NCBI RefSeq assembly: GCF_021028975.2
Contig: NC_059437.1
Coordinates: 32,612,001 to 32,676,000, forward strand
Direction: 5' to 3'
From: Sphaerodactylus townsendi
Taxonomy: Eukaryota
Length of the DNA: 64,000 nucleotides
Shown here: positions 1 to 64,000 of the stretch, piece by piece
Position numbering within the stretch: the stretch's first letter is position 1
How the letters are laid out: each line of letters begins with the position of its first letter
Translations under genes and position numbers: made by a program
The notes under the pieces: generated by a model
Told to the model about the DNA's origin: nothing
What the model saw: the letters and a program-made list of their open reading frames with translations, nothing else
Database searches by the model: none

Positions 1-689
1 CAGAATGGGCTACTGTAGTCACGAACCTCTTATATGGACCTGATGAGCTCCCAACTGCACCCCCTTTTCTAAACTGGGAATGGGTTAGACCCATCTCTTT
101 AAATAACTCCCGTGGTCTCTGGAGAAGGGTGGAGATGTGTTTGCATTGCTCAGCTTTGTGGGTTCTCGGATGTGTGCTAGGGTGAATTGTGTTGCAAGCC
201 TGCTCATGAAATTCTCAGAGACCGAGGGCCAGTTACTGTAACAGATCTCGGGATGGTTGTGTTGGTTTGATTCACTATGAAAGCCTGATGTACTTCTTCT
301 GAGAAGTAGGTGTGGGAAGCAACAGCAAAGGCCCCCAGCAAGAAGTTGGAAAGAGCCGCACCTTTCAGAATGAGTTTGCACTGAGTTTCAGAAATGAGCC
401 AGAGAGGAAGATCAAGGTTGGGAAATACCCAAATATGGGGGTGGGGTGGGGAAGAGAGGAGGAAAGCTGTGTGATTTCATGATATGTTGTGACTTCATGT
501 GGAGATTAATCTTTTGGGGGTTTGGGGGTTAAAATAATAGCGAGAGTAGATGTAAGATAGGCTGTATCTAGAAGTGCAGCAGCCATTTTGATAATTGCGT
601 TCCCTTTAAAGAGGTCTTGACACCCCCTTCCCTTCTAATCAAAGGCAGGGCCCTCCCCAAGTACACATTGGGGTAGCCTTGCCCCGCAG

Positions 690-3600
690 AAATGACTCGG
701 AGGAAATTATCACCTACATCTCCGAAAACACGACTGTGACTTCAGCTGATGAGGAGAAGCTGCTTCTTCTCAACAAGAATACTGAACTGCGTCGAATCAA
801 CAAGGAGGTGGGTGTCAGGAGGGAGGGCGACGGGCACTCCCAGGCCCAGGATCTGGGCAGATTTATAGGACCAGGGCTGAGAGTTCCCTTTAAGTTTTCT
901 GATCTGGCTCTGTTTGTGTTTTCTGTCTACATTTTTAAAAAGATGTTGTGAAAATGCTTTTATTATTGTTATTAAGTAGTTGATCCTGTAATACAGAAAG
1001 TCGGGTGTTTTACATTTATGAAAGATGCTCTTTTGGGATAATGTGCTCAGTAATAAGGAGCCATGAGGTGTCCCATTCCAGATTTCCTATGAAATCCATT
1101 TGAGAGCTACATATGCCAGTCCCTCTTGGGTGCTCTTCACCCTCCCATTGGAAAGTCTCCCTTCCAGCAGACCCCCCTCATATGCAATCCTTGCCTGCAA
1201 CTTCCTCCTCTTTCTATCTCCTGAAGCTGTTGAAGCTAAACCAGGACTGGGACTTCATCTATCACTCCACTAGCCTGGGGCTCCAGCACAAAGTGGGTGC
1301 CCTACAGGAGGAGGTGGCTGAGCTCAAGCTGCAAGCACAGAACCTCTCTGCAAAGCTAGAACATGAGCAGGTGAGTGCATGTGGTGGTTTGGCCCCTTCA
1401 CTACCCTCCCCCCAGTCTGTACAGTATAGGATGGGGTTCCACAATTTCATTTAAGTGTGTTGGGTACTATTTAGTACTTTGAGAATGGGGAGCAGGCACT
1501 ACCCACAAAATGGTTGACTGGGCCCAATCACAAGATTTTGAGAGGTTTCAAGCCAATCATCCTGTGATGGAGGCAGCGGCTCCGGAAAAGGTGCTCCCTG
1601 CAGACACAAAGCTGATGTCTCTGGACATCTTCAGAAGCACATCCTTCTCCAGTGAGGTAGAGAAAAGCCAACAAAAGAAGCAAATGAGCACCAGGAAAAC
1701 CATTAGTGGTCACCATGGTGCCCATGAGTTCTGTGACCTACTGTGATAAGGGTTGGGCAGGGAACAGTTAGATTGGTTTTGATGGGACAAAGGGTGGAGG
1801 AGGCATTGAGATAATCCAAGGACTAGAGCTGTGGGACAACCCTCACATAGCTAGAGTTGCTAACCTCCAGGTGAGGCCTGGAGATCTTCCAGAATTACAA
1901 CCACTCCCCAGGCAGCATAAATCACTTCTCCTGGAGAAAACAAGATTTTCTGGAGGGTGGAATCTTTCTTATCAAATCACAGCTAAGGTCACTCCACTCC
2001 TCAAACCCTACTTGCCAGGCTCCACCCCCAGAATCTCCAGGAACTTCCCAACCCAAAGTTGGCAACCCTATCATGCTCCAATGACAGAAGGAGCTCTATG
2101 TTCTTCCTAGGATGGAGTAAGTCAAAGGAAGTCAAGGTTGGAGTAAGTCAAAGGCAAGAATACCAGGGACTGAACCACGTATAAGTTCTCAGGCAGTTTT
2201 ATGCTTCTTCATTCTCTCTGCCACAGAACAAGAAGGAGTATTATGAACAAGCCCTCTTCCAGGAGCTGAAGAGGAATCAGGCATTACAGGAATACGTAAG
2301 GCACCTGGAACGCCGACAGCTTTCCAGCATGGACAGACAGCCAGATGCTGTGAGTTCCAAGGGGGACTGGCTCTTGCAACTACAGAGTTTACTACTCAGC
2401 AGAAGCTCCCCAAGGAAAAGGCAGGCCTGATGGGAAGAGGATTGAGAAGTTGGTCTGGCTAGCTCTCAGGATAGGAGGGCTGCCTCACACCATCAAAATC
2501 CTGCTCCTCCCAGTTCAGCAGCACTGACTCTGCTGAATGGTCCTGGCTCTAAGGCAGAGGTGTCCAACTCTGGCGCTTCAGATGTTCATGGACTACAATT
2601 CCCATCAGCCCCTGCTGGCTCTCTCCTAAGGAGACTCAAGGCTTACAAACTCCTTTCCCTTCTTCTCCTCACAACACCCATCCAACAAAATAACAGCAAC
2701 CTTTAACTAATTGCTGCCTCAGGTCAAGAGGGCTTTGGAATAGGGATGTCCTCCTTTTAATTTATTTGTATGCAGTTTTGCCCATTTTCATTGCAGATGT
2801 TCCCAATTTATCTATTTCTTTTATGCTGTATGTACATTAAATGTGAACTTATCTCCCTTATTTCACCATTTAAGATGCAGACAGTTCAAAACACAGGCAT
2901 CAATTTTGTCTATATTACTAACAAACGTCATTACTGCATTGTGTCTACAGAAGTGTCTGTATCAAGATTAGGCTAACTCCAAAACTTCCTATTCTCCTTA
3001 GGAATCCCGGGCATTTGTTCCCCTCCCCTTTGAAGACTTCTCAGCTCCCCAACACACACTTCCTGGAAAGAACGCAAAAGAGAACATCCCAAATCAGTGC
3101 CACCTACCATCCCCAGCTACCTGTGACTCCAAACCCAAAGAGCATCAGTGCTTAGTTCTACAGAGTGTGGATGCAGCTGCAGAGAAAGAGGTCTCTGACC
3201 TCAAAGAACATTTGGAGGCCTTAAAATGCCAGGTAATTGAGAAAAGCACTTTGGCCACTGCTGCAGGAGACAGGACCTTCCTACCTAGCTAGCTCCACCT
3301 TGATGCATTTGCCAATGGAGAGCAACATGGTGTGTTGTAAGGCAAGATGGGGAGCTGGCTGGTAGAATGAAGCAAGAGACAGTCAAATGAGCCAGGGCTT
3401 CCAGTAAAAGTTATGGCTATCTGGGTTGGGTAAATGGGAGGGCTTTGCAGGTACTACTGCTGTGTTTCCAATTGTTCCAAATGCATTTACAGAAGTTCTA
3501 TTTAGCCTTTGTACCCAATCAGGGGTACATCAAGGCAGCTAACATCCATATGACACACAAACAATGATGCAGAATCCAAAAACCACAAAATAACTTTTAC

Positions 3601-5353
3601 TGGGGACAACTAAAATGGCACCAAACCATGAGCAAGCTTTTGAGCCCCTCAGAAATTTTCATCAGGCTGGATGCTTTAAATGGGGGTGTGTATGTGGAGA
3701 TATTTCAGGCCACGAGTTGTAAAGTCTTAGCTTGCCAGCACCCTCATTTGAAATGGAGATGTGAAACAGTGCTGGCTATCCACAACCTCTTTCTGCTTCA
3801 GGCACGATGTTGGTAAAGCTTTTTCTATGCCTGCAAAGCTGGCTCCCTTTAATTTCTGTCAATCATTCAGCTGTTTACAGGCCAGGAGCCTTGCTAGCAA
3901 GAATGCCTGATAGCTCCAGCTGTCAGAAGCAGCGGCAGAGCAATCTGGCCATGGACATTCACCTTGAAGGCTGTATCACGTGGTCAGAAGTCTTATAAAT
4001 GATGGCCCAGCCTGCCTCTGCTTTGTGCTTTTTGCAGACGGAGATTTTTGAGGCAGATTACAGGACTGAGCAAAAGGATCAGCAGCGAATCAAGGCAGAG
4101 AACACAAAGCTCCGGCAGAAGGAGGAGGAGATGAGGCAGCAGATGGCCTTGCTGCAAGAGCAGGTGAGCACAGACACACCTTGAAGGAGGCAAGTGGGCA
4201 TCTCTGGGTGGCCAGAAACCCTCCTTATGGCAGATGGACTGTACTTCCCATGGCACTGGGCTTTCTCCAGAGATTCAAACATCACAAAGGCATATTGGCT
4301 CCAGCAAGGAGAGAAAGAAGGCTAAGGAAGAGTTGACTTAAGATGTCTCCAAGGACAGTGAAGAAGAATCCATAATGAGATCCTGTTCCCTGTCCTCAGC
4401 CCATCCCACATGCGCTCCTATGCTGTTAGGCTTGCCTCTGTATATCTGTGACCAACTCCTGGTCTGACTGGGGCTGCTGTGCAGGATTGCAGGGGAAGTA
4501 GGGTCACTGAATCGCTCTCGTGTCACCCCCGCGCCCAAAGCATGTCACACGTTATGGTTTTTAATGTGCGGCTACCAGTATTTCCCACCTGACTAACTCA
4601 GGCAATCAAACGAAGGATGCGAGCAAACTTGGCTTCAGATTTGTGGGGCCTCAATTTGAATTGGGACCACAGCTCAGGGGAAGAAGTGGCTTCACCCTTC
4701 CTCAGGGGAAAATGGCACAGAGGGAATGGTGGCACCATCTCCCCATCCCAGGGTTTTGAAGTTTATCAGGATCCTGCACACTTGTGAAGCAAATTCCCTT
4801 GTACTCACATGTGAGTGCCTGAGTCAAAGTCAGAGTAGAAAAACCAAGACACTGCACGTTAAAAAGGTGTAGTTTGGTCCCAAGCAAGCATGGAAAACTG
4901 GAAAATTCTATGCAAGGAAAAAGGGCAGTTGTAGGCTTAGCAAATATACTTTGTTCACCTGCCTCTCACTGCTTCCAGCCCCTCCTCTGCCTGCAGGGCA
5001 CAAGGCCCTGTGGGGCAGGGGCTGTACAGCTAATGGTAGAACATGGTGGCAGCAGCTGGCTTTCCCCCCTTCTTTATACTACCTTCTGTGTTTTTACTTT
5101 CAATTTTCTTAGCCATACTCCTGCTAGCCCCTGAGAGCCACCTGGTCTCCCTTTTCTGTCTCCCTTTGTGTAGCTGAAGATCTTTGAAGATGACTTCCGG
5201 AAGGAACGCTTGGACAAGCAAGTTCTTCAGCGCCTCCTGAAGGGAAAGCCAGATGCCAAGAAGCCTGTCCTGCCCCATCACTGCAGGAGCCAGGAGAAGC
5301 CCTTGAATAGTTCCTGTAGCTGCAGCTGCCACAAGAACCACCATCGCCAGTGA
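690..5353 (+). CDS. TNFAIP3-interacting protein (TNIP/ABIN family, TNIP3-like) coiled-coil protein with two UBAN-like motifs; 5' end uncertain
   Basis: AG/GT-bounded exons joined in phase 0: 690-807 (acceptor could instead be 612 or 649), 1227-1370, 2227-2349, 3002-3232, 4038-4163, 5174-5353 (TGA 5351-5353). The spliced protein has KELLKLNQDWD (cf. ABIN ELLEVNKQWD), LKCQTEIFEADYRTEQ and LQEQLKIFEDDFRKER (UBAN DFxxER), then a Cys/His-rich tail. No in-frame ATG found, so the start lies upstream. Confidence 0.8.
1852..2070. mobile_element. Interspersed repeat with AGGGTTGCCAAC-type inverted ends (probable MITE)
   Basis: TAGAGTTGCTAAC ... GTTGGCAACCCTA; related copies ~25975-26190 and ~26820-27020. 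Confidence 0.6.
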
Positions 5354-7599
5354 CAACAACAGGAGCATGCAGATGCATCCCCACGGCCCAGAGGCAACGC
5401 CCTCGGCCTCCTCCTTCTGTATGAGCTTAAAAACTGGAGCAGAGCTTGGCCTCAGATTTGTGGGCGAAGAGCATGTCTTCTGCCTGTGGTCCCTGTGCTC
5501 ATGGCAGGCCCCCAAAAAAGCTTGGGCAGCATCCAGCAGTGTCTCCAAAAGACTAAGCCAGACATAAGACAGGTCAGAACAGAATTGAATACCTGGTGTC
5601 AAAATTCATGCGATGCTGGAGATTCATGATCAGATCTCCCAGTCGGTGATTTGGTCTCAGGTAACAACCATTGGGGGGGGGGGGGAGAGATGGAGCAAGA
5701 CTAGTCTAGCACTAGTGACGTAGTTAGCTCTTTGCTCCAAAAAACTGTCCTTTCCAGTCTCCTTTAAGCCCTCATGGGGAGGGGGAGGGAACGCCAGATA
5801 TCTGACTGTTTCCAAATTTGAGTTTGAAATCAGCTCCAAGGAGGTACAACAGCTCCAAAGAAAAAAAGCGGCAAAGAATTTTTAAAAGTTCCTCCCCAAA
5901 CGCTGCTCACTCCTTACTGGAGCTGCTTTTTATAAAAAAAAAACAGGATCTGATCATCCATCCCAAATGTTGCAATTAAGATTGCTGGGCAGAGGCAAGC
6001 CTCCAGTGAATGACAGGCAGTCCCATAATGCAGGGTGTGGCTGCATTCAGTTCTAGTTATCCCAGTCGGAGGTTATCATAGAGCTGGAAAAGGAGTAGGA
6101 AAAGAATCCAGGGACTGACTCCTTCCTCTGCAGAAAAGATGAAACATGGGGGATGGGGGAGAGGGAAGTTGTGAGTTCCCACGAAAAAGTTCTTCACACA
6201 ACAAAATTAACTTATAGAGTTCAGTGCTACAAGATGTGGTTTGTCAACCCATGGCTGACTCACAGCAACTCCATAGGATTTTCAAGCCAAGAGAAATTCA
6301 GAGGTGGTTTGCCATGACTTTCTTTTGCATAGCAGCCCTGGACTTTCTTGGTGGTTTCCCATCCACCAGGGCTGACCCAGCTTAGCTTCCAAGATCTGAT
6401 AAGATTGGACTAGCCTGGGGAAAGGGATTGGACAAAGCCGTGCAGGATTACAGCTATTAGCTTTGATAGCAAAATGGAACCTCCATGTTCAGAAGCAGCA
6501 TGCTGGAGGCACTAGGCGAGGATGGATGCCATCATGCTCTGTATATATGGGCTTCTTGCACAACCAGTACCTTGGCCATAGTGAGAAAGATGCTGGACTA
6601 GAATCTTGGTCAAGTCTAACATTAAAGCTCTCCTTGGGTTGTTGTGATGCCTGTTAGTGGCCCAATACAGCTGCCATCCATCCCTTCTGTGAGTTCAAAC
6701 CGCTGATTATAGATACACATGTTCTTAGAACCCTCAGCCCCTTCCCCAACACTCTTGTTGTTACACTCAAGCACCTCCGTTCGTTCTGCAATTCAGCCTT
6801 AGCTAGCAGCAGAATCACCAGTTACTTCTGTGTATCTGACTACCTAAACACAAGACCACTGTCACACCCCAGTTCTCATCTTCCAAACTCTTCTCTGCAG
6901 ATGTAAATACAGCATAGGAATTGTATAGCGTTTAAAACATAGCTTATTGTGGTATGGAACGGTAACTATAAAGTCTTATCCTTTGCTTAGCAGCTGGGGT
7001 CAAGTCAATGGACAAATTTTCGCCTTCCACTGACGTGTTTGGGGCTGATGTATAGGGCATCTTTTTCCTTGGTGTCTGCACTAGAAGCAGCTCTACCCCA
7101 TACATCTCTGGAAACTACTGGTGTCAACTTGTACATAATAACAATTCTGACCTCACTCCTCGCCTCCCAAGGGAGAGAAGCAATCAGGGTAGGAACATTT
7201 CAAAAAGCACTTCTGTCCAAAGCCTGTTTGCTGACCTATTAAGGACTGTAACAGTGAACTGGACAACAGCTGCAGGGCACTAAATGAAGAGTACAATTGA
7301 AACAAGCAAATGGGAGCCATCACCAAGAATGCCTTTCTTCCTATTACATCTGGACAGAAAATTTTCTAGGCAAGAATTGCAGTCATGCCCACTACATGAG
7401 GCTGCATTTGAAAACCTCAGGAGCAGCAAGCAGAACAATACAGCAGCCACTGACCAACACAGACAAGTCCTTGTAAACATATCACACAATTGCTGAAATA
7501 GCAGCACTGGTTACAAGTTAAGATTTCAGATTCAGTGCAAAATTGTTGTAATCTTTAAAGCCCTTTGCAAACATTGTAACTTAGAGCCCACCTCTCTGA

Positions 7600-7861
7600 A
7601 AAGAGTCGGTTTTTTACCCTGAAAGCAGCTTACAATCATGTTCTCTTCCCCCCCCCCCCCCCACCACAGGAACCTTGTGAGACATGTGGAGCTGAGAGTT
7701 CTGAGAGAACTGTGACTAGCCCAAGGACACCCAGCAGGCTGCATGGGGAGGAGTAGGAAAAAACCAGATTAGAGTCCACCACTCATGCAGAGGAGTGGGG
7801 AAATGAAACCTGGTTCTCCAGATTAAAATTTGCTACTCTTAACCACTATACCATGCTAGCT
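7600..7861 (-). mobile_element. Squam3-like SINE
   Basis: Same family, more diverged. Confidence 0.7.
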
Positions 7862-8371
7862 GATATCTCCTGGCCTGAATTTCTACACATAGTTAATGCT
7901 ACTCATCAAGTACTCTTGATTATACTCCTCCGCTGCTAGAGTTCCTTTGGTCTCTGTTTAATCTCCTCTGTTACACCAGTTCTCTGAACAGCTTTGTACA
8001 AGGATATAAGATCTCACATCGCTGTTATGGACATGTGCAAAAGTTTTCTTTAGTTTTTTTTCTTTTGGCAGGGGAAGCTCTACAGGTGTGAGAATTTAAA
8101 ATTTGGTAGCAGGCAATCATTACTGAGTATTCTGTTGCTCATTTCAACATCAGTTTGTAGAATTTTCTGTATATTTTGCTGATCCTTTTCAGAAAAGCAG
8201 AGTAGAAATAAAACAAATACAGTAGCAGTGACGACTCAAGGCAATACTAAGATGAACAGCCTGTAACACACCTTGGGAACACAGAGTAATACAAGTATAA
8301 AGCTAAAGTATTCACACACACCCCTGTACATATTTCCAGTGCTATGGAAACTGAAGTTCCTGGTAACAAAA

Positions 8372-8377
8372 TTTATT
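8372..8377 (-). terminator. Polyadenylation signal AATAAA of the Rag gene
   Basis: TTTATT on + strand ~370 nt past the stop codon. Confidence 0.65.
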
Positions 8378-8743
8378 GTCATGATTGAAGACAAGAAGTT
8401 TATAAATGTACTCTAGCAACTTGTTGATAAAATAGCAAATATTTCCTCTTTGTAGTTTATCATTGTTTGGAACTAAGCAGACATTTGGGAAAGGCTTTGC
8501 TGCCTATAAGACCAGGATTGAATCCTAGCCCCGGTAGGAGACCTTCCTCAAAGCAGTTCTGGAAGGTCCGCAGCATATCCCAACATTGTCCTGTGGACCA
8601 GCAGCCGACGTTAAGAGAAAAGAACAAGATTGCGGTGGAAAGCAGCACACTCATTTCAAAGCCCACAAAACAGACACCCACAATGTTAGAGTCTCCTGGG
8701 AACAGAGAAGTCCTTCCGCTGGTGCTCTCTCCCCCTTGACTAC

Positions 8744-11700
8744 TCAGCGCATCAATAGGCTGTGCTTTGGCCCATCCACCCGCTCCAGCTTCTCAAAGTG
8801 CTTCCTGGCATTGCGAATGTTGATCAGTGTGGCTGCAGAAGCTGAGAAAGAGAAGAGACAGGATATGAGTGACAGCATCAGATTCAGAAGGTGCAAAAGG
8901 GGACTCTCTGCACTGGTGCAGAGAAGGACAACTGAACTAGGGAGACTGGAATAGCAAGCGAGGCGTAACAGCACCTCTGCCTCAAAGAAACTAAGGCAAT
9001 CTGGCAATGCTGCTTGCTCAGTCGGTACTCAGCACCAAGCCCCCTCCCCACACCATTCAGCTAGCATGACTTGTAGCTACCACCACTGCTACAGTGTAGA
9101 ATCTCTGCTCTTTGAAACATACGTATGGAAGGATCTGACATGACAACCATCACGTAAGTGTTTGATGTAAAGATATCGATGAAGGCTGCAAAGTTGGAGT
9201 TCCTGACCTCCATGCTCTGGAAAGAGGCAGCCAGTTTGCTGGTGGGAAAGGAGACAGAAATAACATTTATTAGCATAATGGCGCCGTTTGGTGCTCCAAA
9301 ACAAAACTCTTTTCAAAACAACCTCCATCAAAATAAAACACTCTCTCACCTGCAGCTCAACTTGAATTGTTTAATAATGTTGCTGATTTTCTCAAATCTG
9401 TGGATGTCACGCTGTTCTTTACACTGATAGTGGGAAATGACCTATTGGAAGAGACATTTGCTATAAGTAGGAACAGAATCAGCAGCACCACAGCTCAAGC
9501 CAGAGATTCTATGAGAACTCCAAGAACTCAGCTAATGGAAGGAGACCAATAAAACTATTGTTTTCAGGTCTTTTTGGGTGCTGCATCCATGAGCAAAAGA
9601 AAAAACAGTGGTTCAATCCTGGGAGAACAGAAGTTATATCCTGCCATGAGCCCTTCTTGGACAAAACCTTATCCGTAAAATATAAATAATGGAGCAACTA
9701 TATCTGGGTTCTTAGGAGGATGAACCATCAGTTTTTGTGTGAAAAGCTAATTGCTTTTTCCTCAGCAATAGTCCTATTACTTCTACTCCTCATTGAGACT
9801 GGAAAAAGGAAAGTATTGAGCAAGTTCCTAAACCCAGGTCAGTGATGTAAAGGCTTCCAAAAACCATGCGTAACAAAGCTGACAGAACCTAAGGTATTCC
9901 GCTCTCTCTCACCAGGAACGTGGCTCTTTCAAACAGAAGAACTTCATCAGCTTCTATGATCTGAGCAAAGTTCCTGAGATTCGTCTCCAGTTGTTGGACA
10001 TTGGGAATCAGCTGGTAGACTATACTGGACCAAGCCTGCTCAGAGAGAAGACATAACAGAACTCCATAGCCAGTTTTTCAACGTTACTTTAGCGCTGTGG
10101 GGTGAACCTACAGAAAAATGTGCTGCTGTACAAGAGAGAACCTTAGGAACATCCAGTCGGAAGGTTCACTCTGCCTCTTCTTTACAATACATCTGGGTAA
10201 ATAAGAGGGAAAAGCCCAGATGAACACAGGGGGCAGACACAGTAGTACAAACCTTGTAAAGAGTTTCATCCCAGATGGATGTTCTAAAGCAGGCACACTC
10301 CAAAGGACGGGATAGACGTTTCAAGTCTTCTTCTCTCTCTTTGAAAATCTAAAGAACGAAAATCAGACAGTCTCTGATGAGGACATAGTTTTTTTGCTGT
10401 TTTAAGTGTGATTCGCCTTCTATGATAGAAAGGCTTGTGAACCCCAAAGAGTCCAAATTCTCTACCAATGACACTCCATTTAGGAAGTTAAATGTCCATA
10501 ATTCCATTGTTATACAACTGTTTCTAAGCCTTGAGTTTGGAAAGCCCATAGGATTTTGGCTACGGTCTGAAATAGCAATTGGCAAGAAAGAAGTACACAT
10601 CTAATACTGGATTTTACACAGGTACCGAATAAAGCTACGGCCTTTTCCTTTGCCAAGTTTGGTCACTGCTGACCAAGAACATCTTTAATACTATGTCTTG
10701 TTCCTAGGAGCTCTTGAATGATTTTTAATAGCTGCTGTTCCAATAGCTATCTTTTGAAAGGAGAGAGAAAGTTTCCCAAAGTTAAGAATCAAGCCAGAAG
10801 TTAAAGAGGGGGAAAAGAGGAATTCACTTTGGGGGGAAATGCATCCTCAGCATCACTTTGGGCGTCTCAAGCCTCACCAGATCACGCTGGTCCTCCTGAA
10901 CTAAGTCCATCTTATGCACAAGACAAAAGATTTTGGCATCTGATGAGTTCTGCAGAATGGCTTCCAAACATGACTGGTAATAGTGCATGTCCTTCTCAAG
11001 CTCCCGGCTCTCCACATCAAAGACGTAGATCAGAACCTCCACGTTACGAAAGATGTTATCACGCTGGCTAGTGAAATAATTCTCCATGAAGGTGTCCTGT
11101 CTGGAGGGGGGAAGAAAGTAATTGAGTCCAGTGCAACCACTATGAAAACCTTTGTTTCTCCGGTATTAAATGTGCTTGTCTTGCCATATCCCTCACATTT
11201 CTAAAAAAAAGAGCCTGGTTTCCTTCTCCAATTCATCCTGCTCCTGATATCAATACAATAATATTCAAGGCTATCCATTCAAAAGTATTTCAATATGCAT
11301 GTTTTCTGACCTTATTAAAAGTTTCCCATAACAGCCCTCTAAAGAAAATAAACTCTGCTGCCATCACACTCTGGCCAGCCTTCCAAATATTTTGAAGCAT
11401 GCAAATGAGAAATACCTACCCTCCACAGTCCCATAAGTTTAACACCAAGTTGCCCAGAAACCGAACATGAGAATGCTCCACATCAACTGAAAAACAAGGC
11501 AGGAGAAATGTGATCATTGTACTGCAGGTGAGGAACAAAGATCAGCAGCACCATCGACTTAGTCACAGAACAGCAAGTTAGTGCTCACACACAAACAAGC
11601 CTGATACAGCCTTGACTGGCCTACACTTGATATTATCCGGCACCCATACAAAAGACTCCCCAGAAACAAGTGCTATCACTATTATGATTTGATTTGACTT

Positions 11701-13193
11701 TTAGTTTATATACTGCCCTCCCCTGAAGGGCTCCCTCCCTATCAAAGCAGACAGCTTTTTTTTTGGCCTGTCCACCCACTTCAGATTCCTGCCATATCGC
11801 AGCTATTGTTACGGAAAGAGTGTGATGCTGTCAGATTCCAAACTCCCAACAGAGGAACCCCAACAAACCATGAAGCTCCACGACAGTGCCCTGGTGCCAT
11901 TTGCTGTGGCTCAGAATAATCTCTCACGAATGCATAAAGCTGCCTCATATAGGATCAGACTAAAGTGGGTGTGGTCTACTCTGACTACCCACAGCTCAGA
12001 TCTTTCACATTACTTGCTACTTGATTCAGGGATGCCAGAAATTATATGTAATACCTGCTGCAAGTAAAGCACTGAGCCACATTCGCACCAAACCTCCTTT
12101 CAGAAAGGAGGCCAGTACACTAACCAGAGCAGAACCAAAGGTTCTCATGCTACTAAAGAGCAGACAGAACTTAAACAACCTTCAGTGCATGGAGAAATAT
12201 TCAGGTTGATCCCCTAGAACATCTCTCTGTAAGCCCCACTGTAGAAACCTGGGGCAACTGTGTTCCACAAAAGGACATCCCTGACTAATCTAGTAGGCCA
12301 TACTGGCATAACAGCAATATCCTATGCTAGGGAATGGCTAGATTTAACACAAATAAAAGAGAATTAAGCAACAGAGTTCAGTGGAACCAGTTTTCAGACA
12401 TTCTTCACTCCTTTTGCTGAGGGGGAGGTCAAACATCCCGAGGCCCCCTATCCAGACTGCACTGGCTCTGGGCTCCCTATCCCTATCCCTTGGCAACAAA
12501 CACTCTTAAGTGCTACCTACTTAGGGAACTCTGCAAAACAAACTAATTTGCCTCTGTTTGTAGAAAACAGAAGAGAACTGAATTTTTAAAATGGCACAGA
12601 AAAGCCTCAAAGGCTCAATAAAGAAAACTTCTTACTGGTAGCTCCGAGGCGTCGGGTATCCCGTGCAATGTAGTTTGCAAAAATAATGGATCGCATGCTG
12701 GTCTTGCCAGACCCACTTTTTCCCATCAACAGCACCTGATAACAAACGTAATTATTTCTAATAGCTCTTTGATGAAGATAAAGTCATTGATAATGCCCCC
12801 ATCAGCTGTTGTTTGCTTGGTTGGGAAAGGACTCCAAAATGTTTGCCCTAGTTATATACTGCATCAATTTCCTGCTTACACAAACATACAACAGTAGATT
12901 TACCCTAGAACTGTGGTTCCCAATCTTTTTTCACTTGCATATCCCTTGGCAACTCATTTCCCTAAAACTGTACCCTCATATTAGCAAACCTATTATGTAA
13001 TTTTTTGCATAACCACTCTGGCATAGCCAACCACTCTGGTGCATACTCTTTGGGGTACACATACCCCAGGTTGTGAACTATTGCCCTAGAAGACACAAAG
13101 CTCAGCATTTTGTAGGCAAACATCCTTCTGCTTCAGCCAAAATCAAGCTTCAGACCCAAGTCTTACCTTCTTCTTCATGGCTGTGTTCGGCAT
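8744..13193 (-). CDS. RRAGB: Ras-related GTP-binding protein A/B (RagA/RagB), 313 aa, intron-containing locus
   Basis: Coding exons 13193-13167 (MPNTAMKKK), 12735-12636, 11486-11420, 11100-10878, 10348-10253, 10035-9913, 9441-9350, 9238-9123, 8841-8744. All GT-AG, total 942 nt = 313 aa + stop. P-loop [18 protein letters not shown] and C-terminal [11 protein letters not shown] are present. The protein is nearly identical to recalled mammalian RagA; the introns and linkage to CLCN5 point to the RRAGB locus. Confidence 0.97.
12911..13083. mobile_element. hAT-Charlie-type MITE in a Rag intron
   Basis: Degenerate TIRs, perfect 8-bp TSD CCCTAGAA; related copy at 49372-49535. Confidence 0.75.
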
Positions 13194-25294: not shown

Positions 25295-25883
25295 CAGAGG
25301 TGGGATCCAGCAGGTTCTCACCGGTTCCCGAGAGTGGGTTACTAATTATTTGTGTGTGCCGGGAGGGGGTTACTAACTGGGTCTGCTTTTCCGTTAGAAA
25401 TTCCATTCGGTCCAAAAATTATAAAGTCCTGTTGTTTCCTATGTGGCTGGTTAGCGAAGGTAGAAAACGGGATAATTCTCTCTGTTGGGCTGTTTTAAAA
25501 ACATGTTTTAGAAATATGGTAAAGTTCCTTGTTTAAGGAAAGTATCCTTCTTTTGATTTCTAGAAACAAAATTAAGTATTTGAAAGTATCCAGTATTTGA
25601 CAGGCAGTCAGTTACAGGAGAAGTAGTTGTTTCTGTTGGCAGTAGACGATAGGACTCACTATCATGAGTTTAAATTATAGACAGAAAGATACCAGCTGGA
25701 AATTAGGAACTTTTTTTTTACAGTAAGAGTTTTTTTCAGTAACAGAGAAATTATTAATGCCCCGCCCCTGGAATACCCGGCCACGCCCCCATTGTGCCCT
25801 GCCCAGCCCCATTGGCGCTACGCCACTGTTTGAATCCCACCCCCATGGGAACCTGTTACTAAAATGTTTGGATCCCACCACTG
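25295..25883. mobile_element. Non-autonomous hAT DNA transposon
   Basis: TIRs CAGAGGTGGGATCC / GGATCCCACCACTG; perfect 8-bp TSD GCTTAGAC. Confidence 0.85.
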
Positions 25884-26519
25884 GCTTAGACTTGTGCTTG
25901 GGTTGAAATGTTAGTGCTTAGACTTCTGTCGGCTGAAATGAAGTGAGGCTGTCAGGACTTTGGATGGGACGGACACAGAGTTACCAACTCTGGCTTAGCA
26001 AATCCCTAGAGATTTGGAGACAGAGCTTGGGAACAGCAGAATTGGGGGACAAAAGGATACTCAGCCGGGATGTGTGGGTGTGGAGTTCACCCTCCAAAAT
26101 GGCCATTTTCTCCAAAGGAGCTGATCTCTGTAGTCTGGAGATCAGTTTTAATTCTATGACAACTCTGATCCCTCCCTGGAAGCTGCCACTGGGGCATCCT
26201 GGACAGAAGGGCTGGAGAAAGAAAGGTCCAGCTAGATAACAATGTGGCTGTGAAGGTCCAAGAGAGTCAGCAAGCCCAGCAGTGCTCATGGTGCAACACG
26301 GAGGAGGAGCAACACACTTGGGAGACCAAGCAGAGAGTCAGCAGTGTAGTATCTATTTAGATATTATTTGTATAGAAATGAATACACTGCTTTCCTCCCC
26401 AGTGAGAACTAAAGTGGATTACAAGTTTGTTCCCACTACTTTACAACAACCCTGTGAGGTAGGGCAGGATTTGAGAAGAGTGGCATAGCCAAGGTCATCC
26501 AGGAGGGATGCCAATCTCC

Positions 26520-26820
26520 AGCGTTGTATAGTGGTTACGAGCAGGTGCACTCTAATTTGGAGAACCGGGTTTGATTCCCCGCTCTGCCACTTGAGCTGTG
26601 GAAGCTTATCTGGTGAACTAGATCAACTAGATCAACTAGATCAACACATGCCAGCTGGGTGACCTTTGACTAGTCACAGTTCTTCGGAGCTCTCTCAGCC
26701 CCACCCACCTCACAGAGTGTTTGTTGTGAGGGGGGAACGGAAAGGAGTTTGTAAGCCCCTTTAAGTCTCCTTACAGGAGAGAAAGGGGGGATATAAATCC
26801 AACTCTTCTCCATCTTCTCC
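26520..26820 (+). mobile_element. Squam3-like SINE
   Basis: Same family; internal (CAACTAGAT)n slippage. Confidence 0.75.
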
Positions 26821-27916
26821 AAATAGTGACTAAAGATCTCCTGAGATTAAAATTGATCTCCAAGAGATCACCTGGATAAAATGGCTGCTTTGGAAAGTCG
26901 GCTGTATGGCATCATACTCCACTGAAGTCCCGCTCACCCCCAAATCCTATCCTCTCTAGACTCCAACCCCCCCCCCCCCAAAATCTTTAGATATTTCCCA
27001 ACCTGAAGTTGATGGTCCTATCATCCTGCCAGCAGTGAGGTTCATGGGGGATTTGAACCCACCTGTCCCAGATTTTAGTCTGACCCTGACTGCCCCAACA
27101 TGAAGACACGGCAGTAGAGCGGCGGTGGCAAATGAGGCTGGGTGCACATGCCTGAAATCTAAACGGGGAGAAGCAGTGCATTCTAAAAGCAGGTCAGGAA
27201 GGGGCCTTTCCCTGCTGGGCCCCGAAGCATGCCTGTTCAGCAGAGCCAGTGAGGTTAGCCACTTCCTCCCTCCGCCACCATGGATGATGTCCTGCTTTCC
27301 ACAAGGCATCTGCTGTGCACGTGAAGCGCAACGTGAGAGGAGCCATCGCCAAGCAACCACCAACATAACTCTGAAACCCCAAACCTGGCAAGGCTTGTAC
27401 TTTCGCTGAGTGTTACTCACAGCACAGAAAGAGGGGGGGTAGCACCCACGGGGGGCGGGGGTGAGCTTTAGCCTGCGGAGTCACAGTTTGGTGTGATTGA
27501 TTGCAAGGAAACAATGAAGGTGCCTATACATGGGACCCATTCACGGGTTAAAAAAAAAAACTTGGGGCCACCTTCAGATCAGATACCTTCCTATGTTCAG
27601 CCTGCCCTGAGTGCTTCCCTTTCCAGAACTGAGATGGGGAACAGTTTATTTACTACACTTCAGCTCAGAGCACCCTTCATCCATGCACGCTTCACTCCCT
27701 CCTCCACTTAATTCTTGCAACAACCCTTTGAAGTGGGTGCAACTAGGAGGGAGGGACAGCCTCCCAAACTTCATGGCAGAAGGTGGATTTGAACCTGTTT
27801 GGTCAAACGCTCTAATCACCACACTTCTGCTGGGATGACTGCCAGCCATGTGTCTCTAACAGCAGTGTCAGCAAGGGGTCCTCCGTGGCAGCTGTGTGTT
27901 TGTAGTACTGTTAGGA

Positions 27917-28061
27917 CATAGGTGTCAAACTCGCGGCCCTCCAGATGTTATGGACTACAGTGCCCATCATCCCCTGCCAGCATGATGAGCATGGTGCTGG
28001 CAGGGGGATGATGGGAATTGTAGTCCATAACATCTGGAGGGCCGCGAGTTTGACACCTGTG
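27917..28061. mobile_element. Short palindromic hAT MITE (GACTACAATTCCCATC family)
   Basis: Foldback structure; TSD TGTTAGGA/TATTAGGA; relatives at ~2554-2617, ~32585-32729, 40881-41019, 42040-42128, ~62420-62500. Confidence 0.75.
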
Positions 28062-28084
28062 TATTAGGAAGTGCAAAAACCTGA

Positions 28085-28290
28085 AGCTGCCGCCCTATAC
28101 TGAATCAGACTATTGATCCATTGAGGTCAATGTTTTCTACTCAGACTGGCAGTGGCTGTCTGGGGTGTCAGGGGAAGGTCTTTCACATCGCCTGAACCAC
28201 CTGACCTAACCCTTTTAGTTGAAGATGATGGGGATGGAACCTGGGACCTTCTGCAAGGCAAGCAGACGCTCTACCACTGAGCCACAGCCT
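28085..28290 (-). mobile_element. Second tRNA-derived SINE family
   Basis: Minus-strand head GGCTGTGGCTCAGTGGTAGAGC..CCCAGGTTC; diverged + strand relative ~51880-52090. Confidence 0.6.
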
Positions 28291-29136
28291 TTCTTAAAGG
28301 CAGGAGGCTTGTAGGTCGGCATAAATGACCATACTGGGGTACCTGGAAGAACTCAAAAGAGGTCAGAATTCTAGGTATTCCTTTGCACTGCTCCCTTTTG
28401 TTGTTTCAGCCATCTTGCATGAGAGACCTGGCTCAGGTCGGGCCTTGGTTCTGGAAGCAGCGGCTGAGCACATGCAGCCATTCTTCAATTCTGCTACGCC
28501 AGCCTCCAAAAACTCTGGGCTATTGGCCATGCTGCTGCTTCCCTAGTGCCCAGTCTCCATTATAACCCTTGTATGCATGTAGGGGAGAGGAGAAGGAGAG
28601 AGACAACATGCGTGCCCCAACAGCCTGTGATTGCTCAGTGCAGAACTTGGCTGTTGGGTGGAACACCATCAATGTTTTTTTCCCTGTATGTTGTTGTATG
28701 CCTGTTTCTAGCCTCATTGTCATCTTGGTTTATTCTCCTGTGCCATGTAAGTGTGACAGGAAGGAAGTGGTTGCCTGTGAGCTTGCCTGCATTTTTCCTC
28801 TGACAGGCTTCTGTGCCTAACATGCAGGAGTTCAGCAGCAGATACTTTTTTAAAAAAACTGCCTTTGCACCACCTGGTCTCCCAGGAGGTATCACCAACT
28901 GAATGCCTGCTGTGGAGCAGCTGCAAACAGGGACCCCCTCCAGGGAATAAAAATGGCACCCCCACTCATGAGGAATGAACCTGGAGACAACACAGTGCCC
29001 CAGACAGTAGAGAACGCTGAAAAGTAACTGGTCTGTGTGGAGTGAACTTGCCAATGTGCCCCAGACAGTACAGAATCTACCCAGTAAAACACTGGCTTGT
29101 GGAAGCAATTCATTTGTCATTCCTCACTCAGACCTG

Positions 29137-29422
29137 GAAGAGAAAGAAGAGGAGGAGTTTGGCTTTATACCCCACTTTTCTCTCCTGTAAGGAGACTCAA
29201 GGTGATTTACAAGCTCCTTTCCCTTCCTCTCCCCACAACAGACACCTTGTGAGGCAGGTGGGGCTGAGAGAGTTCCAAAGAACTGTGACTAGCCTAAGGT
29301 CACCCAGTAGAAGTGCGGGAACACATCTGGTTCACCAGATAAGCCTCTGCCACTCAGGTGGAGGGGTGGGGAATCAAACCCAGTTCTCCAGATTAGAATC
29401 CACCTGCTCTAACCACTACACA
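29137..29422 (-). mobile_element. Squam3-like SINE
   Basis: Same family as 57399-57705. Confidence 0.8.
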
Positions 29423-31728
29423 CAGGAATTGCACTGGGGCTTGTTCAGGGGCTTCAAGAGAGAAAGTTGTCATTCTGTGAAAGACTTGGAGACTTAAATC
29501 TCTAACTGTATAAGTGTATTGTATTGTATATTTAATTTATATACCACCCTCCCCCGAGAGGCTCAGTGTCTGCGTTTATGCTGACCAGTAATGAAAACTG
29601 ACCTGATCACTTCTCATCAAAGATGTTTCGGGAACAGCATGAGTGTTGCTTATACTGTGGGGTTGTGTCTGATGAGCATTTCTGATCCCAGGCGGTTCAA
29701 CTTTCTCAGCACCATCCATCCCTGGAGAGAGGCTGAGCCCTAACAGACTGGTGTCATGGTGTGTCATGCTGCTGAGCAAAGCAGAGATTAGCCGATGCTT
29801 CATTTCTACCTGGGTTTGGCTTCTGGCTCTTGGCACTGTTGGGCCAATAGAGTGGTCCTCATCCAAAGCCATCTTGCTATATATCCTCTCTATTCTGAAA
29901 GAATGTGTTCAAGACAATCTGGAAAAAATGTCCACTAGTGGGATTTGGGAAGACCAGAAAGATGTGGTTTGGGGGAGAGCATGGCTCACCGCTGTCTTTC
30001 CTCTGCACCTCCATAATACTTGCTCACCTTGTAATATTGTAAACAGAGATGAGTTTACTACTGAGTCACCCACAGCCTTGAACCGCCTGCTGCTCAAGGA
30101 AGAGTGAACCAGACATGTTGCAAGGGGGGAAACTACACACAGTGACCTTGTGCTCGAGGCTGACAATGCCGGCGTGACTTCAGGAAGTGATAGTCTGAGA
30201 CATATTCCTCTCCTGTCGTTCTGGGGAAGCAAGCAGATCCTCTTAAGAGTAATCCAGAAGAAGCCACTTCTCTTACTTGGCTGGGAAAGGGAAGAGAAAC
30301 CGCAACCTCTTTTCCCTTTCACACAGCACTGAGGGTGTCAGAGTTTCTTCCTTGTTCAGCATTTGTTGCCTCTCAGATGACAAATGTCACAAGACAGCAG
30401 GAAAATCCCATACAGGAATATGGACCACAGCTTGGCTAGCACTGCAATGGCTAGCTGGACAGCAGGCAGGCTTTTAGGGAGTGCTGGAGGCAGCTCTATA
30501 TGTGAGCCCTGCATTTTCTGTGCATGATCATGCACCTGGGCTCACACTGACAGCGGGAGTCATGTTTGAATTGCTGCTGAAAACTCAGGCATCACTGGCA
30601 GTGGGAACCCCCCAGCATCTGCTGTCAGTACCCTGCTGTATCTGAAGGTCATAACAGTCAAGGTGTATCTGGGTTACACCCAGACATTGAGGATCAAGGT
30701 AGCAACAGTGTTATGTACCTCAATTTTAATTATATCATCAGACAGAACAAAATCTAGGAAACAGGAGGCTTGTATGTTTTGCACTGCAATATGGGTCTGA
30801 TGTTCCTGTGGGGGGGACGGGACATTTCAAGGTCACGTTTCCTAGATTTAAGAAGTCTGGGGTGAAGGCCCTGCTGTTTGTTCTTACCCACCCTGACTCT
30901 TTCACAGGCCAGCCATTCTCAGGAGGGGCAGACTGAGGGCCCTTGGCAGAAAAACCCCAATGATCTTGGCTCTGTCTGCACAAAGCTTACTAGCAGATGA
31001 TCAACTGTTCCATTCCGAACTATTCCTCTGACATTTTAAAGATTGGGTCTAATTCATACATGTATTAAATACTGATTTACAAAAATGTGCACCTGTCTGC
31101 AAGGCTTCTGAGTGCAGCCTCTCTTTCTCTGATCCCCTAGTCTGAGCTCTCTCTGCCTCTCTGTTCAGACCATCACTTCAAATGCAACCTGCTCTCAAAG
31201 GCTCACTTGCTTAACAGATTTTTTTTTTGCCATAGCTGCCACATGGAGCTCAGATGGCTTTCTTCCGTCAGGCCCCAATGTTTGTATATTTGCACCAACC
31301 TTTCTGTTTGTTGTGGGAAGAGAAGGTGGGGTCAGAGCTCAGATCCTCTACTCTCCTCCTTGGTCTTTGCAGAAGAGTGATTTCACCGCCGAAGTATCCA
31401 GGGATGCTGCCTCTACGCACCCACTTGTTATGGTCTTGCATCCTGTCCCCTTATCCTGCTGGGTCACTTCCCTGCATTGTTTGGCTACCATTGTGCAAAG
31501 GAAGCTGAAACAAACCCTGAGAACCAGCCACAAGGATGCACAGAGCAACAGTGGTAGGGAGGAGGGAGGGGAGGATAAGAGGGCATCATCCCATCTCCTC
31601 CTTTGGGCTCTTGGTGGTCTCCACAGTTCTTATGCTGCTCCCTTTCCCCAATAAATGGTTTGAAGGTGATTTCAGGCACACACCAGAAAATCCAGAAGAC
31701 AGGACCTTTTGAGAGCCAGTGTGGTGTA

Positions 31729-32045
31729 GAAGAAGAAGAGGAGGAGGAGGAGGAGGAGTTTGGATTTATATCCCCCCTTTCTCTCCTGCAGGAGACTCAA
31801 AGGGGCTTACAATCTCCTTGCCCTTCCCCACTCACAACAAACACCCTGTGAGGTAGGTGGGGCTGAGAGAGCTCTGAGAAGCTGTGACTAGCCCAAGGTC
31901 ACCCAGCTGGCGTGTGTGGGAGTGTACAGGCTAATCTGAATTCCCCAGATAAGCCTCCACAGCTCAGGCAGCAGAGCTGGGAATCAAACCCGGTTCCTCC
32001 AGATTAGATACACGAGCTCTTAACCTCCTACGCCACTGCTGCTCC
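31729..32045 (-). mobile_element. Squam3-like SINE
   Basis: Reverse-complement full-length copy with (GAA/GAG)n tail. Confidence 0.8.
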
Positions 32046-32729
32046 AGACAGTACTCCCACTTATGCATGTTACTGATGCAAATGAACATATTTTCATCAT
32101 GCAAACTCTTAAACTGGCAGTCTCAAAGAGCGAGGTGAGTCGATATATGTTTTGCCCTTGAAAAATCCTAGCATGCAAACTGCCTGGGCAGCTTGAGGCA
32201 AAAGCCAATCAATCTCTGTCATCATCCTGCATTCAATAGCTGCCCAGATGTTCTAGGAAGTCTCCAAGGAGGCCTCAAAGACAGGAACCGCCTGACTGAT
32301 ATTTTCTCCAGCATCTCACATCCAGAGGTAGACTGCCTCGATACATGGAGTGCCTGCAGAAATATTTGGGCAGTACCTCCTCCTCTCTGTGTGTGTAAAG
32401 TGCTATCAAGTTGCTGTTGACTTATAGTGACTTCCGGTAAGGTTTTGAAGGCAAGTGATTAAGCTGAAGCAGTTTTCCATTGCCTGCCTCTGCAGGGTCT
32501 TCCCTGGAGGTCTCCCTTCCAAGACCAGATGAGATTGGCGCATACTAAACCATTCCACACCAGCTCCTCTGTAAATATGTCTAAGGATCTGCAACCTGCA
32601 GCTCTCCAGATGTTCATGAACTACAATTCCCATCAGCCCCTGTCAGCATGGTCAATTGGCCATGCTGGCAGAGGCTGATGGGAATTGTAGTCTATGAACA
32701 TCTGGAGTGCTATAGGTTCGCCACCATGG

Positions 32730-33083
32730 CCCTACAGGCTACTCTGTAAGCTGCTTTGGGTACCCATTGTGAAGAAAAGTTAGGCATAAATACATAAAAA
32801 TAAAACAAATTCAAAGCTTAACATGGGTAAACTGAGGGGATTCACTCTCGCATGGTATGATAAAGGCCTCTAGCACAGATGGCTTTAAAAAGGGTTCATT
32901 TAGAGTCCTCTAAATGAACCCTTTTAAAAGCCATCTGTACTAGCGGCCTTTATCATACCATGCGAGAGTGAATCCCCTCAGTTAAATCACATTAAGTTTT
33001 GGATTTGTTTTATTTTTATGTATTTATGCCTAACTTTTCTTTACAATGGGTACCCAAAGCAGCTTACAGAGTAGCCTGTAGGG
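32730..33083. repeat. 354-bp near-perfect palindrome (176-bp arms, 2-bp spacer)
   Basis: 32730-32905 is the reverse complement of 32908-33083 with ~11 mismatches and no indels (manual count). Confidence 0.95.
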
Positions 33084-34977
33084 TATAGTAGTTAGAGTCT
33101 TGGACTAAGATCTGGGGAAAACTTACTGGCCCTGGGTGGAAGCTTACTGGCCCTGGGTGACCTTGGACCAGTCTCTCAGCCTAACCTACCTTGCTGGGTG
33201 GTTGTTGTTGTGAGGAAAATATGGATAAGAGGAAAACAATGTAAGGCATTTTGGGAAGAAAAGTGAGGCATACATGAAGTAAGGAAACATACACCTCACT
33301 TTCTACTTTTCCACTTTATCCCACAACAAAGGAAGATCAATCTGAGAGAGAATACCAGGCTCAAAGCCACCCAGTCAGTTTCCATGGCAGGGCAGGAATT
33401 CGAATCTGGGTTTCCCAGAATCAATCTGTCACTTTACCCATTACTTGTACAGTCTACAAGCAACAATTTCTCAGAGTGGCCTGGGCTGATAACAACCTCG
33501 GTGTTGCTCCAGAATGGCAACTCTTTCATAGGGCTGTGTGTGGGTGTGTGACGTTTCCCTTCCCCTGCATGTCACCCCACCACACTGCTTCTATTTTGGC
33601 ATTTCCTCTTTACAAAGTTGCTTCTCAACAACATGTAAACAGAGGAGAGAGTGGTACCAAGGCAGAGGCCTGAGAGTCAGTCATGTGTCCCAGTTCTGTT
33701 TTTAGGTCATGATCATCTGAGTGTTTCCTAGAAACCAAGATTGGTCAAGAAACAAGAGCAGACAAGACAGCGGACTTGCAACCTTTCTCCTATTTTCCCC
33801 AGTCCCCATTTTAGCGAGGCAACAGGAAGCAAAGCCCGAGAGCCTCTGTTAGACAACAGGGAAACCAAGTTAGATTTCTTTGTTATTTGCTACTTTGTCT
33901 ATAAATATATCTCCTGTACATGTGATGTCCCACTGCATCTGATGAAGTGAGCTTTGATTAATGAAAGCTCATGTGGGACTTCATTTTTTAAAGACATTAC
34001 TGAAGTCTTGTTTGGTTTTGCTTCCAGAGGTTAGCATGGATCTCCCTCTGGAATAACTAACCTCATTTCTGGCATCTGTGAGATGGTGGCTTGGTGCCCA
34101 GAGATATGTGGGGTACCAATTCCAAGGCTTGGAAAGCAACATTACAGGGCCAGAGAATGTTGGTCTGGCCTCCGCAGGCATGATATGCAGAATTTGAGTG
34201 AGATGCCAATGCAGGCAGGAGAAGATGCAGGCAAAAGCTGTCTGGATGATTGACTTGTGTAAGAAAAGCATGGAGGAACAGGAGCATATTTAGCCTAGAC
34301 AAAATGAAATTTAAAAAAAAGTGAAATATGTTGGCAGCTTTCTGACTTTTAAATGGCCATCACAGAAAAAGGTGGAAACAATAGTTTATCTGCCAGAGAT
34401 AGAACACCTAAAGGGTTTCAGATAAAGAAAAGTAGGCTAAAGTTAAACCTTGTGGTGAAATGTTCCCATTGCTTTGGGACTGAAAAGAGCCAGTGCAAAC
34501 ATGCAAGCAGGCATTTTAGACACCCTCCCCTGGGCCAGACCGAGCACAGAATGCCCATAGAAGGATCACTTATTTGAAAGTCCCCCTCAACCTGGGGGGG
34601 GGGGGATTGACAAGGGAGAACTAGCCCAGCCGCTGCCTTGAGCAAGGCACTGATTGCCCTGATCCCATGGCAGAAGATCCTCTGAGAATTGAGCTCTGGT
34701 TTGAACTCATCACCTCCAAGAGCCTTCACGTTCCCAGTGGCTAAAGCCAGTGCCTGCATAGTTAGGCAGTCTGGGTCTGAATGACATAACGTCAGCAGGA
34801 GGGTGCTGATTTCAGCTCCTTGGTTATTCGTCTGATGTGATGCTGCCAGGAAGTTACAAAATGTGATGAGTAAGACTGCCCCCCATGACCTATACAGAAG
34901 GAAAACATTTCGTTAAAATCTTTCATATACTAGAAGTGTGCCCACCCATTCTCCAACTGTGATGTCACCTTCTAGAG

Positions 34978-35163
34978 CAGTGGTTCTCAACCTGGGGGTC
35001 GGGACCCCTTTGGGGGTCAAACAACCCATTCACAGGGGTCGCCTAAGACTCTCTGCATCAGTGTTCTCCATCTGTAAAAAGGATAAATGTTAGGGTTGGG
35101 GGTCACCACACCATGAGTAACTGGATTAAAGGGTCGCGGCATTAGGAAGGTTGAGAACCACTG
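34978..35163 (+). mobile_element. Non-autonomous SPIN (URR1-like) hAT transposon
   Basis: TIRs CAGTGGTTCTCAACCT / AGGTTGAGAACCACTG; subterminal sequence matches recalled URR1/SPIN ends; imperfect 8-bp TSD TTCTAGAG/CTCTAGAA. Confidence 0.8.
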
Positions 35164-35865
35164 CTCTAGAAGAGCAACTTTTTACCCAGTTATCAGGTGC
35201 AGAAATATCCAGGTATGGTCCAGCAAGTGACACACCCATCCTGCTGAAGCTAAGCAGGTCTGGGTCCAGCTGCTACCTAAATGGGAGGCATCTTGAGATT
35301 TCCCTGACAAGGAGAATCCAGCTCAGATATGTTGCCACACAGTCTGAAGTATGTAGGCACAGGAAGATGGTTTCTTATCTGACTCTTCTTCCCATAGATC
35401 TGCTGAATTTCTGTAGCTATGGTATTTGTGACATTATTTTCAAAGGTGGCCATTTTCATCCTCTGTTGAGCTCTGTGAGACTGGAACGTGGTTATTTAGT
35501 GTAGTTATTTAGGCCCATCAAAATCTTTGTACTCTTCCAGCTCCTCACTAGGCATTTCATGCACTCACACAGCTCGCGTGCAAGATATGGAGAGTAATCC
35601 TAAGAAGGTCTATTTATTCATTTATCCCCTGCCTTTCTCCCCAGTGGGGACTCAAAGACCTCCCCTCCTCCATTCTATCTTGCAAGGGCCCTGTGAGGTA
35701 ACTTACACTGAGAATGTGTAGCACCCAGCAAGATCCCATGGTAGAACAGGGATTCCAAGCCAGATTTCCCGGATTCTAGCCTAAATAACTATACCGACAC
35801 TAGCCTAAATAACTACGCTGATGGTAAATGATTTCAGGGAACAAAATCATAACGCTGCCTCTTTT

Positions 35866-36025
35866 TGGTTGTTGTGGGTTTTCCGGACTGCGTGGCTGTA
35901 GTCTGGTAGATCTTGTTCCTAACATTTCGCCTGCATCTGGAACACTATCTACCAGACCATGGCCACACAGCCCAGAAAACCCACAACAACCAGCTGAATC
36001 TGGTCGTGAAAGCCTTCGACAATAC
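35866..36025. mobile_element. Penelope-like element terminal remnant (inverted arrangement)
   Basis: GGTTGTTGTGGGTTTTCC..CTGGTAGAT / ATCTACCAG..AAAACCCACAACAACC plus GTGAAAGCCTTCGACAA; opposite-orientation copy at 44032-44181. Confidence 0.6.
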
Positions 36026-36482
36026 ATGGCCTCTTTTTTCAGGTGGCAATAAAGCTCAGCGTTTAGAACCTAAGGGTGTAAAAGGATTTAAAACGGTGTA
36101 AAAGAGTTTACGCCGCTGTTTTTGGCCCATGCGGAATCACGCTCTACACGCTAAACACTCCAACTCCAGTCTCAGTCCCAGAAAAGGACTGCAGCGTTGC
36201 TCCGCGCGAGTAGGCTGCAAAACAGAACCACGGCCAACGACGAGCCGTCGAGGCACAGATTCCTGCGCGAGAGGAAGCAGCACCGGAGGACGCGGCAGGT
36301 ACAAGCGCGAGCAACTCGTGGCGAGGGAGAGGCAGGAGAGTGACGGGCGCGTGCTGCGGCACGAGCCCTAAAAATCGCCACGTCGCAGAGCCGGCTGCTG
36401 GCTGGGCGGGGAGGTCTCCTCTTCCTCTCGCCAAAACCTCAAGCCCATGACGTGATGCGAAAACGGGAAAAGAATCAGTCTG

Positions 36483-36496
36483 GCGCCATCTAGAGG
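36483..36496 (-). promoter_or_regulatory. Candidate CTCF site
   Basis: CCTCTAGATGGCGC on minus strand. Confidence 0.6.
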
Positions 36497-37620
36497 TCAC
36501 GGGTGTTAGTGTCGCATATGAAAGAGATCTGGATATATTTTGATATGGACCGATCATTGATATGTGGGTCTGGATGTCATCGTGAGGCCCCCCCAGGCAT
36601 GTTTTTCCCCCGACCTCAGCCTCAGTCTCCTTTCTGTAAAATGGAAACAACCGCAACCTAATTAACAGTGCTTTAATGAATGAGAAGGGGTAGTTCACGT
36701 CAGGTCCTCCAGGCATCCCCTTGGGGATCGGCGTGATGTCCGCACCAGACGCGACAGCCAAACGCTTCTTGCGATGGGGAGGACGAGGTGCAATAAACGG
36801 GCGGACCCTTGGTGTCTGCCTCCGTTTTGGGGGTGCCAAGACCCCGCAAAGCGGTGCACCATAATGAGGCAGAAATACAGAAGCGCTCACATGATGAGAG
36901 AACATCTGTCTTTGTTTTAAATTCGTTTATCAGCTGTCTTAACCCAAACATTCCGGCAGCCGTCTAGAGGCAGACTGTAAACTGTCATCTGGATCCCACT
37001 GGGATGCGCGGAAACGGAGGCGCCATAACTGCAGCACGAGAGAACGGAGGCTCGGCGGGGGCAGAACAGACCCTTTTGGAGGCAGCGGCTCTCCCAGTTC
37101 GCGCAGACCCCGAGAACCTTCCCGAAGCCCTGGCCACTGCCCTGCAAAAGCTCCCGGGCTGGGGGCGACCACTGGGCTGCTGGCTGCGGTCAGTCCCCTG
37201 CATCCGAGGAGAGGCACATCGGAGGGGAAGTGGTCCTGTCCAATGCAGCGCCCAGTCACCGCAAGCCCCTCCGAGACCTGGTCCCCGGCCGAAGATATTG
37301 CGGGGAGGCCGACTGACTGGCTGCCCACGGCTAAACTGGCCAGATGGCCTACGCGCCTTTTCAAACTCTCAAAAATCCTTCGGGCAAGCCATCGGACACC
37401 CCCTCCGTTTCTTGATCGCCAGCCAGGCTATTGTGGACTACTACTCGTTGCATGCAATTCAGTGGGTCCCTCTGTTAGTCACAGCGTAAAGACGAAACCA
37501 AGAGAAAGATTAGAACACAGACCCTGTCGCGGTGAAAACAGCGGGACGCCGCTGGCACCTGGAGTCCCATTTCGCGCGGTTTCTCTTTTTTGACACTCGA
37601 GGAAGCAACGCATAGTGCGA

Positions 37621-37634
37621 CCAGTAGGGGGCGG
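37621..37634 (+). promoter_or_regulatory. Candidate CTCF site
   Basis: CCAGTAGGGGGCGG matches the core consensus. Confidence 0.6.
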
Positions 37635-39099
37635 TGGAGGCTAGCCGGTGTGGAGCTGGACAGCCTGAGGGCTGGCCGGAAAGCTTCTCGGAACTTGCCG
37701 AAGAAAATGCGGAACCTGAATAATAGAGTCCCTTGCAAAGCAGCAGCAAATCCTGTCGGAGTTCGTACACTGTAGTTGCTCAGGAGTTGCACACAGAGCC
37801 CAGGAAAACTGGAAAAGTTGATATAATCCTAGTTGATGGAAGAGCCCAAGGCAAGACGAGTAACTGCGAAGAATGGACAAAGATCAGTAACCAAGGAAAA
37901 ACAGGGAAAATCAGACACCTGCATTTAATCATGCCCCTGGCAAGCAGCAGGCCATGAAGGAGACAAAAAAAGGAGAACACCACACAGACATCATCCAGTT
38001 ATTGTGACAGAAGAAATGGGCTGGGCTCTAGTTCAGGAAAGCTTATTCTGGAATAAAATGTTGTTAGACCTCAAAATGCAATACAATTCCTGGCTCTTTT
38101 TTTAAAAAAAACAATTTATATATTTTAACAGGTCAGTTTCAAGAATAACCTCCCCCTCCACTCTCCTCCACCATCTAATAGAGCAGTCACCAAAGGCCAA
38201 GTGGAAAAGAAAGGTAGTACAAAAATCTCTTCATCTGTACCTCCACCCCTGGCCCACAGCAGAAAAGGCCCTGCTTCTTGCAGCAGGTATTGGCCTAATC
38301 TGCAGGGCCTGATTTAAAGGATAAAGATTCCCTGGTGTTGGTACTGGTCTGATCTCTGACTGCTTGTGACGAGAGAATGGGCTGAGATCTGGAATATCCG
38401 AGGTTCAAATGTCAGCCACAAGCCTTAGGTGGCCCTCGGCTAATCAGTCTACCTTATCACCATTTTCATTCTGCAATATGAGGATAATACTGCTAGTCTC
38501 CCTTGCAGGGATGTCGTAAGGACCAAGTGAATGAAGTGCTTTGAGCACTGAGACCAACATATGTCCAATGATTGTGTTGCTTTTTAGTTTCAAACCAGCG
38601 CAGCCATTACAGTAGAGGAAGTAAATGTTACAACTTGTTCCTGTCTCCTCAGCTGAACCTTCAAGGCAGGATTGGTATTTGCTGCTGCTGAAGCTTTCCA
38701 CATGGCATAATAGCACATGAATCAAGATGGTATTTTAATATTATGATCAAAATGTACATCAAAATGTACATCAATATGATATTGGGTCTTGTCACCAAAA
38801 TTATCTAAATAAATAGATGATCCCCACCATACTGCCACAACTGGCCAGGAGATGTAGGTCGACTGCAAGTTATCTATAAGAAGGTGGTGGCTTATTTTCC
38901 TACGAAGCCTTTGACAACCAGGCAGAAGCTCATCAGGCCAAGCTTCTCAGAGGGAAGTGTCACCTGTTTGACTTCTAATGATAAAGACTCAGGTGCTTTC
39001 TGTCGGTGACGGAAAGAAAGAGGAGGTTACAACCCCGTCCCTTTCCCCCGATTTTAGCCAGGTTTCTCCTTAGCGAGGGATAGGTAAGTCACCCGAAGG

Positions 39100-39700
39100 G
39101 GGCGCAGAGAAGATGCACGTGTCCCAATTGGCAGCCCAAATTAAAAATGGCGGCGCGCGCACTCATTGCGCACTGCGGCTGCGCTTCTTCGAAAGCTTTG
39201 TGCGCACGCTCAGAACAAGACAGTCTCGGAGGTGGCAGCTTTAATCACATGATGGTCTCCGCGGACGTGTGAATGGAGCCGCCCTCGACTCGCAGGTGGC
39301 CGCCCGCCCGCCCGTTGAGGTGAGCCCGGGGGGGGGGGGGCACGGAAAGTGGGGGATTCCCAATCAAGGATAAGATTGTCGAGATGGACAAACCCCCAAA
39401 GGGGCTCGCAGCGCCACCAGTGACTGTCCCGCAGGGTTCCCAGGAAGGGCCCCGGGCAACAGGACTGTCACGTCACCTACACCCGTCGTGCCCTAGAGCC
39501 CCCCACTCTGATTGCCCCAAAGCAGCTCTCCCACAGAAGTCCCCCCTCGCGCCCTTCGAGGGCTGCCCTGTAGTAGCGCGTCCCTCCTTCTGTGGTATTC
39601 CATAGACTCGCTCTGAGGACACAACGGCAGCCTTCGGAACTGGCCTCCTCAGTCCCATTAGATCCCGGTCAGGCTGTCTTACCGGGTTGTGAAACCCCAC
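39100..39700 (+). promoter_or_regulatory. CpG-island promoter and probable non-coding first exon (ends 39319) of CLCN5
   Basis: YY1 motif AAAATGGCGGC 39144-39154, NRF1-like GCGCA motifs, TCACATGA 39245-39252, strong donor GAG|GTGAGC at 39319/39320. Assignment to CLCN5 is inferred from orientation and the absence of any intervening + strand gene. Confidence 0.6.
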
Positions 39701-40880
39701 CGAGTCCCACACGCCCCTCTGTGTACCCCTCACCCCTCCACAGAGCTCCTTGATAGGTCTATAGAGTGAGATCTTTGCAGACTACTCTTCAGCATTCAGT
39801 GTCACACCCCAAGAAGTACTTTCAGGTAGACGCAAATTCAGGAAGGAAGAGCCGTCTGTCATCAGCTGCGGGCTACTGAAGTCAAGTAAAACCTCCAAAG
39901 TCAGAGGCAGTCTGCTTTAGAACACTGGTTACAAAGGGCTGGAGAGAGCTGTTGCATTTTACCTTCTTTGTAAATTTCCTTGTTTGGCCCCTGCGGAAAA
40001 CAGGGTGCTGAACCCACCTTGGTCTGATCCAGCAAGGCTCCTAATTTCCCATTTCTGCATGCCGCCACTGGCTGCAGACTATAGCAGTCCCTTGGGAAAA
40101 AATAATTTCCAGGTCCTTCACCAGCACTGTAGGGCCAGGTGTCCCAACTTCTTGGTTCTTCCTCAGTAACCCCTTTTGTCTTTTAAATATTAGATTGCCA
40201 GCATTGTAACATATTTCCGGCCCAGAAGCATGAGCCTGACCCAGAAATTTCTAAGTTAGCTGAGGTTGTGGAGTTTGATCGTGGGGTTGATATGAAAGGT
40301 AACATGGAGTTCCCAGAGCTCTTGGAGTTCTGGCTTTTTCAAAGTCATTTGCTATGCCTGATTTACTTCTGCAGCTCAGGCAGGTGCTTGATTTAAATGG
40401 AACGGAACTGTCTACGCACTGCTTCCCCACCGAAACAGCTGCTTGATGAAACAATGATTTGGCTAAGGAAAATAATGAAAGGGAACCAGAAAGAAACAGG
40501 TGCAAAAGCTAGAGTCTGATGGGATTTTCCTCCTGTTTTTTTCTTATAGTTTTGCATCATTGAAGGGATGGTGCCAGCTTCTGGCCCACGCTTGGAGCAC
40601 CTCTTGAACTTCCAGTTCTGCCTCTGCATGTGCAGAGGGTATGATTCTTGTAGAAGCAACAGTTAATTGATCAACAGCATTAATTGATGATTACAAGGAA
40701 AGGAGGCAACAGAGTTCTGTTGGAGAAATGTTGGAGGGGGAAAGCATCTTACTGGAGCTTTCTGGGTTGCTTAGCCAATGGCTAAAGGAAGCATCAGGAA
40801 TTCTGGTGCAGTTGCTTCCTCTCTTTACACTTTGTTTCTTAGGTTGGAACTGGAATTCCTAGGGAATGGATGGGCTACTT

Positions 40881-41019
40881 CAGGGGTGTCCAACTCTGGT
40901 GCCACAGATGTTCATGGACTACGATTCCCATCAGTCCCTGCCAGCATTGGCCATGTTGGTAGGGACTGATGGGAATCGTAGTCCATGAACATCTGGGGCA
41001 CCAGAGTTGGACACACCTG
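40881..41019. mobile_element. Short palindromic hAT MITE
   Basis: TIRs CAGGGGTGTCCAACTC / GAGTTGGACACACCTG; TSD GGCTACTT/AGCTACTT. Confidence 0.8.
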
Positions 41020-41498
41020 AGCTACTTGATAAGGTTTAGGAGGTGGGAAGCAAAGATTTGCAATCCAGCTGTCTAGCAAGATCCATGAGCTCGCCAAAGG
41101 GGGAAGATTTGGGGTTTTAGCATATGCTCCATTTCACAACATCTCTAATGACTAATGTTAGTTTATTGTAGTTCAGAAGAAAAGAGGATCACCCTTTTCA
41201 CAAATGAATGTATAATGATGAAAACCAATTTTTATTTTTGTCTGAAAATGGAACAATATTACAATCGATAAATGGACTGATTTCTTTGAAAGTACAAGTG
41301 TGTTACTTCCTGGCTGTTCCCAGAAGGCCAGGGCTTGTGCAAGTTTTCCATCAAAGAGGATATGAAAGAGGAGCTGATGGTAGGGGCGTATACAGTAGCC
41401 TCGGTCTCCAATGGAAAAGAGGTTGTGCAAGAGTTTTGCTTTGTGTTCTCAGATTATAGTAAGCATGTGGACAGGCCCAGAGCCAGCATGGTGTAATG

Positions 41499-41684
41499 CA
41501 GCGGTTCTCAACCTGTGGGTCGCGACCCCTTTGGGGATCGAATGACCCTTTCACAGGGGTCGCCTAAGACTCTCTGCATCAGTGTTCTCCATCTGTAAAA
41601 TGGATAAATGTTAGGGTTGGGGGTCACCACACCATGAGGAACTGTATTAAAGGGTCGCGGCATTAGGAAGGTTGAGAACCACTG
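41499..41684 (+). mobile_element. Second SPIN-type MITE, inserted in a SINE head
   Basis: Same 186-bp structure as 34978-35163; interrupts AGCCAGCATGGTGTA..GTGGCTAAG. Confidence 0.8.
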
Positions 41685-42039
41685 TCTGTAGTGGCTAAGG
41701 TGTCAGACTAGGACCTGGGAAACCCAGGTTGAAATCCCCACTCGTGTCATGGGAGCTTGCTGGGTGACCCTGGGCCAGTCATACACTCAGCCTTGACCTT
41801 GTCTAGTATTTGGATGGGAGACCTCCAAGGAATTCCACAGTCCTGACATGGAGGCAGGCAATGACTAAACACTTCCAAAAGTCTCTTGCCTTAAAACCCC
41901 TACAGGTCCTTAAAAGTTGGCTGTGACTTGATGAAAAAAAGAGAGGAAATGCCTAGTGCTGAGGCTCCCTGATTGATATGGAAGGTTCTGACAGTGTGCC
42001 TGATAGGGGGAGGGTAAGTAAAGCTCCTTGACTTTAGGG

Positions 42040-42128
42040 CAGGGACACCCAACTCCAGATGTTCGTGGACTATAATTCCCATCAGTCCCTGCCATGGACA
42101 TCTGGAGGGCCAGAGTTGAAAGTCCCTG
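42040..42128. mobile_element. Internally deleted copy of the same hAT MITE
   Basis: Perfect 8-bp TSD CTTTAGGG. Confidence 0.7.
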
Positions 42129-44031
42129 CTTTAGGGCTTTGGTTTGAAGAAGAGTACAAAGATTCCCTGTAGCTTGATTCATTGCGTAGTTCCTATGCTC
42201 ACACACACACCCTTTGTTTGTTTTGATGTGCTGGAAGACTTGTTTGCACAACAGTAATGCTTTACTATGCCAGCATAAAGTCAGTATGGCATCCCAGCTA
42301 CTATGCTCATTCATAAGTTCAAGGGAAGTGAGATCACACAGAGCTGCAAGAAAGCTTTGACGTTAGGCCTTTACCTAACATTTTCTGTCAAGCATATCAA
42401 GACTGACTCTTTCACTCACTGGGATCAACTCATCTCAATCCATCCATAGTCTCTGAAAGGCTCCCGTGAAATTCTATTTGGAGCACTGGAATATCCTGAT
42501 TTAGTTAAGGTGGTTGAATCAAGCAAGTTGAAGAACTTCCCCCTGACTCGAGCTTCCATGTAGGAAAAGAATACCAGAAAATATTGCCTCTTTTAAAACA
42601 GAAATGCAGAAGGCTTCTCTTGGTTTCTCTTTTATGAGAATCTACTTTGGAGCAGTTTAAGGTCAATTTTCTCTTGTTTCTCTCAATTTTCTGGTGCTGC
42701 CCTTCCTCCACTTTTAGGGGGGTGGGTTCCTAGTTGTAGATAATGTGGAGTGTTGTGTGTTCAATAACTGGTAGCCCTTGGTGTGACTGTACCATCATCA
42801 CCTATGATGCTGCCCAAGGGACTGGTGGCCGTTGTATTGCTTTGCTACCTGGGCTACCTGGGTGAGAGACCTGGGCCTTGGATTCTCACCCCTATCTCTG
42901 TGTGGCTGTTTAGCAAAACTAGCTGCAAGTGAGGGTGAGCGTGTGCATATATTGTAGGGTTAAAATGTTTGGTATGTAATGACGCTGGAGGGACAATAGG
43001 TTCGCTTCAACAGAGGCCGCTCTGGGTGTGTAGGATGACGTGTCTGTTTGCAGCTTGCTTACTGTGGGCTAACAGCTTTGCCCGTCAGGTAGTACCCAGC
43101 TAACAGAAGGAAAGGCTTGCCACAGAATGCAGCGCAGGTGCGTGCGTGGCAAATGCACCCTTGTGGGTTCTTGGCACCAAACCCCAAGAACATCACTGCA
43201 CAGCGTCCTCCTGCAGCTGGGCTGTAGCTGCTTCTAGCCTCTTCCCCCTCCCCCCCAACTGCTCGTTTCCCATCATGAGTGGCTTGCTTGTAGTGCTTGC
43301 TGAGATATGGATGTAGCTATGAGGTTTAAAAATATATCGGAAAAGGAGAGAGGGCTGAACATGATCTGCTGAAAGGGTTTAGGTGTGTAATTTTCAGATG
43401 ACTTTTTAATTATTTTTATCATGGACACAACGGGATGGACACAACGTTGTTTAAGGTAAAAGCAGGGCTGAAAGAGTCCCAGGTGCCTGTTCACCAAGTT
43501 CGCAGAAACTGAAGTCTGAAGCTTGGGGGTCTGAACAGTTTTATTTTCCAGCCCTGTGCAGAAATGGCTGCAAGGCAGTTGACATTTGTCTTACAAGGTC
43601 TGGAATGCATCTGACCAAGTTAAAACCAATGGGGAAGAATAGCTGAAGCTGTTCACCTCTGGGGACAATCCACAATGTCTGCCTGTTAACACTTTCTTTG
43701 CCCTTTTGTATTTTCTTAGTCTTGGCATCTTGAGGGTATTTATGCTATCCTATCTTATAGGAGTGTCTGAACAAATGCATTTCTATAGCTAAGTAAGCTA
43801 CTTCAAATTCATCATCTCAGCAGAGTGTATTTTCTTTTTGGAAAATGAAATCAAAGCAAACCTTGGTTCATAATTTTAGTGATGCTTGGGAAAGGGAGAA
43901 GTTTGAAGGTTAAATACCTTCCTCTGTGTTCTCGTAATCAGATTTTGTGTCTTTGATTTATGGATTAGCTCTAGGAACTTGATTTGTGGACCTACTGTTT
44001 CTCAGTGCAGAAGGAGAAAACAGCTTACTGT

Positions 44032-44181
44032 TTTGACGAAGGCTTTCACTGCCAGACTCAACTGGTTGTTGTGGGCTTTCTGGCCTGTGTGGCCATGGTC
44101 CGGTAGATCTTGCAGGTGAAACGTTAGGAACAAGATCTACCAGACCATGGCCACACAGCCCAAAAAGCCCACAACAACCAA
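44032..44181. mobile_element. Penelope-like element terminal remnant
   Basis: Reverse-complement relative of 35866-36025. Confidence 0.6.
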
Positions 44182-46807
44182 TTTACTGTTTAATCGCAGG
44201 CAATAAACTAAGCAAGTTGTCTTAATGAAATCAAACTAAACATAGCCTCTGTAGCATAGATCTAGCCTACTACTTGACAGCTTGCTGTGTTTTGGACCAG
44301 GGGAAAGTGGTTTGATACTGGCTGTTCTGCTTATCTTTGTTTAATCCATCTGCAAAATGAGAATATTATGTACAGGTTTTCCCCCTTGGTAAGCACTAAA
44401 CATTAAGATCGTCTTACAAATAAAACCAATGCTTGGCACAGTTCTCCACACAGTTCCTCCCAGGCTTGTAGATATTTTTGCAAGTTCCAGTTTTTAGTGC
44501 TGCAAGTGAAGTTGTAATGACATTTCTATTGTGACTTTAACATATGCATCTGTGTCTTGGACAGAAGTTTGTGATCTCTGTGGAAATTGCTGCCTTGGTT
44601 AATCTTGAAACTTATTCGAGGCTCCTTCTTGTCAGCATTTTGTTGCCTAGAACCAACTGCCTCTGAAATTGTGAGGCTGGTGTCTTGTTCTGTACCCAGA
44701 AGAGTCCATGAGAGGGTCTAAAGGATAGAAATAAAAGTTATGATGTCTCTGGAAGGTTTGCTGTGTACAAATAGTTTTCCAGAGCATTGAAATGGGTGTG
44801 CTAGGACAGTGTTCTGTGGGTGCACATGTCTATTTCCTCCCTATTTCAGTGCCAATGTTGAACAGGCAGGTTTTTGAAGTACTGCAAAGCCCTGAAAAAC
44901 CTGTTTGACTGGACAGCATAATTGGTCAGGAAAATAAGTGGGCAAGCAGAGCCTCCTCATCCTGTGTTTGGTTTTCAGAAAACCTTTGTCTGTGTGTCTG
45001 CACAGGCACCAAGAGAGCTTGCATCTCATTTGGAAGGACTTGTCTGTGGAGATGGTTCCTTGTGGAAATGCTTTGAAACTGGAAGTGCTCTTTGTGTGTG
45101 TGTGAGAGAGAGAAGAAAGATTTCCTGTTCCCTTATTGTTATGTATGTGTGAGGAACATGAGCCAAGAACAGTTTCTGGAACTGGAAATTTCATGCTATT
45201 ACCTATGGAGAGGGAACCATTCCTACCTCCCCTCCCTCCCCAGCAGCTCTGTACACCCTGCCCTGTTATCTTCTTACCCAGTGTTTGGACTGCTCATCTG
45301 CAAATGGGGTTGGGTCCAGTAAATGCAGCCTTACCCGTGCACACTTTTGATGGCAGTCCTCACCCCTTGTTGTTCTGTGGTACAACTGGTTACTGCAGAA
45401 GAGTTGCCGCTGAATTTCCCAGCCTTCTCTTGTCACCTCCCTTTGTGATCTGTACGTTTCCCTTACTCACTTGCATGGAGTGTGTTGCTCTACTGATAAA
45501 GGTGCTCTGTAACAAAGCTTTAATATGCATAGAGCCTTGGCTCTAAATACATTTGTATTGTAGTTTTGGCCCATGGCATTTTATTGTAGTTTTGGCCCAT
45601 GGCATTTTATTCTGGCATTTCAGGTTCCAACATCAAGCATGTTCCCTCAGGCTTGGCGATAAATACCACAGTGTTCATTATCAAACCAGGTGCCTCATTT
45701 CCTGTGCTTTGGCAGTCTGTTGAAATGCATAATTACCCATACTATTTGCATATAGGAAGGAGATCCTGAGAAACTTGGTCAAAAGGGGTCTTCCCAAGCA
45801 AAAGGAATGTCAGTTTGGTTATATTGACATCTTGTTTACAAAGGGTCCCCATTTGGGTCAAGCAGCTTAGGCAGAGGTGGAGCGCTCAGGGGGACATGAA
45901 GGGGTCACATGTACCCGGGAACACACCAGCTAGCCACATGGGGGCAGAGAATCACACTCCCCTCCCCTCGGCCCCGCCCTGCCAGGTTGTTCATTCAGCT
46001 GGCGGAGGCTCCACTGGCTGAAGGAGCAGCCTGGCTGGGCTGCTGCTGGGCACCCCTCAGCCCTGCCCCACCAGGCTGCTCCCCCAGAGGCTCTGCTGGC
46101 TGAAGGAGTAGCCTGGCGGGGTGGGGCCAAGGGGTGCCCAGTGGCGGCCCAGCCAGGTAAGTGGGGCATGGGGGGCATGGCAGGCGCCCAGAGCAGGTTT
46201 TGCCCCAGGCACCATCCCCCCCCCCATCTCTGATCTTAGGTAGAGATCCAGAGAGGCACATTCGAACCAACTGCCAAGGGTTTCAGTAGCCCTGTGGGAT
46301 TCTCTTTCTCATTCTCTCTGTTGAAGCCCCACAGCACACTCCATTATGCAAGACCAAATGAAAAAATCTGGAGTTGAGGAAAGGGAAGTGTATGGTAAAG
46401 GTAACTAGGGTGGGGTGGGGATATGATAGAATTTTATAAAATTGCAGGGGGTTCTTTTCCCCTTCTGCTCTAACACTAGATCTTGGTATTTCCCAATAAA
46501 AATGATCAGCAGGTCTGGAATGGAAGTGCCATTTCTCATGCATCACATATATGGAATTCACTGCCACCAGATTTGGTAATGTCCAGTAGCTTAGGTAGCT
46601 TTCAAAATGGCTTCTGAAACTCAGAGAGGTCAGGGTTCCCTATAGCTATCTAATGTGATAGTTAAATGGAACATCTGTGTTCAGAGTATATCTCTGATTG
46701 CCAGATGCAGTGAATCAAACAAATGTTACTTCTGTGGTCTGATTGTGAGTTTCGCAGAGTCTTGTGACTGGCTGTTGTTGCAGACATGATGTTGAAGTAA
46801 ACAGACT

Positions 46808-46885
46808 GTCTAGGTACAGAAAGCACCTGAACAGTCTAGGTACAGAAAGCACCTGGACAGTCTAGGTACAGAAAGCACCTGGACA
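46808..46885. repeat. 26-bp minisatellite x3
   Basis: GTCTAGGTACAGAAAGCACCTG(A/G)ACA x3. Confidence 0.9.
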
Positions 46886-49371
46886 AAAATGCCACCCATT
46901 TTGAAAGCAGCTTGTAGCTTGCTGAGGTGGGTGATGGGTCAGACCAGTTGCAGAACACCAATTCAGAGTTGCACAGATCTAATCAGCAGATCTTGAGTTC
47001 GGAGGCCAGGCCCATGGGCCCATTTCTTTACAGTCAGAACACTAGAATTGCCTTGCCAGAGGCCCAGTGCTCTCCTTCCAGCAGTTGGCAGCCAACTTTC
47101 TGTGACAAAGAGAACCACCTGCCATTTGCCTTACGCATCTGGAAAGCTGGACTCTCTCTGAATATGTGAGTGCCTCATTTATACAACAGACAGAGCCCTT
47201 GAATTCGGATTTTTCTTGTGCCAATCATCGTGCACAGTAATTGTGTTATTTTAGGAATAATATTCCTACAACTTTTGGGCAATTAAATGAGAACGTTGTT
47301 TTTTAAAAATCTACCATAAGGTGTTGTTGACTAGAACTCACTTGGTCATATATGTCTGGTGGGTCTGCACTAAGCAGATAATATATGAGGTTATGATGAA
47401 AATAGCTTGGTAATCAGCAGGGTCGAAGAGCCCTGAACTGCAGGAAATGCAAGGTGAGAGATAACATTCAAATGCAGTGAAGAAAAAGTATAAAGACCTT
47501 TCACAATAGCAGTAGTTGGGGTGAATGGGAATTCCTTCATTTTGCTAAGCTAGTTGACAGCACCTGTCAAGGCTGGGAACCCTGAGTCCTTGCAAGATTA
47601 AATCAGACTTCTTGAATTCCAGTTCAGCAGTTTCATGCTGAAGTCTCTGTTTTCTAGAGCTTTCATGGGGACATCAAGAGATGCTCTGTTTCGTTAGGTT
47701 CTTCCTAGCAATTTATAATAATCTGCCAGGTGCGTGGGAAGATGCCGTTCATCGAGACGTGTGTGATTCATGTAATCACATCAGTGCTTTTACAAACAAC
47801 TTGGGCTCATTCTGCGCAAAGGAAGGAACTTGGAATGATTGCTCACAGACCTGCCTCTATTGAGGGAGTTCGATTTCCAAGGAGAAGCTGATCAGTGCTA
47901 TTGCTGCCTTCTGGAGTAATCCATGTTGAGTTGTTCTCACATACTGGATTCTTTGGTTTGTGGAGTGAGCAAGAATGTACTGCTTCTTTTCCAGTGTGGT
48001 CCTGCCCTGTAGTCACTTGTGCCAGTTTTTGTGAGTCAGAGGCTCATTGTCCATGGAATGCTTACTTCAGAGCTCTTCACTGTGCAGTGGGCTTGTAGTG
48101 GGGTCTCCTTGCATTTTTCTGTTTACACTCAAGGAGGCCACCTACAGCCTGCAGCACAGTTTGTCTACTCAATTCTGCTGGGCCTTTGCTTCTCCCAGTT
48201 CTTTTAATTTTCCCATCCACAGCCTTAAAGGCACAGATCTCATCATATTATATTGTTGTGCACCGTCCTGAACCTTTTGGGAGAGAGTAGTATATAAATG
48301 AAATATACAATACGATACTTAGTAGTCCAAAGCTTAGAGCTGATATTCTCTCCCCCTTCCTTCCCTGATCCTCGCCCCCTCACTGCCGCTAGAGAAGAGA
48401 GAGGTTTGTTTTTAAATAGAGGCTTGTTGGAAACAACATTTTAACAAGCCCTCCCAATCATCAGGGAAGGTGGAAGTAGATCAGGGGAGTTGGGATGGAG
48501 CCAAAAAGAGCCCCCTGCTTTTACCGTTCTTTGCAAAAGTTAACTCTCTGCTATTGTTGTATCAGTGTAGTGATATATCAATATGAGTAATTAGGGAAGC
48601 AGGGGGAGCCAGCAACATGGAATTGTCTGGGCAAGATGGAGGGCGTGGATGGCAGTGCAAGGGAGTGGGAATGCTGGTGGTGGATGGAGGGAAGATATCC
48701 AGGGCAGAGCTGTGCTCAGTGGCAAATCTGCCTGCTCTGGCAGCAAAGCAAATTAAAAGTCGTGCTAGAAGTGGTCTCGCTTGCTGTGGAGAGAATAGAA
48801 AGTGAAAGCGAGGCTCCAAAAAATAGGTCCATACAAGAAATCCTGCCACAAGGGACATTCACCCCTATTGTGCACCAGACACCTTGTGCATATTCAGCCA
48901 GAGTTCACTTTGTCAGGTGCACCTGATTCACACTGGTTTATTCTGGGAATAAATTCTGTTAGTCTTTAAAGTGCCACTGACCACCTGTTCTGTCTGGCGC
49001 TACAGACTGTTAGTTTATTTCACATTTCCCTAGATAACTGAGTTAGTTTATTTCTGTGTTAGTTTATTTTGCATTTGCCTAAATAAATATTTCCTCCTGT
49101 GCTGAGGCTGGAATTCAGAAAGCTTGTATGTGACCAGCGCAATTCAGTACAATTCTTCTGCTTTCTCAGAGCTTATTGCATTTTCCTGTACCTGTTGAGG
49201 CTATGTACAGCATACTGCTCATTTAATGCAGGCAACACCTCAGACCCTGACCTGAATGTACTTCTGTTGTGATAATGACAAAAAAGTTGAGTCTGGTGAG
49301 TTTACCAGATGAGTTTCTGGTGGACTAGAAAGTTATATCTAAGTATCTGAAGGATGGACATTGTTCTATGA

Positions 49372-49535
49372 CAGTGGTTCCCAACCTTTTTTCACTCGCT
49401 TACCCCTTGGCAGCCCATTTCCCTAAAATTGTACCCCCATATTAGCAAACTCATTATGTAGGTTTTTTTCATGTACCCCCAAACACTTTGGCCCATACTC
49501 CTGGGGGTACACGTAGCCCAGATTGGGAACCAGTG
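49372..49535. mobile_element. hAT-Charlie-type MITE
   Basis: TIRs CAGTGGTTCCCAA / TTGGGAACCAGTG; TSD TTCTATGA/TTCCATGA. Confidence 0.75.
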
Positions 49536-49639
49536 TTCCATGACATGTCCTTTGATGGTTCATTTGTGCTTAACTCTGTTATTCCCAAAAATTGCCACGT
49601 TGGTTTTATTATAGTTGATTCTTAACTTGTTCTTTTCAC

Positions 49640-51450
49640 AGTACCCTGCCAACTGCACCATTATCCTACTGAGCCCTACTTTCGTAAATGACTAAAGGGC
49701 CATATCATCAGCATATAAAAGCACTGGTAGAAAATAATCATGTGACTCCATAAATTGGACACAGTCATTTATATGAAAGTTAAAAAGAAAGGGCGTCAAC
49801 AAGCAGCCCTGTTTTACTCCCTTCTTCAGGGGAATAGAATCTGTAAAAGCCATTGCTTTCACATCTTGCATGTGAGCTCCCAAAGGCACCTGGTGGGCCA
49901 CTGCGAGTAGCAGAGAGCTGGACTAGATGGACTCTGGTCTGATCCAGCTGGCTTGTTCTTATGTTCTTATGTTCTTATGTTCTTATGTAAAAGGGCTGCA
50001 ACTCTCAGCCTTTATTCTGGCTTTAAGGTCTGTGTGGAGTTCCCTCAGAAGCTCGAACAGCCTTCTGTCAATGTTCGTATCATCCAATTTGACCCAGAGA
50101 TTAGATCTTACTATTGAATCAAAGGCATTAGACAAGTCAACACACAACGTATAAACGGCCTCTCTGATAACGGGTGGATGTCCTGCACTGATTGATGATA
50201 TTGCGATCCTGACAGAAGCCTGCCTGTTCAATATTGAAAAGTTTGGATTCTTCGACCCAATTTTTCTCTTTAATAAGAAGAGGGGGTGTATAAACTTTAG
50301 AGGATAAATCCAAAAGACTGATTGGTGTATAATTTCCTGGTTTATGTTTGTCCTCTTTCTTGTAGATAGGAATTATAATACTTTGTTTTCAGTTAGCAGG
50401 GATGGAGTTTACTTGAGAAGAGTGAAAAGCCTAGCTAAGATTGTACCCCACCTCTTTTCATTTAGCTTGTAAATGTCAGATGGAATTTAGTCCTCCCCTG
50501 GGGTTTGTAATGAGGATGTAGTAGGGTTCCAAGATGGCAGTCGATCCTTATCTTGCACCACATGGTCAGCTATTTTTTTTTCTGTTGGATTACTGTACAT
50601 AATGGAAAAGTGATTGTGCCATCTGCCAACTGAAATGTGGGCCTTGGAATCCATGTTGTTATCTGTGGTGCCTAGGGCTATCGATTTCCAGAATTCTTTT
50701 ATCAAGTTTGTTCCATACAGAGCCTTAGTTCCTACTGCTGAGATCTACTATAGGGTCAGGATTAAAAACAAAAGTTGGATAATGTTGCAATTATGTTGTG
50801 TAATTGAAAATCTGCCCTGATGGGAAAGTGGGCTTGCTGTGAGGAAAAAACCTGTGCGCAAATGACCCTAACTTAAAAGTCTGAATTCTCTGAACAGGAG
50901 AAAGGATTTGATTCAACTCATTCCTTAGTTTGAAAAAAGAGAGAGAGTTCCTCAGACTCTTTTTGAATTCTGACGTAGCCCAGAATAAGTTGATCCGGAG
51001 CATGTGATCCTTTGAAAATTCAGCATCTAGAGAAGACATCTTGGCCAATACGGAAACTTTGCTTGGTGCCAAGACTGTTTTCCTCCTGTTTTAAAGAAAG
51101 GATCTCATTTGGGCTAGTCTTGATTTTTGCTGGAGAGGAAGGCCAGTGTTTTGCTGCTTGCCGGAAATAGTTGAACCCTGGTGATGCAATGCCACTGAAT
51201 GAAGCAACAAGCGTGTGTGTTCTAGGATTTCAGTCAGACAGCAGGAGGCAACTCAATGTTGTGGGATTTCCAAAGAAGCTGGTCAGTTCAAGGAAATTTA
51301 GTCAAGTATCAGCGTTGCTGGTGTCACCCAACTTTAGCGGATTGGCTAACTTATCCATAGTCATCATTTTTGTCTTTGAGGCATGAGGGCCTTGTAGTTT
51401 TCCAGTAAGAGGAGTTTCATAGCAGAAGTCATGGCCAGGGTGAGTCTGCT
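49640..51450 (-). mobile_element. Degenerate non-LTR retrotransposon (RTE-X-like) ORF2 remnant
   Basis: RT motifs in broken frames: IIPIYKK..NYTPISLL, VDLSNAFDSI, GVKQGCLLTPFLFNF, LLYADDMAL; clade and outer boundaries approximate. Confidence 0.8.
49850..49985 (+). mobile_element. 5'-truncated CR1 LINE 3' end nested in the RT remnant
   Basis: GCTGGACTAGATGGAC..TCTGATCCAG followed by (TTCTTATG)n tail; flanked by TGTAAAAG at 49842-49849 and 49986-49993. Confidence 0.8.
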
Positions 51451-54400
51451 CAGGGGAGCAAACAAAGCCACTGAACTAATATTTTAGAACAGATATTGTA
51501 TGAACATGAACAGAGATGAAAATGCAGTTTTGGAAGAGCGCTGGGAAAAATATCTATATGAAAAGTTTCCTGTTAGGGAATGAATTTTGCTTTTAAAGGC
51601 AAGGCCTTAGTCACTCAAAATGTGTAGCAGATGTATGCCAGACTATCCGCAGCATTAGACAGTTCATGTATATACTATAGACTTATGCAGCATATGATGC
51701 ATTTTTTAAACTCTGGCTAATTTTGTCCACAGTTAATTCTATAATGTGTACAATGATTGTTTTTCATGTTGTAAAGTATAAATATTTTGCTAGTTGTGTT
51801 GTGGCTGAATTATACACTTGTGTTTACTGCAGACTTTGTTTTCAGGTTTTCTTCTCTGCCCCTCAACATTAAGATTGGGGGGGAGGGCGGCATAGCCCAA
51901 TGTTATTGCATCACTTTGCATGCAGACAGTCCCAGGTTTAATTGCTGGCATCTCCAGTTTTTAAAAAGGAGCAGGTACTGGTAATGTAGAAGAAAACTGC
52001 TTGAGACACTTAGCAGCAGCTCCCTATTAGAGTTGACAGTTCTGGCCCTGATGGATCAAAGATATGACTCAGTACAAGGTAGGTTCCTGTGCTCAGGATG
52101 CTTGTTCTGAGTTAGCACGGTGTGTAGTGGCTTACTTTTGCAAATATTTCCGAGAGTGGGCATTGCAATGTTGCTGTAAATGCCTTTGTTGTCTACAAGC
52201 ATCTGAAGAAATGGACTCTGGTCCCTGAATGCTTCTGCTGAAATAACGTTTTGTGAGTCTGTAAGGTGCCACATACTCCTGTTTTGTTTTTACTGTAACA
52301 CACTAACATGGATTCCTCTTTGGGACTTTTAACTTATCTGTAAACAATGCATTTTCCATTAAAGCAGTAAAAAAAGTGTAGGGTTGATTTAAAAAGTAAC
52401 AGTTCAGTCCTATGACTCTGCTGCCAGTGTGCACCTGAGGTGCTAATTGGGATCCTAGGCCTGCTTGTCAGAGGGGACATATGCAACAACGTTTTTTAAA
52501 AAGTGTACCATGGTGGAGATACCATAGCAATTGTGGGAAATTCACAGCCACCCCAACACAAGCCACCAATCACTGTGGTGTGGTGCAAACATTCACATGG
52601 AGATGATTGGCATGTCATCATGATGAAGTGGCCAGGTCCCACCAATAAAGCTACCATTGCCACTGCATAGAACACCCCAAGGAGGAGACATGACACTCTC
52701 CACTGGTGTGGCTGGGAGGAACCCAAAATATACTCCAGCCAGCTCTGTGGCTGTTGGTTGGTGTCCTTTTCTGCAACCAACTTCCCTTTTGCACAGGGAA
52801 GGAAACATGACTACTCCAACCAACGCATTTGCAGGCTCACAGAGCTCAGTCTGCAAAAGTCGTACAGATAGAACTCCCGAGTTCTCTCCCACACAAGGTT
52901 CAGGTCTTGGAACAGGTGGAGCTTGAGAGCACCAGCCTTTTGCCAAACACAGGGAATCTAGCCACTGAGGCTGCAGTGAGGGAACTCCGCAGTAGCACAC
53001 TGGTGTGGCACACAGGGGCTATGGGTTTGGATCCCTGTGTCTGCCCCTCCCCCTTCACTGCATGGGTTATCAGATGCCCCCAATGATCTGACTTTGTGTG
53101 CATCCCAGATACTTTTCCTTTCCCCCTTGTAAGAGCAGACTTGTGTTTTCGTTTAACTCCCTCCCATGTGAGTTGTATGCTGAAAGCAGCTGCAGTCAGT
53201 AACAAACATGGGGTGGGAACCAATTCCTTTCTGACACACCCCAATGAAACAGATACAGCAATAAAGGAATCCACCACTTGAATGGCATCAGGAGTGCTGA
53301 AAGCAAGGCAGAAGAATGGGGTTGCCTAATATGTTGTTCCAGCAAGGCTCCTGTGCAAGTTGCACTGATGGACTGCAGAGTAACTGGTAGAGCTGCCCGA
53401 CTACTTCATGCACATGAGAGGCTCAAATGTGCTGTCTGTACAGCTGTCTGTTGTGCAGCTTACAATAGCGTAGGAGCAGGGCTGGAACAAGAGAGTTAGC
53501 ACACCCACCACAGAGGAGCTGGTTACTGCAGCTCCAGTCATGTCGTATGCATAGTTGATGGTTGGCACTGCAATGGGAATTGCTCTCTCTGCTTCTGGAC
53601 AGAACCTACAGAAGGTTCTGAGAGACACAGTAAAGAGCAGGTGGGCTTCAAGTTCCTCATGCGGTGCTCTTGCTGGTTCTGCGCCTCTTTCTAGGGTTTC
53701 CCAAATGGTTTTTCGTCTACCCAGGAATTCTCCTCCTGTGAAGTGTCCCTAGCCAAGCTGTTCTGCCATTTTGCTCACCTACATTTTCCTTGTTCTTTCC
53801 CTGCAACCTCCAATTGGGGAGGTTGCCTTCTGCTTTTTTAAACTTTGCCATGTCCATTTCATGTCAGTTTCAGTGACAGACCATCAGTGTTAATTTTTTA
53901 AAAAGATCTTCTGATCATTTGGAAAAGGTGGCCAGAAGAGTTGGGAAGAACTTCAGTGTGTCGGCGGAAGGAGGCAGGGAAGAAGGAGACAATCCAAAGA
54001 AAGCCTAACCCATGTGGATCTCCTTTGCTTTCCCTGTGAAAGGAGAGAAAAAGTTGTTTAGGTTTTGGAAACTATGGGGATTTTCTGATCTGAGGGCAGA
54101 GGGACTGCCTAAGAGGCAAATCGTGTGTATAACCAAGAATCATCCTGAAGAGAATGTATGTTCAGTGTGAAGGAGACCACACATTCACGAAAGCCCTGTG
54201 TCTGCTGGGTTGGTGCATGAGAGCCTGTGATCTGAAAAAGCAATAGGCAGGTGTTTGGGTCTCAGTAGCACAGGCTAGAGCAGGGTGACTCAGAGTGTAG
54301 TGCTGTTGCCTGTGGCCCCAGTTGCATGGCAGGGAGCTGCACATGCTGACAGCAGAATGAAATAGTTCAAGTAAGTGCTCCTTTCTTTCCCCTTTCAGCA

Positions 54401-55739
54401 TTGTACTGCTACTAACCATTACAGGAGGCTGGGGTTACAGGGTAGATGCATTGGGGGAGGTGACGAGAAACAGTGTCAATGATTACCAAATACACTCCAC
54501 AGACTTCTGCAAATGTTACATCTCTGATGCATTAATAATGTGTGGCATGTATAATTCAGAAAGTGTTTTAACCTTATCTTGTTTGCTCACACAACAACCA
54601 TGTGAGAACAATTACTGAAATTTTAGAAGGAAACTGAAGTCGTTCAGGAATTAGTGTAGATTCCTGCTTACTCAGAGTTGTGTATTAAGCACAACCTGAG
54701 GTTTAGTGGTAGGACAGGGCTCCTTGGTGGCCCCTTTACTAACAGCCAGGGTCTGAACCCTCCTGCGGCCTCTGGGTTTGCAATTGGGACTGTGCAGTCG
54801 GCTGCAAGGGGCCAGAAGGCGCTGTGCCAAATACCTCCTCACAAATCCCACCACCTTAGTTTGCATCTGGATTAGTGAAGGTGCTTTAGGAGCCTCTGAT
54901 GGGTGAGTGAAAGATGATAAATACAATTCAGGCACCTAAGCCTAAATGCAGGAGTATCATCCATTCCTGGAAGAAAAGAAGACACCAGGGTAGAGTGGAG
55001 GAGGTCCAGGCTAGCAGCCATTTCCAGCCATCTGGGAAATGGGTCAAATGACAGCTGGAAGCAGTTAGAGGTACAAGGCATGGATCGCACACATTTCTAA
55101 TGACGTGTGAAGGTTTTTGTGCATGATGGGAGGGGGGCTAATGAGTTGCAGCCAGTAGACTTGTGGTTTTGTTAAGCAGAATAGCCTGTCTGAATTTCTG
55201 GTGGTCTGCCTTCATATTTCCAGCTGTGTTTCGAAAAGCAACTCGCTGTCCCATCATCTGAAGTGCCACTAGGTTCTTGTGTCTGGATCATTTGATATTC
55301 TGTGTAAGTTGTGGGAGGTCAAAGTTCAGCTCTGCATGGCACCTGTTAAGGGGTCTCACTGGGATTCAGCATGCGAGAGGGTGGATGAGAGGGGAGATGT
55401 GGTTTCACTTTGCAAACACCCAAATAGTAGAAATAAGCTGTTGCTAAGGGCTGCTATCTGCTTCAGCTCCCCACAAGGATCTGGCAGCTTCCATTATGCC
55501 CCTGTCAATGACAAAGGAGACTTTCAGGAGCAAGGTGAGGTAGGCCATAGGCCCCCTTGTTGCACAGTAACAGCCATGGCGTTTATTGTTTTAATGGGGA
55601 CCTGACACGGTCTTAGCAAGCCTTTGAGTGCCCAAAGATCTAGCAGCAGCTTACGTGGAGGAACGCTCGTGTTCAGGTTGTTCCAGAAAGGGTATCCCCA
55701 AAATATTGACACGATTTCAGACGTTTGTGGCACACATAC

Positions 55740-56630
55740 AAGCGTTTCGATCAGCAGCTTCTTCAGTTCTCCTGTTAGAAGGGCTCCACTTGTGTAAGCC
55801 TGTTTGATCTGCTCCAGCTTCTCATCATCTTCAAGGAAGAACGTGAGGTACATGTAAGAGACGTCCACATCGCAATTGCCCCCGTACTTCCGGTGCTCTT
55901 CGACAGTGTCTTTCCCACCAGAGAAGGCATGCTTGTTGATCTTTGTTTTGATTTGCTTGGGTGTGTCGGTGAGAAAGAGGGACGAATTGGGGTTGCTGGC
56001 GCTCATTTTCGTTTGGGCCCCTTGTAAGGCTGGGAAGAACACGGAATGCATTAATGCCGGCTTGGGGTAGCCGATCCGCGGGGCCACGTCTCTGGATTCA
56101 TTTCTGAAACCAGGATCCCTGATCAGATAGATTGCATGGGATCAAAGCCACTGGAATATCAGCTAAGCTTATCGTTTGAAGGAGTCTGCTTGGAAATGAT
56201 GAGTGTACCAGAAGGACGGAGCAGCTTGAATGGCAGGGAAACTAATCTTTCCGATGCAGTCGCTGTCTGTAAAGCCAAAAATTCCCTTGACTTGGTTGAA
56301 TGTAACGTGCTTTTGAACTCTTAAGATGTTCTTGTAGAATTCTGGACTTGTTCCCAAATAGTCCAGATCAGAAAAGATGAAGGTTTTATTGACATCGAAT
56401 CCTAAGGCTATGAGGTCCTTGACGTTTTCTATGGTATACTGGTATGCCTTCTCAACCGTTAGATCTTTCCAGAGGTATTTCTCATCATCAGTCAACTGTA
56501 TGACTAAAGGAACATTAAATACATCTTGAAGCCACTTTGTGAAAATGAATGGGATAAGGTGGCCAACGTGGATGGCTTCGGACGAAGGGCCTCTGCCTGT
56601 GTACAGGTAAAAGGGCTTCTTATTTTCATG
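55740..56630 (-). pseudogene. WARS1: Processed (intronless) retrocopy fragment of cytoplasmic tryptophanyl-tRNA synthetase
   Basis: Contiguous homology from [20 protein letters not shown] through KMSAS to [10 protein letters not shown] with no introns; in-frame stops TAA/TAG/TGA within 56094-56210; N- and C-termini missing. Confidence 0.92.
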
Positions 56631-57398
56631 TGGCAAGTTTTGGCCTCACTTTTAGCCTTTTCCCCAATGTGCAAACCCTCAGTGGAACCCCCAGATTGTA
56701 GATGGCTTGAGAAAGTTAAAAGACTACTCTCCTCACAAAGTTAACATTTTTAAGGTAACTAAAGTAGGCAGGTTTTATTTAAAAAGATATCCAGTTTCTA
56801 AACTTTGCAACATATTCCCCCTTCGGGCAGAACCCAAACAAATGTAATAAAACCACAAGAGAAACAACCAGTACGGCGTGTTCTTCATTAACCCTGCCAT
56901 CTTAAAACCCCTGATCTTTTCCTAGTCCTCCAGATTCTCCTCAGTCAGAGCAAGGGAAGCCACCCTCCCTCTGATTGGCGGAGAGCCACCAGTGGAGGAA
57001 TTCTGTGTGGCTTCTGTAAATCCAACACAGATGTGTTTTGGCTTCATCACATGTGCATAACAAGATTAAGTGGCAGAGGATCCCTGGCTTTTATTGAAGA
57101 GGCAAGGTCTTGGATCTGAGGACTGTATCTTAAAATCATTTCCCGCTCTTCCCCCAAGGAGCTCACGGTGCCAAACGTGGTTCCCCCCTCCTCCATTTTA
57201 TTCTCACAATGAACCTGTGAAGCAGGCTAGGTCTGAGAGAGTTCAGGTGGCTCAAGGTCAGGCGGTGAGTTTCATGCCTCTGCACAGCGGGAGCCGACAC
57301 AATAGAAGTATTATTTTGCGCTTTGGTTGGAAGTTGGGGAAGGTAAGCCAAAGACAATTTAGCATGTGGAAGGAAAGGTGAGGGACAATCCAGTACTG

Positions 57399-57705
57399 AG
57401 AGCCAGTGTGGTGTAGTGGTTAAGAGCAGATGGATTCTAATCTGGGGAACCGGGTTTGATTCCCCACTCCTCCACCTGAGTGGCAGTGGCTTATCTGGTG
57501 AATCAGATGTGTTTCCACACTCCTACATTCCTTCTGGGTGATCTTGGGCTAATCACAGTCCTCTCAGAACTCTCTCAGCCCCACCTACCTCACAAGGTGT
57601 CTGTTGTAGGGAGAGGAAGGGAAAGGAGCTTGTAAGCCACCTGGAGTCTCCTTACAGAAGAGAAAGGTGGGATATAAATCCAAACTCCTCCTCCTCTTCT
57701 TCTTT
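57399..57705 (+). mobile_element. tRNA-derived squamate SINE (Squam3-like), full length
   Basis: A box TGGTGTAGTGG, B box GGTTTGATTCC, CTCTCAGCCCCACCTACCTCACA core, (CCT/CTT)n tail. Confidence 0.8.
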
Positions 57706-58893
57706 TTTACACTTGATAAGAAAATTTAACATTCAGACCCCACCTTGCAAAAAGACTGAGGCACAGGAATTAAATCTTGCAATCCCATCTTGGTATCCTC
57801 GGACATCTCATGTTTGAGCATATTCTCCTAGTGAAAGGGTGGGGTAGCGATGACATTTGTTTATATGGTGGTGGTTGATAGTTGGGAACCAGCTGTCGGC
57901 AGTGAATGTATCCACTGATGGTGGATGTCTTGGTTGCATTTCTGACAAGGGAAAAGCACTCACTGGAGAGAGATGTGTGTATGTTGGTTCCTTGGTTTTA
58001 AACACTGGCATCCGGCCAAACCCTATTCCCTTCTTTCTGTTGCTTGCTTGTTTACTCCAGCAGTTAGTAAAAGTGTTCCCACTTGCCTTTTGTTTAAATG
58101 TTCTCATTCCCGGGGATTATGAAGCAGCTCCTCTCGAGTGCTGGGGACCAGGAAAACTGCCAGGGCTTTTTATTAAGGCAGCACTGAGCTTGTAGCTGGT
58201 TGATGTTGTTGTCCTTGCAGAGACTCTCCTTTGCCCACGTGAAGGGCTTGTGGCCCATACAGAAGTTGCATTACGTAGTTCTGCATGTGCCAGAAAAGAA
58301 ATGTATTCTTATAGCGTGCTAGCAGCAGTCCACAAGGCGCTGAAGTCTCATGTTGTTTCTTAAAAGACACCTTCATGGAGACAAAGCCCATTAGCAGCTA
58401 GGCCATGATAACTCTAAAGCCAGAGATGGAGTACTTCTGAATAGCAGGGAGGCCTTGGCCTCTGTCGGCTGCTTACGGGTCTTTCAAAAGCATGTGGATG
58501 ACCACTGCGGGAAACTGGATGCTCAGCTAGATGGACACTCCCTTTGATCCAGCATGGCTCTTCTTATATTGCAGGCTCGTGCTGCCTTAGGTACGTTTGG
58601 TGTTAGGTGATGCCTTTTTGTGGATCCCATAGCCTGCCCTTGGAGCTGTTCTGGGTGGTGAAAGATTCTCTCTAGAGGCACCAGGTGAATACTCTGGAGT
58701 AGATATTCTCCAAGTAGGCAGTGAAAGCATCAAGGAGGAATTTTGGGGAAGTAGGGGGGCAGTGCAGGAAATCCTGGCCCAACTGATGGGTGAAAAGTTC
58801 TTGGGGCAGAACACCAGCTGTGGCCCAGATCTAGCTGTGACAGCCTTTGCAAGACAGCCCGCCCTGCCTTGAGAAGCATTGTTCTGCACTGTC

Positions 58894-59085
58894 NNNNNNN
58901 NNNNNNNNNNNNNNNNNNNNNNNNNNNNNNNNNNNNNNNNNNNNNNNNNNNNNNNNNNNNNNNNNNNNNNNNNNNNNNNNNNNNNNNNNNNNNNNNNNNN
59001 NNNNNNNNNNNNNNNNNNNNNNNNNNNNNNNNNNNNNNNNNNNNNNNNNNNNNNNNNNNNNNNNNNNNNNNNNNNNNNNNNNNNN
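58894..59085. other. Assembly gap (192 N)
   Basis: Run of N. Confidence 1.
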
Positions 59086-60287
59086 TCAAAACAGCTCCAA
59101 TAAAATGGTTTTACTTTTGCTGAATCATGTTTATATGTGGTGAGAATCATGCCAGTATATTTACAGTGTTAGAAGTTGTTTTGAATTTGCAGTAGATCTC
59201 ATATCAAGAAAGAGATGTGTGTGGGGGGATGTGGGTCGAAAGCCAAGGGGGTGACATCCTGAAAAAGTTTGGGAATCGCTGCTCTAGAGTATGGTTCTGT
59301 TCCTAAGATGGTTTCTACACGAATTGCACATTCGAAGCAAACCTGTAAAAGATCGGGAGTCGTAGTGGGTGCAATACCACAAAAGATAAATTCTTACACC
59401 GAGGCAACTGAAGGGAGTTGAGAGTTGATGTCTTTCAGCCCCAGTTTCCCCACTATAAAATCTGCTTTGCTCAATTGTTGTGAAGATGGGCATGGTGTTT
59501 TTAACCCAATCTATAAACTTGTGTTTTGGTTGTGTGTTAAATGGGTGGGTTCACACATGTGTGTTCATTTCCCAGTGACTAAAACAGTCTTAGCGATTTG
59601 CATACGTGAATGAATAATTTCAAATGCAGTGCTATAGTGAAGAACATTCATGTTGACATCATCCCAAGCGTGTTGTCTCTTCAGCAGAAGGTGTCTGCAT
59701 CATCAGTTGTCAAGTAGTCATCAAGCAGCAGATGAGCCATGCTTGACAAAGAGGTTTGCTGTGTCATAACAGCGAAGCAGGCGGAGTGTAGCTTTGGGCA
59801 TATCCAGTCTGGAGAGGAAGTGCGCCACCTGCAGGCCACAGGAAGAAAAAGCAAGATGGTTGCCAAAAAGAGCCCGAGTGCGTTGGTGGGTGCTGGAAAG
59901 AAACGCTGTGGCTTGTTGGACCCGTATTTCCAGATGGAGACGGCCTCTTCTGGATATGCAACGTCCTGCTGCATTAGGCCAGATTTATAGGCATTTCCTT
60001 TGGCTAGGAGGGGGCAGCATCTTGTTGTTGCCTCTCAATTACAGGCTAGGATCCTCCTAGGCCACAGATACTCGGCCTTTTGATCTGTCCTGTAAACTTC
60101 CAGGTTTGGCCATTTAATGAATGTCTTAGCTGTAAGCTGCCTAGCTAGAGACTTTGAGAAAGGGTGGGTGGCTTGCACATGGACAGGATCAGAGAACCAG
60201 GAAAGTCTGCGTCTTGTAGGCAGAAGCAGCTTTGCTAATTAAAAAAAATATCTGGGTGGTGCTTGTGCTTCTCCTCTTACATCTGTT

Positions 60288-60480
60288 ATGTGCCATCAAA
60301 TGGCTTCTGATTTATGGCAACCCTATGAATTAATGACTTCCGAAACATTGTGTCATTCAATAGCCTTGCCCCCGTCTTCCAAGCTGAAGCCGTGGCTTTA
60401 TTGAGTCAATCTATCTCATGCTGCGTCTTCCTCTTTTTCTTCTGGCTTCAGCTCTTCCTAATGTTATTGTGTTTTCCAGT
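60288..60480 (-). mobile_element. RTE (BovB-like) LINE 3' fragment
   Basis: TTTATTGAGTCAATCTATCTCATG..CTTCCTCTTTTTC..TTTTCCAGT, typical of RTE 3' ends. Confidence 0.55.
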
Positions 60481-61487
60481 AGTGTGCAGGTAGCTTTTGC
60501 AAATGTTTGTTCTGAAGCTAAAGCCATAGTTTTTGCTTCTCTATTTACTACTGTGAGCTATCTTTTCACTGGCTAGTAGCCCCTCAATGCTAGGAAATCT
60601 GGCTTTGTGATGCCACATCACCAGCTACAGCGTGCGCATTTGAGCCACCATGCAGCTGTGCTTTGGCCATCTGGTGTTGTGCTGGCGTCTGGCCAAACCC
60701 TGGAGGTGTTGACACAACAGCCCAAGCACCTTGTGTTACCTTTTTAAAATAGCTATTTGAAGTTGGAACAGATTGCAGCAGAGCAGTCTTCTGGTGAGTG
60801 TTTGCAAAGCATTCAAGGTAATCCATTGTGCTTGAGTGTATTTGCTACTGTTGGTGCCTGTTCTATGACTGAGATATGCTGAACTGATTTTTTTCCTCCC
60901 TCCCAAGTCCTCAAAGAGTCAGGCTTTCCATGCATTTCCCCCTTTCACTTTCACCACATGCCACTCTGCTTGACTAGCTGGTATCCTGCTAGTTGTTCCT
61001 CTGCCACCGCCACTGCTAGTTCTCTTCATGGGCATTCTGCAGTGCTCATAATGTTTCAGGAAGGTATTGGTCATGTTCTTCCTGATCTTCCCCCACTGCT
61101 TATTACTCACCATAAAGTCTCCTTTCCATCTCCTCCAGGGATCCTGGTTCAAGGAGCTGAGTGGAGCTCTTTGTGCTTAGCAGCTTTCCTTTGACTGTGT
61201 GTTGTTGTTTTTTGTCCTGGTGCCTTTCTCTCCTACTGGGCACAAGGTCCAAGGCCTGTTTGTAGTTTTGAGACCGCTTCAAGTTCTTTGAAACTGGAAG
61301 GTGGTTCCCGCCATAAGACCTTCTTTGAAACCGGAAGGTGGTTTCTACTGCAAGACAGTAAGAAGGTGGTTACCACCGTAAGAGTACTGGGTAGCTCATG
61401 CATTGTTTGTGGGTCCGAATTTTATGGCTCCCTGTGGTAATGCCCCTTCATCTCACCCCTAGTTCTCACAATAATTGTACCTTAGAG

Positions 61488-61635
61488 GGTGGTTGGAGTC
61501 TCCTTCTTTAGAAGTTTTTAAGTAGAGACTGGATGGCCATCTGTCAAGGCTCCTGTTGATTGTGTATTCCTGCATGGCAGGGGGTTGGACTTGATGGTCC
61601 TTGTGGCCTCTTCCAACTCTGTGATTCCATTCTGT
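61488..61635 (+). mobile_element. CR1 LINE 3' fragment
   Basis: TCTCCTTCTTTAGAAGTTTTTAAG..GGGTTGGACTTGATG..TTCCAACTCTGTGATTC. Confidence 0.7.
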
Positions 61636-61839
61636 TCTAAGGTCAGGGGATCCTTGCCATTAAGACTGCACAGATTACTGTTTTGTTAAAAAGGCTACTG
61701 ACTCAAATGGTTTGCTGTTCAGTCCAGACTGCTGCAGTAGGCCCACCTAAGAGACAAGCTTTGGCAACGGTGTCTTCACTTTGTGGCATGACTAACATTT
61801 TTCTTCCTTCTCCCGCTGCAGGCCGTGAACCTCCTGGTT

Positions 61840-61975
61840 ATGGATAATAAAGGCTACCGACGTGGAAGTTTCCAGAGCAGCACCAGCGATGAAGACATGG
61901 TGGAGGTGGCAGGGGGAACACTGGACTTCTCCATGGCGGATGACGTGCCCCCTCTGGACAGAGAGATGGCAGAAG
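61840..61975 (+). CDS. CLCN5: H(+)/Cl(-) exchange transporter 5 (ClC-5), N-terminal exon of long isoform; gene continues beyond the window
   Basis: Exon 61822-61975 with polypyrimidine-CAG acceptor and AAG|GTAAT donor. Encodes [45 protein letters not shown], matching the recalled human long-isoform segment MDNRGF...SSSDEDLMDI...[14 protein letters not shown]. Confidence 0.9.
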
Positions 61976-64000
61976 GTAATGCTGTGATTGCCTGCAGACT
62001 CTCGCTATCCCTACCTTTCTTCCCTGTTGCCCAGCTTTCTGGCTGACACGAGCTCTTGCACTCTTGCTGCTAACTTCTAGTAATACTGAAGTATAGTGGG
62101 TCTTGAGCTTCATGTCATTAGGTTCCCAGTGGGGAAGAATCTGTCTTGGGGTATTCTGGAGTAGGCTGTGGTATTGTTTTGGAGATCACATGTTACAGCA
62201 TCACCCCATGTGCAGTGAGGGCTAAAACCTAAATGCATGCAGAGCTGACAATAGTTTGGGGCACCGTGAGCAAGATGCTGTCCAGATGCATGAGCTGTGC
62301 TGCCACCAGAGATGGTTCTTTCTTCAGCCCAAGACGCCAGGCAAGTAGCTGCCGCCGCCACCACCACCTCCCACAGGGCATTGACAGACACTTGAAGTTG
62401 CTGTTGCTATTGTGTGGACCAGGGGTAGGGAACCTGTGGCTCTCCAGATGTTCAGGAACTACAATTCCCATCAGCCTCTGTCAGCATGGCCAATTGGACG
62501 AATGGCTGACAGTTGTAACAAGCACGGGAGTGTGAGCTGTGGCTAAGAAGAGATGGAGCTGCCACCAGAGGGAGCAGCACCTGAGAGGATGAAGCCAAGA
62601 GGCAGCAGCTTCTGCAACATCTTGGTCGTTGTGGAGACCAGCAATAGACAGATCAGCCTTCTCCTGTTGTGTTGCCTGTTGCTTCTGGCAGTGGCTACTG
62701 CTGCACCACTTGCTCAAGGGAGCCGCAGAGTAGGAGAGAGAGGTGCTGTGGAGCAGGGGTGATCTTAGTGATACTGCAGCTCTGGGCAAAAGTCCAGGAC
62801 GGGTCCCCAGAATCACTGTCTGCCCCTTGCCAGCTGCCCTGCCAGAGCCAAGCAAGGGGAGGATCTTGCCTGTGCAAGGTAGGCAGGAGCCACCATTGGA
62901 AGACAGTTACCTAAGCCCCAGGCGGGGCAGACACGAATGGTGGCAGCAGCCTGGTCGTCTTCCTTCTCCCTTTCTTCTAGGGTGGGACATGGGCGGTTGG
63001 GGATCCTGCCAGAGGAGGGGCCAGGGCAGTTGCCTGAGTTTGCCATTGTAAATAACAGTGGGGCTCCACAGGTTGAGAATGCCACACTAATGTAATCCAT
63101 GCATAGGTTGGCAATAGTAACAGTGTAAATATCTTCTATTATTCAAAGGTACAGTATATAAAGTCTGTGCATACAGTCATTCTGTTCCACATGGGTGCAA
63201 TAAACAACTTAAATCACATCAAGTTGTTTGTGTTTATTTTGGATGTATGTAACCTCATAGACTAAGTTATTGAAACTATAAATAGGTATAGCAACCTTAA
63301 AGCATATGAAATAAAAACATCTTTGCTGAAATTAGCATATATATACACTGGACACTCTGACTTTTGCAATAATATAACTGCAAGGGAACAAAATCTCAAA
63401 TTTGTGTCAAGTGTCACAAAACTTCTATATTCACAAATATGCCGAACATCTCATTGAATGTGTAGTATTATACACAAATACACCAAGTTTACGTCAAGTG
63501 CAGCAGCAGTTGAACAGATTCCCAGTACATGATAAATGGTGCTAGCAGAAAGTGCTTACAACTTATTTCTTCCTTTTTATGATGTAAGCAATTAGCAAGT
63601 TAGAAACTGCTAATAGTTGCACTTGACAAGGTATTAGCAGGCACTTTCTTCCAGCTTAGAGCTGCAAGACTTAAAATCAGAACGAATAGTTCAAAGAGGC
63701 TCACAGTCAACCTATAAAAGGTATAGTAAACAGATCTCTGTGGTAATCAAACCTAATGACATCTTCCTCAGCACAAAAACTCTCAGCATGGGAGCTCAAA
63801 CTTTCACAGGGGTTGGGGCATTGCAGTGGGGCATGTCCCTAATTGGGTTCTTAAATGTAGTGTATAAGAATAACATGAGTCTATAGGACTCACATCTAAG
63901 TCGAAGGAAGGCAGGCAGGCAGGCAGGCAGGAAGGCAGGAAGGAAAACTTACCCTGCAGGAAAAAAAGTGCTGATCTATAAGAATAACATGCCATTGAAT

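Follow-up and report, generated by a model that had tools for sequence, protein, structure and literature searches.

Locus and gene structure

The window analysed here is a stretch of 64,000 nucleotides of the Sphaerodactylus townsendi genome (NCBI RefSeq assembly GCF_021028975.2, contig NC_059437.1, positions 32,612,001 to 32,676,000), and, as 64 residues are encoded further upstream, by our own count it carries exons 2 to 7 of a gene on the forward strand. These six exons (691-807, 1227-1370, 2227-2349, 3002-3232, 4038-4163 and 5174-5350) correspond exactly and contiguously to residues 65-370 of P0083, a deposited S. townsendi protein (UniRef A0ACB8FYA7), and the deposited gene model therefore uses the same junctions. 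For searches, P0083 was taken in place of the spliced product. The peptides that an initial annotation had quoted for 3002-3232, 4038-4163 and 5174-5353 are identical to the present translations. These last three exons, referred to as A, B and C, are all in phase 0, with AG acceptors after pyrimidine tracts and GT donors (CAG/gtaatt and CAG/gtgagc).

The first exon of the window (690..807, + strand) starts in phase 2 and encodes an acidic/Ser-rich motif, conserved in the family alignment, and the start of an N-terminal coiled coil (P0083 residues 65-103). It is followed on the same strand by a 48-residue exon with an LNQ[DE]WD coiled-coil block (1227..1370, residues 104-151), and by a 41-residue exon with an NK.EYYEQ...QEYV block (2227..2349, residues 152-192) that presumably resembles the AHD1 of ABIN-1/3. 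Exon A (3002..3232, +, 77 residues, 193-269) encodes a fast-evolving linker and then the start of a long helix (KEVSDLKEHLEALKCQ). Exon B (4038..4163, +, 42 residues, 270-311) contributes a UBAN-type motif 1, with its core IFEADYRTEQ at 4044..4073 (family consensus IYEADYKTEH), and a zipper with an invariant Glu-Asn pair. Exon C (5174..5353, +, 59 residues and stop, 312-370) supplies the canonical UBAN core of motif 2 (IFEDDFRKER in translation, 5180..5209), a short zipper that stops at Gly335/Pro337, and a Cys/His-rich tail (HHC...CSCSCH..HH, 5276..5350) ahead of the TGA stop at 5351-5353. The tail is the gecko form of a Cys/His cluster whose pattern elsewhere in vertebrates is HRCN...C.KHCE.H.

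In two geckos, the next gene downstream encodes a RagA/B GTPase and has several exons. Four sequencing runs cover this stretch, all of them DNA from one study, and they agree with the assembly; exon B and the motif 2 core are free of variants in these runs, an absence that carries no power at a divergence of about 0.7%. Databases call the gene TNIP3-like, TNIP1-like, 'uncharacterized' or, for the zebrafish family member, si:ch211-153b23.7. The view of the initial annotation that the architecture is uncharacterised is borne out, as literature searches gave no description of the gene, of such a layout of tandem UBANs, or of a second UBAN core in any ABIN.

Two UBAN-type motifs in fixed register

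The two cores open their exons in the same register. With its 126 nt, exon B supplies 42 codons, so the cores lie 42 residues apart, exactly as the initial annotation had stated. Of 120 unique segments in the databases, 118 keep this spacing without insertion or deletion. Recurrence of the same pair with the same spacing in so many segments across jawed vertebrates argues that the pair is not a product of chance.

In motif 2, which contains D-F-x-x-E-R preceded by [ILV]-[FY] (IFEDDFRKER), 118 unique sequences agree completely at E5, D6, D7, F8, D14 and K15, and 97% of them have R12. Motif 1 reads D-Y-R-T-E-Q in the gecko and departs from D-F-x-x-E-R, which makes it a UBAN-like core only; nevertheless A6 (88%), D7 (92%), Y8 (97%), E11 (100%) and D14 (97%) recur across the family, while position 12 is H in 68%, Q in 22% and R in 8%, the latter mainly in cartilaginous fishes. 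The family signature is thus ADY..E[H/Q/R], with a consensus of ADY..EH.DRER compared to DY..EQ.DQQR in the gecko and DY..ER in sharks, and the motif 1 Asp is replaced in some squamates (by E in Rhineura and by K in Pogona). The initial annotation had described repeat 1 as degenerate (DY..EQ) and repeat 2 as canonical; motif 1 keeps a conserved signature of its own. The invariant positions of exon B (E21, N22, L25, M32, Q35, M36, L38 and L39) are mostly zipper residues.

In NEMO, three residues after the Asp contact the proximal ubiquitin, namely an R at +5, a second R at +8 and an E at +9. At these positions motif 2 has R, K and Q, the motif 1 family consensus has H, R and E, and the gecko motif 1 has Q, Q and Q. 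As the latter thus offers Y, Q, Q and Q for the NEMO F and its three contacts, a canonical second di-ubiquitin site at the gecko motif 1 appears doubtful.

Homology of the two exons and to UBAN proteins

Exons B and C are homologous to each other, judging from a profile comparison in which columns 2-19 of one align with columns 2-19 of the other (hhalign P 84%, E 7e-6), which upholds the exon duplication proposed in the initial annotation. A recent duplication of the motif exons is ruled out, because sharks already have the pair and the likeness between the exons is confined to an 18-column core.

Among solved structures, the UBAN of TNIP1 is matched by both motifs at the same register. The single exons give E values of 0.17 (B) and 0.86 (C), the family profile of exon B reaches 4.6e-6 end to end over 41 of 42 columns, and that of exon C reaches 2e-4 over the core only. 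With a 99-column family profile, TNIP1 again ranks first among solved structures (E 7.5e-9 over 61 columns), ahead of OPTN, NEMO and TNIP2, and no other protein scores above these. The profile extends in register into LKAFKD of TNIP1, where the solved chain ends; when TNIP1 was searched for a second core, the exon C profile matched one stretch only. On these matches, the gene is ABIN/TNIP-like, as initially assigned, with an AHD2/UBAN homologous to those of TNIP1-3.

A Pfam search with exons A, B and C by themselves returned no family. The two CC2-LZ (PF16516) matches anticipated by the initial annotation were obtained in part: the halves of the gecko protein match separately at the same profile positions (about 49-99 and 49-79, with 22.7 and 20.8 bits), but the gecko protein lies under the gathering score of the family (21.9 vs 35.3 bits). 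The white shark orthologue scores 35.9 bits against the same cut-off of 35.3.

Taxonomic range, selection and splicing

The tandem layout was found in sharks, ray-finned fish, coelacanth, lungfish, amphibians, turtles, alligator, palaeognath birds, squamates and monotremes. Every full-length protein retrieved with exon B carries B, and nearly all have C directly after it, the remainder being mis-modelled 3' ends (e.g. P0147). The initial annotation had placed the architecture in sauropsids, a range that proves far too narrow, since the duplication, dated by these occurrences, is ancient and was already in place in cartilaginous fishes, and the gene spans jawed vertebrates. Marsupial copies are decaying, with both motifs eroding and motif 1 first, and sequence searches of the databases found no placental copy of the gene.

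Between S. townsendi and Heteronotia, dN/dS is 0.45 for the exon at 1227..1370 and 0.22 for that at 2227..2349. Exon A, with 77% DNA identity between the two geckos, is near the level of the introns (70-76% identical). In the cross-species comparison suggested by the initial annotation, orthologues keep repeat 1 (118/120 segments), and dN/dS between the two geckos is 0.15 for exon B and 0.21 for exon C, the latter falling to 0.04 in its first 23 codons. Read from these ratios within the explanation favoured below, the motif 1 signature is kept under purifying selection.

At the transcript level, a 1905-nt Logan contig from another sauropsid contains an uninterrupted 408-residue open reading frame that spans the B-C junction, and in several taxa short Logan contigs (1.2-2.4 kb) encode full-length proteins with both exons. 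Predicted isoforms on record include one without C in Emydura (P0173) and one without B in the bilby (P0168). The transcript contig that joins B and C, together with the 118 of 120 segments that carry both, led us to reject mutually exclusive use of the two exons as the predominant mode.

Predicted structure

In the AF2 model, residues 250-335 form a single helix with a mean pLDDT of 90.7. The predicted homodimer has an ipSAE of 0.37, compared to 0.00 for the best control; 21 of the 30 solved homodimers attain the mark of this test, as does none of the 23 single chains. The dimer runs show at least 91% contact agreement with a pLDDT of at least 81. The interface keeps an unbroken 3-4 spacing from residue 252 to 333, with Asn291-Asn291 as the best contact, and the invariant Asn of exon B sits within it. 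The protein is therefore predicted to form a parallel, in-register homodimeric coiled coil, and its pass in the dimer test may derive from the structure model's memory of solved UBAN dimers. The initial proposal that both motifs occupy the same face of one continuous coiled coil holds for the unbroken heptads, but 'same face' is true of the heptad position only, as standard coiled-coil geometry implies that over 62 Angstrom the supercoil would rotate the stripe through about 150 degrees.

Proposed explanation and alternatives

In the explanation towards which, taken as a whole, the evidence leans slightly, S. townsendi carries its own orthologue of an ancient ABIN/TNIP-like gene that has yet to be characterised. 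The UBAN exon, or its 5' part, would have duplicated before cartilaginous and bony vertebrates diverged, and the last two coding exons would encode one helix of about 85 residues in a parallel, in-register dimeric coiled coil, on which two homologous UBAN-type cores occupy the same heptad positions at an interval of 42 residues. Motif 2 would most likely be the main polyubiquitin (M1/K63) site, with the exon B zipper as its N-terminal half. Motif 1, whose exon corresponds in position and sequence to the one that encodes the UBAN of TNIP1, would most likely be a second, weaker or differently tuned site for ubiquitin or a partner that adds avidity, and it has drifted further in the gecko than in the family (DY..EQ.DQQR). 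We infer ubiquitin binding by either motif, this division of labour between them and a role in NF-kB/A20-type signalling. It is highly probable that this ABIN-like gene has a real, ancient and conserved tandem of UBAN-type cores, while ubiquitin binding by both motifs is a tentative reading of the two cores, with the balance tipping modestly against it.

The most serious competitor, although it too falls short of an even chance, is an ordinary single-site ABIN, in which motif 2 is the one functional UBAN and motif 1 a structural relic, exon B being kept as a dimerising zipper that also completes the motif 2 site on its N-terminal side, or for another partner. The invariance of motif 2 is what such a protein would show, as are the loss of F and R from motif 1 in bony vertebrates, which goes further in squamates, the predominance of zipper residues among the invariant positions of exon B, and the earlier decay of motif 1 in marsupials. 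However, the core positions of motif 1 that point away from the zipper have been conserved for more than 400 My, which is more than a pure spacer requires, and sharks have kept DY..ER.

A separate alternative, independent of the binding question and not to be added to the other probabilities, concerns the identity of the gene, which could be the orthologue of TNIP3 (ABIN-3), with mammals secondarily reduced to a single UBAN. Many databases name it TNIP3 or TNIP3-like, and human ABIN-3 presumably has the same block order (an NQ.WD block, an NK.E.YE block, a linker and the UBAN). This orthology is nonetheless unlikely: the gene downstream in two geckos is the RagA/B gene, unlike the neighbourhood of human TNIP3, NDNF-QRFPR-ANXA5; marsupial and monotreme records are labelled 'uncharacterized LOC' or 'TNIP1-like'; and deriving the mammalian DF..ER from DY..EH would take two reversals.

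That B and C are alternative exons, giving one UBAN-type motif per mRNA, is very improbable, for although exon B, at 126 nt and with phase 0 on both sides, could be skipped without a frame shift, and isoforms lacking B (bilby) or C (Emydura) are predicted, the two exons are joined in a transcript contig and in the deposited gecko model, and occur together in 118 of 120 unique segments and in short Logan contigs of several taxa.

Returning to the tandem explanation, its boldest extension would make the protein a sixth UBAN protein and a fourth ABIN-type paralogue, lost in placentals, whose two ubiquitin sites about 62 Angstrom apart would allow bivalent M1/K63 reading of at least 4 ubiquitins. 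This extension is rather unlikely as a whole; if true, it would provide an avidity or length filter, adding a further level of control over NF-kB or autophagy in non-placental vertebrates.

With two UBAN-type cores in a constant register along one predicted coiled coil, the family to which this gene belongs is conserved in vertebrates, and its absence from human and mouse is probably why it has escaped notice. Nature here provides a means to learn how the number and spacing of sites determine chain-length or linkage preference, with paired natural core variants (DF..ER and DY..EH) available and with zebrafish and Xenopus orthologues usable for genetics. Furthermore, the marsupial decay, taken with the searches that found no placental copy, would constitute a datable gene loss in innate-immune signalling.

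Comparison with known UBAN proteins

To our knowledge, the five proteins of the UBAN field, NEMO, optineurin and ABIN-1, -2 and -3, have one UBAN each, and for mammalian cells papers name only TNIP1-3 among the ABINs. TNIP2/ABIN-2 (PDB 5H07) has a UBAN coiled coil that aligns with the motif 2 region (query 34-86), but the match is weak (E 0.016) and its UBAN is single. The CC2-LZ of NEMO and the UBAN of optineurin are likewise related through Pfam CC2-LZ and the family profile (E 4e-4 to 3e-2), and the optineurin UBAN aligns in two stretches, to motif 1 or alternatively to motif 2 of the profile. Both differ in that a long zipper comes after their only UBAN, whereas here a second core lies in a short zipper. 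NEMO and optineurin also carry a C-terminal ubiquitin-binding zinc finger, and the pattern of the Cys/His cluster found here is unlike theirs.

TNIP3/ABIN-3 is of similar size and lends the family of the gecko gene its usual automatic name, but differs from the latter in gene neighbourhood, which here includes RagA/B. The closest likeness by profile is to TNIP1/ABIN-1, with whose UBAN exon B aligns at 41 of 42 positions and with which motif 2 shares IFE-DF--ERSD. The TNIP1 UBAN (AHD2) has been solved as a dimer with M1-diubiquitin (PDB 6N5M, 6N6R, 6N6S, 7EAL and 7EAO), while the dimer is predicted here. TNIP1 has one core rather than two placed 42 residues apart, the gecko protein is much shorter (370 residues) and ends soon after motif 2 with its Cys/His tail, and motif 1 has Y in place of F and Q or H in place of R. 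In ABIN-1, the acidic residue before DF (E484) strengthens binding (10.1101/521815), and motif 2 has an acidic residue preceding DF as well.

Gene structure

The last three coding exons of the ABIN/TNIP-like gecko gene (exons A, B and C) lie at 3002-3232, 4038-4163 and 5174-5353, all in phase 0, with AG acceptors behind pyrimidine-rich tracts and GT donors. In translation, the last residues of exon A are ...LKEHLEALKCQ, exon B, with its 42 codons (126 nt), begins with TEIFEADYRTEQKDQ, and exon C begins with LKIFEDDFRKERLDK and runs into a Cys/His-rich tail followed by TGA; translation of these three stretches, from a reading of 2900-5500, reproduced exactly the peptides of the initial annotation. 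Three further coding exons of the same gene are found upstream (690-807, 1227-1370 and 2227-2349), and all six translations match, exactly and contiguously, residues 65-370 of P0083, a deposited 370-aa Sphaerodactylus townsendi 'Uncharacterized protein' (UniRef A0ACB8FYA7) that represented the spliced product in all later steps. The deposited gene model therefore uses the same junctions, 3232/4038 and 4163/5174, that had been proposed from the sequence.

The exon at 690-807 (P0083 residues 65-103) encodes a strongly conserved acidic, Ser/Thr-rich stretch, SEE..TYISE..TVTSADEEKL, before the first coiled coil. It resembles LIR/FIP200-binding motifs under phosphorylation control, of which the TNIP1 FEVV motif is an example, but lacks the canonical aromatic-x-x-aliphatic core. 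The introns harbor very high-copy interspersed repeats at about 1769-2102 and 2437-2770, where the summed contig depth in DNA runs reaches 10^3 to 10^6, as opposed to about 20-90 elsewhere, and where loose ends and joints are numerous.

Two UBAN-type cores

Exons B and C contain the cores IFEADYRTEQ (motif 1) and IFEDDFRKER (motif 2), respectively. A Pfam scan of exons A, B and C one by one found no family, and exons B and C, taken singly, align weakly and in the same register with the solved UBAN of TNIP1 (ABIN-1; E 0.17 and 0.86). Against the same domain, the alignment of an exon B profile from 34 species covered 41 of its 42 columns (E 4.6e-6), and that of a profile built from the initial 30 residues of exon C covered the 14-residue core (E 2e-4); compared to each other, the two exon profiles match in identical register, with columns 2-19 in both (hhalign probability 84%, E 7e-6). 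The two CC2-LZ (PF16516) matches anticipated earlier were found; they fall in separate halves of the gecko protein and cover identical positions of the profile, but at 22.7 and 20.8 bits they do not reach the gathering score (35.3), whereas the orthologue of the white shark does (35.9). A profile of the entire block (99 columns) retrieved TNIP1 first (7.5e-9), then optineurin, which aligns alternatively to motif 1 and motif 2, NEMO and TNIP2, with nothing else above these. By the TNIP1, Pfam and profile matches, exon B corresponds to the canonical UBAN exon in both position and sequence, and a second UBAN core copy, the more canonical of the two, lies in exon C.

Distribution and conservation

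Searched exhaustively with HMMER, exon B returned 38 proteins, and a word search seeded with a caecilian protein 258 relatives. The family is present in sharks, rays, bichir, sturgeon, gar, bowfin, many teleosts (si:ch211-153b23.7 in zebrafish), coelacanth and lungfish, and in tetrapods in all three amphibian orders, turtles, alligator, palaeognath birds, squamates (geckos, a skink, Rhineura and Pogona), echidna and platypus, under automatic names such as TNIP3, TNIP3-like, TNIP1-like, uncharacterized and several spurious coiled-coil names. All full-length matches retrieved with exon B possess a B-type exon, directly followed in nearly all by LK[IV][FY]EDDFRKERSDKQ.LQRLL; the exceptions are mis-modelled 3' ends (e.g. 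P0013). The 42-residue spacing pointed out in the gecko recurs exactly, with no indel, in 118 of 120 unique segments, and the two exceptions look like annotation artefacts.

Exon positions 5 to 8 are E (81%), A (88%), D (92%) and Y (97%) in motif 1, and E, D, D and F (each 100%) in motif 2. Both motifs share E at position 11 (100% and 99%) and D at position 14 (97% and 100%), and differ at position 12 (H 68%, Q 22%, R 8% versus R 97%), position 15 (R 58%, H 40% versus K 100%), positions 21 and 22 (E 99% and N 100% versus L and L, both 100%) and position 25 (L 100% versus K 81%). Since Arg at position 12 of motif 1 is found mainly in cartilaginous fishes, the sequences suggest that both copies started with near-canonical cores and that motif 1 later settled on its own conserved signature.

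At position 13 of motif 2 (5210-5212), S. townsendi has Leu, the sole one in the 118-sequence set, versus Ser in 108 of the 118 (ERSDK to ERLDK). Outside squamates (P0046, P0032, P0007 and other database proteins), the C-terminal 60-70 residues after motif 2 contain the conserved motifs P.LVHRCN and C.KHCE.H...EC..H, with QASPFSIDY[HK] at the very end, and the shortened gecko tail (5276-5350) reads HHC...CSCSCH..HH, without the terminal motif; the region after motif 2 matched no Pfam family.

The window and the locus of Heteronotia binoei (L001) are collinear, with DNA identities of only about 70-76% in introns, 93% in exon B and 89% in exon C. Nei-Gojobori dN/dS, which rests on small counts in all three exons, is 0.15 for exon B, 0.21 for whole exon C (0.04 for its first 23 codons) and 0.29 for exon A, the linker.

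Predicted structure

AlphaFold2 with the family alignment predicts residues 250-335 of P0083 as one helix that ends at Gly335/Pro337 (mean pLDDT 90.7). The predicted homodimer scored 0.37 versus 0.00 for the best control and passed the test; of 30 solved homodimers 21 attain that mark, and of 23 single chains none does. At least 91% of contacts are shared between runs and pLDDT is at least 81, although the model may owe this outcome to UBAN dimer structures that it has memorised. In the predicted dimer the chains run parallel and in register, the 3-4 spacing of interface residues is unbroken between 252 and 333, and the best contact is Asn291-Asn291, an Asn invariant in the family. The motif residues (Phe273/Phe315 and Asp276-Tyr277/Asp318-Phe319) occupy equivalent heptad positions, therefore the initial annotation was right in heptad terms to place both motifs on the same face, but the stripe would turn with the supercoil between the cores. 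The pitch of an ordinary coiled coil is about 14-15 nm; on that geometry, the 62 Angstrom between the cores would turn the stripe by roughly 150 degrees, and at the second core a straight chain would encounter the site related by two-fold symmetry.

Putative ubiquitin binding

The gecko protein shows the typical features of an ABIN-type adaptor. Its predicted helix continues for about 16 residues past the motif 2 core, long enough for contacts with proximal ubiquitin like those of NEMO. In motif 2 the D-F-x-x-E-R core is complete, and the acidic residue directly ahead of its Asp-Phe is the counterpart of ABIN-1 E484, which strengthens M1-diubiquitin binding (10.1101/521815). Motif 2 would be the principal putative polyubiquitin site, and the favoured reading is that motif 1 may be a second one, weaker or differently specific, that adds avidity. 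The main rival is a purely structural or partner-binding role of motif 1, which, degenerate as first described, lacks the Phe and in bony vertebrates also the first Arg, and in the gecko has Q, Q and Q in place of all three proximal contacts of NEMO. The non-zipper positions of motif 1 are too well conserved for a mere spacer.

Alternative use of exons B and C may occur as a minor form, as in the predicted isoforms X2 of Emydura (P0173), which stops after exon B and lacks motif 2, and of the bilby (P0168), in which exon B is skipped in frame. Mutually exclusive use as the main form is contradicted by transcript evidence from relatives: in L004, a 1905-nt Logan contig, B is joined to C within an uninterrupted 408-aa ORF, and in other taxa full-length products lie on Logan contigs of 1.2-2.4 kb. 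No RNA run was among the runs containing the gecko stretch, and the DNA runs over it agree with the assembly.

Gene identity and relation to known UBAN proteins

Downstream, tail to tail with the ABIN-like gene, lies an intact multi-exon RagA/B-type GTPase gene (8747-13349, minus strand), with the same neighbor in Heteronotia (313-aa product with Gtr1_RagA); this neighborhood presumably differs from that of TNIP3 on the human map. With a wombat protein as query, all 80 matches belonged to this family, including seven marsupial species and no placental protein. In the family searches as a whole, the only birds among the matches listed are palaeognaths. The marsupial orthologues (P0025, P0165-P0171) evolve fast (70% identity between wombat and koala), with prolines, deletions or an N-S in place of D-Y that destroy motif 1, and with an eroding motif 2 that shows changes such as EDNF and EDDL; in monotremes both motifs are intact. 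The gene is probably a distinct, fourth ABIN-type paralogue that was lost in placentals.

Elsewhere in the window, a copy without introns that resembles the cytoplasmic tryptophanyl-tRNA synthetase (WARS1; 55524-56636, minus strand) consists of two adjacent ORFs with the frame broken between them, which match the human enzyme of solved structure over its residues 150-290 (E 1e-83) and 324-439 (E 1e-63); a processed pseudogene is the probable identity. The 192 consecutive N at 58894-59085 are an assembly gap or masked.

Public gene models exist but are uncharacterised, and literature searches with the zebrafish gene name, tandem, two or second UBAN, and TNIP4/ABIN-4 gave nothing relevant; as the initial annotation had supposed, we did not find the double-UBAN architecture described. 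It is directly testable in zebrafish, in Xenopus and with recombinant protein. The UBAN proteins treated in UBAN papers are NEMO, optineurin and the ABINs, and a paper on TNIP1 counts three TNIP homologues in mammalian cells.
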